Shown here: positions 1-64,000 of the stretch, in pieces | Layout of the letters: the number at the start of each line of letters is the position of its first letter | How positions within the stretch are numbered: the first letter of the stretch is position 1 | Virus record (IMG/VR): IMGVR_UViG_3300001528_000285 | Span: 1,381 to 65,380 of that record | DNA length: 64,000 nt | From: a virus | Taxonomy: Duplodnaviria > Caudoviricetes | Strand: one strand, 5' to 3' | The notes under the pieces: generated by a model | Databases searched by the model: none | What the model was told of the DNA's origin: nothing | What the model saw: only the letters and a program-made list of their open reading frames with translations | Made by a program: the position numbers and the translations under genes

Positions 1-8556: not shown

Positions 8557-10008
8557 ATGGCAAGAAAAAAACCTATCATGAACTATACGGATTATGTAGA
8601 AGCAACAACCAGAACTGATCAAGAGAGGGAATATGCTATGGTAACTAATGAGATTTACTCCGGAAAGAAACATGAATATTTTAAGTCATTTAATTTTAAG
8701 GGAAAGTATGATATCGAAGAATATATTAGTCGTATTTCATTTAATGAGATTACAGAACCAAATTTAAGAGATTTGCTTAGTACTGAAAATATTAATTTTG
8801 TATTAATAGGTATTAATCGACTTCAGAGTACTATTCTTTGTGAAGAGGGATTCTCATATGTTCAGCAGTCTCAGAGATATACTCCTGTTGAAGCCTCTTC
8901 TATGTATATTTTAGAAAATACTCCTGAAGAGTTATATATGGATGCTTTTAGACTTAATAAACTTGCAATTAATCTATATAAGACAATTACAGAATTAAAT
9001 GATCCTAATAAGAAGGGTAGACTTAGCAGAGAAGATTTCAAGTATGGCATTCTTTATGAAGAAGCTCGTTGTATTCTTCCTCTTTGTGTTACTACCAATA
9101 TTAGTGTAACTATGTCTGGTGATAAATTGATTGATCTTTATAAGATCTTTAATAAATATCCTCATGTTTTTGCAGCTATGAGGTATCAATTAGATCATTT
9201 ACTTACAAATGGTCTTGTTCATGCTTTAAACCGTGTGTCTAATATTTATATTGAAAAAGATACATCTATTATGGATGATTATTTTAGAAATAAATATAAA
9301 AATTTATGCAATGATCGTAATGTCATTAAGATCGAGAATGATCCTGTAATTGAAAATATTACAATTGGTGCACTTACGAGTCAGAATCAGAAGTCTCCTT
9401 TTGAAATTTATGATAGTTGGGGAGTTAATAAAGTAGAAAATTCTAAGAAGTTAATTTCTAATGTTCTTAGTTATGGACATTATGGAATTTTGGAACAGGG
9501 AAGAACTACATTTGCTATGCAATGCTCTTTGTCCACATATCATCAGGTAATTCGTCATAGACTTCAGAACATTAGACGAGAGCCTCTTATTGATATTGCT
9601 AAGGATATTAATCGTGAGTATATTATTCCTGATAGCATTAAGGCTAGTGAGTTCCTTGAAGATGTTGAAGATATCATTCGTATGTATAAAGAACTTTATA
9701 CAAGATATATCAAGAAAGTTGATGATGCATTCATTATTCAGTTCCTTTTGAACTGTGCTCCTGTAAAGTTCCTTACATCTTCTAATATCAGAAATGATAA
9801 TTGGATTTTCCGTGAAAGACTTTGCTTTACTGCACAGAAAGAAATTCGTGATATGTACGATACTAAATTTATGATTATGAATAATAAACATGCAGATCTT
9901 ATTAAACTTGGTATTCCTCCTTGTGTTACAACTGGAAAATGCAAGGAAGGAAAACTTTGTTGTGGATATGCAGATCTAGTAAATGAACTCTATAAAGATT
10001 ATATTTAA
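8557..10008 (+). CDS. thyX: Tandem-domain flavin-dependent thymidylate synthase-like protein
   Basis: Two ThyX-like halves: SYVQQSQRY and EEARCILP in the N-half; GHYGILEQ, HQVIRHR and AQKEIR in the C-half. Confidence 0.7.
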   Translation: MARKKPIMNYTDYVEATTRTDQEREYAMVTNEIYSGKKHEYFKSFNFKGKYDIEEYISRISFNEITEPNLRDLLSTENINFVLIGINRLQSTILCEEGFSYVQQSQRYTPVEASSMYILENTPEELYMDAFRLNKLAINLYKTITELNDPNKKGRLSREDFKYGILYEEARCILPLCVTTNISVTMSGDKLIDLYKIFNKYPHVFAAMRYQLDHLLTNGLVHALNRVSNIYIEKDTSIMDDYFRNKYKNLCNDRNVIKIENDPVIENITIGALTSQNQKSPFEIYDSWGVNKVENSKKLISNVLSYGHYGILEQGRTTFAMQCSLSTYHQVIRHRLQNIRREPLIDIAKDINREYIIPDSIKASEFLEDVEDIIRMYKELYTRYIKKVDDAFIIQFLLNCAPVKFLTSSNIRNDNWIFRERLCFTAQKEIRDMYDTKFMIMNNKHADLIKLGIPPCVTTGKCKEGKLCCGYADLVNELYKDYI

Positions 10009-10101
10009 TTAATAATAAAAGGGTAATCAGAAATGATTACCCTTTTATTTTTTTATCTAAGTACAAAAATATAATAAATTTTATAGAAAGGATGATTAAT
10101 T

Positions 10102-10542
10102 ATGGATAATGCCGTTTTAGAGTATATGCTCTCTGCTGCTGTTCCTGCTTTCACTATTATCTTAGTTTGGTGCGCTAATAAACTTACTAAGTTCCTTGAT
10201 GCTAAATCTGAAGAGGCTAAGGCTAAGACTGATAATGAAACTTTAAAGACTTACATTGATATTATCAATGATAATGCTGTTAATGTTGTTCAGTCTTTGA
10301 ATAATACTCTTGTTGATGGTTTGAAGAATGCATCTGAAGATGGTAAGCTTACTGCTGATGAAGCCATTGAAATTAAGGATAAGGCTGTTGATATGCTTAT
10401 TGATACTTTATCCGAGGATATTACTGAGATGATTAGTAAGGTCTTTGGTGATGCCGAGGAGTATCTTGGCAATGTCATTGAAAAGACTGTATGTAATGTT
10501 AAGAATAATAAGAAGAAGACTGTTGAAGCCCCTAAGGGTTAA
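10102..10542 (+). CDS. Holin-like membrane protein (LL-H family-like)
   Basis: One N-terminal hydrophobic helix, then a charged helical domain with KLTADEAIEIKDKA. Confidence 0.5.
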   Translation: MDNAVLEYMLSAAVPAFTIILVWCANKLTKFLDAKSEEAKAKTDNETLKTYIDIINDNAVNVVQSLNNTLVDGLKNASEDGKLTADEAIEIKDKAVDMLIDTLSEDITEMISKVFGDAEEYLGNVIEKTVCNVKNNKKKTVEAPKG

Positions 10543-10799
10543 TTTGTTCGTTTGATACCATGTATATGTGTGCTAGATAGGTTATGCCTATCTAGCACTA
10601 TTTTATCAAAAAAAAAATAAATACATTAGAAAGGAGGACTGAGTGGTCGGGACACAAAACCACTCAGTCCTTAAATACAACACACGAAACGAACCTTGAA
10701 AACTAAACATTCATGAACTTTGAAAAATGAAGTGTCCCTAAGTAAAAACTAGGAAAGGAAAACCTAGTTTAAACTTTCTTAAAATTGTTGATGGTGTTT

Positions 10800-11420
10800 T
10801 TACACCAACTTCTCCTTAGCCTTTTCAAAGCTATCAAAGATTTCATACTCAGAGGTAATACCACTGAGTTTCTTAATCTCAGCTTCACAAAGACTCTTCA
10901 TGAGATCATACTCGATACTGTAATCGAGCTTAGGAGCATTCTCCTTACGATTCTTATAGTGGAAACACTTGGTAAATTCCCACTTATCATCATAGATACG
11001 ATGGCTAATGATAGCACGAGTATCATCATAGAAATCATTGGCGATGGGAATGATTGCATACTCATATTTTTCTTCCCACTTATTAGTGAGAGCTTCAATG
11101 TCAGCATTGACATTACCGACGAGGTTCTTGATCATCGGAATAATGCCCTTAACAAAGGAAACAACAGGCAGGCACTTTTCATAGATCTTCATACAGCACA
11201 GCAGAAGATCAATGAAGAATTCTTCCTTAACATCAATGGTGAAAGTACCCTTCTTCTTATCATAGATGGTCTCACTGGTCTGGAACTTCTCAGACTTGAG
11301 ATTCTCTTTCTTGAAAATCTCTTCATTGAAAGAAGGCTCGATCTCAGAAATCATTTTGGACAGAGCGTTGCCTTCAATCATAACGGCTTCAACTTCTTTA
11401 TTAGTAAGTGTAATCTTCAT
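10800..11420 (-). CDS. Hypothetical protein
   Basis: 206-aa ORF with RBS; early-type motif at 11476-11488 on the minus strand. Confidence 0.75.
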   Translation of the reverse strand: MKITLTNKEVEAVMIEGNALSKMISEIEPSFNEEIFKKENLKSEKFQTSETIYDKKKGTFTIDVKEEFFIDLLLCCMKIYEKCLPVVSFVKGIIPMIKNLVGNVNADIEALTNKWEEKYEYAIIPIANDFYDDTRAIISHRIYDDKWEFTKCFHYKNRKENAPKLDYSIEYDLMKSLCEAEIKKLSGITSEYEIFDSFEKAKEKLV

Positions 11421-11578
11421 AGTTTTAATTCCTCTCTGGTGATTAATGAGATTTTCCTTTCTCTTTATTACTATTATAATATATATTTATAATCTTCAAA
11501 AATACGATTTTCAAAAAGTGATATAAATATATATTATTACTATACTTATAAAGATATAATTTGGAGGTGAATTATATT

Positions 11579-11848
11579 ATGAATAATTATGATAAGAAAA
11601 TTGCAGTAGAGCAATTTATTAAAAATGTATCTTATGATCTTTCTGAAGTTAAAAGATTAGTTAGTTTCTTAAAAATTGAGGATGAGAAAGAGCGAAAAGC
11701 CTTAGAGGAAGCAATTAAAATTTATGAAAATAAGATTAAAAAGCTAAGGAAAGTACATTCCCTGGAGGAAGCTAGTAAGTATATTAAAGTAAAGAAAGCT
11801 ATTAAGAATAGTATTGAAGATAAAAGAATTCCTCCGGAAGATATATAG
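11579..11848 (+). CDS. Hypothetical coiled-coil protein
   Basis: RBS GGAGGTG before ATG 11579; early-type motif at 11525. Confidence 0.7.
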   Translation: MNNYDKKIAVEQFIKNVSYDLSEVKRLVSFLKIEDEKERKALEEAIKIYENKIKKLRKVHSLEEASKYIKVKKAIKNSIEDKRIPPEDI

Positions 11849-11861
11849 AAAAGGTGATTAT

Positions 11862-12338
11862 ATGAATACTCCTAAAAATATTTATATATTTGGTAATGAT
11901 CAGATTGGATTCTTAGGTTTTACAGATAAAAAAGAGTATGCTAAGAAGATTTTAAAAGTACGAAGTGGATTAGAACGATTCAAAATTAAGTATGACGATC
12001 ATTGTAAAGATAATCTATCTATAAATAATGAATTTATAGAAGTTGCTGATAATGTATTTATGACAGCTAATGAAGAAGAATATTATCTTGAATCATTTAG
12101 TTCATTTCAACAAGATGTATCAATGTCATGTGAAAGATTGATTGAATATTCAAAGATATTTCGTTGGAAAGATGATGAATTAGAATATATAAATAATTTA
12201 ATAAATTATATTAATGACTATATTTATTATTTAATGATAGGTCAATATTCAGAAGAAGATGAAGATGATGGAATTTTTGACACAGATAAAACCCTTGAAT
12301 ACTTTATGAAGTATGCATTAAATGGTGAAAAGCTATGA
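11862..12338 (+). CDS. Hypothetical protein, paralog of the next gene
   Basis: RBS AAGGTGA; N-terminal FLGFTDKK resembles FLGWADNK of 12335. Confidence 0.7.
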   Translation: MNTPKNIYIFGNDQIGFLGFTDKKEYAKKILKVRSGLERFKIKYDDHCKDNLSINNEFIEVADNVFMTANEEEYYLESFSSFQQDVSMSCERLIEYSKIFRWKDDELEYINNLINYINDYIYYLMIGQYSEEDEDDGIFDTDKTLEYFMKYALNGEKL

Positions 12339-12838
12339 AGTATTATTTGATATATAAAAAAGATAAATTCCTTGGATGGGCAGATAATAAAAAGATTATA
12401 AAAACTTTTATGAAAGATCGCCCCGGAACATACAAAATTATCAAAAATGATGAAGAAGATATTCCTGAAAAGATTAGGAAATCTTTTAGTTTTGATAACT
12501 TCCAGTTAACTTGGTTTATGGGGTATTATACATCAGTAAAAGTAGCTTTATTTAATTATGAAGTATCTGAATTTGAGGAAGCTATGTCAAGAGATTCTTT
12601 AAAACTTCATGTTGCAGCAGATCAATTAATCAGACATTCTAAAGTAATAAAATTTTCTAAAGAAGAAAAGAAATTAATTAATTATGTGTGTTCTGGAATT
12701 ATTGATCGAGTTTATGGTATTACGGACAGTAATGAAATAATTTATGATGAGTGTATTGACATTGTAAAATACTTTACAGAGGCTTATTTACCTACACATC
12801 GTAAATTCCGTTTTACAGAAGATAGAACAATGTACTAA
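12335..12838 (+). CDS. Hypothetical protein
   Basis: 167-aa ORF with ATGA overlap with the upstream gene. Confidence 0.75.
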   Translation: MKYYLIYKKDKFLGWADNKKIIKTFMKDRPGTYKIIKNDEEDIPEKIRKSFSFDNFQLTWFMGYYTSVKVALFNYEVSEFEEAMSRDSLKLHVAADQLIRHSKVIKFSKEEKKLINYVCSGIIDRVYGITDSNEIIYDECIDIVKYFTEAYLPTHRKFRFTEDRTMY

Positions 12839-12859
12839 TGGAAAGCGAGGTGTAAACAC

Positions 12860-13513
12860 ATGAGAGTTCCAAAGGTTGAAAATTACACTAACGAACAACT
12901 CTTTACGACATTAAATATTCCTAAGGTATCTAAGGTTCGTATGGAGTACGTGGTGATGAGCGATAAGGACAAAATAAAACTTATAAAAGATGTAGAGCGT
13001 TTAGTACGAAAGTCACTTGAATATAAACAGTACATAAGATTTCTTAGAGATGAAATCAATATGTCAGAATGTGCATTCTTTGAAAATATTAATAATAAGA
13101 ATGGTAATTCTGGTATTTCTATTGAGATTCATCATGAACCCATTGATCTATTTTCTATTGTCAATGTAGTGATTGATAAATGGATTGATCTTGATATGGA
13201 TCTTAATCCTATTCTTATTGCTGAAGAAGTTATGAGACTTCATTATAAAAATCAAGTAGGTTTAGTTCCTTTATCTGTCACTGTACATCAACTTGTACAT
13301 GATGGAAAAATCTTTATACCTCTACAGAATGTTTATGGAGACTATCTCTCCTTTATTGAAGAATATGGTCCTTACGTATCAGACAACATTTCGAATGTCT
13401 TACAAACAAAATTACGTATGTCTAAAGAAATTGAGAATCCTGATACTTCTATTCTTGAGAAAAAGTATATCTACTTAGATGTAGATGGATTCACTTTACC
13501 CCAGTTAATTTAA
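12860..13513 (+). CDS. His-Me finger (HNH-like) jumbo-phage protein
   Basis: C...IEIHHEP...PLSVTVHQLVH; paralog at 19154-19819. Confidence 0.5.
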   Translation: MRVPKVENYTNEQLFTTLNIPKVSKVRMEYVVMSDKDKIKLIKDVERLVRKSLEYKQYIRFLRDEINMSECAFFENINNKNGNSGISIEIHHEPIDLFSIVNVVIDKWIDLDMDLNPILIAEEVMRLHYKNQVGLVPLSVTVHQLVHDGKIFIPLQNVYGDYLSFIEEYGPYVSDNISNVLQTKLRMSKEIENPDTSILEKKYIYLDVDGFTLPQLI

Positions 13514-13565
13514 AAGTATTACTGTATATCTGGAAGTATAACCAGATATACAGTATTTATTTTTA

Positions 13566-14180
13566 ATGAAAGGAGAAATTTATTTGAGAATTATAGAAGT
13601 ATTTACAGACGGTGGAGTATTTAAGAAAGAAAAACTTTCAGTATCAATAGGTTTAATATTTGTAGATAAAGAAAAAGTTATGACTTGTGAGAAGTTAAAC
13701 TTTAATAAGGAATCAGATTTTGCAGAATTATTTGCTATCAATAAGATATTATCTAGAGCATATGGTTATTGTAAACAGAAAGAGTATTTAGATGATGAGT
13801 ATATCATTAAAGTTTATACAGACTCATTAACATCTATTAGTAGTATTAATAGTGAAGTTATATTAAGTAATAATGAACGAAGAGTTCAACTACTTAATGA
13901 GATTAAAGATACTATTAATAAATTTGATAATCATGTAGAGTTTTATCACATTAAATCACATATTTCTGGAAAGAATTTAAAGATTGCACATAAAATGTTT
14001 TGTAAGATGAATAACGTTGATATATCATTCAATGACTTTTTATTTATTGCTCAACAAAACCAAAAGTGTGATAATCTCGTTGCTAGAGCATTTAAGAAAT
14101 ATCATAAACAAAAAAAGATCGAAGCTAAAAAGAGATTACAACTTACTGAAGAAGATCTTGATGTTTTGTGTGAAAACTAA
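13566..14180 (+). CDS. rnhA: Ribonuclease HI-like protein
   Basis: Catalytic pattern VFTDGG, AELFAI, YTDS, IKSH, NQKCDNL. Confidence 0.8.
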   Translation: MKGEIYLRIIEVFTDGGVFKKEKLSVSIGLIFVDKEKVMTCEKLNFNKESDFAELFAINKILSRAYGYCKQKEYLDDEYIIKVYTDSLTSISSINSEVILSNNERRVQLLNEIKDTINKFDNHVEFYHIKSHISGKNLKIAHKMFCKMNNVDISFNDFLFIAQQNQKCDNLVARAFKKYHKQKKIEAKKRLQLTEEDLDVLCEN

Positions 14181-14252
14181 AAGGAATTTGAATTATATAT
14201 TATATAAGTAGAAGAACCAAAATAAAATATTTTTAAAGTAGTAGGTGAAAGT

Positions 14253-15308
14253 ATGTTTGACATCAAGATTAATTATGATAATCGCAAATTTGTCAAATAT
14301 GATGAGAATCTATTCCAAGTCTATGTATTAGACTATGGTGATAATTATCATAGAGATGAGAACGAACCTTCATCTGAATTTGAAAGGGAAGTTCGTAAGA
14401 TAAAGGCTAGGTATCGAGATATAAACAAATATTATTATGCAGTATCTTTGTATAATGAGTATATGGCATATCTCGAAGAAAAATATGGCGGACATGAGTT
14501 ATTTAAATTAAAGAAGAAGAATGGATTGATTGATGAGTTTATTCCGCCTAAGCCTAGAATCAAGAACACAAAAGATTTGAAGTTCTTGAAAAAGAATAAA
14601 ATTGTCATTAGTTCAGTTGGCCGATTCTTAATTGATGAAGATAAACTGGATGAAGTCATTGATATGTATAGTAAAGATATCAATATCAATGACATTACTG
14701 TTGAAAAGATTAGAGATAAGGATGCTGAAAAAATTCTTGATGAAAGTTCTAAAACTGTCAAGGGTAAATATAAGCATCTTAAATCTCAAAGCTTTAAAGA
14801 TGATATGGATTTCATGGATTCTTATTTTAGAAATAAGAATTTCTTTAGTAAGAAGAAATCTAAGAAGAGTAAGAAAAAGAATAATAAGAAGAATAAGAAA
14901 GATCGTCTGATGATTAGTGATCTGATGAGAGAAGATTATGAAGATCATTTCTATGACGAGAATACTTATATGGAAGATAGCGATCAAGCTCCTATGATGC
15001 TATATAATAATCTTCTTCTGTCTTCTGGTGCAACGAAGGAAATTGATGTATATCATAAACTTAATGATCTCGGCTGGAATAGTTATAAACTTATGAAGAA
15101 GGGTAATTATGGTAGCCGAGTAACTAATATGTTTAAGCCTCCTAAGAAAAAGAAGAAAGGAAAGAAGAATAAAGATAAGTTCCATAATTATGATGGATTG
15201 TTAGTTGATATCATGTCTGATAATGGATTTGATGTTGACGATATGGATTCTTTTGAAGATTTCCAGAAAGAGATGTTAAATATGACATCTGAGAGTGTAT
15301 TTAGATAA
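14253..15308 (+). CDS. Hypothetical protein with Lys-rich tracts
   Basis: 351-aa ORF with RBS and early-type motif at 14194. Confidence 0.75.
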   Translation: MFDIKINYDNRKFVKYDENLFQVYVLDYGDNYHRDENEPSSEFEREVRKIKARYRDINKYYYAVSLYNEYMAYLEEKYGGHELFKLKKKNGLIDEFIPPKPRIKNTKDLKFLKKNKIVISSVGRFLIDEDKLDEVIDMYSKDININDITVEKIRDKDAEKILDESSKTVKGKYKHLKSQSFKDDMDFMDSYFRNKNFFSKKKSKKSKKKNNKKNKKDRLMISDLMREDYEDHFYDENTYMEDSDQAPMMLYNNLLLSSGATKEIDVYHKLNDLGWNSYKLMKKGNYGSRVTNMFKPPKKKKKGKKNKDKFHNYDGLLVDIMSDNGFDVDDMDSFEDFQKEMLNMTSESVFR

Positions 15309-15323
15309 AACTTATAATAGGAG

Positions 15324-17081
15324 ATGAAGCTATCTATGAATTTGAAAAGCAGAATACTTCAATTTATTAATAGAGATCTAATGATAGAACTGAATTCTAT
15401 AGCATTAGATGTATTAATTCCAGATAATAATACAAAAGTTAATTTGATGATTGCAGCTCTTGATAAGTATAATATTCCATATTCTGAGCTTGGACCTGGC
15501 ACCAATAGATTCTCGATTCTAATCGATGGTTATGTATTTAAAATCGGTATGGACAAAGCCGGTATAGTGGATAATTGGATGGAGTTCTCTCTATCTCAAG
15601 AACTACAACCGTTTGTAACTAAATGTTACGAGTGTAATGGATTGATTGCTGTTGAAGAATATGTGACAGTAATTTCCAAAGAAGAATTCCTCAATAATAA
15701 AGAGGAAGTACGTCAAATTCTCTCTCATCTCGCAGAAGGTTATCTTCTCGGAGATGTTGGAAGTATAACGAAGAACTTTATGAACTGGGGATATCGAAAT
15801 GATGGCTCTCTCGTAATCTTGGATTATGGTTACATTTATAGAGTCATCGGTGAAGAGTTGAAGTGTGAAGGGTTAAACAAGGACGATACCATTTGTGATG
15901 GCATCCTTGAGTATGATGAGAACTTCAACAAGTTGATTTGTCCTGTATGTGGTAAAGTTTATACTTTCCATGAAATCCGAAGAAAGATTAGTAAAGAGTA
16001 TGAGGAGAAGGAACTTGCGGTAATCAAAGAGATTGCCTATAAAGTTACAAAGCCTTCACAAACGATCTCTACAAATGATCAATCTGTGATGGTGAATGCA
16101 AGCATTACAAATAATGTAGAAGGAGAAAAAGCCATGAGAAACGATTATTATGATCAGACTCCCGAGATTGATGAAAATACTGCATATGAAGAAGCTATTG
16201 AATTCATGATGCAAGCTCATAATCGTATGGAGAAGGTATCTGAAAAGATTGATCAAGGTGAAGATATTAAGCCTTTGATCAAGGATTTCTATATGGTAGA
16301 AGAAACAGCTGAAAATATGGGTGATGATGAAGAAACTCATATTACAACTCTCGATGAAGAGGATGAAGATGAAGATGATGGTATTAGTGTAGAAGAACTT
16401 TTTGATATCATTGATACTAAGTCGAATATTGAAGAAGAAAATGATGAATTAGAAGAAGAGACTGGGATTCCTGATGAAGAATTGAATTCAAAGGAAGAAG
16501 AAGTCCTTAATGAAACTTCTAATGAAAAGATCCAGTTATCTTCTATGTATGGAGAGATTGGTAATAATAATGAAGAGATTCCTCAGGAAGAAGTAGCACC
16601 TCTTGTTGATTCTGATGAAGGTGAGATTATCTCAGTTGACGAAGCAGCCGAAGATGTTGTTGAAGGAACTGGAGAAACTTTCATTGAAGATGATACAGCA
16701 AATGATGAGCAGGAAACCACTGAATGTCATTGTGATGAAGAAGTAGAAACCGTTGAAGAGACAAAGCCTACTGAAGTTACAATTGAAATTCCTGGCAAAT
16801 CTGATAATATTGTTATCAGTGAAACTACTCCTCTTAATAATAGTGCTACAAGTGCAAATATTAAGGTGGCAACCACTCCTACTGATAGTGTTAAGATTGA
16901 AGTCAATAATGATGTTACAATTCTTACCACATCTGATAATGTCGATAAGATGAGAGCTCTTCTTGCTGAAGATATTAAGAATCAAGAAGAAGAGGATAAT
17001 CTTATTCCTGGATATGAAAAGTTTGATTATGATGAATCTTTCCATAAGATTCCTAAGTCTAAGAAGAGATTTGAAGAATAA
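15324..17081 (+). CDS. Protein kinase-like protein with Zn ribbon and acidic disordered tail
   Basis: LGPGTNR, VFKIG, GDVGSITKN, ILDYGY, then C..C/CPVC, then about 300 aa of E/D-rich sequence. Confidence 0.6.
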   Translation: MKLSMNLKSRILQFINRDLMIELNSIALDVLIPDNNTKVNLMIAALDKYNIPYSELGPGTNRFSILIDGYVFKIGMDKAGIVDNWMEFSLSQELQPFVTKCYECNGLIAVEEYVTVISKEEFLNNKEEVRQILSHLAEGYLLGDVGSITKNFMNWGYRNDGSLVILDYGYIYRVIGEELKCEGLNKDDTICDGILEYDENFNKLICPVCGKVYTFHEIRRKISKEYEEKELAVIKEIAYKVTKPSQTISTNDQSVMVNASITNNVEGEKAMRNDYYDQTPEIDENTAYEEAIEFMMQAHNRMEKVSEKIDQGEDIKPLIKDFYMVEETAENMGDDEETHITTLDEEDEDEDDGISVEELFDIIDTKSNIEEENDELEEETGIPDEELNSKEEEVLNETSNEKIQLSSMYGEIGNNNEEIPQEEVAPLVDSDEGEIISVDEAAEDVVEGTGETFIEDDTANDEQETTECHCDEEVETVEETKPTEVTIEIPGKSDNIVISETTPLNNSATSANIKVATTPTDSVKIEVNNDVTILTTSDNVDKMRALLAEDIKNQEEEDNLIPGYEKFDYDESFHKIPKSKKRFEE

Positions 17082-17102
17082 TTATTAAGGATGTGAATTA
17101 CA

Positions 17103-17756
17103 ATGGCATGCATCATTAAGATGTCTTCAGATGAATTTCTTGATAAGTTCATCAAGAAATTCGATTATAGAAAGTTTAATTTTCTATTGATTTCTGAACA
17201 GGTTAAAACTGAACGGAAATATAAGAATGTGTATACAATCCCTACACTTATTCCGCCTCCGAATATTATCGCAGAATTTGTTCAAAAAGGATATACTCCT
17301 AGATATATTAGAAAATTTGTAGAATATCTTCAAGTTCCACGAGTCGAGGCAATGATTACGATTATGGTTAAACTATGTGTTGTAGAGAACTCTAACGTAA
17401 TCTTGCTCTGCTCTAAACAGGAAGATGAATTCAAATATCTTGATATTATCTGTCAGTATATTGAAAACATTTATGGAATCAACACTTATAATTATAAGGA
17501 TTATAAAAAAGATCCATCTAAATGTGAAGAAATTTCTGAGAAAGATAAGAAGAAAGCTATTAAGGTTCTGGAAAAGAAACTTAGTGAGATTGAAGATCTC
17601 GGAGATCCGGCAATGACTAAGAAAGAAGCTAGAGCTAGATTTAAGAAGCTTCCGTCTAAGGAAATTAAGAAGTACTTAGCGGCTAATAGTATTAAGTATA
17701 AAGATAAGTGGTCAAGAAAAGAATTGATCAAAGCTGCTCTGGAAACTTTCAATTAA
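17103..17756 (+). CDS. Hypothetical protein
   Basis: 217-aa ORF with RBS AAGGATG; terminator at about 17763-17797. Confidence 0.75.
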   Translation: MACIIKMSSDEFLDKFIKKFDYRKFNFLLISEQVKTERKYKNVYTIPTLIPPPNIIAEFVQKGYTPRYIRKFVEYLQVPRVEAMITIMVKLCVVENSNVILLCSKQEDEFKYLDIICQYIENIYGINTYNYKDYKKDPSKCEEISEKDKKKAIKVLEKKLSEIEDLGDPAMTKKEARARFKKLPSKEIKKYLAANSIKYKDKWSRKELIKAALETFN

Positions 17757-17945
17757 AATTAAAGAGAGTCGTATGCACTTAAGCATACGACTCTCTATTT
17801 TTTTGTTAAAAAGGTGGGTAGATGCTAAAGTTCCAAAAGCATCTACCCTATTTTATAAAGGAGGAAATCACGACACACCACAATCCCTTAATAATTTGTT
17901 TATAAATATAAATATATATTATTATATTAGAAAGGAGGATATAAT

Positions 17946-18704
17946 ATGGCTCTTTATGAAAAGCATAATTATTTAAATAAAAATATTGAGTATCTTATTA
18001 ATAATGAGATTACTGAATATGATATGAAATCTGCTGGATTTAATATCATCAAAAAATTTAAATTATTAGATAATAATAAAATTGAACATCTTGAAAGTTT
18101 AAGTAAAAAGAGGAGACAAATTACTATCGGATTATATCAAAAAGATGATCCTGCATTCAAAGAAGTATTAAATGAAAAATTTGTAGAAATGAGAAAATTA
18201 TTCTTTGAAGCAAATAATTTAAAAGATGATGAAGTATTATCAATTAAGAAAGATGCTATTGTAACATTGAGAAAATGTTTTAATACAACATTTGATAATG
18301 TAGAGTTTGTTGATAAGAATGTATATACATCTTATTTTTATATAAATAAATTTGAGTTTTATGTAAATGATAAAACTCTTGATCTTAAAGGAATTGATAA
18401 TGAAAAATTAGAATTACATAGAGCATACATGCTTGATTTCTTATATAAGATATTTAGGTTGTTCGAAACAAATTCTAATAAAAAGTATATTATTGAAAAC
18501 TTAAGAGAATTTATATCCTTTTATAAAGATAAGATGTTACATATAGGATATTACAGAGAATTGAATAGGGATTCTTTATATAAATTAAATAGAGAATTTC
18601 TTAATGATTATATAGGGTTAGAGAATACAAAAACTTTAGATGGAATAGATATATCTTATAATTATATGAAGTATATCGTTCCTATTATGAATATTTTATT
18701 ATAA
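17946..18704 (+). CDS. DNA polymerase B palm-like protein (possible split polymerase subunit)
   Basis: EYDMKSAGFNII resembles motif A and SIKKDAI resembles motif C; only 252 aa. Confidence 0.45.
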   Translation: MALYEKHNYLNKNIEYLINNEITEYDMKSAGFNIIKKFKLLDNNKIEHLESLSKKRRQITIGLYQKDDPAFKEVLNEKFVEMRKLFFEANNLKDDEVLSIKKDAIVTLRKCFNTTFDNVEFVDKNVYTSYFYINKFEFYVNDKTLDLKGIDNEKLELHRAYMLDFLYKIFRLFETNSNKKYIIENLREFISFYKDKMLHIGYYRELNRDSLYKLNREFLNDYIGLENTKTLDGIDISYNYMKYIVPIMNILL

Positions 18705-18722
18705 AAAAGAACCGAGTACGAA

Positions 18723-19163
18723 TTACTTCGTACTCGGTTTATATGTGTTTGTATATTCAATGAATAACATCTGAGACTTACGGACGATTCTTTGAATAAT
18801 ATAATCATAAGAATAATATTTCAAAGCTTCAACCATAACCGGATCACCAATAGAATGAATAACTTCTTCGGTGAAAGAGGCAATCTCTTTATCCATATTA
18901 GAGATAATAACAACTTCTTTTAATCTATAATTAATGAAGTATTTATTCTGCCAGATATCATTAGTGATATCATCAATTATTTTATTGCAATCTTCAAATG
19001 TTAAATGAATAGGATTAGTGGTAGTGGAGGGATTTTCATTTTTTTTATTATCTACAGTTTTTAATTTCTGCACTAAAAGATAAACACTAATTGATGCAGA
19101 CGTTATTGTAGATAAAGTAATAAGAGCTAAAGCGATCGTTAACACCATAGTCATCATCTCCAA
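18723..19163 (-). CDS. Membrane-anchored hypothetical protein
   Basis: N-terminal hydrophobic helix; start overlaps the upstream gene. Confidence 0.7.
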   Translation of the reverse strand: MEMMTMVLTIALALITLSTITSASISVYLLVQKLKTVDNKKNENPSTTTNPIHLTFEDCNKIIDDITNDIWQNKYFINYRLKEVVIISNMDKEIASFTEEVIHSIGDPVMVEALKYYSYDYIIQRIVRKSQMLFIEYTNTYKPSTK

Positions 19164-19819
19164 CTTTTTATTTTTTCTCTTAACTTCAATGTATTCTTGT
19201 CAAAACTATCATACTTCTCACAGAGTTTGATATAATTATTAATCTTATCAATCTGTTCCTGACTTATTCCATCTTTATATTTTTCAATAAAAGCATTTAA
19301 ATCACCAAAAGCATGTTTAGTATTAAGGAACACATTTCGTTCATGAACTTCTTCATGAACAGTTTTAGAGAGCATAACAACTTGGACACGATTTTCAAAG
19401 TGTTCTTCAAGCATTAAATTAGCCATACTAAAAGTACTAATTTTTTTATCATGATATAGAGACCAATCTACTAAGATACAAATATAATCAAATAAAGTTA
19501 AAATAGGTCCATGATGCATTTCAATTTCAACTTTAGCATCTTCATCTTCTTGCTTAATATTAGATAAGACTTGGCAAAAATTTAATCCAATATCTTCTTT
19601 TAAATAAGCAATATATCTTGAGTAATATTTGGATGTTCTCACCATATTTTCGACTGCTTTTACGAAACCAACAAAGTTATCTAAGTTGGCAAAATACTCA
19701 GTATCCTTATAAAAAGGAAGAGTATATAAACTAGTTTCACTATCAATTGTAGGATTTTTATTTGTGCGTTTATATTCGATATTTGGTAAATCTTGCATAT
19801 ATATCATCTCCATTTCCAT
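19154..19819 (-). CDS. His-Me finger (HNH-like) protein, paralog of 12860
   Basis: C...IEMHHGP...MLSKTVHEEVH. Confidence 0.5.
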   Translation of the reverse strand: MEMEMIYMQDLPNIEYKRTNKNPTIDSETSLYTLPFYKDTEYFANLDNFVGFVKAVENMVRTSKYYSRYIAYLKEDIGLNFCQVLSNIKQEDEDAKVEIEMHHGPILTLFDYICILVDWSLYHDKKISTFSMANLMLEEHFENRVQVVMLSKTVHEEVHERNVFLNTKHAFGDLNAFIEKYKDGISQEQIDKINNYIKLCEKYDSFDKNTLKLREKIKSWR

Positions 19820-19906
19820 AGGGTAATGTAACTTTTTTTGGAAAATACATTAATATAATGTATTAAAATATTGTTTTTAGTGTAGAAAAATCACTTGTAG
19901 AAGTAG

Positions 19907-22549
19907 GTGATATTGATTATGTTAATGAATACAATCTTTAAAAATTTAAAAACACTAGTTAATAGTAGTGTTATTAAAATGAATAATATGGCTAAAGAGT
20001 ATGAAACTTTAGAATCTGTAGAAAACTCAGATACTTATATAGCAGCTTACCAAAAAACAGATACATTTGATATGTATCTTGAATTTGATCTTGATGTTAT
20101 CATTAGTACTAAAATCACTAATGATCCAGATCTTCAAATTCAGTATGCAAATAACCCTTCGTCAATACCTTCTCAATATAGAAATATTGTATTAGAAGCA
20201 CAGCGAAAATATATTATTGATAATTATATTGAAATCAATAATTATTATCGTATGTTAAATGGTCTTCCTAATATTGAAGAACCTGAAGAAGAATTTATTA
20301 AATTAACTACTGATCAAATGATTAAAGCTGAAGTATCTGATAATAATTATATTCATCTATTATCAAATGATGATATTTATAGATTGGATGAAAATGGAAT
20401 ACTTGATGATATTATCAGTAAAAATCCTACTAAGAAATATCTTAATTATCTTGGATATAATAAGATCAGTATAGTTGAAGCAAGAACTGCTAATTCATTC
20501 AGTATTTTAAAAGTAAATTTACAGGATGTTCCTGATGAATTCTATAATACTTTCTCTCAGATTTATAATCAAAATAGAGAGTATTTTATGTCAGTTATTT
20601 ATAATTCTGAATATAGTACATCATATGATTTATATGATAATTTTATGGGTTTATGTATTATGATCATGACTATTCAGAGAGTTCTTTCAAATACATTTAA
20701 ATTTGGTATTCAAAGAGAATTCTATGATTGGACATTTATTCAGAATATGTATAAAATGTATAATGTCCCATTTGTTAAGAGTTTACCTCTTGATTATCAG
20801 GTTATTTTATTAAAGAATCTGAATAATTTACTTAGATATAAATCTACTGATAAAGTTTTATTTGATATTGCATCTTTATTAGGATATGAAAGATTGAAGA
20901 TATTCAAATATTATCTTGTTAAAAAACATAAGATTGGTGATAATGAAGAGCCATTATTTTATTATAAACAAAAGAAAAATGAAAATGGTGAATATGTGTA
21001 TGATGAAAATGGAGATCCTATCTATGAAGAAGATATTGAAAGAATGTATGATCTCTATTTCCAGAGAGTAAATTTAAAGGAACGTAATATTGGATTAGCT
21101 TTACAAGAAGAGTCTAATAAACTTTCTTATGAGGAAGTTACAATTAATGATCCTTACTGGTGGGAAGACTCTAATCTTACAGAAGCTATGTATAATAATG
21201 AGTATAACTTTGTTGAAACTAAGTATCTTAGTTTGAATCTTATGTATAAAATGACAGAGATGCTTTTCGAAGTATCTTATGCATTTAGAATGCTTATTGA
21301 TAAAGAAGAAGAATTAAAACCTTATCGAATTCTTCTTCCTAAGGTATATGGTGATTCTGATTTTAAAATTTTTGATGTTGTAGTATTCTTAGTTGCATTA
21401 ATGTGCAAAGCTCAAGGATTTAAAGATGGAACTGTTACAACACCATCTATGATTTCACATATCTATAGTTTTAATTTTGATGAAGAATCTGTAGAAAAAA
21501 TTAAAAGTATCATTACTGATCATGCAGATTTAGTTGATCAAAAAACTTTAGATTATTTCTCTAATTTAACAATTAAATCAGCTGATGATGTAAATAATTT
21601 GTATATTAAAATTAGAGAATATAATGATTATATCTTAGATAAGATGAGAAGATCACAGAATATAAAAGAATATCATTTATATAAAGATATATTTACTATT
21701 TCTATGATTTCAGAAACTCAAACTAAGATGTTTAATATTACAGTCATTAATGAAGATGGAACTACAACTGAAAGACCTGCTAAAACATACTTAGAATATT
21801 TAAAATATAAAGAACCTATTCTTGGTCAATTTGTAGAAAATATTTCTGGGGAAGATATCGGTCCTATTATTGAACATGTTACTTCAGAAATTAATGGATT
21901 CATGTCTAGTTTAAAATACACATTTTTATTTAATGATAATAATAATCCTGTATTTACAGCGCTTGCAGCATTAATCAAATTCTTTAAGTCATATACTGTT
22001 GATATTAGTTCTTTTAGTGTTTTATATATTTTTGATTCTAAATACTATAACTTATTTAAAATGACAGAAGATATTCATCAGATGAATGTTAATCTTGGAT
22101 TAGATGGTACGGCAAATCAATTATATGCTGATGATATTTGTTCTTATTCTAGTTTCTTTAAATATTTAGAAAAATATAAGAATGAAGATTGGTATAATCT
22201 GGTTGCTAAATTAACTGAACAAGATAAATCAATCTTTAGAGATTTTATAAAATCTGTTTTGAGTGTATTTCATAGAGAAGATACTGTATACTCATATGAA
22301 AAAGATTATTTATCTGGTGAAATCACAATCAAAAATGTCTTAAAATTATTAGAAGTTTATGGTATTGATAAGACATTACTTGGTACAGAAAAATTATCAT
22401 TTGAGCATAAAATTAAAGAAATTATGAAACAGTATTGCTGTAAAGATATGAAAGAATTAAATGATTATATTAGTCATTTAATTGTATATAGACAGGAAAG
22501 AAATAGATTAAGGATGAGAGATCGCGTAATTCTAATGCGTGAAGAATAA
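19907..22549 (+). CDS. Large virion structural protein (baseplate-like)
   Basis: 880-aa ORF among structural genes; NNYYRMLNGLP and YKSTDKV segments recall jumbo-phage baseplate proteins. True start may be 19922 or 19931. Confidence 0.5.
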   Translation: MILIMLMNTIFKNLKTLVNSSVIKMNNMAKEYETLESVENSDTYIAAYQKTDTFDMYLEFDLDVIISTKITNDPDLQIQYANNPSSIPSQYRNIVLEAQRKYIIDNYIEINNYYRMLNGLPNIEEPEEEFIKLTTDQMIKAEVSDNNYIHLLSNDDIYRLDENGILDDIISKNPTKKYLNYLGYNKISIVEARTANSFSILKVNLQDVPDEFYNTFSQIYNQNREYFMSVIYNSEYSTSYDLYDNFMGLCIMIMTIQRVLSNTFKFGIQREFYDWTFIQNMYKMYNVPFVKSLPLDYQVILLKNLNNLLRYKSTDKVLFDIASLLGYERLKIFKYYLVKKHKIGDNEEPLFYYKQKKNENGEYVYDENGDPIYEEDIERMYDLYFQRVNLKERNIGLALQEESNKLSYEEVTINDPYWWEDSNLTEAMYNNEYNFVETKYLSLNLMYKMTEMLFEVSYAFRMLIDKEEELKPYRILLPKVYGDSDFKIFDVVVFLVALMCKAQGFKDGTVTTPSMISHIYSFNFDEESVEKIKSIITDHADLVDQKTLDYFSNLTIKSADDVNNLYIKIREYNDYILDKMRRSQNIKEYHLYKDIFTISMISETQTKMFNITVINEDGTTTERPAKTYLEYLKYKEPILGQFVENISGEDIGPIIEHVTSEINGFMSSLKYTFLFNDNNNPVFTALAALIKFFKSYTVDISSFSVLYIFDSKYYNLFKMTEDIHQMNVNLGLDGTANQLYADDICSYSSFFKYLEKYKNEDWYNLVAKLTEQDKSIFRDFIKSVLSVFHREDTVYSYEKDYLSGEITIKNVLKLLEVYGIDKTLLGTEKLSFEHKIKEIMKQYCCKDMKELNDYISHLIVYRQERNRLRMRDRVILMREE

Positions 22550-22613
22550 TATATGTAAAACATTATTTTAAAGAAATTAGTTGGCGAAACTAACATGAAA
22601 GGAATGATGATGA

Positions 22614-23483
22614 ATGAATCTTAAATTGAATGATAAATTATCCAATAGAGATGGCGTTTCTTTTGAATATAAACAGAATAAACCTTTTGCTCGAACCAGA
22701 ATTATTGGTGGTTATGATGCATATAAGGATAAGAATGGTGTTACTCAGTTTGGTGAGGTTGTTTTTGATACTGAGAATATGATCGTTCTTGGTGGTTCTT
22801 TATTTACTTTAGAGAAGGTTTTTGGTGTTGCTTCTTCTCTTCCTGTTGAGACTTTAAATAATCTCATGAATATTGCAAATTCCGGTTCAGCTATTGTTAC
22901 TAAGGCTAATGAGTTTGTTTGCTTATTTGGTGTTGGTACTGGTGGTGCTGGTGAAAGCATTACTGACGTTAAAGATGTTAAGTATTATGAACGTGAAATC
23001 ATTGATATGATCCCTCTTCGTCAGACTGCAAATGAACTTGCTAGTGGTGAAGCTGATAAGTATTGGTTTAAAAAGCAGATTGATGTTGGTGGTATTGCTA
23101 AAACTCAGTACTATCTGAAGAAGTTTGAAACTGATCCTGAGATTCGTGTTCTTTGGAGAGATGCTGAAGGTGATGAAGATGGTAGTGAGGTTGGTGAGAA
23201 TGTTTGGAATACTCCCGAATCTAATACCACTCCGATTGAAACCTTCATTGAATTAACTCTTCAGATTAATAAGAAGGATTGCAGAGAGTATTTTGATGAT
23301 CTTGGTAATGTTGAAGTTTCCCGTATCAATAGTATCGGTCTTTTCACTGGTGTGAAGGGTACTCTTGGTGATGGAACTGAAGATTATAAGGATGTCAGAT
23401 TGTTCTCTAAGCTTAACATTAATAATGAAATCCTTACTCTTTCTAAGGATTTGACGATTGCATATCGTATTTATACATCGTAA
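22614..23483 (+). CDS. Virion structural protein
   Basis: Late-type promoter at 22559-22570; high-expression codon bias; beta-rich. Confidence 0.55.
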   Translation: MNLKLNDKLSNRDGVSFEYKQNKPFARTRIIGGYDAYKDKNGVTQFGEVVFDTENMIVLGGSLFTLEKVFGVASSLPVETLNNLMNIANSGSAIVTKANEFVCLFGVGTGGAGESITDVKDVKYYEREIIDMIPLRQTANELASGEADKYWFKKQIDVGGIAKTQYYLKKFETDPEIRVLWRDAEGDEDGSEVGENVWNTPESNTTPIETFIELTLQINKKDCREYFDDLGNVEVSRINSIGLFTGVKGTLGDGTEDYKDVRLFSKLNINNEILTLSKDLTIAYRIYTS

Positions 23484-23552
23484 ATAATATAACGGGAATA
23501 GAGTCCTTTCTCTATTCCCGTTATTCAATAATTTATATACAAAGAAGGTGTT

Positions 23553-24764
23553 ATGATGGCAGTTTTAAAAGATGAATATAAACAAATGCTTTTAAAGATG
23601 TCACCTGAGGATATTACAGCAGAGTTTATTTTTAATTATTTAGCAGATTCATCGAAAAGAGAAAATGGTAAACTTGTAGTTACACCTAGTAAGATTAAAA
23701 CATATGATACCTTTGAATTAAAGAAAGGTGAATATTTTAATAAAGAAACTGTTGTTACGAATGTAGGATTATTCATTTTTAATAAGTTTCTTATTGAAGA
23801 ATCATTTGTAAATGTTACTGGGTATATTAATACTCCTGTAACTGCTAAGGTACAAAAGAGTATAGAGAATAAAATTAGTCAGGCTCTTCTGGATGATAAG
23901 ATTACTGTACAACAGATGGTTACATATTTAAATAAATTACAATGGATCTCAAAAGAGTTTAACTCTGTATTCTCTGGTTCTTTTACAATGAAAACTTTAA
24001 AGCCTATTCCTAAGGTTATGAAAAGAAAAGAGCAGTTAATTAAAGAGAATCAAGAATCATTAAAGCAAGGTGATGTTTCAACAGGAGTTAAGATTGAGAA
24101 AGAACTTATTGATATGGCAAAGGAAGAATTAAAAAATGATCCGGGAATGGACCTTTATAATTCTGGTGCTCATGGTTCTTTTGAAAATAACTATAAAAAT
24201 ATTGCAGTGGTTAAAGGATGTGTATATAATCCAATCACTGACAAATGGGATTTCGTCGAATCTTCTTTTATGGAAGGTATTAAGAAAGATGAAATTCCTG
24301 TCGTTGCAAATAGTATTCCTATGGGAGCTTATCCTAAAGCGATCGGTACACAGGTAGGAGGATATCTTTCTAAACAATTCACTGCTGCATTCCAAGGTAA
24401 TGTATTAGATACTCCTGATTCTGATTGTCATACGACAGGAACTTTGGAAGTTACAATTACTCCTTGGTTAAAGTCACAATTGATCTATAGATATATTGTA
24501 GAAGGAAATAAACTAGTTTTATTAGAGCCTGATACAATTGATAAATATATTAATAAGAAAGTAAAACTTCGTTCTCCTATGTTTTGTACAGGTGACAAAC
24601 TTTGCAGTAAATGTGCTGGTTCACTATTCTATAAGCTAGGTATTAAAAATATTGGTTTAACAACTTCTCGTGTTGCTTCTACTATTCTTAATCTTAACTT
24701 AAAGAAGTTCCATAACTCTACTGCAAATATTAATAATATTGATCTTGATAAATTTGATTTATAA
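23553..24764 (+). CDS. Multisubunit RNA polymerase beta-prime subunit, C-terminal part (possibly the virion RNAP)
   Basis: Bridge helix TQVGGYLSKQF...DCHT, Zn site LRSPMFC...CSKC, trigger-loop equivalent NIGL...LKKFH. Confidence 0.85.
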   Translation: MMAVLKDEYKQMLLKMSPEDITAEFIFNYLADSSKRENGKLVVTPSKIKTYDTFELKKGEYFNKETVVTNVGLFIFNKFLIEESFVNVTGYINTPVTAKVQKSIENKISQALLDDKITVQQMVTYLNKLQWISKEFNSVFSGSFTMKTLKPIPKVMKRKEQLIKENQESLKQGDVSTGVKIEKELIDMAKEELKNDPGMDLYNSGAHGSFENNYKNIAVVKGCVYNPITDKWDFVESSFMEGIKKDEIPVVANSIPMGAYPKAIGTQVGGYLSKQFTAAFQGNVLDTPDSDCHTTGTLEVTITPWLKSQLIYRYIVEGNKLVLLEPDTIDKYINKKVKLRSPMFCTGDKLCSKCAGSLFYKLGIKNIGLTTSRVASTILNLNLKKFHNSTANINNIDLDKFDL

Positions 24765-24843
24765 TATTTTTAGGTATACTGAATATGCTCAGTATACCTA
24801 AAAATTTAATCATAAAATAAGATATATATTATATTAATATGAG

Positions 24844-25137
24844 GTGATGAAATTCATGAGTTGCATTATTGAAAAAGATAATCTCGGAAGAATTATTCAT
24901 CATATAAGTAGTACTAAACTTATGGAAGAATGGAGAACATTTGATGATTTAGGAAGAATGATTACATATAAAAGAAATGAATATGAAATTCATTTTGAAT
25001 ATACTAGTGAAGGTAAAGTAGTTCATTCATATGATAATACCGGATATGAAACTTGGTCAGAATATAATACGGAAGGAGAGTTAATAAAGTTCATATCGAA
25101 TAAAGGAACCTATTCTTATATTAAAAAAGGAGATTAA
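24844..25137 (+). CDS. Short YD-repeat-like protein
   Basis: Repeated FDDLGRMITYK / YTSEGKVVHSYD-type units. Confidence 0.6.
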   Translation: MMKFMSCIIEKDNLGRIIHHISSTKLMEEWRTFDDLGRMITYKRNEYEIHFEYTSEGKVVHSYDNTGYETWSEYNTEGELIKFISNKGTYSYIKKGD

Positions 25138-25139
25138 TA

Positions 25140-25469
25140 ATGTCTAAAAAAATTAATGAAATTCGTACTTGTGATTCTGAAGGTCGTCTCAAATACTTAA
25201 AGATTGGAGATATCCGTGAAGTTTGGTATGATTACAATGATAAAAACCAAATGATTCACTGGAGAGATTCTGAAGGAAAAGAAGCATGGTATGATTATGA
25301 CCGATTTGGTAATGAGGTTCATATGGTTGCTTCTGATGGCTTTGAGTCTTGGTCTGAATATGACGGACTTTGTAATTTGATTCATTATAAGGATAATACT
25401 GGTCATGAAAGATACTGGTCTTATAATGAAGCAGGTTGCTTGGTAAGAACATATTCTAATAAAAAATAA
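25140..25469 (+). CDS. Short YD-repeat-like protein, tandem paralog
   Basis: Repeated WYDYDRFGNEVH-type units. Confidence 0.65.
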   Translation: MSKKINEIRTCDSEGRLKYLKIGDIREVWYDYNDKNQMIHWRDSEGKEAWYDYDRFGNEVHMVASDGFESWSEYDGLCNLIHYKDNTGHERYWSYNEAGCLVRTYSNKK

Positions 25470-25815
25470 TTTATACTATAACATTACTATAGGTTCCAAA
25501 CTATTTATCCTTGCCCTAAGTGGAAGTCTTAGGGCAAAACTCCTTTCCGTTATAGGAGAGATCATTCCGCACGATGATCTCTCCATTTTTTTATTATGGG
25601 AATGATATTTTCCCACCAGGCATTTGAAGAAATATATTGTTATACCTTCATATACTCGACAACATACTTTCTTCAAATAAAAATTTTCCTTATATGTGAT
25701 AGAGAAGATAATTCTCTATCACATTATTTAATAACTTTTTTAAGTATATATTATATTTGTAAGCATGAAAAATAATTATAGCAAAAATTATTTTAAAATG
25801 AGGTGAAAGTATTTT

Positions 25816-28800
25816 ATGGGTAAAAACAATAAAGGTGTTAAACTTGTAAAATTAAACTGGGACGAAGAATGTCAATTCGATCTAATGAGAGGTCGAGGAT
25901 TTGTTGTATCTGAACCAGCTATTACAGGTAAAGATACAAAATCATTATATGGAATTCAATCACCTCTGTTTGCGACTGATTGGGAGGATGGTGAGGATTC
26001 CTTTACAGATCGTTATAAATGTGCTTGTGGTGCATTAAAAGGAAAGATCTTTGAAGGAGAAACTTGTCCTGAATGTAAGACTAAAGTAGAGTATAGAGAT
26101 GTTGATCTTTCTTATACAGGATGGATCATCTTGAATAATCATAAAATTATTCAACCTATTTATTATAATAAACTCTCCTCTATTATTGGTCCTAAAATCT
26201 TTGCTGAAATTATCAAATATGATAAGTTCATCGACAGAGATGGTCATGTTAAGGATAAGTCTACAGATGCTCAACCGTTCAAAGGTATTGGTTTGATTGA
26301 ATTTAGAGAAAGATTTGATGAAATTTTAGCATATTATAAATCAAAGAAAAAAGGAAAGTTAGAAGAAATTAAAGAAATTGAAGATGATAAAGATAAAATC
26401 TTCACTTCTTCTATTCCTGTCTTTAGTTCAGTTCTTAGACCTATTAGTTTTAGAAACGATAGTTTCTTCTATTCTACCATAAACTTATTTGTGGCATAAT
26501 ATAGTAATATATTATGAAAAACCCTTTTAATTGCTGGGATATCTCTTTGAGATAATCAGCAGCCAAGCTTCTTAATGAAGAAGGTTCAACGACTAAATTG
26601 TACACTCAAGTGAGTGGAAATGAAGGGTAACTTAATTTATTAAGTTAGTGATATAGTCTGATCTTTATAGTAATATAGAGAAGTTCAATATAGAGAACTG
26701 CATAAGATTAACGACCTTATGTGAACATAAATGAGATAAGAAATATAATAGTATTTTCTCGTCTGCAAGACTGTTAAATGATACAGAATTGTATGAGAAG
26801 AGAAGAAAGAAATGGACTAAAGAAAAAAGAGAAAGAATGGATACAGCTACCATTCTTTCAACTATTCAGGATAAACTAATGGAACTATGGGATTTAGTTT
26901 TCGATTTGATTAATCAGAAGGAAGGTTAAAAAGTGGCCTGTGTTTCTCTTAATTGCTGGGACTTCTAAACAAGTAAAGTTGTAGATAATCAGCAGCCAAG
27001 ACTCTTAATGAGTAAGGTTCAACGACTAGATATATACACTCAAGTGGGTGGAAATGGAGAACAACTAATAATTTAGTTGAAGATATAGTCTCATCTATAT
27101 AGAAATATATAGCAGTTCTTTATTGAACGGTATAGAAGTAACGATTCTATATGAAGATATTGCATATAAAGTCGGAAATTCTCGGCGGTATGATCAATTT
27201 TTCCTCTAGATGTGTCATTATCCCTGATCCAGAATTAAAAGCTGATGAAATTCGTTTAAATTACATGGCTTTCCTAGAACTCTACAAATACGAGATAATC
27301 GCATATCTCGTTAAGTTGGAGGGTATTACAGAAAATGAAGCATATGAAACTTGGTTTAAAGCACGCATTGTATATAATCCTAAGGTTTATGAAGTAATGA
27401 ACTTTATCCTTAAGAAAAGAAAACCTAAAGTAATCATTAATCGTAACCCTACCATAAACTTATTTGTGGCATAATATAGTGATATATTATGAAAACCCTT
27501 TTAATTGCTGAGACTTCTAAACAAGTAAAGTTGTAGATAATCAGCAGCCAAGACTCTTAATGAGTAAGGTTCAACGACTAAATGTACATCCAAGTGGATG
27601 GAAATGAAGGGTAACTTAATAAATTAAGTTAGTGATATAGTCTGATCTTTATAGTAATATAAAGCAGTCCTTAATAGACGGGATAGAATTAACGAATCTA
27701 TCTGAACAAGATGAAATTATGGATCATTAATGTGTGTAAAAGTTAAATCTATTAAAAATGAATTTTCTGAAGATTATACTATGAGTTTAAATATGTTTAT
27801 TCTTAATGCATTAAATGCTGATCAACATTAAGGTCAGGGTCAATAGTAATATTGACTATGAATCCTGTGAACGCTTAACAGGCGGTGTAGAATAGTTATA
27901 TTCTGCTAACGGTAAGAGTTAAATAAGGTATATATTATATACACGAATAAGCTCTCTAAGAAATCCTAAGGTCTATATATTATATAGATAGCTGGTAATA
28001 CCGTGCCAAGCTTTAATTAACTAATACAGTTTATATAAAATATACCAAAAAAAAAATAGAAAGGAGGATACTATATGAAAGACGATCTATATACAATAGA
28101 AATAATTCCATATGGTGTTATATATAAATCAACAAATAAATTAAATGGTAAAATTTATATTGGTAAAACAGTAAATTATATTCGTCGTATGAATGAATAT
28201 AAAACAAGAAAAGTTTTAGGCAATAAAAAATATAATTATAATATAATGCGAGAGATTAATTTAGTTGGTTTTAATAATTTTACATCAGAAGTTATTGATT
28301 ATGCATTTAGTAAAGAACAACTTGAATATCTTGAAAAGTTCTATATTATAACATATGATGCTATAAATCCTAATATAGGGTATAATTCTAGAACTGGTGA
28401 TCTTAACGAACCATTAAATAATAAAACTCGTGAATTAATGTCTAAATCACATTTAGGATTAACTGAAACTTCAATAACAAAACGTAAAAAATCTAAAAAG
28501 GTTATAGCCTTTAAAGATAATATTTGGTATATTGCAGATAGTGGTAAATTATTTGCTGATTATATTGATAGTAGTAAAGATATGGTGAGTCATGCAATAA
28601 ATAAATGTATGAAAATACAAGGATATTATGTTTTTCGATATGACACTACCAAAGATTTACTAGATAAATATAATAAACTTAAAGATAAAAACTATGCTAA
28701 ACTGTATATGGAAATTAAAGAAGGTCTAGAGACTATCGAAAAGTCATTAAATGTTGTTTATATTCAATATGATGACTAAGTAGAGTACCTATCAGTTGGA

Positions 28801-29321
28801 ATGGCTGATCGGGAAGTGCAGGACTCCCTGTAGTAATATATTACTACAGGGATGAAGATATAGTCCACACTTATATGAAAATATAAGATTATGTGTTTGA
28901 TGGTGACATTCTTAATATTATTAGTTTGAAGACTAAGAAATTAGAAAAAGCATATGATAAGATTTTTAATCCTAGAAAGAATATGTATGTTAGTAGAAAT
29001 GATGGCTTATTCTCTAATGAGTTTAATCTCTACAAAGACATGACGATAGGGTAAAGATGAGTATTGCCCATTCTTTCTTAATTGCTGGAATATCTAAACA
29101 AGTAATGTTGTAGACAATCAGCAGCCAAGACTCAAAAGAGTAAGGTTCAACGACTAGTGCTTAGCACGTACACTCAAGTGAGTGAAAATGGAAAGACACT
29201 TATTAAAGTGAAGATATAGTCTGGTCTCTATAGAAATATAGAGCAGTTCTTAATAGAGCGGTATAAGAGTAACGATCTTATATGAACACAAATCGTATAT
29301 TCATTCAATACAATTGAGTAA
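25816..29321 (+). CDS. RNA polymerase beta-prime subunit, N-terminal catalytic part; six exons, 480 aa after splicing
   Basis: Exons 25816-26480, 26734-26926, 27163-27455, 27714-27822, 28896-29052 and 29296-29321 sum to 1443 nt in one frame. The product has a Zn finger (CACG...CPEC), NFSSRCVI, NRNPT and the rejoined NADFDGD. Confidence 0.9.
26481..26733 (+). ncRNA. Group I intron 1 (ORF-less, 253 nt)
   Basis: Exon ends in U, intron ends in G; core elements AATTGCTGG, AATCAGCAGCC, GTTCAACGACTA, GATATAGTCT. Confidence 0.88.
26927..27162 (+). ncRNA. Group I intron 2 (ORF-less, 236 nt)
   Basis: Same core elements; P1 AGGT/GCCT; removal joins QKEG to HIKSEILGG. Confidence 0.88.
27456..27713 (+). 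ncRNA. Group I intron 3 (ORF-less, 258 nt)
   Basis: Same core elements; removal gives NRNPTINYGS. Confidence 0.88.
27823..28895 (+). mobile_element. Group I intron 4 (1073 nt) carrying a homing endonuclease
   Basis: Inserted between the codons for NAD and FDGD; P1 CTGAT/GTCAG; GAGACTA and GAAGATATAGTCC core elements; terminal G. Confidence 0.88.
28075..28779 (+). CDS. GIY-YIG homing endonuclease
   Basis: GVIYKSTNKLNGKIYIGKT, RR, E, GYN motifs; C-terminal NUMOD1-like segment; RBS GAAAGGAGG. Confidence 0.9.
   Translation: MKDDLYTIEIIPYGVIYKSTNKLNGKIYIGKTVNYIRRMNEYKTRKVLGNKKYNYNIMREINLVGFNNFTSEVIDYAFSKEQLEYLEKFYIITYDAINPNIGYNSRTGDLNEPLNNKTRELMSKSHLGLTETSITKRKKSKKVIAFKDNIWYIADSGKLFADYIDSSKDMVSHAINKCMKIQGYYVFRYDTTKDLLDKYNKLKDKNYAKLYMEIKEGLETIEKSLNVVYIQYDD
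29053..29295 (+). ncRNA. Group I intron 5 (ORF-less, 243 nt)
   Basis: Same core elements; P1 GGGT/GCCC; removal gives DMTIGLYSFNTIE*. Confidence 0.85.
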
Positions 29322-29341
29322 TTTTTATATGGAGGATTAGT

Positions 29342-29764
29342 ATGCTTAAGAAAATTATTCTTAGAAAAACTATTATTAAATATTTTGCAGAAGAATTAGC
29401 AAATCTTCAGAAATCAGCAGATACTTGGTATTATATTAAACATGACCAGAATCAATCTAGTTATGTATTAGATGTAGCTACCGGTATTATTCGTCTTGCT
29501 AGAAAAATGGGAATTTTAAATGAAATATATGAAGAAGCATATAAAATTTATGATTTCCGTAATTCTGGTAAGACTGGATATACTCTTAAAGATGGAAAGA
29601 TTGTAATAGATTCAGATAGTAAAGATATAGCTACATCTATTGATGGTATTACATGGACAGCTGAAAAATTACCTGGTGATATTGACTTAACTAAAGTACA
29701 TTATCAAGACGGTACTTATGCGTTAATGCCAAATGATGATAATGATTATAGAGAAAAAAAATAA
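29342..29764 (+). CDS. Hypothetical protein with one Asp-box-like repeat
   Basis: RBS GGAGG; TSIDGITWTAEKLP near the C-terminus. Confidence 0.7.
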   Translation: MLKKIILRKTIIKYFAEELANLQKSADTWYYIKHDQNQSSYVLDVATGIIRLARKMGILNEIYEEAYKIYDFRNSGKTGYTLKDGKIVIDSDSKDIATSIDGITWTAEKLPGDIDLTKVHYQDGTYALMPNDDNDYREKK

Positions 29765-29893
29765 ATAATTTAAAGTAATATAAATACCCCTAGAAGAGAA
29801 ATCTTCTAGGGGTTTATTTTTTTTTATAGAAAAATATATCTTCTTTAACAGTTTATATAATAAAGATAATTAATGATTGGAGGAGATTTTTCT

Positions 29894-30472
29894 ATGATCC
29901 TTAGTGGAAATGAGATACTAAAAGAAAGAGAAAATGGTAATATCATCATAGAACCATTTAATAGGAGTCAACTAAATCCTAATAGTTATAATTTGAAATT
30001 ATCTGATGAATTATTAGTTTATAGTATTCCACACCATTGTGATATGGTAAAAGATGATAGTGGGTATATTGCCCCTGGACCTATTACACAAATGTATCCT
30101 CTTGATATGTTTGAAAAGCATGAAACTGAACGAATCATTATTCCTAGAGAAGGATATGTATTATATCCTGGAATCTTATATTTAGGAAAGACTGTAGAAT
30201 ATACAGAAACTCATAAATATTTACCTTGTTTAGAAGGTAGAAGTAGTATTGGAAGATTGGGAATGACTATTCATGTAACGGCCGGGTTTGGAGATGTAGG
30301 ATTTGCAGGAAACTGGACCCTAGAGATTAGTTGTGTACAACCTATTAGAATTTATCCTTTTACTGAAGTATGTCAGATTTATTATCAAGAAGTAAAAGGT
30401 GAAATTGAAGAATATCATGGCAGATATCAAGGTCAGAGAGATGTAACAGCATCTCGTATGTTTGAGGGATAA
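29894..30472 (+). CDS. dcd: dCTP deaminase
   Basis: MILSGNEI, QLNPNSYNL, GRSSIGRLG, AGFGDVGFAGNWTLEI, YQGQ. Confidence 0.92.
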   Translation: MILSGNEILKERENGNIIIEPFNRSQLNPNSYNLKLSDELLVYSIPHHCDMVKDDSGYIAPGPITQMYPLDMFEKHETERIIIPREGYVLYPGILYLGKTVEYTETHKYLPCLEGRSSIGRLGMTIHVTAGFGDVGFAGNWTLEISCVQPIRIYPFTEVCQIYYQEVKGEIEEYHGRYQGQRDVTASRMFEG

Positions 30473-30499
30473 TAATAAGAGAGGAGTTGAAATTTCACT

Positions 30500-30694
30500 A
30501 TGACTACATTATTGACCATGTATAAAGTATTAAGTCATTTGAATATTAATGAAATTGCTATTGTAAAAGATAATAAGGAATTAATTCGATGCAAGTTTAA
30601 AGAACTTCCTGAGAAATTAAATCCTGAGTATTTTAATGCTAATGTAATTACTACAAATCCTTATACTGATCATTATAAGGTTGAAATTGAATGA
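30500..30694 (+). CDS. Small hypothetical protein
   Basis: RBS GAGGAG; resembles 31969-32166. Confidence 0.6.
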   Translation: MTTLLTMYKVLSHLNINEIAIVKDNKELIRCKFKELPEKLNPEYFNANVITTNPYTDHYKVEIE

Positions 30695-30804
30695 TTAATT
30701 AGAAGTATGGAGTAGCAACCATACTTCTATTTTTTTTAGTATTTTTGAAGATTATAAATATATATTATTACAGTATATAACAACATGAAAGGAGTTCATC
30801 GCAG

Positions 30805-31440
30805 ATGTCTTGGGACCCGTATGTAAATTTGGAAAAGGAGTATTATTCTGAGATCCGAGACAAGAAAAGAGCAGGAGTTGGAGACTTCAAGAAGAAGCGT
30901 GGCTCCAAATCTAGAAAATGTACACTTCCTAGCGATAATATGACAAAAAAGGAGTTAAACAAAATGAATGGCGAGGTTAAGACTTACAACATGAAAAAGA
31001 GATATTCCTATAAAGAGCTTAAAACTTTCCCTGAGGATATTCAAAAAGAATACCTCAAAAATTTGATGACTACTTATAATGCAAATAATAAAATGCTGGG
31101 TGAATCCTTAGGAGTTTCTCAGTCTATCGTTTCATTTTATCTGAAACAATTTAGACTGAATCCTGGTAAGGGTAATATTAAAAAGCCTGATGAAAAGCAA
31201 AAAAATGAGTGGAATCTTTTCATCAATGGTAATTCTCAGAAGCTTGATATTGAAAATAAAGCTAATGCTACTGAGAAGAAGGAAGAAACTAAGCCTGTAT
31301 CTGGAAACAGCATTTCTCTCAATTCTTTGTCTCTTGAAATGACCGGAGATGTATCTACTATTCTCTGGTTAATTGAAGAGAAGCTTCATGGAAAATCCGG
31401 TACTATCAAAATTTCCTTTGAGGAAAAATCCAATGGGTAA
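30805..31440 (+). CDS. Hypothetical protein, possibly DNA-binding
   Basis: RBS, early-type motif at 30756; HTH-like LGESLGVSQSIV. Confidence 0.7.
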   Translation: MSWDPYVNLEKEYYSEIRDKKRAGVGDFKKKRGSKSRKCTLPSDNMTKKELNKMNGEVKTYNMKKRYSYKELKTFPEDIQKEYLKNLMTTYNANNKMLGESLGVSQSIVSFYLKQFRLNPGKGNIKKPDEKQKNEWNLFINGNSQKLDIENKANATEKKEETKPVSGNSISLNSLSLEMTGDVSTILWLIEEKLHGKSGTIKISFEEKSNG

Positions 31441-31954
31441 TTACATACTTACTGGAATTACCACTACATTACCAAATGGAAAGGTCTTACACAAAATTCA
31501 AGCAACTCAATCATTTGGTGATGTTTTGAGATGGCAATATGGCGGATATATCGAAAGTCCAAAGAATCTTTCTAGTGGAGGATTCTGTTGGGTGTATGAT
31601 AATGCCAAAGTATATGGAAATGCTTCTGTAACTGGAAATGCAAAAGTTAAAGGAAATGCACTTGTCTTTGATAATGCAAAGATTTCAGGAAATTCTGTTG
31701 TTAGTGATGATGCATGGATTTTCGAAAATGCAGTTGTTAAAGATAATGCAACAGTTAAAGATACTGCATGTATTTTTGGTAATGCACAGGTTTTAGACCA
31801 TGCCAAGGTCAATGGAAATGCATGGGTTTATGAAAATGCTAAAATTGTAGAATATGGAGTAGTTAATGGTGATGGTACAGGAAAAAAAGATCCCTTTAGT
31901 ATTAACAGAGTTTCCGCAGGTTCAAGAATCTTTAGTAATGTGATTATAAAATAA
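31433..31954 (+). CDS. Left-handed beta-helix (hexapeptide repeat) protein
   Basis: VYDNAK/VYGNAS/VTGNAK hexad repeats; start overlaps the upstream stop. Confidence 0.8.
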   Translation: MGNYILTGITTTLPNGKVLHKIQATQSFGDVLRWQYGGYIESPKNLSSGGFCWVYDNAKVYGNASVTGNAKVKGNALVFDNAKISGNSVVSDDAWIFENAVVKDNATVKDTACIFGNAQVLDHAKVNGNAWVYENAKIVEYGVVNGDGTGKKDPFSINRVSAGSRIFSNVIIK

Positions 31955-31968
31955 ATAAGGAGATTGAA

Positions 31969-32166
31969 ATGAAACTTAGAGAATTCAAATTCAATGATTT
32001 AAAGAGTCCTTTCAGGCTTACTGGTCTTTGCATCAGAAAAGATAATAAGACTGTTGCAGAAGGACCGATCGGAGAAGTCCTCAGGAAGCAAGAAGTCATT
32101 GATCTTGCTGATGCTGAAATCAAAGAAACCCGTTGGTTCTTTGATGAATTTGTTATCGAGGTCTAA
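31969..32166 (+). CDS. Small hypothetical protein
   Basis: RBS AAGGAG; terminator at about 32173-32205. Confidence 0.65.
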   Translation: MKLREFKFNDLKSPFRLTGLCIRKDNKTVAEGPIGEVLRKQEVIDLADAEIKETRWFFDEFVIEV

Positions 32167-32249
32167 TTATTAAAAAAAGAACAGTTTCGTACTGTTCTTT
32201 TTTTTCTTTTTTGCTTGAGGTACATTAATGTAAGAAAGAAGGTGATTCT

Positions 32250-33488
32250 ATGGGCTATACCGTAGCGCAAGCTTCTCTTGCTCATACTTATGGAAATGTA
32301 ACATGTCAAATCGTTGACTATTTGAAAAATATGTTTCCGACTAATTACTTTAGAACTGTTCATGTAAGTTCTACAATTGCTTATAGACAGTTTAATATAT
32401 TCCAGAATTCTAATAAAGAATTTTTAAGAAAAAGAAAACCTATGTTAATTGTCAGACCTAGAGTTGAATTAAATGATTCTGAAACTTTCTTATATAATAC
32501 GTATTTAACCACTCGTATGACTGATAATTATATGGATACCAGCTTTACGAATCTTCAACCTCTTATTTATGATAGAGAACGTGGAAATTGCATGAAGTTC
32601 TTATTGAATAGATTGAAGATGATGTTTGATGTAACTATTGTTACTGAAACTCAGATTGAACAGTTAAATATTGCTCATTTCTTTAAGAATAGAGTACGTC
32701 AGGATGCTCCATTCTTTATTCAAACATCATTAGAAAACTATATTCCTAGAGAACTTATGAGACTTATGTCTAAAGATGTAGATATTCCTATGTATGATGA
32801 GAATGGTTCTGTAAAGAATTTTCTTGATTATGTTAATGGAGTATCCTTATACCCTATTACTTATAAAATGAAGAATAGTAGTGGTAATGATGAATTCTTT
32901 AGACATTATCCTGTGAATATTGATACAACTATTCAGGGATTAGCAATTGACGAGGGAAATAAAAAAGGTTTTGTAAGTGATATGTTTACAACAACCTTTA
33001 CTGTATCTACAGAGTTTAATTCTGCAGGTTTATATTATTACTTTGCTAATAAACCTGAATTAATTGAAAAATTTACTATGGATATTGTAGATGGAGATGA
33101 AAATAAAATCATTCCTCTCTTTACTATTAATGAATTAGATGTGAAGAGACCTGCAGATGGGTGGAATGTGTATTGTGCACCGGTTTATATGATTTCATCT
33201 AAACCTGATGTTACAGATATTAGACCATTAATCAACAATAGTTTAATTGCTTGTATTGATTACCATAAGAAACATTCTATTCCATATAATGTGTTTTTAA
33301 GTTATAAGGTATTAAAAGATAATGAAGAATTAGAAGATGGTATTGATTATAAGTATGATATTGAAAAGTTTGAATTAACGACTTATAATTGTAATCCAAA
33401 TTCTACTTATAGATTTATTATGTTTGTAAATACTTTATATATTAATGATTTGATTAATGATATCTTAGATCTTTCTGAAGAAAAATAA
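32250..33488 (+). CDS. Probable virion structural protein
   Basis: 412-aa beta-rich ORF with RBS; function inferred from context only. Confidence 0.45.
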   Translation: MGYTVAQASLAHTYGNVTCQIVDYLKNMFPTNYFRTVHVSSTIAYRQFNIFQNSNKEFLRKRKPMLIVRPRVELNDSETFLYNTYLTTRMTDNYMDTSFTNLQPLIYDRERGNCMKFLLNRLKMMFDVTIVTETQIEQLNIAHFFKNRVRQDAPFFIQTSLENYIPRELMRLMSKDVDIPMYDENGSVKNFLDYVNGVSLYPITYKMKNSSGNDEFFRHYPVNIDTTIQGLAIDEGNKKGFVSDMFTTTFTVSTEFNSAGLYYYFANKPELIEKFTMDIVDGDENKIIPLFTINELDVKRPADGWNVYCAPVYMISSKPDVTDIRPLINNSLIACIDYHKKHSIPYNVFLSYKVLKDNEELEDGIDYKYDIEKFELTTYNCNPNSTYRFIMFVNTLYINDLINDILDLSEEK

Positions 33489-33582
33489 TATATAAGAGAT
33501 AGCTTCAATTAGCTATCTCTTATTTTTAACATATTTTTTAGATATATATTATTTCTGTATATTAAATAAAGGAGGAACCATT

Positions 33583-34137
33583 ATGATTATTTGTGGTTAT
33601 CAAGGTATCGGTAAGTCTTCATTAGTTAGATCGTATAATTATCTGCATTCTAATCTTTATCATGCAATTGATTTAGAAAGTGGAAATTTCTGGGTAGATG
33701 GAAAGCGTTGTGATGATTGGTATAGGATTTATGCTAATATTGCAATTCATCTTTCTAAGCAGGGTAATATTGTATTCACGTCTTCTCATAAGATTGTAAG
33801 AGATTACCTTGCTTCCATTAATACTACAGAAACTCTTGCAGTATGTTATCCTGATATTAGTTTAAAAGATGAATGGATTAATAAACTTCAACGTAGATAT
33901 GATTCTACTGGTCTTGAAAAAGATTATAAAGCACTTATGAATGCAAAAGAGATGTTTGATAATAATATCGAGGATCTTTCAAGTCAAGAAGGATTTGAAA
34001 AGATTGCCATTATGTCAATTAATTATGATTTAAATTTTGTTATTAGGCATTTTATTGAAGTTATTAATAATCATACAGAATATTCTAAACTAGAAACTAT
34101 TCGTACTATTGACTCAATGATTAAATTTAAGGATTAA
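33583..34137 (+). CDS. P-loop NTPase/kinase
   Basis: IICGYQGIGKS Walker A. Confidence 0.7.
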   Translation: MIICGYQGIGKSSLVRSYNYLHSNLYHAIDLESGNFWVDGKRCDDWYRIYANIAIHLSKQGNIVFTSSHKIVRDYLASINTTETLAVCYPDISLKDEWINKLQRRYDSTGLEKDYKALMNAKEMFDNNIEDLSSQEGFEKIAIMSINYDLNFVIRHFIEVINNHTEYSKLETIRTIDSMIKFKD

Positions 34138-34256
34138 TAAATAAGGAGTATGGGTTTTCCATACTCCTTATTTTTTTATTAAAATCAATAGAAAATATAA
34201 ATATATATTATTATAATAGAAATTAAGAATATTTGATATAAATTTATTTTTGAAAG

Positions 34257-36389
34257 GTGATTTTAAATATGAAAAAGTCAGCTGAAATTCTTAAGAAGTT
34301 AATGAAGCCTATCAGCAGAAACTATTTCAATAATGGTAAGTATATTAATCGAGAACTCTCTTGGTTATACTTTAATCAAAGATGTCTTTATCAGACTCTT
34401 CGGAAAGATAAAGATATTCCCATTATTGAGAAATTTAATTTCTTAGGAATTACTTCATCTAATTTAGATGAGTTTATTTCTGTTAGATTGTCTTCTATCA
34501 TTAATAAGATGGTAAAAGATAATCCTGATAGTGAAATTTCTGGAATGGCTCCATATCAGGAGTATAAATCGATTCTTGAAGGTATTAAAAATTTTAAAGA
34601 TCTTCAAAATATGTGTTATGAAAAGTTGGTTGATAAATTAGAGGAGAAATACAATGTTGAATTGTGTAGATTTAAAGACTTAGATAAAGATGAAAAATCT
34701 TACATCGGTAAAATCTTTTATAAAGAAATCTTCCCCCTCCTAGTACCAATTAATTATGATACAACAAAGGAATTTCCAGAATTAGTGTCTGGGCAGCTGT
34801 GTATTGTCGTATCTACAGAAGGTACTGGTAATAATAACTTCCAAGTTCTATCTTTTATTCCTCTTGATAATTCTCTTGAACCTATTTATATGATTCCTTC
34901 TAAGAAAAAGAATAAGTATATTCTTTTGGAAGAGATTATTTATGGTTATTTGAGCAAGATTTATTATGGGAATAAAATTATTGATTATGGAACTATTAAA
35001 CTTATTCGTGAAGGTGATATTGAATTGTCTCATAATGAGGACATTTATATTACAGATAGAATGAGGCAAACTCTTCTGAATAGAAGATATAGCAATCCGA
35101 TTTATATGGATGTGACTTCGAATGTATCTAAGGATCTTCAGAAACTTCTTTTGAAGATTTTTGAACTTGATAAGAATCATCTGTATGAAAATGAATTTAG
35201 TATCAATTATAAAGCTCTTACAAAGATTTATGTACCTGAAGGAAAGTATGAGAAGTTTGAACCTCAGTATCCTTCTGAATTAATTGGAGCTCATGATATT
35301 TTCGATGCGATTGATACTGGTGATATTCTTCTTCATCATCCGTATGAAAGTTATGATCCTGTGATTAAGTTCTTGGAGCATGCTGCATATGATAAAGATG
35401 TACTGAGTATCAAGCAGACATTGTATCGAGTGTCATCTATTGATTCTCCAATTGTAAATGCTCTTTGTAAGGCAGCACAAAATGGTAAATCTGTTACTGT
35501 CATTCTTGAAATTAAAGCAAGATTCGACGAGGATAGAAACTTGTCTATGATTGATAAATTAAAAATGAGTGGAGTAAAGTTGATTTATGGCACAGAGAAT
35601 TTGAAAACTCACTGTAAGTTTATTGTAATTGTCTGTAGAGGTAAGAAGGGTCTTAAGATGTATTCTCATCTCGCAACAGGAAATTATAATGATAAGACTG
35701 CAAAGTTGTATACTGATATTAGTTACTTTACAAGTGACTTTAAAGTAGGACAAGATCTTTGTAGTATCTTCAATATGTTGAGTGGTTTCTCTGAACCGAC
35801 TAATAAAATCAATAAACTGTACTTCTCTCCTTACAATCTCAGAAAGAAGCTTATCTCTTCGATTGATAGCGAAATTAAGAATGCTAAGAATGGAAAGCAA
35901 GCCATTATTACTGTTAAAGTGAATTCGATTTCTGATAAAATTATGATTGACAAATTGTATGAAGCATCTAAAGCAGGAGTAAAAGTAATTATCTTCTGCC
36001 GAGGAATCTGTTCTATGAAACCGATCAATAATAATATTATGATCAGATCTATTGTCGGTAGATATCTTGAGCATAGTAGAATCTTTTATTTCTATAATAA
36101 TAAGAATCCTGAAATTTACATTTCTAGCGCAGATTTGTTGACAAGGAATCTTGATAAGAGATTTGAATTATTGATCCCTCTGAAAGATGAAGAGGTCAAA
36201 ACGAAAGCTATGAAGATTCTTTCAATGTATTATAAAGATACATTTAATAGTTATCAGATGACTAAAGAGGGACTTTATGAAAAACTTGATGGAGATAAAA
36301 ATATTCATCAGTTGTTTATGGAAGAAGCAATCGACAATTATAAGTTGAAGAGTATTCCTAAGATGGTGAAATCGAATTACAAGCATTAA
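34257..36389 (+). CDS. ppk1: Polyphosphate kinase 1
   Basis: YINRELSWLYFNQR, SNLDEF, LLHHPYESY, KARFDE, LKTHCK, TGNYN, VGRYLEHSR, SSAD...RNL. Confidence 0.95.
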   Translation: MILNMKKSAEILKKLMKPISRNYFNNGKYINRELSWLYFNQRCLYQTLRKDKDIPIIEKFNFLGITSSNLDEFISVRLSSIINKMVKDNPDSEISGMAPYQEYKSILEGIKNFKDLQNMCYEKLVDKLEEKYNVELCRFKDLDKDEKSYIGKIFYKEIFPLLVPINYDTTKEFPELVSGQLCIVVSTEGTGNNNFQVLSFIPLDNSLEPIYMIPSKKKNKYILLEEIIYGYLSKIYYGNKIIDYGTIKLIREGDIELSHNEDIYITDRMRQTLLNRRYSNPIYMDVTSNVSKDLQKLLLKIFELDKNHLYENEFSINYKALTKIYVPEGKYEKFEPQYPSELIGAHDIFDAIDTGDILLHHPYESYDPVIKFLEHAAYDKDVLSIKQTLYRVSSIDSPIVNALCKAAQNGKSVTVILEIKARFDEDRNLSMIDKLKMSGVKLIYGTENLKTHCKFIVIVCRGKKGLKMYSHLATGNYNDKTAKLYTDISYFTSDFKVGQDLCSIFNMLSGFSEPTNKINKLYFSPYNLRKKLISSIDSEIKNAKNGKQAIITVKVNSISDKIMIDKLYEASKAGVKVIIFCRGICSMKPINNNIMIRSIVGRYLEHSRIFYFYNNKNPEIYISSADLLTRNLDKRFELLIPLKDEEVKTKAMKILSMYYKDTFNSYQMTKEGLYEKLDGDKNIHQLFMEEAIDNYKLKSIPKMVKSNYKH

Positions 36390-36443
36390 AAGAAAGGGAA
36401 TCCGGAATTATTCCGGATTCCCTATTATTAATTATTTTTTTTC

Positions 36444-39400
36444 TTAATTAGTGATAGGCTGGAACCACAGACCGCCAACAGGCAGATCAGTAGGTTCAGT
36501 AGCACTATAAGAAATAACAGAAGTAAGATCGCTCATATAAGCAACCACGTTGGCAGTACCACCGTGAGTATAAGTAAGCTTATTGGAAGCATTCTCACCA
36601 ATCTTATCAAGCTGAGTACGGTTAGCATGAGTAGCAGCCGTAACAGCAGCATCAATATCAGCAACAGAAGAAGTCGGCTTATCATTAATGTTAGCCCAAG
36701 CAACAGAACCAGCCTCACCAGTAATGGAAGCAGGCAGTTTGCTGTTAGCATCAAGTTTCAGAACCTTACCAGCGGCAGCGGTATCAACAACTTCAGTAGC
36801 AGCAACAAAGGTACTATTAGCATCACTCTTAGTATAAACATCGGTAATACCATAACCAGCAACTGTAGTAGGAGTACCAGTAACACCAGACCAAGCAACA
36901 CTAGTAGCGGAACCAGCCGTATAAACTTCATAACCAGCTTCTGTACTAAGTTTACTGTCATCAACAACAAAGTACATCTTAGAAGTTGCAGTAACCTTAA
37001 CAGTATCACCAGTCTGAACTTCATTAGCTGTAAGAGCAAAACGTGCAGTATCATTAGCGACAACAACACAACGTTCAAGAGCACCATGAGGAATATTCTC
37101 AATAGAGAGAACGCCAGTAATAACAGAAGCAGGTAACTTAGCATTAGCATCAAGCTTTAAGAGCTTATTGGCAGTAGCAGTAGTAGCAACATCGCCAACA
37201 GGAACGAAAGCAGCATCAGCTTCAGTCTTAGTATAAGCATCAGTAATACCATAACCAGAAATGGTAGTCTGCTTACCAGTAATGTTACCCCAAGCAACAG
37301 AACCAGCCTCACCAGTGATGGAAGCAGGAAGCTTACCATCACTATCAAGCTTCAGAAGCTTACCAGCGGCAGCGGTATCAGAAATAGTCGTAGCAGCAAC
37401 AAAAGTAGTATTAGCCTCATCCTTGGTATAAGCATCAGTAATACCATAACCAGAAATGCTAGTCGGTTTGCTAGTAACACCAGACCAAGCAACATTAGTA
37501 GCAGTCTTAGCATTACCAGTAATATCAGCAGGAAGCTTAGCATCAGCATTAAGCTTCAGAACCTTATTGGCAGTGGCAGTAGTAACGATATCATTAGAAC
37601 TAACAACATCAGTAATACCATAACCAGCAATAGTGGTCGGAGTATTCTTAACACCAGACCAATCAACTTCAGAAGCAGTAGCAGCATTACCAGTAATGTC
37701 AGTAGGAAGCTTACCGTTTTCATCCATAGCAAGGATGGCATTCGGAGTCGGCGTATCAACTAACTGAGTAGCTTCAAGGAACTGATTATCAGCTTCAGCC
37801 TTAGTGTAAGTATCAGTAATACCATAACCAGCAACTGTAGTCGGAGTACCAGTAACACCAGTCCAAGCAACGTTAGTAGCAGTCTTAGCATTACCGGTGG
37901 TATCAACAGCAATCTTACCAGTAGAGTCAACCTTCAGAAGCTTACCAGCATTATCAGCACCACCAGCGCTAACAGCATCAGTAACCTCAGAGCTAATATG
38001 GCTATGCTTAGCAGCAGCCTTACCATTAGCAAGATCATAAGCAGCCTTAACAGCAGCAGGAGAAGCAGCAATACCACCAGAAGCACCGGAACTAGAATCC
38101 GTAGCATCACTCAGCTTAACGTGACCATAGAGAGTACCAGAACCAACACCATAAGTATTCTCAGCAGAAGCATGAGAACCAGGAGTGAAACTAGTAGGCT
38201 TATTCTCAATACCAGTCCAATCAACCTTAGAGGCACTAGCAGCATTACCAGTAATATCGGCGTCAAGAGTACCGGAAGCATTGAGCTTCAAAATCTTATT
38301 AGCTGTAGCAGTATCAACGACATCGGTTGCAAGAACAAAGTCCGCAGCATGCTTGCCGTCAACAGTATCAGCATCACCAGTGATGGAAGCAGGTAACTTA
38401 GCATTAGCATCAAGCTTCAGAAGTTTATCTGCAGTAGCAGTAGAAACAACATCATCAGAACTAACAGCATCAGTAATACCATATCCACCAAGAGTGGTAG
38501 GAGTACCAGTAACACCAGACCAAGCAACAGTAGAAGCAGAACCAGCCGTATAGACTTCATAGCCATTTTCACTATTAAGCTTAGTATCATCCTTAACAAA
38601 GTACATTTTACCAGACTCAGTAACCTTAACAGTATCACCAGTCTGGACTTTGTCAGTTGTCAGAGCAAAACGTGCAGTATCATCAGCGACAACAACACAA
38701 CGCTCAAGAGCACCATGAGGAATATTCTCAATAGAGAGAACACCAGAGATGACAGAAGCAGGAAGCTTAGCCTCAGCATCAAGCTTCAGAATCTTATTAG
38801 CAGCCGCAGTTGTAACAACATCACCAACAGGAACATAGGCAGCATCAGACTCATCCTTAGTATAGGCATCAGTAATACCATAACCAGCAAGATCAGTCGG
38901 AGTACCAGTAACACCAGACCAAGCAACAGAACCAGCCTCACCAGTGATAGATGCAGGCAGCTTAGCATCAGCATTGAGCTTCAGAATCTTATTGGCAGTA
39001 GCAGTAGCAACGATCTCGTCAGACTTAACAGCATCAGTAATACCATAACCAGCAAGATCAGTCGGAGTACCAGTAACACCAGTCCAAGCAACATTAGTAG
39101 CAGTAGCAGCATTACCAGTGATGTCAGCAGGAAGCTTAGCCTCAGCATTGAGCTTCAGAAGCTTGTTAGCGGTAGCAACAGTCTTAACCTCATCAGAGTT
39201 AACGGCATCAGTAATACCATAACCAGCAAGAGTAGTCTGCTTACCACCAAGATTAGTCCAAGTAATATCAGTCTTATAAGCAAGTTCATTACCATCATAA
39301 GTCGGCTTGGAATCAGCTTCACCAATCTTATCAAGCTCGGTCTTATTAGTATGAGAATGCTTCTTAGAGACAGCATCATCAATTTCAACAACAGTAGAAG

Positions 39401-39884
39401 TCGGCTTATCCTGGAGATTAGCCCAAGACACAGTCGGAATATCAGAAGTTTCAAAGCTTACACGAATAAGGCTCTTATCAGCCTTGATCATGTAAAGTTC
39501 ATAAGTATCATCACCAGCAACGGTAACAAGCTCACCAGTCTTAACACGGTCACCATTATCAGTGATAAAGGAAACAGCTTCAGCATAGGTAGAGAAAGTG
39601 AGATTCTTACCAATCTCCTGAACGGTTTTATTAGAACGGATTACATATAAACTGTAATCACCAGTATAAGTAGAATCGGTAACGCCATCGGTCTCCTTGT
39701 TAGCAACAGCAACAACCTGACCAGGATAAGCATAAGAACCGGTTTCATTAATATAAGCTTCAAGTTCAGCCTTGGTATTAAACACTGAAGTTGCATCCAG
39801 CGGGTAAGCACCCATTCTGGAATACATCTTCATAATACCTAACACTTTAGATTCATTTCCAGTAATATACGGTAAATTAGCCAT
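36444..39884 (-). CDS. Repeat-rich tail fibre/virion appendage protein (1146 aa)
   Basis: Many W..VTGTPTT..GYGITDA and KLLKLDANAKLPA repeats; strong codon bias. Confidence 0.7.
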   Translation of the reverse strand: MANLPYITGNESKVLGIMKMYSRMGAYPLDATSVFNTKAELEAYINETGSYAYPGQVVAVANKETDGVTDSTYTGDYSLYVIRSNKTVQEIGKNLTFSTYAEAVSFITDNGDRVKTGELVTVAGDDTYELYMIKADKSLIRVSFETSDIPTVSWANLQDKPTSTVVEIDDAVSKKHSHTNKTELDKIGEADSKPTYDGNELAYKTDITWTNLGGKQTTLAGYGITDAVNSDEVKTVATANKLLKLNAEAKLPADITGNAATATNVAWTGVTGTPTDLAGYGITDAVKSDEIVATATANKILKLNADAKLPASITGEAGSVAWSGVTGTPTDLAGYGITDAYTKDESDAAYVPVGDVVTTAAANKILKLDAEAKLPASVISGVLSIENIPHGALERCVVVADDTARFALTTDKVQTGDTVKVTESGKMYFVKDDTKLNSENGYEVYTAGSASTVAWSGVTGTPTTLGGYGITDAVSSDDVVSTATADKLLKLDANAKLPASITGDADTVDGKHAADFVLATDVVDTATANKILKLNASGTLDADITGNAASASKVDWTGIENKPTSFTPGSHASAENTYGVGSGTLYGHVKLSDATDSSSGASGGIAASPAAVKAAYDLANGKAAAKHSHISSEVTDAVSAGGADNAGKLLKVDSTGKIAVDTTGNAKTATNVAWTGVTGTPTTVAGYGITDTYTKAEADNQFLEATQLVDTPTPNAILAMDENGKLPTDITGNAATASEVDWSGVKNTPTTIAGYGITDVVSSNDIVTTATANKVLKLNADAKLPADITGNAKTATNVAWSGVTSKPTSISGYGITDAYTKDEANTTFVAATTISDTAAAGKLLKLDSDGKLPASITGEAGSVAWGNITGKQTTISGYGITDAYTKTEADAAFVPVGDVATTATANKLLKLDANAKLPASVITGVLSIENIPHGALERCVVVANDTARFALTANEVQTGDTVKVTATSKMYFVVDDSKLSTEAGYEVYTAGSATSVAWSGVTGTPTTVAGYGITDVYTKSDANSTFVAATEVVDTAAAGKVLKLDANSKLPASITGEAGSVAWANINDKPTSSVADIDAAVTAATHANRTQLDKIGENASNKLTYTHGGTANVVAYMSDLTSVISYSATEPTDLPVGGLWFQPITN

Positions 39885-39902
39885 TGTTCACTTCCTCCTT
39901 CC

Positions 39903-40817
39903 TTAGATTGTTACATTGAATGTCATATCAGACGGGAACGGCTGATCAGGAATATAGGTATAAACCTTATAGCTGATAGCAGTATAATTATTCGCGCCTT
40001 CAACATCAACAGTAGTCTTAGTGAAGAATGTCTTAGATTCATCGTTATTGAACTCAACGTACTTAACGCTAGTAACATCACGGAACGTAGCAGGATAAGC
40101 AAACGTTGCACGGGTCTGACCCTTAGTAACCTTAACAGTAAAGGTCTTACCATTAGAAGCAGCACCAGTAGAGCTACTCTTGAATGCACGAACATCAGCA
40201 GACGTAGTAGCTGCAGTCGTAACATCATCAGCACTCCAGAAATACTTACGATAAGAAGTATAACTTAACTCAGAAGAATTCTTAGAACCGGCAGTAACAT
40301 GACCAGTTGAATAATCATCACCAAAGTTATCCTTCTTAATAGCACCTTCAGCATACGTGGCAGTAGCAATGAACTTAGTAGTACCAGTAACGGTAAAAGT
40401 TTCACTATGCGTAGCAGGAGAAGTGGTAGAAGTCTTAACAGCAGCATTATTCTTCTTAATTACGATGTTAGTGAGATCACCAGCATCATTCTTGGTAAAA
40501 GCAGAGCTGAAGCTAGGAGTAACTTCAGTTCCCTCTTCATAACTACCAGCAGTATTACCAGTAGCAGTTAAAGATACACTCGGCTGAGTGTACGTAGGAG
40601 GAATCTGAACCTGTAAAATCTTACGGAAAATAGCATCCGCAGAAGTATCAGGAGCAATCACATCGCCATTTTTAAAAGAACCAACAGGATTTGTCAGCAT
40701 AACATTAATCTGTTCTGAGGTTTTAACATTAGCAGTCTTCGTAATCGGATGAAGAATACGGAAAGAGCCATCAGATTCTTTATTTTTCATTAAGAAATCA
40801 ACAATAACGTCAGGCAT
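39903..40817 (-). CDS. Virion Ig-like/beta-rich protein
   Basis: Thr/Ser/Ala-rich; adjacent to the 1146-aa gene. Confidence 0.55.
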   Translation of the reverse strand: MPDVIVDFLMKNKESDGSFRILHPITKTANVKTSEQINVMLTNPVGSFKNGDVIAPDTSADAIFRKILQVQIPPTYTQPSVSLTATGNTAGSYEEGTEVTPSFSSAFTKNDAGDLTNIVIKKNNAAVKTSTTSPATHSETFTVTGTTKFIATATYAEGAIKKDNFGDDYSTGHVTAGSKNSSELSYTSYRKYFWSADDVTTAATTSADVRAFKSSSTGAASNGKTFTVKVTKGQTRATFAYPATFRDVTSVKYVEFNNDESKTFFTKTTVDVEGANNYTAISYKVYTYIPDQPFPSDMTFNVTI

Positions 40818-40931
40818 AATATTTATCCCCTTTCTTATTTTTTTTCAGTTATAAAAAAATGATATGATTAGTGCCAGTAATTATGACACTAATCATATCA
40901 TCATTACTGATTAGTATATTGTTTAAAAATA

Positions 40932-41585
40932 TCAACCATCGGTAATATCCGTATCAAGCCACAAAATTGCAGGATCAGTATGTCCTTTATCATGATCATC
41001 ACTAACACAAAGATCCTTCTGTTCATCAATAATAAGCTGAGGTGCTGTATTGAAATCTGTAACAGTTTGTGAACTAGAAACAGTAGATTCACCTTCATAG
41101 TCAAATACAACATCACCAGTAGAAAGATCTGACAAGTCAGATGTACTAGTATCATCAACAATAGGAATACCATTCATTGTGAATACAACATTAATTGCAT
41201 CTGCACCATCAGTAGGAGAAACTGTTTCAGGAAGTTTATGAGTTGTATATCTTACAGGAGCAACCCAGACTTGAATATTTTTATCGCTAGGTTCCGTTGC
41301 AGAAATAGAAACAACTCGCTGTAAGTTATTCATGACATTATCTGAAAAAGTATAATTATTCCAATTTGCAGAATTATAAGGTCCTTTAATGCCATTTTTT
41401 ACAGCAATAATAATCTTAATTTTTCCTGTAGATTTATCTGTAATAAACGCTTTATCACCAGTATTATATTCCCGATTAGGATCAAATTCTTCAATTTTTT
41501 CATTACCAAAGACAAATGAACGTAAGAGGTTCAATGCGCTTTGTTTATCAACAATATTATTACTAATAATTTTATAACTAGCCAT
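40932..41585 (-). CDS. Virion structural protein
   Basis: RBS AAGGAGG; structural gene cluster. Confidence 0.55.
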   Translation of the reverse strand: MASYKIISNNIVDKQSALNLLRSFVFGNEKIEEFDPNREYNTGDKAFITDKSTGKIKIIIAVKNGIKGPYNSANWNNYTFSDNVMNNLQRVVSISATEPSDKNIQVWVAPVRYTTHKLPETVSPTDGADAINVVFTMNGIPIVDDTSTSDLSDLSTGDVVFDYEGESTVSSSQTVTDFNTAPQLIIDEQKDLCVSDDHDKGHTDPAILWLDTDITDG

Positions 41586-41600
41586 TGTTTACACCTCCTT

Positions 41601-42281
41601 TTACGTTTCTAAAACCATAAAAATACTATTACAAATAGGACGGATACCGGTAATATCTGTAGTAGTACCAGGATTTCCAAATTCTTCTTTTTTAGCATCA
41701 AGGGTAATGGACTGAAGCACTAAGGCCTCAACACGTTTCGTAGTATTAAGTGTAATAATACTATTATCCTGTAAATGATAAATTTTATTATTCATGATAT
41801 CTACACTATTAGAAATAGTAGCAGTATCAGATAAAGTTCCATCAGAATACTTTAATGCAATACCAATTTTTAAAATCATATTATTTTTCTGTGAAGAAAA
41901 ACCATTTACATTTTCGGTAATACCATCAATATCTGAATGAATCATTAATCTTTTACAATTATAAGCTAATTCAATAGGAGTTTTAATATAATTTACACCA
42001 GACTCCATCACAAAAGGAGATACTCCAGTAGTACTGTCAAGAGAAATATTAATGATATCACCATAAATATCATAATTATTTGCATCAATACGGGTTGCAT
42101 TAACATGAGAAGATAATCTTGAATTATAATTATATGAAATAGTATCACCAGATGGAGTTTTAACTAAAACTTCACCGGTGTTTTTATCTATCATTACCTC
42201 TTCATTAAATGCATCGGCAAAATTCTCTTTTGATAAAAGAGAAACACCCCATCTATGTGTAGTAGGCATGTAAAACACCAC
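41601..42281 (-). CDS. Virion structural protein
   Basis: Late-type promoter at 42289-42300; start may be 42269. Confidence 0.55.
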   Translation of the reverse strand: MVFYMPTTHRWGVSLLSKENFADAFNEEVMIDKNTGEVLVKTPSGDTISYNYNSRLSSHVNATRIDANNYDIYGDIINISLDSTTGVSPFVMESGVNYIKTPIELAYNCKRLMIHSDIDGITENVNGFSSQKNNMILKIGIALKYSDGTLSDTATISNSVDIMNNKIYHLQDNSIITLNTTKRVEALVLQSITLDAKKEEFGNPGTTTDITGIRPICNSIFMVLET

Positions 42282-42301
42282 CTTTCTTTACAGTAATGTT
42301 T

Positions 42302-44917
42302 TTAATCAGTAGTAAATGTTCCTTTGTCGGGATTTAAGAAAACATCCATTTCAAATTTTGTTGTATCAAAATCAGGATTCACATAAAGATTATTTTTAGA
42401 ATCAAATAATCTAAAATATTTAGATTTCATTTCTGTAGTGATTTGTTGAAGATCAGGATTGATCAATTTAAGACTAAATAAATATTCTTCCAGGAAACCA
42501 ATAATATCAACAACAATATCAAGAGTAATATCAGGAATAATATCATCAATATCATCATATTGATCTTCAATTTCATCAACGATTTCATCAAAGATTCTAG
42601 AGCTAATATCATCTGTATCATAGGTATTATCCCAGGTATAAGAATCTAAGTTTTTCTGATAAACTTCAAGATTCGTTAAAGTAGGAATACCTGTAATAAT
42701 CATAATAAACGGTGAAATGATCTCTGTATTAGTTTCATCTAATTTAATACCATTCAGATAAATATCATACCATTTAAAATCAAGAGGTTTACTGATTTTA
42801 CCAGTTAAATCAACAATACCTTTTTTATTAATAGTTTCTTGATAATAAACCATAAAATATTTATTTGTATTATAAATAAATGTAAATTCATCTTCAGGAT
42901 TAAAATTAAGAAGTGCCTTAATTCTATGAGGTCCTTTAATTTTATCTGAAAATGTATATTTACGAGCTACATTAGGAACTAAACGACCATTCTTATAAAT
43001 AAGAATATTTCTTGAATCGTTATTAATCGGAATGTTAATATTAAATTCATTTTTTCCTTTAATAACCTGCTTAAAGGTTATTCTTGTAACATAAGCATTT
43101 ACAACTTTATTCGCATCAATAGGATTATTAAATTTAACATAGACTTCTTTATATGAAAAGAAATCATTATCTGTAATTTCTTCATATATATCATCGATTT
43201 TACGATATAAAGTGTAATCATTCTTTGTCATATAAATAGCATTTCCATCATTGTCCTGTGTGGAAATATAAATATCTGACATTTGAATTCTTTGATAATT
43301 AGGAATATTGATTTTATAATACTCATTAATATCACTAATAGTAATTTCCTGTCTATAATTATAATCTACAAATTTTTCTACATGGATCATACTATCAGTA
43401 TTAACCATTCTAGCAGGAATATAAATGTAAGTATATTTTTCATCATAATACTCATAGGTTTCATTAGACTGATATCCATCAATAATAATATTTACTTTAT
43501 CATTGATAGAATTATGTCTAAATAAGAATAAATAACAAGGTTCAGAGAATTCTTCTTTCTGAGCAGGATCTTTAATTTCTTGATGATTATTTGTACGATA
43601 TCTTGAGCTAAGATTTTCTATTTCAGATACATCAATATAGAAACTAGGCATATATCCTACTAATTTATCTAAATAGATTGCATAGTAATCTCCTTCCAAA
43701 TTAAGAGATTCTGTCAATCTATTCATTTTATAAATTAAATGATCTGAGAATGATTTTTGTAAATCATTATTATCATACACCATAGAAATAGGAGTATAAT
43801 TTTTAATAATATCAGGAATTGTTTTATTTTTATATCTCTCTAATACGTTATTTACGAATCTATAATAAAGACGTAATTCATTTTTGTATTTTGAACCTAC
43901 TGATACAGTATCATCTGAATAGTATACAAAAATAACAAGATCATCTTTATGAGTAGTTTCAACTTTATAAATATTAGGATAGTACAATGATAATTTTGTA
44001 GAATGATCAAAGAGTAATTTACAATTATTCTTTCTGAAAATCAAAAGATTCTCAATAGGAATAGGCATATCTTTAATCGGTAATTCAAAGTATTCAGTTC
44101 CAGTAGGAACTGTAATTGTATCCATATAATTTAATAAATATACATTCTTTAAATACGTATATGTATTAGAAAGAGATTTAATTTCATTTTCATTAAAATA
44201 GATCTTATCATCCTTTAATTCTGTTGTAAGAAGTTGATACTTATATAAATGAGTATCATCATTTGTAACCCAACAAGTAAAATCATCAGAATGATCAATA
44301 TCATTCAGTGAAGCAAAGTTTACAATAGGTAAACCAAGATACTGAGGATTTACTGCATAATTGGTTAAAGTGGTTAAATTTGTTTTATAAACACTTTCTT
44401 CATGATTATTGACAAAAAATACAGTCATAACAGCTTTACTGTCAATTAAATCTTTCAATTCTTTATGAGTAAATCCATTTCTAACATAAGGACTAGTTGT
44501 TGGGAAAGATGCAAATGATTTAAATACAATATTAGTAATATCCTCGTTAGGTCTTACATAATAATTTGTATATAATTCTCCATTAATAAAAACCATTACA
44601 GAATTATAGAAAATGTCTGTATTTGATATAATATCGTCAGGAGAAATATTCTTCTTATAAAAAGGAGAATTTCTATAAGCAATACGGGTTTCATTTGTAA
44701 TAAATTGAGAATTAATACTATAGATAACCTCTGTATTATTAAAAACATCAAAATCATCCATAGTAAAATCAAAGCGTCTAATATCTGTAATAGCTTTTTG
44801 AGCTTCATAAAGATTATAGAAAAGACGTTCTTTGATGTCCCAAAGAGTTTCATTGAGGATTTTTATATTAAAAGGATCATTACCAATGATCTGATATACA
44901 TGTTTATTGGTACTCAT
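42302..44917 (-). CDS. Large virion structural protein (baseplate/tail)
   Basis: About 870-aa beta-rich ORF with VFINGELY, IYKNGRLV and IYLNGIKL repeats. Confidence 0.55.
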   Translation of the reverse strand: MSTNKHVYQIIGNDPFNIKILNETLWDIKERLFYNLYEAQKAITDIRRFDFTMDDFDVFNNTEVIYSINSQFITNETRIAYRNSPFYKKNISPDDIISNTDIFYNSVMVFINGELYTNYYVRPNEDITNIVFKSFASFPTTSPYVRNGFTHKELKDLIDSKAVMTVFFVNNHEESVYKTNLTTLTNYAVNPQYLGLPIVNFASLNDIDHSDDFTCWVTNDDTHLYKYQLLTTELKDDKIYFNENEIKSLSNTYTYLKNVYLLNYMDTITVPTGTEYFELPIKDMPIPIENLLIFRKNNCKLLFDHSTKLSLYYPNIYKVETTHKDDLVIFVYYSDDTVSVGSKYKNELRLYYRFVNNVLERYKNKTIPDIIKNYTPISMVYDNNDLQKSFSDHLIYKMNRLTESLNLEGDYYAIYLDKLVGYMPSFYIDVSEIENLSSRYRTNNHQEIKDPAQKEEFSEPCYLFLFRHNSINDKVNIIIDGYQSNETYEYYDEKYTYIYIPARMVNTDSMIHVEKFVDYNYRQEITISDINEYYKINIPNYQRIQMSDIYISTQDNDGNAIYMTKNDYTLYRKIDDIYEEITDNDFFSYKEVYVKFNNPIDANKVVNAYVTRITFKQVIKGKNEFNINIPINNDSRNILIYKNGRLVPNVARKYTFSDKIKGPHRIKALLNFNPEDEFTFIYNTNKYFMVYYQETINKKGIVDLTGKISKPLDFKWYDIYLNGIKLDETNTEIISPFIMIITGIPTLTNLEVYQKNLDSYTWDNTYDTDDISSRIFDEIVDEIEDQYDDIDDIIPDITLDIVVDIIGFLEEYLFSLKLINPDLQQITTEMKSKYFRLFDSKNNLYVNPDFDTTKFEMDVFLNPDKGTFTTD

Positions 44918-45031
44918 GATTTCACATCCTTTCATTACTATTAACAAATCTTTTATAGTAATGTTAAAAGACATAAAAAGTATAGAAAGTAGAGGAACTT
45001 CTTTTAGTTCTCTACTTTCTATACTAGTTTT

Positions 45032-45514
45032 TTATTCAGATTTTGTATTATCATCAGTGGTTACCTTTTTAGTACTCTTTTTCTTTTTAATTTCCATACT
45101 ATGTTTAATATAGTCTTCCAACTCATGATGACACCTATTTAATTCATTAATGTTTTCCCACATATTCTTTTGATTTGTCAGGATCTTAGTAACATTTGTG
45201 TTTGTAGCTGATGTATCTGCATTAATATTATTAAGCATAGTAACAATAGAAGTATTATTACTAGCAATACTTTCTTTTAATGAACTGATAACACTACTAT
45301 TTTCCCGAATTACATTCAAAATCATCTGGGTCTCATTTAAGTTTGCTTGATTAGTATCTTTCTTGGATTTCTTCAAAATGATAACAAAAGGAATTGCAAA
45401 AACGACAAGTCCAATTAATACAAGAATGAAAAAATAAATTAATTCACTCTGAGTTTGCTTAACGATATCAGAAATTATTTCCTGATATCCCTCTGTATTA
45501 TTTAAATTATTCAT
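45032..45514 (-). CDS. Holin-like membrane protein
   Basis: One transmembrane helix, then a coiled coil; next to the endolysin; late-type promoter at 45555-45566. Confidence 0.5.
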   Translation of the reverse strand: MNNLNNTEGYQEIISDIVKQTQSELIYFFILVLIGLVVFAIPFVIILKKSKKDTNQANLNETQMILNVIRENSSVISSLKESIASNNTSIVTMLNNINADTSATNTNVTKILTNQKNMWENINELNRCHHELEDYIKHSMEIKKKKSTKKVTTDDNTKSE

Positions 45515-45615
45515 ATAAAAATTTATCCTCCTTCCCACCAGAGTTAATTTTTATTATATAAATGTTTGAGTATTATCTGGAATATGCTTTCGTGCATATT
45601 CCAGATAAATTCATT

Positions 45616-46824
45616 TTAATCAATAATAATTGTTGTATATCCCATCTTCTTCAATTCTGAAATACTAATGGAAGTAGGTTTATCTTCCTTAGAGTCTGTA
45701 TCCGGTCCAATGATAGTTGTATTATTATCATCAGGTTCAGCTTCATCCGATGTGATAGGTCCTGTAGTTTCAGACTTATCATCATCAGGTTTAGAAGTTT
45801 CTGTAACAGTAATATACTTACCATTACAATAACCAGTAATACTATTTGTAATAACCTTATACCAACCATTAGAATATTCTTCTAAGATAGTAACAGGAGT
45901 TTCAAATGCAATTGCTGTTAAGATACCATAAGAGGTTGAAGGGCCTGATCTAATATTTAAACCTTCTTTAGCATTAACTTTACCTGTCATTTTAGAAGAA
46001 GTTGATGTATTAAATGTATAATTTTCAAGAGTAACATCGTCTGTAGGTACATATCCATATGTTTCACCATAAAGAATCTTGTACCAATTATCAATTTTGT
46101 CAACTACTTCAACTCTACATTTATTAAATAATACACCAATATTCTCACTACTTATAGATGTTAATTTTCTTACAACTACATCTGTTTTCATACAATAACC
46201 GATACATTTATAGTTATATGCACTAGAAACAACCTTAGAATCAACCCAATTAACACCAAGATATTTACAGATTCCTTTAGCTTCTAATTCTGCCATATCT
46301 CTTCTAAATGCTTGAGTTTTTAATAAAGCAACATCATCTTCACTAGTGTGAAAAGCATGTTCAACAAGAACAGCAGGCATCTTAGTTTCCCTAGTAACAT
46401 AAAGATTCTGAACAACAGGATCTCTCTGTTTTAAACCATACTTAGTTTTCATATCAGGAAATACTGTACTCATAATAGTACTAGCAGCTTTAGAAGCATT
46501 ATTACTATTATAATATACATGAGTAGAATATCCTCTAGCAGAATACCAACCACCATTTCCAGCAGCATTCGTATGAATACTGAAAAAGAAATTTACATTG
46601 TTACTATTAGCAACTTTAACACGAGCTGCTAAATCATCAGAACTATCAGCATACTTTCTAGTACGATAAACTTTAATACCACATCTTTCAAGATGCGCTT
46701 GAATCTTTAGAGCAAGATCCCAGTTAAATTCATATTCAAAATATGATTCATCTGGTGATCTTTTTCCAGCAGTTTTTGTATAGTGTCCAGCATCAAGTGC
46801 AACAGAAATTGCCATTGTAGACAC
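45616..46824 (-). CDS. Endolysin: N-acetylmuramoyl-L-alanine amidase (Amidase_3) with SH3b domains
   Basis: VALDAGH, EYEFN, SIHTNA, VLVEHAF; SH3b signatures LNIRSGPSTSY and GWYKV. Confidence 0.9.
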   Translation of the reverse strand: MSTMAISVALDAGHYTKTAGKRSPDESYFEYEFNWDLALKIQAHLERCGIKVYRTRKYADSSDDLAARVKVANSNNVNFFFSIHTNAAGNGGWYSARGYSTHVYYNSNNASKAASTIMSTVFPDMKTKYGLKQRDPVVQNLYVTRETKMPAVLVEHAFHTSEDDVALLKTQAFRRDMAELEAKGICKYLGVNWVDSKVVSSAYNYKCIGYCMKTDVVVRKLTSISSENIGVLFNKCRVEVVDKIDNWYKILYGETYGYVPTDDVTLENYTFNTSTSSKMTGKVNAKEGLNIRSGPSTSYGILTAIAFETPVTILEEYSNGWYKVITNSITGYCNGKYITVTETSKPDDDKSETTGPITSDEAEPDDNNTTIIGPDTDSKEDKPTSISISELKKMGYTTIIID

Positions 46825-46839
46825 ATCCTTTCTTAAAAT

Positions 46840-47364
46840 TTAAAAATGATATCCAATAGAACGCATAAATAGAGGGAACTTAATATCTTCTAGCGAAATT
46901 TTACTAATAATATCATTAAGACAAACAGCATCATCTAACATATCACTTACTAAGTTATATCTAGTAATGATTTTTAATGCAACAGAATAAATACTAATCT
47001 GGAGATTATTATTCTTACATCTATCGCCACATTTAATTAATTTCTTAATAACAGGAATAATGGAATTATCATCAGAATAATTCACAGTAGTTTTACATGC
47101 ATTGATACATTCCAGTAATTTAACAATACAATCAGTACTAATATAAAATTCATCTAAGCCGATATCACAATATGCAGCCGTGAATTCATCGTAATTATCA
47201 CCAAAATGTTTCATTAAGATATCAATAAGTCTTTCAGCTAAATACTCATTATTTTGAATTCTTTTTACAGCGTCGTCATGCATTCCGCTAATATCTCCAT
47301 CTTTTTCTAAAGTTATAGAAAAAGAGCATAAGAATAAATCATTGTCATTAATAATATTAGACAT
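46840..47364 (-). CDS. Hypothetical protein in the radical SAM operon
   Basis: 174-aa ORF starting 2 nt after the upstream stop. Confidence 0.7.
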   Translation of the reverse strand: MSNIINDNDLFLCSFSITLEKDGDISGMHDDAVKRIQNNEYLAERLIDILMKHFGDNYDEFTAAYCDIGLDEFYISTDCIVKLLECINACKTTVNYSDDNSIIPVIKKLIKCGDRCKNNNLQISIYSVALKIITRYNLVSDMLDDAVCLNDIISKISLEDIKFPLFMRSIGYHF

Positions 47365-47366
47365 AA

Positions 47367-48023
47367 TTACTCACCATCCTTTACAGAATCACAAATTAAT
47401 GAATAAAATTCTTGATGAAGTTCATTATTTACAGAAAAACTGTTAAAATAATCTTTAAATGTATTTGAATGAATAAAAGATATTTCATCTTTTATTTGCT
47501 GATCTGTATAAGTTTTTCCTTTTCGTAAATCTTTAATCTGATTTTTACAATATTCAGATACAGGAAAACATTGTGAAAAATCTCCCGTATAATAAAATCT
47601 TCTTAAAATATCACCCAGAATTAAAATTCTATTATGATTATTATATTGAAAATCATGATCAATTAATTCTAATGTTAAATTATATGTGTATCTTGGTGCA
47701 ATATTCATAAGACTATTTTTATTTATATCAATAAATTTTTTTAATGACTTATTAATATAAATAATGTTAACTAAATCTCCAATAAATAATGGATTAGAAC
47801 AACATTGAATTTTTTCAATAGATTGATATGGTAGATAAAAAATATCATAATCATTAATAATATCATGACTTTGTGCATCATTAGAAATTTCATTATTTGA
47901 CTTTACTAATGAAAAATAATCATGATCAGATGTTTCTGTATTTGTACCATATATTCTTGAACCTGCTATTGAAATAAATAATGGAATACCAATATTGGTA
48001 TTTATAATTTGATTAATATCCAT
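47367..48023 (-). CDS. Pol-beta superfamily nucleotidyltransferase
   Basis: IAGSRIYGTNTETSDHDY (GS...D.D motif); RBS AGGTGA. Confidence 0.75.
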   Translation of the reverse strand: MDINQIINTNIGIPLFISIAGSRIYGTNTETSDHDYFSLVKSNNEISNDAQSHDIINDYDIFYLPYQSIEKIQCCSNPLFIGDLVNIIYINKSLKKFIDINKNSLMNIAPRYTYNLTLELIDHDFQYNNHNRILILGDILRRFYYTGDFSQCFPVSEYCKNQIKDLRKGKTYTDQQIKDEISFIHSNTFKDYFNSFSVNNELHQEFYSLICDSVKDGE

Positions 48024-48032
48024 ATAAATCAC

Positions 48033-48665
48033 CTATTTATTTGTCCCTGAACAAGTTGAATAGCATCCGCCACTACATCCACCAGTACAATCATTACTAC
48101 AGGAACCACCGCAACTACCAGAACATCCACCGCTGCATCCACTACCACAATCACCACTACAACCACCACGACATGAATAACCACATGCGCTATGACATTC
48201 ATCCCAACAATCATTATTACAGGTATATCTACAACCCAATGCACAATCACTATCACAATCGCCATCACATCCGCCACATCCGCCACAGCCACTACATCCA
48301 CTACATCCAGAATAACAGCCAGATGAACATAATCCAGTACAACTTGAAGCACATCCACTGTTAGCTTGTGATGCAGTTACTGATATAGTTTTCAATGTGT
48401 TAACTTTGCTTTCTAATGTAATTAAATCAGAATCTTTAACAATTCTATCACCAGATGTACTAATGTCATTAGTAATTGCATTTACAGGTACAGCATTTTT
48501 TGTATAGTGTTCTTTACTTATGATTTTTCCTTTTGCAGGAACTACTGTGTAATCATAACTAGTTCCTGCATAATCTGCAACAGATCCTGTATTATTTCGT
48601 CTATTACATTCTGCTTTTACAGCAGCTTTTAATGTATTTAATCTGTCAGGAGTTATTAAAGCCAT
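48033..48665 (-). CDS. CXXX-repeat substrate protein (210 aa)
   Basis: About 105-aa N-terminal domain, then about 27 Cys mostly spaced CxxxC with a short CxxC stretch. Confidence 0.85.
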   Translation of the reverse strand: MALITPDRLNTLKAAVKAECNRRNNTGSVADYAGTSYDYTVVPAKGKIISKEHYTKNAVPVNAITNDISTSGDRIVKDSDLITLESKVNTLKTISVTASQANSGCASSCTGLCSSGCYSGCSGCSGCGGCGGCDGDCDSDCALGCRYTCNNDCWDECHSACGYSCRGGCSGDCGSGCSGGCSGSCGGSCSNDCTGGCSGGCYSTCSGTNK

Positions 48666-48667
48666 AT

Positions 48668-50014
48668 TTATTCACCTTCTTTCGAAAGATTTTTTAAATA
48701 CTCATACTCCTCTTCTCCAATAATTTCAACAGCCCATTCTTTAGGGATATATAATTCATATCTTTCTGTCATATTATTTTTTCTATAATGATTATTCCAA
48801 AGATATGAAATAGCCAATACTCTAGCCTTATGCATAACACATGTATAAGTAAGTCTCTTATTAGGAGAACCTGTTACTTCATAATTATATGCAGTGCACC
48901 AGCCACAACCACCAGCAATAGGACAATTAAAACATTCATCAGTAGACTGAGATCTTCTTGTTATACATCTAAGACAATCTACTCTATCACACTGAGTTTT
49001 TGTCTGCATAATTCCATTATAAACATCACCAATAATATAGGGTTCTTGTTTACCACAAATAGAATTATCCATATAACGTGTACATGGGAAGATATCACCT
49101 TTCCAGTCAACAGATATCATTAATCCATTTCCACCACACCAATTATTATCATTATCAGGTGATAAAGGCTTTCCTGCATACATAGGATCGAGTATAGATA
49201 AATATATCTCATCAACTAAATTATTCTCGATCAAATAATCAGAGATTTCTTTTAGTTGTTGATATAAAATCCTTGCATGCTCTACTGTCCATCCTTCTTC
49301 ATATACACAGTTTAAATTAATATTTACATACCCAGTATCAATCATTGATACAATTGCTTTCTTTAGATACATGATATTTCCAGGAGCAATTGTCAATTTT
49401 GAATTTACCATACGTCCATAAGTTTTTCTAAAATGGTTTACAGCAGCCATTGCTCTATCATAGCTACCTCGTCCTAATGCATCAACTCTACATGCATCAT
49501 GTAACTCTTTATTACCATCAATAGAAATACCAAGAGACAAATGATTAATATTTTTCTTTATATAATTTTGAACTTTTTCATCAAAATATAACATACCATT
49601 GGAACAGATACTCACTCGATATCTATTAGCCCAAGGATGTTGTCTAATAAAACACTGCTCAATAAAATAATCAGTAATCTGATCGAGTAAATCAATCTCT
49701 AAGAAAGGCTCACCTCCAATGAATTCAAGAATTGCTCCTTTTGAATCATCAGATGTGATATATTGATTTACTCGTTCATCTGCATCTAAAACCATATCAA
49801 TAAATCTTTTTGCTACATCAAAAGACATATGATTATGACGCTTTTCATGTTGATAACAATACGTACATCTTAAACAGCAATCTTCAGTTACAGCAAAAGT
49901 TATATTTTTTACATGATTACCATTGATATGTATTGGTGAAAAATCATCATCAGGAAATAATCTATTGATACTATCATTATAACCTTCAGTGCTATTTTTA
50001 TGCATAGATAACAT
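48668..50014 (-). CDS. Radical SAM/SPASM peptide maturase, CXXX-repeat target family
   Basis: CCLRCTYC motif, FIGGEP, SIDG; SPASM CGGNG...FPC...CFNC...GCGWC...C. Confidence 0.9.
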   Translation of the reverse strand: MLSMHKNSTEGYNDSINRLFPDDDFSPIHINGNHVKNITFAVTEDCCLRCTYCYQHEKRHNHMSFDVAKRFIDMVLDADERVNQYITSDDSKGAILEFIGGEPFLEIDLLDQITDYFIEQCFIRQHPWANRYRVSICSNGMLYFDEKVQNYIKKNINHLSLGISIDGNKELHDACRVDALGRGSYDRAMAAVNHFRKTYGRMVNSKLTIAPGNIMYLKKAIVSMIDTGYVNINLNCVYEEGWTVEHARILYQQLKEISDYLIENNLVDEIYLSILDPMYAGKPLSPDNDNNWCGGNGLMISVDWKGDIFPCTRYMDNSICGKQEPYIIGDVYNGIMQTKTQCDRVDCLRCITRRSQSTDECFNCPIAGGCGWCTAYNYEVTGSPNKRLTYTCVMHKARVLAISYLWNNHYRKNNMTERYELYIPKEWAVEIIGEEEYEYLKNLSKEGE

Positions 50015-50018
50015 TTTA

Positions 50019-50315
50019 TCAACCCCTATAAATAGTTAAAGTAGAAGTAGCAAAGTCTAAATTCCAAGAAATATTTCCTTCATAATGCTTAGGTTTAACA
50101 CAGATATCAAATAACTCAGTTTTAGCAGCTTCATATTTAATATAGAAATCTTTATACTCTTCATGATACTTTTTAAATGATTCAGTATCAGTTAATCCTT
50201 TACTCATAGCAAAGGTAAGCAAATCTTTACGAGAATTTACTTCATAATACAGAGATTCAACATAATCTCTTAAACTTTCAGAAATAGCAACGACTTCTAA
50301 AATTTCTTTATTCAT
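50019..50315 (-). CDS. CXXX modification system accessory protein
   Basis: 98 aa, helical, ending WNLDFATSTLTI like the small partner proteins of these systems; late-type promoter at 50369-50380. Confidence 0.6.
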   Translation of the reverse strand: MNKEILEVVAISESLRDYVESLYYEVNSRKDLLTFAMSKGLTDTESFKKYHEEYKDFYIKYEAAKTELFDICVKPKHYEGNISWNLDFATSTLTIYRG

Positions 50316-50447
50316 AGTATTCTCCCTCTCTTTAATAAAAATAAAGGTAATAAAAAATATATTACCTTTATTACATTGTTTGATTAATGATAAAATGTAG
50401 ATATGTGAGAAAAATCTCACATATCTACATAAATTTATATTTATAAA

Positions 50448-50531
50448 TCATGCCCAGGAATCATAGGAATCTTTAAGGTAGGCGGATTTATAATACTTCT
50501 CATTCGTGGCCACAAATTTACCATCACCATA
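50448..50531 (-). pseudogene. Orphan alternative C-terminus of the upstream propeller gene
   Basis: Reads YGDGKFVATNEKYYKSAYLKDSYDSWA*, paralleling YGNGKF...IKDSYDSLV* ending at 50905. Confidence 0.6.
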
Positions 50532-50551
50532 ATATTCATTCAAATTATTAT

Positions 50552-50854
50552 TTAAAACATATCTTGTAGAATTTTTACTTCTTTCGCGCGCTCAATCATC
50601 TGTTCATGAACGTAATCATAAAGTACCTTCATTGCTTCAGGTGCTTCACCGTTCTTGGGCTTGTAATCATTGATTAGAGCAACAACTCGGTCGTGAAGTT
50701 TGGTGTAATGCTTTACTTCCTCTTGGGAGAGGTCGTAAAATATTTTCGCAGTAGCAGCGTCCTTGGATTTGTATTTCAGCGCGAGTTCGATGTAGGTGTC
50801 TGCGTCGTTGAGTTCGGATGTGATGTGCTCGAATAAGCATTTGATGATTTTCAT
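50552..50854 (-). CDS. Small ferritin-like four-helix protein, GC-richer than its surroundings
   Basis: E...Y, EEVKH and HE metal-ligand pattern; visibly higher GC. Confidence 0.6.
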   Translation of the reverse strand: MKIIKCLFEHITSELNDADTYIELALKYKSKDAATAKIFYDLSQEEVKHYTKLHDRVVALINDYKPKNGEAPEAMKVLYDYVHEQMIERAKEVKILQDMF

Positions 50855-50904
50855 TGTAGTTACTCCTTTCCTTAAGATTTGAGTGGGGCGTGGAGATTGG
50901 TTAG

Positions 50905-53353
50905 TTAGACCAAAGAATCGTAGGAATCTTTAATGCAAATAACTGTATTACCTTTAGTTGGAGGGATTATAAATTTACCGTTTCCATAACATGCATTACC
51001 ATTATAATCTTTAGGTAATGTACCTTCAGTCCATGTAGCACAATCAGTAGAATAATAAATCTTAGTATTTTGTATTAGTATAAATTTATTAGAACCGTAT
51101 GTAGCACCTCCGGAATATGGTTTATTACCAACAGTCCACGTAATGCCATCTGGAGATGTCATAATATTGTCTACAGAAGAGCCTGAAACTACTAACTTAC
51201 CATTACCATAACAGAAATCATTCCAATAACCATATTTAGGAGAAGCTGTAGCAACCCAATTAATACCATCAGTGGAATAAGCAGCAGTAGTGGTATTACC
51301 ATTAGGTAGAGTAACAAATTTACCATTTCCATAGCCCAAAGCTGACCAATAAGTACTACTTGGTAATGTACTAGCAGTCCAATTAATGCCATCAGTTGAA
51401 TAAGCAGCTATATTGCTACCAAAATTAGTATCAGTTACTATAGTCACATATTTACCATTACCATAACACACAGAGCCCCACTTAGCAATACTAGGTAATG
51501 TACTAGCAGTCCAATTAATGCCATCAGTTGAATAAGCAACTATATTACTACTATAACCATCGGTTGCTGTAGCTACATATTTACCATTACCATAACACAG
51601 TTGTTTCCAATAAGCAGTACTGGGCATTGTACTAGCAGTCCAGTTAATGCCATCAGTTGAATAAGCAACTTTATTAGTATTTCCCCATGGAATGGAAACA
51701 AATTTACCATTACCATAGCATATATTTGACCAGTTGCCATCGCTAGGCATCGTCCCTGTAATCAAACTAGGTTTTACACTTACCGCAACTTTCGAATACC
51801 CCGTACAATCAAACGTTCCATTTGCTGTTTCAGTCAACGTTCCTTTAGTACAAACTTCGCTCGCTGTAACCGTTACCGCAGTACCACTCTTCGCAGCCAT
51901 AGCATTATACCCAGCAGTACCAGTACTAATTTTCGGAGTAACAGTTGCAGTAGTACCACTAATACTCTTAGTCGCACTTACAGTACCCAATGTACCAGCC
52001 GCAATAGCAGATATAGATACAGTTTTATAATTAGTAACATCAATATTACTCTGAACGGAAGTACCAGAAGCTAACGCCTTATTACCACTTACTAGTTCAC
52101 TAGCACTTACGGTCACCGCAGTACCAGTTTTAGTTGTACCAGTAATATATCCAGTAGTATCTGTTACCTTCGGAGTAACTGTAATACTGTTATTACTGAC
52201 AGTACCTTTAGTAGCAGTAGGAGTTCCCTGTGTACCACTCGCAACACTCTTACTTACTGCACTAGCATAATATCCAGCAGGCACGCTCACTGTTGCACCA
52301 CTTGCACTTAAATTACTCTCAGTCCTAGTTTCAATATTACCAGTTACTAACTTTCCATCATTATCATAAGCAGATACGCTATTCAGCATACCACTCTTAA
52401 TAGCACTTGCAGCACTTGCTCCATCAGGAGTCAAATGTGCAAGGCTAATCTTTACATCATCTGTATATCCTTTATTAATATATAAATAACTATCTTGTAC
52501 TAATATAGGAGCAGAAGTTGTACCAGAAATATCTTTATAAGATGCTTCTGTTTTACCATCTGCTACTGCATTACCAAAACTAGCACCAGTAACTTTAGTA
52601 CCAGAAGTCATAAAACCCGCAGAAGCAGAAACTGTTCCTTGGGTGAAAGTAGTTCCACTAATAGAACCAGCATTTTCACTAATAGCTGATGCTGCAACAT
52701 TAGCAGTTTTATAGTTAGTTACATCAGTATCACCAGAAGCAGTAATAGTTTTAGTACCATTAGTTAACTCTGATGCAGTAACAGTTACAGCAGTACCAGT
52801 TTTAGTTGTACCAATAATGTAACCAGTAGTATCTGTAGAAGAAGGTGTAATACTAATACTATTATTACTCACAGCACCTTTAGTAGCCGTAGGAGTACCT
52901 TGTGTACCATTTTCTACAGATTTACTTACTTCATTTGCATAGTAACCAGCCGGTACACTAACAGTAGCACCACTAGCAGACAAATCGCTCGCATTTTTTT
53001 TTTTCGATAGTTCCTGTGTATTTAGTACCTTTTGAATACGCAGTAACATCTTTTAACATCTGATCACCACTTGTCATAGTGGCATCTCCAGACGGATCAC
53101 CTTGTTTTTGAACTTCTGTAGCATAATATCCTGCAGGAATCGTTACAGTTCCATTTACAGAAGTAACATCATCACTAGTTTTAGTAGGAATTGAACCAGT
53201 AATTTTCGTACCACCAGAGTAAGCTGTCTTTGATTCTAATATATCACTAGCCGCAGCCGTTGCATCAGTAGTATCATTTAAATTACCAGCATTTAATGCC
53301 ATACCATCAACAATGATAGCTTTACCATCAACTGCAATAATTTTTAAACCCAT
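50905..53353 (-). pseudogene. Tail fibre with C-terminal Asp-box beta-propeller, frameshifted at an A11 tract
   Basis: ORFs 52973-53353 and 50905-53049 fuse into one 815-aa protein if the tract at 52994-53004 is A10. Confidence 0.75.
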
Positions 53354-53560
53354 AATATCATCTCCTTTTAAAATTTGGAAATGCTTCCATACTTATATTA
53401 CTGTGTTTTTTATATATAATAAATATTATTATTTGTTATATACTCTTGAAAATATTAAACCAGAAGATTTTTTATAATATAATCATTTCCTTATTATAAT
53501 GTTTTACTTAGTAATAAAATGTAGATATGAGAGAAAAATCTCTCATATCTACAAAAAATT

Positions 53561-53695
53561 TTAAGATACGGTGTACTTTTCACCAACAATTTCTTTATAT
53601 TCATCTGCTGTTATAACACCCTTTTTAACAGCATTACCGACCATAGTTTTAGTCCATAACTTATATTCATACCATCTTTTAATTTTGTCTTTCAT
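53561..53695 (-). CDS. XkdX-family small tail protein
   Basis: MKDKIKRWYEYKLWTKTMVGNAVKKGVITADEYKEIVGEKYTVS*. Confidence 0.8.
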   Translation of the reverse strand: MKDKIKRWYEYKLWTKTMVGNAVKKGVITADEYKEIVGEKYTVS

Positions 53696-53697
53696 AA

Positions 53698-54051
53698 TTA
53701 AGCCTCCTCCTCTAAAAGTGTATCCGTCATCATTGCAGTATACGTAGCTTGTGCATTAAGACGTTCAAATTGTGAAGGTTCAATTACTTGAGACTGGTCA
53801 TCATAAATTACTTCTTCAGGTTCAGGAATAATCTCAGGTTCAGGAATATATTCCTCAAAAGACTGTGTCTCAGAATTATATTTCATACCTGTATGAACGT
53901 TCTCATATTCAGCAGTTTGCAAAATGCATTGATTAAAATAATTTAGTGTAACCCTTTTGTTTAGAGGAATATTAGGAAAAATGTCCTCATACTCAGGTAG
54001 GATGGCATCTACAATCTGATTAATAGGATTGATGTGAATATACTTATTCAT
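53698..54051 (-). CDS. Tail fibre assembly-like protein
   Basis: RBS AAAAGGAGG; ends AQATYTAMMTDTLLEE as in Firmicute tail modules upstream of XkdX. Confidence 0.65.
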   Translation of the reverse strand: MNKYIHINPINQIVDAILPEYEDIFPNIPLNKRVTLNYFNQCILQTAEYENVHTGMKYNSETQSFEEYIPEPEIIPEPEEVIYDDQSQVIEPSQFERLNAQATYTAMMTDTLLEEEA

Positions 54052-54068
54052 ATGATTATTCCTCCTTT

Positions 54069-55087
54069 TTAGAACCAAATGGCTACACAGCCATTTACAC
54101 CGCCACCGATGGTTCTGATATTATCTGCCGGCACACCATTGCAGAAACCAGATGCACTAGCATTTTGCCCATTAGAAGCACCTCCAGTAGAAGATGTTCC
54201 ATCATTACCATTTAATCCTGTTAAGTTATTAGTTACATATCCAGCACTTCCACCACCACATCCAACAGATACTGCAATCGGTGCAGTATCTTGAAGAATG
54301 ATAGTTGTTTTTACTATATCACCAGTATTCCCACATATTTCTCCCCATTGAGCACTACCACCACTGCTAATACCACTTATGTAATAAGAAGAACCACCAA
54401 CGCCATATCCAATTGAACCTGCAATAGATATTTGTGAAGGACTATAGTAACCTGTTCCGTTAGCTGCTGCAGGTATACTAGAATCAATATATCTACTAGA
54501 TAAATAAATAAATGAACCATAACTATTATTGTTGTATGTTGAATAACCATATGAGATCCAAGGAATCATATTTTCAACTGTTGCACTAGTTATTTTGGAT
54601 CTTGTTGTACCGCTGGTACTCTGATTACTAATATAGTCAGGTAATGTATTTTTTACACCAATTTGATAGTTGTTTAAAATGAATCCCTTTAATGAATCTA
54701 TTACTTTTATTCTACCAATACTAATCATTTCTTGAGGTACATCTACATATATTGTTGGAGCAGATGTTCTATTCATAGGATGACTTTCGCAATAAGGAAG
54801 CCAACCTCCTGATGGTATATTTATAAATTGAGCACCAAATTCTGCTAAATAACCAGTTCCACCAGTTCCCCCATTAGCAGTAACATAATCACCAAAAGAA
54901 CTTGGAGCTCCAGCTCCTCCAGTAAGTTTAGTATGAGCAGATGATTTGCTAGTAGGGGTCGAAGCATAAGCTATGCCCCCAGCACCCCCCCCCCGCCAAC
55001 AGCGACGACTCTGATCACATCTCCAACTTTTAATCCATAATTCTTAGGATTAAACATGCAACTTTGTGTAAAAAGTAAAAATCCCAT
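54069..55087 (-). pseudogene. Glycine-rich tail-associated protein, frameshifted at a G10 tract
   Basis: ATG 55087 (RBS AAAGGAG) reads ...VVAVGGGG then stops; G11 or G8 at 54985-54994 restores a frame continuous to 54069, including GGAGAPSSFGDYVTANGG. Confidence 0.75.
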
Positions 55088-55101
55088 ATATTATCTCTCC
55101 T

Positions 55102-55257
55102 TTACCACATAACTTGATCTCTGCTATAAGTTGCGTAATTACCCTCACCAATAAGATCAATTTCTAAATTAGATATTTGACATACACGACTTCCATATGT
55201 ACTAATAGATTCAGAACTACTAGAACTTTTAGAAGAGGTTACTGGATTAAATATCAT
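55102..55257 (-). CDS. Small hypothetical protein (51 aa)
   Basis: MIFNPVTSS...DQVMW*; RBS AAGGAG. Confidence 0.55.
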   Translation of the reverse strand: MIFNPVTSSKSSSSSESISTYGSRVCQISNLEIDLIGEGNYATYSRDQVMW

Positions 55258-55366
55258 AGTATCACATCTCCTTTTTATAATTATTGCCTTATCATATTGT
55301 TAGTATTAATAATAAAATGCGGATATGAGAGAAATTTTTTTCTCTCATATCCATATAAAAATTTAT

Positions 55367-55633
55367 TTACATATTAATAGCTTTCTTAGCATACTTAACG
55401 AAGGTTTCCTTATACTCGTCACGTTCACCATTATACTCAACTTCACCGGTAGCCTTATCAATCCAAGCAAGTGCATTAGTAGCACCATCATAAACACACC
55501 AGGAAGTATCCTGAGTTTCAGTAACAACAGTACCATCACAATAACGTTCATTCGTATTAGGAACATACTTAATCCAACTGTCCTTATACTCTTCATTAGT
55601 AAAAGAAACACTCTTGATATCTTCAATATTCAT
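55367..55633 (-). CDS. Hypothetical protein
   Basis: RBS GAAAGGAG; late-type promoter at 55662-55673. Confidence 0.7.
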   Translation of the reverse strand: MNIEDIKSVSFTNEEYKDSWIKYVPNTNERYCDGTVVTETQDTSWCVYDGATNALAWIDKATGEVEYNGERDEYKETFVKYAKKAINM

Positions 55634-55791
55634 AATAAAAATCTCCTTTCATATATAGTATTATATAAATGTTAATAATAAAAATTATATTATTTTTTGT
55701 ATTAAATTTTTATGGATATAATTAATACTAATTAAATGTAGATATGAGAGGTTTTTCCTATATCTACATTTAATTAGTATATAAATTATAA

Positions 55792-55893
55792 TTAATATCC
55801 AAGTAACTTTTCAACTTCTTCACGTAAATTCTCAGGAACATCATCAAGTGTCTTAATATCTTTACGAATTAATGCAGCATAAATTTTTGCCAT
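55792..55893 (-). CDS. CD1375-like small protein
   Basis: MAKIYAALIRKDIKTLDDVPENLREEVEKLLGY*. Confidence 0.75.
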   Translation of the reverse strand: MAKIYAALIRKDIKTLDDVPENLREEVEKLLGY

Positions 55894-55894
55894 C

Positions 55895-56242
55895 TCACTT
55901 GCCTCCATTCATAAGCATCTCATAAATCTCAACGAGTGCAGATTGCACATCAGTTAATTCTGTACTATTATTACTAATTTCCTTCTTAATACGTTCCATT
56001 ACCTTTTCTTCTTCAGTCTTCTTGCCAATAATAATATAGGATTCATTATTATAAATCTGATTTGCAACTAATACAGCATCTTCAATAATCTCTTCACTAT
56101 TATCATCAAGATTAATAATAGTTACTGTATCCATATTGTTATCAAATACTTTATCTTCAATTATTTCACTTGATACATAGTTATTACCATTTAATACTAA
56201 GTTATCAAGAATAGTTCCGTCATGTAACTTAATTCTATACAT
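55895..56242 (-). CDS. Tail module hypothetical protein
   Basis: Overlaps the RT stop; ends DVQSALVEIYE. Confidence 0.7.
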   Translation of the reverse strand: MYRIKLHDGTILDNLVLNGNNYVSSEIIEDKVFDNNMDTVTIINLDDNSEEIIEDAVLVANQIYNNESYIIIGKKTEEEKVMERIKKEISNNSTELTDVQSALVEIYEMLMNGGK

Positions 56243-57452
56243 TATGATATGCCTCCTCTACTAATTTTTCAAATAATTTATTCATATTTTTACGTTGTTT
56301 TTTACTCATGAGTTTATAATAATTATTAAACCATGATACAAACCAAATGTTAAAATCAAATTCTGATAAAACACCAGCAAGTTTTTTCATCTTTTTACGC
56401 ATTGCTGTAAGTCTTTTTGGATTAATCTTTTGAATAATTCGACCAGTTTCAGTTAATGAGTATTTAATTTGAAGAAACTTCCAAGTATCCGATAATTTGC
56501 ATATACGAGTCTTTTTAATATTAATTGTAATACCAAGTGAATCAGCAATTTTTATAATATCAATAAGCAATGTTTCTAAAAACTCTTTGCTTTCATGTAT
56601 TATATAACAGTCATCATTATATGCAGCATATAATTTAATTCCTTGTACTATTTTTATATATTTATCAATAGGAGATCTATACAATATTCCAGAACTCTGT
56701 GATATTTGATCTCCTAAATTCAAATGTTTATCCATATATTTTTCACCAGTTAATAATTCCGAATCTATTTTATTATAATCCAAGGAATTAAATAAAACGT
56801 TCATACAATTTGCATATTCATCATCATCCATATATGAAACATCAATTCTTGAACGTTTCATAGATTCTTTCAATAACCATAATGCATATTCATCTTGTAT
56901 ATATTTATTAAACATGTCCATTAATGTCTGGTGTACAATGTTATCATAATATTTAGAAAAATCAATTAATAAAATATAGCCATCATTACTTCCATGCGTT
57001 ATATAATAATGTCTCAAATGCTTAAGAAGTCTTTCTCTTGTAAATTTTAATCCTTTTCCTTTAACACTCGCTCCACTATCATATATAAGATATTTTTTAA
57101 TGGCTGGATTAATGATCCCATCACAAAGAGCATGTTTAACAATTCTATCTTGTATTTCTTCTCCTGTGATTGGTCTAGTCTTTCCTCTTTCATGTAATAT
57201 AAATTTTGTAGTAGGATAAAATTTATATTCCTTATTTATTAATTCTTGTTGCATTCTGCTTAATTCAAGAAGATAAGACATTTCAAATTTTTGTACCTTA
57301 GATTTCCAACTACTGTTTTTCTTTGCTTTAAGATAGCTTTCATACAGTAGATTTCCATCATATATTTCACGCTTATAGTCGCTTTCACCTGCACGGCAGG
57401 TACTCTCGTAAGAGCGGACGTCGTGTTTAGTATTTACCATACGGAAGGACAA
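56235..57452 (-). CDS. DGR reverse transcriptase
   Basis: KTRPI, DRIVKHAL, IDFSKYYDNI, LGDQISQ, YNDD; adjacent TR and avd. Confidence 0.92.
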   Translation of the reverse strand: MSFRMVNTKHDVRSYESTCRAGESDYKREIYDGNLLYESYLKAKKNSSWKSKVQKFEMSYLLELSRMQQELINKEYKFYPTTKFILHERGKTRPITGEEIQDRIVKHALCDGIINPAIKKYLIYDSGASVKGKGLKFTRERLLKHLRHYYITHGSNDGYILLIDFSKYYDNIVHQTLMDMFNKYIQDEYALWLLKESMKRSRIDVSYMDDDEYANCMNVLFNSLDYNKIDSELLTGEKYMDKHLNLGDQISQSSGILYRSPIDKYIKIVQGIKLYAAYNDDCYIIHESKEFLETLLIDIIKIADSLGITINIKKTRICKLSDTWKFLQIKYSLTETGRIIQKINPKRLTAMRKKMKKLAGVLSEFDFNIWFVSWFNNYYKLMSKKQRKNMNKLFEKLVEEAYHNV

Positions 57453-57506
57453 TCTCTCCTTTCTATTTACTACGAAGAGCTCAAGTGGCTATTAAATCGT
57501 AGAATT

Positions 57507-57599
57507 GAAATCGGGGCGCACGCCATTCTCATTGGACGCGTTATTGTAGTTCGCATTGCCGTTGTTGTTCACATTAGCAAAATTAGCAGAAGACACGTT
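57507..57599 (-). repeat. DGR template repeat (TR)
   Basis: AAY-rich 93-nt copy of the VR; all 17 differences fall at TR adenines. Confidence 0.95.
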
Positions 57600-57654
57600 A
57601 TCAGATATTGCCCTTTAAAATTTGTTGCTATTTTTATATTATTTTTTAATTAAA

Positions 57655-58194
57655 TTAATTTTCTTTATATATTTTCTTTTTAAATTTATTATCAGATTTA
57701 CGCCAAGCTTTAATCAAATCAATTTCTTTCTGTATTCTATCACCAAAACGTAAATATTTATTAACATCAACAGGCAATATTTCAATTGCATACTGTAACT
57801 CTTGTACGAGCCGATAACATTGCCCGATTGCTTTATCTTGGTAGAGTCTGCGTTCAATCAATTCTTCTTGGCATGTCGGATAAATATTATTTGCAATATA
57901 TACTAATTCAACAATGCTTCTTAAACAATCAATAACTACTTTACGCTCATCTGCAATAAACCAGTCATCAAATGCTTTATTTTTTGCCATAATCTTATCA
58001 AACATTTCATTTTCTTTCGGTGATAATTGTTCTCGTGTTCTTCCACCAAACCGTTTTTCAACTTTTTTAATCGCTTTATCCATGTCATAACCAAAATTAT
58101 ACAATAATAATTCAGTAATTTCAGTTCGCAGTTTATTTAAATTATGAAATACTTCAAACTCTGATTCTTTACGTTTTGATTTTACTACAGACAT
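57655..58194 (-). CDS. avd: DGR accessory variability determinant (Avd-like)
   Basis: Helical, IANNIYP...ERRLYQDKAI...WRKSD; lies between target and TR. Confidence 0.85.
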   Translation of the reverse strand: MSVVKSKRKESEFEVFHNLNKLRTEITELLLYNFGYDMDKAIKKVEKRFGGRTREQLSPKENEMFDKIMAKNKAFDDWFIADERKVVIDCLRSIVELVYIANNIYPTCQEELIERRLYQDKAIGQCYRLVQELQYAIEILPVDVNKYLRFGDRIQKEIDLIKAWRKSDNKFKKKIYKEN

Positions 58195-58226
58195 TTCTTA
58201 TATAGTCCTTTCTTTTTTTTTGAAGT

Positions 58227-58248
58227 CGCGCCCCACAAAGGGGGCGCG
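58227..58248 (-). promoter_or_regulatory. DGR GC-rich hairpin/cruciform downstream of the VR
   Basis: CGCGCCCC-N6-GGGGCGCG immediately after the target stop codon. Confidence 0.85.
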
Positions 58249-58251
58249 GAT

Positions 58252-58989
58252 TTAAGATATTGAGAAAGCGGGGCGCACGCCAATCTCATGGGACGCGTAA
58301 AAGCAGAACGCATAGCCGTAGCTGCTCACACGAGCAAAATAAGCAGAAGACACGATGTCCCTAAGCCAAAACCATTGTCTATTAGAAATCATATACGGGT
58401 TATGAGTAAATAAAGGAAACTGTGATTTATCTACAGTATATAAATACGGAATAGATGATCCGTCAGAAGATGTAGCAAATACTTTACCACCATAAACATT
58501 TTGTTCAGTCATGAGTTCAACTGTACTGTCAGCCCAAACTCCGCCTGAGGGTTTACCATTACTAACAGCATTAACTAATAATTGTCTATGGGTTAAGATA
58601 TGATCTGCACCAAATGCGGTATTAATAGTTGTCTTTGCTTGATCAAGTCCAGTTGTATACATTTTTGAACCAACGTAACCACCAGTAGTTACGTTATCAT
58701 CATTCATAACATGATAATACATATTTGTATCTGGAACAATAGTAACATGATGTTTAGTCGTTGCAGTATCTCCAGTAGTGAGATAATAATCGAAGGCTGC
58801 AATACGATAATTAATACTACCAATAGTCCAATAATCACCAATAAATAAATCATCAAATGTACCAGCAGAAATGGCTGCCCATTGAGCAGATGTAACAGAT
58901 GTGCCTAAATACTTTCCACGATAAATAGAATTATGGGAACCAGCATTTGCAAATATTTTAAAAGAAGAAGCGCCATTATTCATAATCAT
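58252..58989 (-). CDS. DGR target protein, probable C-type lectin fold
   Basis: C-terminal VR, WFWLR...GVRPAF pattern. Confidence 0.85.
   Translation of the reverse strand: MIMNNGASSFKIFANAGSHNSIYRGKYLGTSVTSAQWAAISAGTFDDLFIGDYWTIGSINYRIAAFDYYLTTGDTATTKHHVTIVPDTNMYYHVMNDDNVTTGGYVGSKMYTTGLDQAKTTINTAFGADHILTHRQLLVNAVSNGKPSGGVWADSTVELMTEQNVYGGKVFATSSDGSSIPYLYTVDKSQFPLFTHNPYMISNRQWFWLRDIVSSAYFARVSSYGYAFCFYASHEIGVRPAFSIS
58264..58356 (-). repeat. DGR variable repeat (VR)
   Basis: Encodes IVSSAYFARVSSYGYAFCFYASHEIGVRPAF; matches the TR except at adenines. Confidence 0.95.
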
Positions 58990-59018
58990 AAAAATATACC
59001 TCCATTATTATATTTTTA

Positions 59019-59339
59019 TTATTGTTTTACTGCATTATTTTGTAACCATGTGAGTAAATCTCCTGTAGGTGATTCAAGAAAAGTAATAGTACGATAAGCT
59101 TTATCTATCCAACCATCTTGATAAACTACAGAATCATCATATTTTAATACATGCATCCAAGCTTCAGTATCAATTAAATCTGGTGCATATAATTTACTTA
59201 TTTTTGTATATGTTACATTATTTGACTTAAACGATATTTCAGTTAACGGCGGATTTATATTATTAATAATTATATACTCATTAAGTAACCAAGTATTAGG
59301 ATCAACTTTCTTTTTAGTTTTAGGTAAATTATATATCAT
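59019..59339 (-). CDS. Tail-associated small beta domain protein
   Basis: TWLLNE...YRTITF..PTGDLLTWLQNNAVKQ; RBS GAGGTG. Confidence 0.7.
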   Translation of the reverse strand: MIYNLPKTKKKVDPNTWLLNEYIIINNINPPLTEISFKSNNVTYTKISKLYAPDLIDTEAWMHVLKYDDSVVYQDGWIDKAYRTITFLESPTGDLLTWLQNNAVKQ

Positions 59340-59411
59340 AAAATCACCTCTAAAATATATTATGAATGGAGACCACAAAGACGTGGTCTCCATTTATTAT
59401 TTACATATTAT

Positions 59412-61992
59412 TTATTGTTTTATAGCATTAGCTTGTAACCAAGTAAGTAAATCACCAGAAGGAGTTTCTTTAAAAACAAAAATAGGTATATTAGATGCAA
59501 TGTATTCAACGGATGTTCCATCTACATATATGAGAGTATAACCAATGGAATTATCATAACTAAATTGAATAAGATCTCCTTCTTCAGATCCATTATTATC
59601 TACACTAAATTCAACATCAAAAGTGACAGATTCAGTAGGATTATTTATTATTAACCAGCGTTTACGGGGGTAAACGCCACAGCCTGATACGTAACATAAA
59701 CCTGAATACTATCTGTAGGAACAGTTTCCGCAGTAAATGTTAAAGTATTAGCACCCTGTCCTGTACACAGAATTCCTGCTTCATTATATGCAGACATACT
59801 TGCTGCAGTAGGCATAGGAATAACCATCTGTGTAGATTCATCTGCAGTAATACCTGCGACTGTAACTGACTGAGTTTTAGCCGTAGAATCCCAGGAAGAA
59901 GCTGAGAGTGTAACAAGAGTAGCCTTAGGTAAATAGTAATTATCCATGATATTGAATAAGGTTGATTTAGAGAAGTAAGCAACTTTACTATTATATTCAT
60001 AATTATAATATGTGTTACCATCACCATCAGTATACTCTATTTCAAGTGCATAAAATCCTACAGCTACATATTTACCATCACCATAGCACACAAATTGCCA
60101 CTCATCATCACTAGGTAATGTACTAGCAATCCATGTAATACCATCAGTAGAGTAAGCAGCTTTACCACCACCATTTGCTACAGCTACAAATTTACCATTG
60201 CCATAACAAACGGAATGCCAATAAGCACTACTAAGTAATGTGCTTGCAGTCCATGTAATACCATCAGATGAGTAAGCAGCTTTAGTACTATTATATGCTA
60301 TAGCTACATATCTACCATTACCATAGCACATAGAACTCCAATTACCATTACTAGGTAATGTACTAGCAATCCATGTAATACCATCAGTAGAATAAGCAGC
60401 TTTATTACTACCATTTGCTACAGCTACAAACTTACCATCACCATAACACACAGAACTCCAATAAGCACTACTAGGTAATGTACTAGCAGTCCAGTACTAG
60501 CAGTCCATGTAATACCATCAGTAGAGTAAGCAGCTTTAGTACCATTATCTGCTACAGTTACAAACTTACCATCACCATAACATACAGAATACCACTGAGC
60601 ACTACTAGGTAATGTACTAGCAGTCCATGTAATACCATCAGTAGAATAAGCAGCTTTATTACTAATACGTGCTACAGTTACAAACTTACCATCACCATAA
60701 CACACAGAATACCAACGATCATTACTAGGTAATGTTGTTTCAGTCCATGTAATACCATCAGTAGAATAAGCAGCTTTATTACTATTATATGCTACAGCTA
60801 CATATTTACCATTACCATAACACACAGAATACCATTCAGCATCACTAGGTAATGTACTAGCAGTCCATACATATTCAATAGGATTTACATTGAGTAAATC
60901 AGTATCAGCTTTAGTATTTAATTTTTCAGTAATAATTTTCTGAGTTATAGTGCCATCGGTATTAGTACCAATATTACTGTAAAGTTTAGTTAAACCTAAA
61001 GTACTATAAGTAGCTTGTTTAGGTAAATCATTTGTTTTAGCAAAAATATAGTCATTATATTCTAATATATTATTAAATGAAGTAGAATAAGCAGCTTTAG
61101 TATTATTATTATCTGTTAAAGCTACAAATTTACCATCACCATAACACACAGAACCCCAACTAGCACTACTAGGTAATGTACTTGCAGTCCATGTAATACC
61201 ATCAGTAGAATAAGCAGCCTTAGTACTATTATTATAGCCAGCTACAGCTACAAACTTACCATCACCATAACACACAGAATACCAACTAGCACTACTAGGT
61301 AATGTGCTTGCAGTCCATGTAATACCATCAGTAGAATAAGCAGCTTTAGTACTATTACTAGCTGATATAGCTACATATTTATCATTACCATAACACACAG
61401 ATTGCCAATTAGCACTACTAGGTAATGTACTTTCAGTCCATGTAATACCATCAGTAGAGTAAGCAACTTTAGTACTACCATATGCTATAGCTACATATTT
61501 ACCATTACCATAGCATACAGAATACCAAGTAGCACTACTAGGTAATGTGCTTGCAGTCCATGTAATACCATCAGTAGAATAAGCAGCTATAGTACTATTA
61601 GCTGATACAGCTACAAACTTACCATCACCATAACACACAGATCTCCAATTAGCACTACTAGGTAATGTACTTTCAGTCCATGTAATACCATCAGTAGAGT
61701 AAGCAGCTTTAGTACTATTAGCTGATACAGTTACAAACTTACCATCACCATAACATACAGAATTCCAACTATTTCTACTAGGTAATGTACTAGCAGTCCA
61801 TGTAATACCATCAGTAGAGTAAGCAGCTTTATCACTACTACTATATGCTACAGTTACAAACTTACCATCACCATAACATACAGATTCCCAATAAGCACTA
61901 CTAGGTAATGTACTTTCAGTCCATGTAATACCATCTGGTACCTTTGTATTTAATAAATTTATATCAGCTTTATTTTGCATACCAATTAACAT
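59412..61992 (-). pseudogene. Asp-box beta-propeller repeat protein with one clear and one possible frameshift
   Basis: A 14-bp tandem duplication at 60480-60507 separates ORFs 60424-61992 and 59651-60451. A start-less ORF at 59412-59670 joins in frame if C5 at 59666-59670 is C6. Confidence 0.65.
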
Positions 61993-62173
61993 ATATTTTT
62001 AACACTCCTTTCATTTAAAAACGAGTAATTTATTTCTATATCAATATATTTCGTATTACCATATTGTTTTATAAATACAATATTCCAAAATTTTATTTAT
62101 ATTTTTTATAAATAATAGAATGGATATACGAGGATTTTTTCTCCTCGTATATCCATTCTATTTTTATATTTTT

Positions 62174-62476
62174 TTATTCAATTACAGTAGCTTCGCCTTC
62201 AATGATGTTCTCGTCCATCATTTCATGCTCGTCAACATGAGGAACCCAATCAGGATTCTCAACAATCTGACCATCCTTAACCATATACTTACTATAGTCA
62301 TCACCAAGGCCTTCAACCTGTTCCTTAGTAACTTCCATATACTCAGCATGAACATTCTCAGGATAAATCAGTGTATAAGTTCCATTAATACCAGCCTCTA
62401 AGCTAGTACCATTTCTACGAACATTATCAACTTCACGGAAAATACTACCATCAGTAGTGCAATAAATAAGATACAT
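62174..62476 (-). CDS. Hypothetical protein
   Basis: RBS AAGGAGG before ATG 62476. Confidence 0.7.
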   Translation of the reverse strand: MYLIYCTTDGSIFREVDNVRRNGTSLEAGINGTYTLIYPENVHAEYMEVTKEQVEGLGDDYSKYMVKDGQIVENPDWVPHVDEHEMMDENIIEGEATVIE

Positions 62477-62608
62477 AATAATTATATCCTCCTTAAAAAA
62501 TTTATTATATATAAGTTTATCATATAATAAAGAAAGATAAATACACATGATAAAAAAGATATATGAGGGAAAATGAAATCCCTCATATATCTTAAAAATA
62601 CATGAAAA

Positions 62609-64000
62609 TTAAAGAATAATGATATTAACAGGAATATCTTCCGTAGGAACAGTAGAGCATGTAAACGTAAGCTCACCATCGCCTTCAGAAACAACGATAT
62701 TCGCGGAATTATAAATAACTTGCTTAGCTTTAGCCGGGGATGTGAAGCAAAGATTAGTATCTGTTACTTCCGGAATGGTGAGTGTAATAGATTTATTAGA
62801 CCAAGCAGAAACTGAGAGAGTTTTCTGTAAAATGGTCTTACGAACATAATAATCATCCATGGTATTAAAGAAAGTGGTTTTAGAGAAATAAGCAGATATA
62901 GTACTATAATATGATATAGCTACAAACTTGCCATCACCATAACATATAGATGCCCAACTACCATTAGGTAATGTACTAACAGTCCAATTAATACCATCAG
63001 TAGAGTAAGCAGCCCTATTACTATTATTATATGATACAGCTACAAACTTACCATCACCATAACACACAGAATTCCAAAAATTATCACTAGGTAATGTACT
63101 TTCAATCCATGTAATACCATCCGTAGAGTAAGCCGCTCCATTACTATTATTTGCTACAGCTACATATTTCTCATTACCATAACACACAGAATACCACATA
63201 TCACTACTAGGTAATGTACTTTCAATCCATGTAATACCATCAGTAGAATAAGCAGCTATATTACTATCATATCCTACAGCCACAAACTTACCATCACCAT
63301 AACATATAGATGCCCAACTACCATAACTAGGTAATGTACTAACAGTCCAATTAATACCATCAGTAGAGTAAACAACTATATCACTATTATATGCTATAGC
63401 TACATATTTACCATTACCATAACATACAGAACGCCAATTAGCACTACTAGGTAATGTACTTTCATTCCATGTAATACCATCAGTAGAATAAGCAGCTTTA
63501 TTACTACCATCAGCTAGAGTAAACAACTATATCACTATCATTTGCTATAGCTACAAATTTACCATCACCATAGCACACGGAAATCCAAGTAGCACTACTA
63601 GGCAATGTAATAGCAGTCCAATTATATTCAATAGGATTTGTATTAGATAAATCAGTATTAGCTTTAGTGTTTATTTTATTATTAATATTTGTATTTAAGG
63701 TATTAATAGCATTCTGAGTCATAGCACCATCAGTATTAGTACCAATACTAGTATAAAGTTTAGTTAAACCAGCTTCATTAGTGTTTCCTAATGATTTATC
63801 AGCATATTTTTTATCTGTATATAATAAGAAACTACTTAAATATACATAAGCTGATTTATTATTACTATATGCTACAGCCACATATTTACCATCACCATAA
63901 CACACAGAAAACCACTGAGCACTACTAGGTAATGTACTTTCAGTCCATGTAATACCATCAGTAGAGTAAGCAACTTTAGTACTATAATATGCTACAGCTA
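62609..64000 (-). pseudogene. Second Asp-box beta-propeller repeat gene, 5' end outside the window, frameshifted near 63515
   Basis: STDGITW repeats run to the window edge; the frame breaks at DIVVYS|ADGSNK. Confidence 0.65.

Follow-up and report, generated by a model that had tools for sequence, protein, structure and literature searches.

The window analysed here is a 64,000-nt stretch of DNA from an uncultivated AR9/PBS1-like jumbo phage. It carries an RNA polymerase (RNAP) gene in which five predicted group I introns separate six exons, within a transcription unit delimited by terminator-like hairpins. The features of the locus are as follows.

25555..25584, + strand: terminator-like hairpin plus T-run, 5' of the gene, at the start of the transcription unit
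25802..25808, + strand: Shine-Dalgarno-like GAGGTGA, 7 nt 5' of the ATG, located by sequence inspection
25816..26480, + strand: exon 1, 665 nt, aa 1-221 plus 2 nt, with a Zn-finger CxC...CxxC inside
26481..26733, + strand: intron 1, predicted group I, family A, 253 nt, without ORF, RF00028 92.6 bits
26734..26926, + strand: exon 2, 193 nt; the L001 ortholog (see below) is continuous over both flanking junctions
26927..27162, + strand: intron 2, predicted group I, family A, 236 nt, without ORF, RF00028 80.5 bits
27163..27455, + strand: exon 3, 293 nt, carrying HIKSEILGGMINFSSRCVIIPDP ... INRNPT
27456..27713, + strand: intron 3, predicted group I, family A, 258 nt, without ORF, RF00028 83.9 bits
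27714..27822, + strand: exon 4, 109 nt, last residues ...LNALNAD
27823..28895, + strand: intron 4, predicted group I of another ribozyme lineage, 1073 nt, at site NAD|FDGD, RF00028 35 bits (partial)
28075..28779, + strand: predicted GIY-YIG homing endonuclease ORF in intron 4, 234 aa, with its own AGGAGG ribosome-binding site
28896..29052, + strand: exon 5, 157 nt, first residues FDGDILNII
29053..29295, + strand: intron 5, predicted group I, family A, 243 nt, without ORF, RF00028 79.4 bits
29296..29321, + strand: exon 6, 26 nt, the end of a Leu codon, YSFNTIE and the stop
29786..29813, no strand assigned: bidirectional terminator-like hairpin after a small ORF (29342-29764), at the end of the transcription unit

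An initial annotation of this DNA had proposed that six exons rejoin in frame, with U before and G at the end of each intron. A search of the sequence for junctions, using the exon lengths given there (665, 193, 293, 109, 157 and 26 nt), a T ending each 5' exon, a G ending each intron and an open frame, returned a single in-frame solution and confirmed all five junctions, with a T before 5/5 5' splice sites and a terminal G in 5/5 introns. The spliced coding sequence comprises 1443 nt (480 aa plus stop). On recomputation the introns (253+236+258+1073+243 nt) indeed account for 2063 nt of the 3506-nt locus, about one intron per 290 nt of coding sequence (five in 1.44 kb), and the last exon supplies eight residues that are matched in homologs. 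Every intron has an in-frame stop 0-6 codons past its 5' splice site, so that unspliced RNA would yield a truncated protein only. As had been pointed out, the ORF track shows this gene in fragments: at the locus it lists one ORF of 227 aa, besides that of the endonuclease. The NADFDGD metal-binding loop is absent from the DNA as such and is reconstituted in the spliced translation solely upon removal of intron 4. Gene callers will report no more than 227 aa of an essential polymerase subunit, and RNAP inventories of metagenomic jumbo phages will overlook such genes or give them the wrong size if the gene models allow for no introns.

The initial annotation had named comparison with intronless homologs as a check on the gene model, and this comparison bears the model out: the 480-aa product aligns end to end with 13 uninterrupted homologs (472-505 aa) with zero gaps at the five junctions. 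With the predicted introns removed, the gene is colinear with alleles that lack them. The peptide LYSFNTIE, encoded across the last junction, matches the conserved C-terminal GLxxFNxI of intronless homologs, and the corresponding region of the closest ortholog (L001, from another jumbo phage) reads IIGLWSFNNIE. Exon 1 matches phrog_2987 'RNA polymerase beta subunit' in PHROGs (E 4e-17) and has 414 homologs at E<=1e-3 in a homolog search; it was not recognised by Pfam in a profile search. Exon 3 has a weak match to Pfam RNA_pol_Rpb1_2 (E 0.0017). In tblastn, the spliced product matches AR9 g270 with an E value of 4e-39, and one of its homologs (P0005) matches the beta' chain of the AR9 non-virion RNAP (7S00_d) at 7e-48, the best cellular beta' reaching 8e-14. 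The spliced protein stops 54 aa past NADFDGD, as in its homologs, which is the split form of beta'; the AR9 g270 protein likewise terminates approximately 50 aa past the catalytic loop. Another RNAP subunit is encoded by a gene of its own at 23553-24764. The locus is therefore predicted to encode the N-terminal half of beta' of a non-virion multisubunit RNAP, orthologous to AR9 g270. A nucleotide search of a phage collection found no close cultured relative; the sole match was an intron-like segment of 86 nt in Bacillus phage Internexus.

Introns 1, 2, 3 and 5 are predicted to form one ORF-less ribozyme family. All four exceed the RF00028 gathering score of 50 bits, with E values of 1e-19 to 1e-23 in Rfam; intron 5 was lost to speed filters in a gathering-threshold Rfam run of the window and was recovered by a permissive run. 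A common fold of six ORF-less family-A introns (RNAalifold) shows compensatory changes in 18 of 53 consensus pairs. A P1 helix can be drawn for all five introns, with four or five exon base pairs ending in U.G, the pairing lying 9-13 nt into the intron. These helices are CCAU|AAA / UUU.GUGG with U.G for intron 1, which has an in-frame stop six codons in; AGGU|UA / UG.GCCU for intron 2, which opens with an in-frame TAA; CUGAU|C / G.GUCAG for intron 4; and GGGU|AA / UU.GCCC for intron 5, where the unspliced frame terminates immediately (GGG TAA). The whole-contig search found no group I introns outside the RNAP gene, and blastn with the introns gave one 33-nt match (49193-49225), probably due to chance.

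The covariance-model search suggested by the initial annotation thus succeeded at 79-93 bits for four introns, and for intron 4 it gave a partial match of 35 bits (E 2e-6), below the gathering score, that covers P8, J8/7, P7 and P9 at 28754-28887. The match is partial because a 705-nt (234-aa) GIY-YIG ORF, apparently looped out of P6, interrupts the intron, and the core of this intron was traced partly by eye. Over 185 nt, the 5' part of intron 4 matches, with 68% identity, an intron that occupies this site in a distant relative (L010). The predicted function of the ORF as a GIY-YIG homing endonuclease is indicated by Pfam PF01541 (25.3 bits, cut-off 22.6) and by a PHROG homing endonuclease match (E 5e-18).

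From these features we infer that all five introns are spliced. Each would excise itself from the transcript by two transesterifications, guanosine attacking behind the last U of the exon, which is paired with a G in P1, and the exons then being ligated behind the terminal G of the intron. The expected product is a 1443-nt mRNA for a protein of 480 aa in which the NADFDGD catalytic loop is intact.

The intron content of this gene differs sharply even between close relatives. The L001 ortholog, with 83% amino acid and 78% nucleotide identity to the spliced gene, is uninterrupted at all five sites occupied here, and its own four introns occupy four sites elsewhere, so that the two orthologs together present nine distinct intron sites. 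The four introns of L001 are all members of the ribozyme family of introns 1, 2, 3 and 5, and two of them carry HNH ORFs. The L001 gene also has a 22-nt micro-exon, and for its first intron no G-preceded 3' splice site that retains the invariant LRP motif was found. The gene is uninterrupted in 8 of 15 other related loci, frequencies that are biased because the survey was seeded with the motif patterns NADFDGD and NFTARNVIV. Introns are present at the positions of introns 3 and 4 in L010, L011 and L015 as well, which are distant relatives, and the introns of AR9 and L008 lie at a neighbouring site, DG|D. Two related whole genomes contain 14 and 19 RF00028 matches, scattered over many genes. 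By these comparisons the intron set of the RNAP gene is not conserved; together with the matches in many genes of relatives, this points to mobile selfish elements and to no conserved regulatory device.

Altogether, we consider it highly probable (roughly 0.9) that this AR9 g270 ortholog contains five self-splicing group I introns which have piled up as selfish mobile elements. Their sites fall in the best-conserved parts of this essential gene (LRP...ST|I, QKEG|H, NRNPT|I, NAD|FDGD and IG|L), and the likely routes of arrival are homing, spread from one intron copy to another and recombination of copies with each other. No new kind of element or mechanism is revealed. What the locus exposes is a very fast turnover of introns in one essential gene, with paralogous introns that share one guide and with one intron that is recombinant. 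It provides useful material on the spread of ORF-less group I introns and on the question whether related jumbo phages compete by means of intron endonucleases.

Such competition might itself be part of the explanation. Besides selfish spread, the introns could serve as a competition or immunity device, the GIY-YIG enzyme cutting the uninterrupted NAD|FDGD site in the RNAP gene of co-infecting relatives and occupied sites shielding the phage from the endonucleases of these relatives. There is precedent for this in PhiPA3 gp210, the endonuclease of an intron that acts against PhiKZ (PMC11620839): it too is a homing endonuclease whose group I intron interrupts an RNAP gene of a jumbo phage at a conserved acidic motif, and it inhibits a co-infecting relative. 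The PhiPA3 enzyme is, however, an HNH endonuclease in the beta subunit gene whose function was shown experimentally, whereas the predicted enzyme here is GIY-YIG and lies in beta'. The non-overlapping intron sets of two phages 83% identical in this protein, one with a GIY-YIG ORF and the other with two HNH ORFs, and the synonymous differences in the exon flanks around the insertion sites would also fit a role in competition. But only one of the five introns encodes an enzyme, and neutral selfish turnover predicts the pattern equally; we regard a contribution of this kind as conceivable though rather doubtful.

The initial annotation had gone further and suggested that five splicing events gate production of the subunit, as a possible timing checkpoint. 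In its full form this reading holds that selection maintains the five splicing steps because they slow or restrict production of the non-virion RNAP and thereby time the switch to late transcription. It is true that full-length beta'-N needs five successful splicings, translation otherwise stopping within a few codons of an exon end, and that terminator-like hairpins set the gene off as a separate unit. This suggestion nevertheless fares poorly against the comparison with relatives: L001 lacks these five introns and has four others, no intron breaks the gene in 8 of 15 other related loci, the single AR9 intron lies elsewhere again, and introns of the same kind occur in many unrelated genes of relatives (the 14 and 19 matches mentioned above). 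We therefore judge a selected timing switch very unlikely; some delay or loss of yield from splicing before translation is possible as a trivial consequence. Least credible of all is a decayed gene with unremoved introns, or repeats mis-joined in assembly. The contig is a 65-kb metagenomic fragment (rated 27% complete) whose introns have long identical stretches in common, but six exons are present, ordered, in frame, stop-free and matched to homologs over their full length, the ribozyme cores score well above threshold in Rfam and show compensatory changes, and an independent 264-kb genome has the same kind of architecture.

Selfish accumulation of group I introns has parallels in known phages. 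That introns occur in AR9-type RNAP genes had been stated in the initial annotation and is correct: AR9 g270 is likewise interrupted in the catalytic-loop motif by an endonuclease-bearing group I intron. AR9, however, has a single intron, after DYDG|D, with the HNH endonuclease g271, whereas the gene here has five, and its catalytic-loop intron lies 9 nt upstream of that of AR9 (NAD|FDGD) and encodes a GIY-YIG instead of an HNH enzyme. Several small related group I introns in one phage gene, near enough for exon skipping, are also known from orf142 of the Staphylococcus phage Twort, which has three group I introns and exon skipping (Landthaler and Shub 1999, cited in PMC11878797), and from polymerase and terminase genes of Bastillevirinae, with up to three introns (PMC11878797). 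Those are three introns in other host genes; here there are five, two with identical guide and target. Massive infestation with group I introns, as here, is seen in crAss-like Zeta-group phage, in which the MCP gene is in five fragments (PMC7886860), and in the 'Jug' gut jumbo phages, which have a mean of 18.5 introns per genome and in which roughly half of the introns tested were confirmed by metatranscriptome reads (PMC12880540). These are other lineages, whereas the present phage is AR9/PBS1-like, with two multisubunit RNAPs and six exons in a 1.44-kb coding sequence. Five introns per gene is extreme relative to the published phage cases that we found, which reach three or four interruptions. 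The very high density noted initially stands in that respect; it is a pile-up of a known kind and not an unprecedented one.

In a segment alignment, intron 3 proves to be a mosaic: its first 60 columns are intron 1-like (56/60, 93%) and its middle 67 columns are intron 2-like (66/67, 99%). Introns 1 and 3 have an identical guide and P1, the same 5' exon 7-mer CTACCAT, the same 8-nt target CTACCAT|A and the same codon phase, and their P1-P3 regions are 93% identical. As the window derives from a metagenome assembly and identical stretches between introns reach about 67 nt, a mosaic made by the assembler is conceivable; the order and completeness of the exons argue otherwise.

The guide, target and phase common to introns 1 and 3 and their similar P1-P3 regions would be expected if an intron had reverse-spliced into an ectopic site under the direction of its guide. 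A tentative scenario, which we put forward as a less probable extension of selfish accumulation, is that the ORF-less introns multiply within the RNAP gene endonuclease-free, with intron 3 exchanging P4-P6 with intron 2 and with skipping from exon 1 to exon 4. If true, the RNAP gene and its L001 ortholog, the latter with its four other sites and its micro-exon, would offer a compact natural model of how group I introns spread in phages independently of endonucleases, and exon skipping, with a second product as its result, would occur naturally in the RNAP gene. Such joining of exon 1 to exon 4 would be possible because the ribozymes of introns 1 and 3 can each pair with either 5' exon; the joined product would be in frame and shorter by 162 aa.

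The RNA polymerase (RNAP) gene at window positions 25816-29321 had been annotated initially as one gene of six exons that rejoin in frame. A junction search that combined those exon lengths with an open frame, a T closing every 5' exon and a G closing every intron gave a single solution:

25816-26480, exon 1
26734-26926, exon 2
27163-27455, exon 3
27714-27822, exon 4
28896-29052, exon 5
29296-29321, exon 6
Introns 1 to 5: 253, 236, 258, 1073 and 243 nt

The introns occupy 2063 of the 3506 nt, as initially stated, and each presents an in-frame stop 0-6 codons past its 5' splice site. Splicing in silico leaves a CDS of 1443 nt encoding 480 amino acids. Joining at junction 2 recreates the QKEG-HIKSEILGGMINFSSRC motif of β', which we take to be the counterpart of a bacterial β' stretch of 21 residues; junction 3 recreates the NRNPT-I-NYGS motif of β', and junction 4 the catalytic NADFDGD loop.

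The proposed alignment with intronless homologues bears out this structure. With exon 1 as query, a complete HMMER search retrieved 414 relatives, many of 470-510 amino acids, and the spliced product aligns with 13 uninterrupted relatives with no gap at any junction. The peptide of the last exon, LYSFNTIE, matches their conserved C-terminal GLxxFNxI. The closest relative, the 263.8-kb IMG/VR genome L001, has an orthologue (83% identity in protein, 78% in DNA) that is continuous across all five window intron sites. One called protein found with exon 1 (P0009, 475 amino acids) ends in ...NADQ followed by unrelated residues; its gene call evidently ran on into an intron that shares the NAD|FDGD site of window intron 4.

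The gene encodes a β' N-terminal subunit. In tblastn the spliced product matched AR9 g270 (4e-39), annotated as the non-virion RNAP β' N-terminus, and the homologue P0005 matched the AR9 nvRNAP β' chain (PDB 7S00_d) with 7e-48, the best cellular β' reaching 8e-14. Staphylococcus jumbo phage counterparts are annotated as non-viral RNAP β' subunit. Introns are indeed known in AR9-type RNAP genes, but g270 has one, with an HNH endonuclease, whereas the window gene has five; the AR9 intron follows DYDG|D, and the site of window intron 4 lies 9 nt upstream of that point.

Assignment of all five introns to group I held fully for four of them. Against Rfam RF00028 (gathering score 50 bits), introns 1, 3, 2 and 5 scored 92.6, 83.9, 80.5 and 79.4 bits, the whole-window run having missed intron 5 through its speed filters. 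For intron 4 there was only a partial 35-bit match over P8, J8/7, P7 and P9, because its ribozyme is interrupted by a 705-nt ORF:

28075-28779, GIY-YIG homing endonuclease ORF with its own AGGAGG site (Pfam 25.3 bits, cut-off 22.6; PHROG 5e-18)

In all five introns the final exon U pairs, within a P1 helix, with a G 9-13 nt inside the intron, and the last intron nucleotide is G. A single consensus fold is common to the four ORF-less window introns (family A) and to two introns, likewise ORF-less, from a relative. Across these six, 18 of the 53 consensus pairs have changed on both sides with pairing preserved. Judged by eye against family A introns and the Rfam consensus, intron 4 would have P7 (GGACU/AGUCC) and P8 downstream of the endonuclease ORF, and this ORF appears to loop out of P6.

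Introns 1 and 3 follow the same 5' exon 7-mer, CTACCAT then A, in the same codon phase (phase 2), with identical P1 and guide. At the two equivalent uninterrupted sites L001 reads ACGAT|T, for which no pairing with this guide is expected. Intron 3 is a mosaic of introns 1 and 2: its first 60 aligned columns agree with intron 1 at 56 and intron 2 at 21, and its next 67 with intron 2 at 66 and intron 1 at 48. These features indicate copying or exchange of intron sequence from site to site within the gene. Candidate routes are reverse splicing directed by the guide, and recombination with subsequent gene conversion. Since introns 1 and 3 are both in phase 2 with a common guide, joining of exon 1 to exon 4 would stay in frame, minus 162 amino acids. 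For Twort orf142, a title cited in PMC11878797 reports that exons are skipped through related group I introns.

The suggestion that the five splicing events form a timing checkpoint is unsupported, as the set of introns lacks conservation. In the L001 gene the four introns fall at window-equivalent residues 205, 295, 303 and 322, and the five window sites (residues 221, 286, 383, 420 and 472) are all empty, so that the two orthologues together have nine different sites. All four L001 introns belong to family A (72-79% identity), two of them harbouring an HNH-type ORF near ribozyme position 102. One L001 exon is of 22 nt (8398-8419, encoding (M)INFSSRC), between group I introns 8147-8397 and 8420-8650. 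Among 16 related loci, the window and L001 included, eight have an uninterrupted gene, L001 has four interruptions, the window five, and the rest about one to three; these frequencies are biased by the use of intact motifs as search seeds. Some sites recur: that of window intron 3 (NRNPT + 2 nt) is filled in L010, L011 and L015, that of intron 4 in L010, and the L008 intron sits at the AR9 site. Two complete relatives have 14 and 19 RF00028 matches over many genes; the latter, the 249-kb L015, has three introns in β'-N and three near-tandem in the upstream gene:

L015:188-1446 and L015:5817-7256, group I intron clusters, the gene upstream of β'-N and β'-N itself

Such a pattern is characteristic of mobile selfish elements targeting conserved sequence, not of regulation by a conserved design; the need to splice five times may, as a trivial consequence, slow production somewhat or lower the yield. 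Altogether, the initial observation and its structural interpretation stand, with splicing predicted from sequence.

The first L001 intron (6609-7876) has an HNH ORF and a good P1 (CCGU/GCGG). Its sole 3' boundary keeping the invariant LRP follows A, not G, and using the closest G on either side (7867, 7882) would bring in a stop or remove Leu-Arg; either the 3' splice site is atypical or the sequence may contain an error.

Among jumbo phages, AR9 and the MarsHill-like phages are known to have introns in RNAP genes (bioRxiv 10.1101/2020.12.14.422802), and in PhiPA3 an intron-borne HNH endonuclease of the RNAP β gene acts in phage-phage competition (PMC11620839). Twort and Bastillevirinae have up to three introns per gene (PMC11878797), a crAss-like MCP gene is broken into five fragments, the genomes having as many as 14 introns each (PMC7886860), and Jug phages average 18.5 introns per genome, RNA reads confirming about half of those tested (PMC12880540). 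With six exons in 1.44 kb, the window gene is a newly found extreme case of such intron-laden genes, slightly above the phage cases found, though we claim no record.

The window covers nearly all of a 65,380-base IMG/VR viral contig rated 27% complete by CheckV, so it represents part of a jumbo phage genome of ~240 kb; a nucleotide search of a phage collection found no close cultured phage. The gene is flanked by:

23553-24764, second RNAP subunit, uninterrupted 403-aa ORF just upstream (phrog_2962 'RNA polymerase beta subunit', E 1.5e-73; no Pfam match)
25555-25584, terminator-like hairpin, upstream flank
29786-29813, terminator-like hairpin, downstream flank
29873-30472, dCTP deaminase homologue just downstream (phrog_1663, E 5e-44)

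A dCTP deaminase would fit a phage of the PBS1/AR9 group with uracil-containing DNA. Two small adjoining ORFs at 24847-25469 (96 and 109 amino acids) have RHS/YD-type repeats, unusual in such short phage proteins, with Pfam RHS_repeat in the second (E 1.5e-5). The same-strand ORFs 30805-31440 and 31373-31954 overlap; a frameshift or insertion might have divided a single gene here.

Follow-up and report, generated by a model that had tools for sequence, protein, structure and literature searches.

Why a giant phage should encode, among its late genes, a radical SAM/SPASM maturase directly ahead of a cysteine-rich protein, and what the enzyme may do to that protein, are the questions raised by the locus described here. 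It is situated in a window of 64,000 nucleotides, which is the whole stretch of viral DNA considered in the current analysis, and comprises three minus-strand genes, coding for a helper, an enzyme and a target, that are separated by gaps of 4 and 2 nt. The first-pass annotation had described a tight operon of an accessory gene, a radical SAM/SPASM enzyme and a cysteine-rich substrate of 210 residues, and this description is confirmed by the short gaps, by the match of the enzyme to the family TIGR04115 and by the 27 cysteines of the C-terminal region of the target, referred to below as the ladder. Sequence comparisons support the assignment of the cassette to the CXXX-repeat radical SAM/SPASM systems.

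Organisation of the cassette and its neighbours

The features identified in and around the cassette are listed in Table 1. The ATG from which the helper is counted has a ribosome-binding site, GAGAGGGAGA, in front of it. The reading frame of the helper extends up to position 50420, and this extension is probably not translated since the homologues measure 89-107 residues.

Table 1. Positions in the window of the cassette, its parts and its neighbours
Feature	Position	Strand	Remarks
Endolysin	45616..46824	-	Amidase_3 and two SH3 domains; lysis end of the late region
174-residue protein	46840..47364	-	All-helical; grouped by phmmer with clusters 11 and 52, and by hhalign (95%) with the L005/L006 family
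Nucleotidyltransferase	47367..48032	-	221 aa; Pol-beta-type (RlaP-like); phrog_388, weak match
Target gene	48033-48665	-	210 aa
Target, cysteine ladder	48033..48353	-	Residues 105-210
Target, N-domain	48354..48665	-	Residues 1-104; helical, conserved, specific to phage-type targets
Radical SAM/SPASM maturase	48668..50014	-	448 aa; CXXX-repeat target family; no fused N-terminal RRE
Helper	50019..50315	-	98 aa, counted from the ATG
AR9-type late promoter match	50369..50380	-	AACAATGTAATA; AACA-N6-TA; consensus match only
Terminator-like hairpin	50395..50430	-	16-bp stem, then a T-run; sets apart an upstream 100-aa gene from the cassette
Fibre-like repeat gene	50905..53353	-	Two frames (126 aa, 714 aa) that meet at an A11 tract
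XkdX	53561-53695		Ahead of the fibre-like repeat gene; PF09693, 62 bits

The location between tail and lysis genes, which had been noted before, holds, with XkdX and the 714-residue repeat protein encoded upstream of the cassette and the endolysin and a membrane protein downstream. No family match has been obtained for the 714-residue protein, so its label as a fibre rests on its repeats and its position. Beyond the target gene follow the genes of the 221-residue protein, the 174-residue protein and the endolysin with gaps of 0, 2 and 15 nt. The nucleotidyltransferase, with which a PDB sequence search returned nothing, has been found after the target in only 3 loci and is therefore probably an occasional neighbour. 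In several lineages a member of the family of the 174-residue protein is encoded immediately after the target, and this protein may therefore be a fourth component of the system; an Atlas search with it gave no informative match. DGRs and other genes of the conflict type are also situated near the cassette.

The transcript of the cassette is predicted to start at 50369, 54 nt ahead of the helper ATG, at a promoter match that covers the stretch 54-65 nt before the helper gene and agrees with the late promoter consensus AACA-N6-TA/G of phage AR9 (PMC5312081). The motif AACA-N6-TA occurs 13 times in the intergenic DNA of the window against 5.3 expected (about 2.5-fold enrichment); no enrichment is seen for the looser motif AACA-N6-TW (132 occurrences in the window, 169 expected), and a scan for sigma-70 promoters gave matches at chance level (42 found, 43.7 expected). 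A protein similar to the beta' subunit of the AR9 non-virion RNA polymerase is encoded within the window. The late-type promoter proposed in the first-pass annotation is thus present as a match to the AR9 consensus, and goes no further than such a match. The hairpin upstream of it is one of four related intergenic palindromes (50395-50430, 53519-53554, 55317-55356 and 55736-55769; 10 matches against 1.78 expected). In nine relatives the only stop codons found in frame within the enzyme gene are TAG codons, and recoding of this kind is concentrated in the late genes of recoded phages. The promoter consensus and these TAG codons together favour a late timing of expression.

The maturase and its helper

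The maturase matches TIGR04115 with 431 bits (cut-off 350) over model positions 2-358 of 359, and phrog_1802 among the PHROGs. The radical SAM motif CX3CX2C (C46, C50 and C53) and the seven cysteines of the SPASM region (C293, C311, C361, C364, C370, C373 and C392) are conserved in 100% of 58 homologues, and all three cluster-binding sets of cysteines are retained. Radical_SAM and Fer4_12 have been assigned to the protein in Pfam, with no separate SPASM match. After TIGR04115, the best matching characterised families are those of enzymes that form thioethers, namely PapB (166 bits), the SCIFF maturase (106 bits) and QhpD (84 bits). The best relative of solved structure is CteB, residues 94-442 of which align from residue 33 of the maturase (62.9 bits); the phage enzyme therefore starts at the core of CteB and is devoid of an N-terminal RRE.

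The helper is predicted to consist of a strand, two long helices and a β-hairpin (AlphaFold2 pLDDT 93.8). A motif W-x-[LF]-D-F is conserved near its C-terminus, and F88 is invariant in an alignment of 24 sequences. Its size and position are those of the TIGR04116 helpers, and its C-terminus is weakly similar in profile to one TIGR04116 member, with a weak common C-terminal motif (hhalign 56%). In a fold search with the model no PDB entry reached E<=0.001 and the top rows contained no RRE, and an identity as a PqqD-like RRE is unsupported. As no RRE-like fold was found for the helper, any role proposed for it is a guess.

The target protein and its cysteine ladder

The target has 28 cysteines, of which 27 fall in the C-terminal 106 residues. 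Consecutive cysteines there are spaced by four in 22 cases (CxxxC) and by three in four cases (CxxC), and these spacings are reflected in periodicities of 12 and 9 nt in the DNA. The ladder is rich in Gly and Ser and opens with an invariant junction, S-G-C-A-[AS]-S-C-T-G-L-C. The positions between the cysteines are occupied mainly by Ser, Thr and Gly, and Asp is present in only 5 of the 22 X3 positions. As a fixed Asp/Glu acceptor of the kind found in PapB or QhpD substrates is absent, the type of cross-link cannot be derived from the ladder. The only PHROG match of the target lies in this region (phrog_6085, to which no function is assigned in that database). The repeat model TIGR04114 did not match the record of the window at E<=10; its cut-off is passed by ladders of homologues in three bacterial genomes, and PF27846 is precomputed on many homologues. 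The number of ladder cysteines ranges from 18 to 122 across the homologues, while the N-domain stays constant. The variable length of the ladder, along with the neighbouring DGRs, hints at a link with host recognition. Long proteins of 1,580-1,880 residues that end in cysteine ladders also exist, in which only the ladder and a Flg_new repeat have been labelled by PHROGs and Pfam. One of these is encoded on TAG-recoded viral contigs, where no enzyme was detected nearby, and for another no loci were obtained.

The N-domain of about 100 residues is strongly conserved and predicted to form four helices (pLDDT 64-83). Its family comprises 548 representative clusters at E<=1e-3, in nearly all of which it is the N-terminal part, and the protein is free-standing in nearly all of the 150 representatives listed from these 548 matches. 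A word-index search for longer proteins containing the domain found none. Fold searches gave no meaningful match and no virion-protein fold (best Z 6.2 in the PDB, only family members in BFVD). In one rare variant the N-terminus of a tail-module protein family is fused ahead of the N-domain, which is the only direct link to tail proteins; PDB sequence searches with two variant targets were empty. The view that this region is a fibre anchor rather than a short leader is therefore upheld as regards a conserved, folded domain of about 100 residues, but the domain matches no known fold, that of a fibre anchor included, and is almost never fused to other proteins.

Relationship to known maturation systems

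The closest system is the CXXX-repeat system of NCBIfam/TIGRFAMs (TIGR04115, TIGR04114 and TIGR04116), with which the phage cassette shares the maturase family, above cut-off, and the same three-gene logic of a helper of about 90-100 residues, an enzyme and a ladder with a cysteine at every fourth residue. Targets encoded in Bacteroidota chromosomes have the junction C-A-[AS]-S-C-T-G-x-C in common with the phage targets, but carry a twin-arginine/lipobox signal in the place of the N-domain of 100 residues. The Bacteroidota enzymes score 540-597 bits on TIGR04115 and form a separate clade, sister to the distinct clade of the phage-type enzymes (SH-aLRT 97-98). TIGR04116 is matched by the Bacteroidota helper (97 bits) but not, at E<=10, by the helper of the window. 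One Bacteroidota locus adjoins a gene for an HrpB helicase and not phage genes. CXXX systems had been referred to in the first-pass annotation as bacterial RiPP-like loci, which is apt only in part, because the Bacteroidota targets are proteins with twin-arginine/lipobox signals and not leader-core peptides. In the literature searched we found no experimental study of the CXXX-repeat system and none of this cassette.

PapB, the maturase of freyrasin and the second-best family match, is likewise a SPASM radical SAM enzyme and makes several thioethers in repeated Cys-X3 units. However, the score of the phage enzyme is far under the PapB cut-off of 340 bits, PapB needs Asp or Glu at Cys+4, which in the ladder is the next cysteine, and its fused recognition domain and short-peptide substrate have no counterpart in the phage system. 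CteB, the SCIFF maturase (PDB 5WGG, 5WHY), has an alignable radical SAM core and SPASM domain, but its first ~93 residues, the RRE, are missing from the phage enzyme, the peptide modified in the SCIFF system measures about 45 residues and has six cysteines, and the TIGR03974 score lies below the cut-off of 425 bits. QhpD is a SPASM enzyme whose substrate, a subunit of a structural protein nature, is cross-linked in the cytoplasm and exported afterwards. It is a distant match to the phage enzyme, and its substrate QhpC, the small subunit in the maturation of quinohemoprotein amine dehydrogenase, has only a few Cys-Asp/Glu links, with no ladder and no phage context.

A published precedent for substrates of protein size is provided by the SPASM enzyme CrpC of Methanococcus voltae, which installs ranthionine cross-links in the cysteine-rich CrpA, a protein with an N-terminal domain and C-terminal repeats (PMC13692751). 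CrpC belongs to another enzyme family (TIGR04463, on which the phage enzyme scores 60 bits against a cut-off of 525), and the system differs in its 17-residue repeats with a C-x-x-Q/D motif, its fused RRE, its archaeal origin and the absence of a virus context.

The HxsA-D system, in which a repeat protein matured by radical SAM enzymes and accompanied by a small partner is a proven antiphage effector (PMC13128918), raises the possibility that the phage target is a conflict effector, which would block superinfecting phages or counter host defence, its position in the tail module being incidental. Like the phage cassette, HXS combines a matured repeat protein, which is a protein and not a peptide, with a small partner; the phage enzyme is distantly similar to HxsB (81 bits), and the conflict-type genes close to the cassette would suit such a role. 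HXS is, however, host-encoded and periplasmic, depends on a signal peptide that the phage targets do not have, and employs His-Xaa-Ser repeats and two radical SAM enzymes. The enzyme of the window scores far under the HxsB cut-off of 370 bits, and defence cargo does not as a rule hold one fixed place among fibre genes over dozens of lineages. We regard a conflict effector as very improbable.

Recurrence of the cassette in phage tail modules

Target homologues have been collected from 92 fetched loci in about 37 lineages, of which 88 encode the enzyme and 53 the helper. A locus search with the enzyme as a single protein returned no loci; an alignment-based search retrieved them. The collection of cultured phages yielded no close homologue; its only matches were a faecal contig of 30 kb and, at 25% identity, distantly related enzymes of jumbo phages of Salmonella and Erwinia. 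Among cultured hosts, Gemmiger formicilis DFI.6.10 carries the cassette in a prophage (locus L089).

Whether homologues cluster in phage tail modules was the check set by the first-pass annotation, and the outcome is positive across lineages. Upstream, the neighbours in other lineages are overwhelmingly genes for tail fibres, baseplates and minor tail proteins. Among the two genes upstream, analysed in 33 lineages, tail-fibre, tail, collagen-like and minor-tail PHROGs are represented, and of the top 25 families all those with a functional label belong to the tail; baseplate wedge, tape measure and tail-fibre proteins are among the representatives. Downstream neighbours in other lineages are tail fibres (six), endolysins and minor tail proteins, and in several lineages the cassette sits between two genes of fibre families.

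The target as a free-standing gene beside lysis genes could also be RiPP-like cargo, with the N-domain as a long leader and the modified ladder freed at lysis, cleaved or not, and active away from the virion, for instance as a signal, a protectant or a bacteriocin-like agent of benefit to the phage or lysogen. Long conserved leaders have precedent in the leaders of 70-90 residues of Nif11 and nitrile-hydratase-type RiPP precursors, the relatives of the enzyme are RiPP maturases, and in the searches made the N-domain was never seen on recognised structural proteins. The processing of CrpA, too, is partly dependent on its N-terminal domain (PMC13692751). Among the recurrent neighbours of the 33 lineages, however, with two genes considered on each side, there is no leader protease or exporter, and the nearly sevenfold variation in ladder length is unusual for a bioactive peptide. 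The Bacteroidota targets are recognised without an N-domain, and the cassette consistently lies among fibre genes, in some cases with one on either side. A cargo of this kind is rather unlikely.

The co-occurrence of enzyme and target also bears on the possibility that the ladder mainly binds metal ions or iron-sulfur clusters in the manner of metallothionein, the enzyme modifying little or aiding the loading, and the metal-loaded protein being borne by the virion or the lysate. One ladder residue in four is a cysteine with Gly/Ser flanks, the twin-arginine signals of the bacterial counterparts mark a route for folded, cofactor-bearing proteins, and the CrpABC genes are induced on pyrite (PMC13692751). 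A dedicated SPASM maturase accompanying the target in nearly all loci argues for covalent modification instead, and the scan of two genes per side revealed no recurrent metal-handling genes. A metal carrier is accordingly considered improbable.

A proposed role in the virion

That the same kit recurs within the tail modules of dozens of phages unrelated to one another points to a probable enzyme-cross-linked virion accessory, and we give about an even chance to the explanation that the cassette is a phage-specific variant of the CXXX-repeat maturation system with such a product placed at the tail. The three genes would be transcribed together late in infection, probably from the AR9-type promoter. 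The SPASM enzyme, devoid of a fused recognition domain of the CteB type, would act with the helper on the target and would most likely link many of the ladder cysteines through their sulfur to carbon atoms of the same molecule (thioether cross-links), so that a compact rod or knot, reduction-proof and protease-resistant, would result. The N-domain would stay on and position the ladder, with a tail-fibre or baseplate component as the most probable site, and the product would therefore be an accessory of the virion and not a free peptide. A placing function of the N-domain is suggested because the Bacteroidota targets, with the same ladder and junction, carry an export signal instead of it.

Against a virion accessory it may be argued that cargo genes, too, are classically located between fibre and lysis genes, and that the N-domain shows no virion-protein fold and is nearly always free-standing. 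The overall interpretation of the first-pass annotation, a late-expressed system that may cross-link a phage structural protein, is supported in part. A more specific form of the virion-accessory explanation, in which the ladder forms part of the tail structure itself, as a rod or knot that is stapled by dozens of enzymatically formed thioethers and that the N-domain attaches to the virion, is put forward only tentatively. If true, it would provide the first example of a virus particle built with radical-SAM, RiPP-type chemistry, and tail stapling would be widespread among the phages of strict anaerobes, for which disulfide bonds are not an option.

Radical SAM/SPASM maturases have been studied as makers of small natural products, and here one clade of them is tied to a target of protein size encoded within the tail modules of many phages that infect anaerobic gut bacteria. 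If this target is cross-linked and present in the virion, a function would be provided for a never-characterised family from 2011-era TIGRFAMs, tail assembly would gain an enzyme-dependent step, and phages of oxygen-free habitats would have a disulfide-free way to stabilise an exposed part.

Organisation of the cassette and its source genome

The window makes up most of a 65,380-bp IMG/VR virus record that is 27% complete by CheckV, and is therefore a fragment of a large phage. It has a GC content of about 30% and encodes a homologue of the beta' subunit of the AR9 non-virion RNA polymerase (PDB 7S00, E 1e-12). Gene calls and cysteine counts have confirmed the three-gene cassette described in the first-pass annotation, with a 210-residue substrate containing about 27 cysteines. 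The intergenic gaps are 4 nt (helper/enzyme) and 2 nt (enzyme/target), and the tight packing continues past the target into genes for a 221-residue protein (0 nt), a 174-residue protein (2 nt) and an endolysin (15 nt). XkdX (PF09693) and a repeat-rich gene pair of 126 and 714 codons lie upstream of the cassette, and the endolysin and a membrane protein are encoded downstream. The target could be a RiPP-like cargo that is freed at lysis, a reading which we consider unlikely.

Features of the window discussed in the text
Feature	Position	Strand	Remarks
1,146-aa repeat protein	36444-39884		phrog_7389 tail fibre, eight stretches
221-aa nucleotidyltransferase	47367-48032		Pol-beta type, RlaP-like
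Target	48033-48665	minus	210 aa
Radical SAM enzyme	48668-50014	minus	448 aa
Helper	50019-50315	minus	98 aa from ATG, strong ribosome-binding site in front
Second hairpin	50341-50369		9-bp stem, then T-run
AR9-type promoter match	50380-50369		AACAATGTAATA
Hairpin (palindrome)	50430-50395	minus	16-bp stem and T-run
100-aa protein	50552-50854		E-x-x-H motif
A11 tract	53030-53045		overlap of 126-aa and 714-aa frames
Palindrome	53519-53554	
Palindrome	55317-55356	
Palindrome	55736-55769	
DGR reverse transcriptase	56235-57452		phrog_1423
DGR template repeat	57507-57602
DGR Avd-like gene	57655-58194
DGR variable repeat	58264-58359		81% identical to template repeat; C-terminus of free-standing 245-aa protein
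Complete DGR	56235-58989

Some neighbouring genes have features of their own. The Atlas clusters of the nucleotidyltransferase are nearly all viral, and its gene also follows the target in two other loci (L006 and L027). The 100-residue protein encoded just upstream of the cassette has weak rubrerythrin/ferritin-like matches (E ~1e-3); its gene is situated in a locally GC-richer stretch and its adjacency to the cassette is not kept in other loci. The 126- and 714-residue frames carry the same repeat motif and therefore represent one fibre-like gene of about 820 codons split by the homopolymer, which suggests slippage or an on/off switch. The 1,146-residue protein has many repeated domains, is encoded by a stretch of 40-42% GC as against 30% for the window, and lies beyond the lysis genes, so that structural-type genes are present on both sides of the lysis and cassette block.

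The radical SAM enzyme and the helper

The enzyme matches TIGR04115 ("radical SAM peptide maturase, CXXX-repeat target family") at 431 bits, above the cut-off of 350. It is far under the cut-offs of the next-best families (bits/cut-off), namely PapB (166/340), SCIFF maturase (106/425) and QhpD (84/453), as well as HxsB (81/370) and TIGR04463 (60/525). A role as conflict effector, for which the analogy would be HXS (PMC13128918), is regarded as quite improbable. The CX3CX2C motif (C46/C50/C53) and the SPASM pattern (C293, C311, C361, C364, C370, C373 and C392) comprise ten cluster cysteines, all of which are 100% conserved in 58 homologues. CteB is the best match among solved structures. The alignment starts at residue 33 of the query and residue 94 of CteB, and the enzyme therefore lacks the N-terminal recognition domain present in CteB. 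Thioether chemistry of the ladder would follow by analogy, drawing its whole support from the relatives of the enzyme and the published example of CrpC, an enzyme that introduces ranthionine links into CrpA, a protein rich in cysteine (PMC13692751). A radical SAM gene of 1,181 codons, about 700 above the usual, has been identified in a 147-kb viral contig (L068, 12269-15814); the additional region would be consistent with an insertion, for example an intein.

The helper has a conserved pattern in an alignment of 24 sequences, and its confident AlphaFold2 model (pLDDT 93.8) shows a single strand and two long helices followed by a beta-hairpin. A Foldseek search of this model against the PDB gave no match at E<=0.001 and listed no RRE-type proteins. 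The TIGR04116 helper model does not match the helper of the window and matches that of a Bacteroidota locus at 97 bits. Profile comparison of these two helpers reveals only a common C-terminal W-x-[LI]-D-F hairpin (56% probability); the phage helper is taken as a probable distant counterpart of TIGR04116.

The target protein

Of the 28 cysteines in the target, 27 fall within the last 106 residues, with 22 CxxxC and four CxxC spacings. The remaining residues of this cysteine ladder are mainly Gly (27) and Ser (20), and its DNA has 12-nt and 9-nt periodicity in step with the cysteine spacing. In the CxxxC units X1 favours Ser/Thr (45%), X2 Gly (41%) and X3 Gly/Ser/Thr, and no fixed acidic acceptor is found within them. 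That the ladder serves as a metal or cluster carrier appears rather improbable.

Residues 1-104 form a strongly conserved N-domain (33 homologues, 44-62% identity; L12, K13, E19, R22, R23 and K56 invariant), after which the ladder opens with the invariant junction S-G-C-A-[AS]-S-C-T-G-L-C. AlphaFold2 predicts four helices for the N-domain (pLDDT 64-83) and leaves the ladder unmodelled (pLDDT <45). Comparison of the model with BFVD, and a Foldseek-independent scan of 48,161 PDB chains, gave family members or generic helical matches only (Z <=6.2). The N-domain profile detects 548 clusters at E<=1e-3 (328 at E<=1e-10) among 1.84 billion representative proteins, and in nearly all of the 150 listed clusters the domain is at the extreme N-terminus of a protein of 160-340 residues. 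The ladder is carried by 102 of the 146 inspected proteins, the others being mostly fragments of <150 residues. Across loci the N-domain is constant, and the number of ladder cysteines varies between 18 and 122. Some phages encode two targets per cassette, as in L054 (10001-13105; 434 and 557 residues with 87 and 113 cysteines), and in L056 and L064 the enzyme is flanked by one target on each side.

Comparison with the bacterial CXXX-repeat system

TIGR04115 is above cut-off in four Bacteroidota genomes and one Clostridia genome, the samples comprising about 300 genomes each. At their N-terminus the Bacteroidota targets carry a twin-arginine motif, then a hydrophobic stretch and a lipobox-like L-x-G-C, and the ladder with a similar junction follows directly. 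Longer database proteins (480-590 residues) share the same R-R-x-F-F-K-K signal. The N-domain, present in the phage targets, is absent from both these groups. The neighbours of one Bacteroidota locus are the gene of an HrpB helicase and another SPASM-like gene, rather than phage genes. In a quick maximum-likelihood tree rooted by lower-scoring outgroups, a branch (SH-aLRT 97) sets apart the 28 enzymes paired with N-domain targets, and their sister group (SH-aLRT 98) comprises the Bacteroidota enzymes and one Clostridia enzyme.

Ladder, junction and enzyme are thus common to both systems. The N-terminal part of the target is interchangeable, since an export signal in bacteria takes the place of the folded domain of phages. 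Mainly from this exchange we infer that the N-domain may be a placing module, beyond a mere leader for enzyme recognition.

Distribution and association with tail modules

An alignment-based search confirmed 89 viral loci, of which 80 were fetched. A further 12 fetched loci come from bacterial genomes (Ruminococcus, Oscillospiraceae, Gemmiger, Christensenella, Clostridia MAGs and one Bacteroidota). Of these 92 loci, 88 encode the enzyme; the helper is found in 40 by tblastn and 53 by clustering, besides a divergent form. Although the order of the cassette genes varies (helper-enzyme-target or target-x-helper-enzyme), they are kept together on the same strand. Only the 174-residue family and, rarely, the 221-residue gene accompany them among the other window genes.

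The loci represent 38 lineages at 80% N-domain identity, and the check proposed at first pass, whether homologues cluster in phage tail modules, has given a positive answer, with tail families among the neighbours across lineages. The commonest neighbour clusters are represented by baseplate wedge subunits (phrog_6, phrog_43), tail proteins (phrog_76, 5302, 1887), a tape measure, a fibre with collagen repeats and tail-fibre/virion structural proteins (phrog_2163, 7037). In a joint scan of the two genes preceding the cassette in 33 lineages, every functionally labelled family in the top 25 by frequency was a tail family. The commonest downstream genes encode tail fibre (phrog_5073, six members), endolysins and minor tail proteins, and in several lineages the cassette is sandwiched by two members of one fibre-related cluster.

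Rare target variants have also been identified. The database representative P0067 (375 residues) has a 177-residue extension before the N-domain. This extension shows homology (phmmer 7e-19) with residues 12-189 of proteins of 440-630 residues, members of a family encoded in tail modules of the fetched loci, once directly upstream of the target. Two other variants have insertions of 110-125 residues inside the N-domain.

The window also contains a complete diversity-generating retroelement (DGR). The single mismatch that was spot-checked lies where the repeat begins and reads T on the plus strand, hence adenine on the coding (minus) strand. In other lineages, too, reverse transcriptases occur near the cassette (L051, L076/L077).

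Timing of expression

The hairpin behind the upstream 100-residue gene is one of four related intergenic palindromes in the minus-strand late region. They are perfect or near-perfect (ATGTAGATATGWGAGA and complement; 10 half-sites against 1.78 expected) and are probably terminators or processing sites punctuating the fibre genes and the cassette. Next after this hairpin is a fit to the AR9 late promoter consensus AACA-N6-TA/G, in which the final base is the transcription start (PMC5312081). AACA-N6-TA is enriched about 2.5-fold in intergenic DNA of the window (13 against 5.3 expected), and 12 copies precede a start on the same strand by 12-110 nt. The window shows no enrichment of the looser AACA-N6-TW. 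The second hairpin (AAAGGTAAT...ATTACCTTT) is right at the predicted start, and the leader of the cassette mRNA would therefore open with a stem-loop.

In nine related loci (L031, L034, L063, L065, L066, L067, L075, L084, L085) the cassette genes are interrupted by in-frame TAG codons alone, the enzyme gene having three to eight of them and no other stops, so these phages read TAG as sense. Their contigs, several of which span 140-170 kb, probably belong to TAG-recoded phages, and L118 and L119 resemble them. In recoded phages, such recoding is found mainly in late genes. The AR9-type promoter match and the TAG recoding make late expression of the cassette plausible.

Proposed role of the cassette

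We propose, with confidence evenly balanced, that late in infection the enzyme, together with the helper, would install thioether cross-links in the ladder within the cytoplasm, and that the full-length product would be attached to the tail through the N-domain. Literature searches gave no publication dealing with TIGR04115, "CXXX repeat" or PF27846, nor any on tail-module radical SAM enzymes. Relative to this literature, the cassette represents a phage-specific variant within a family that has been described through bioinformatic models alone.
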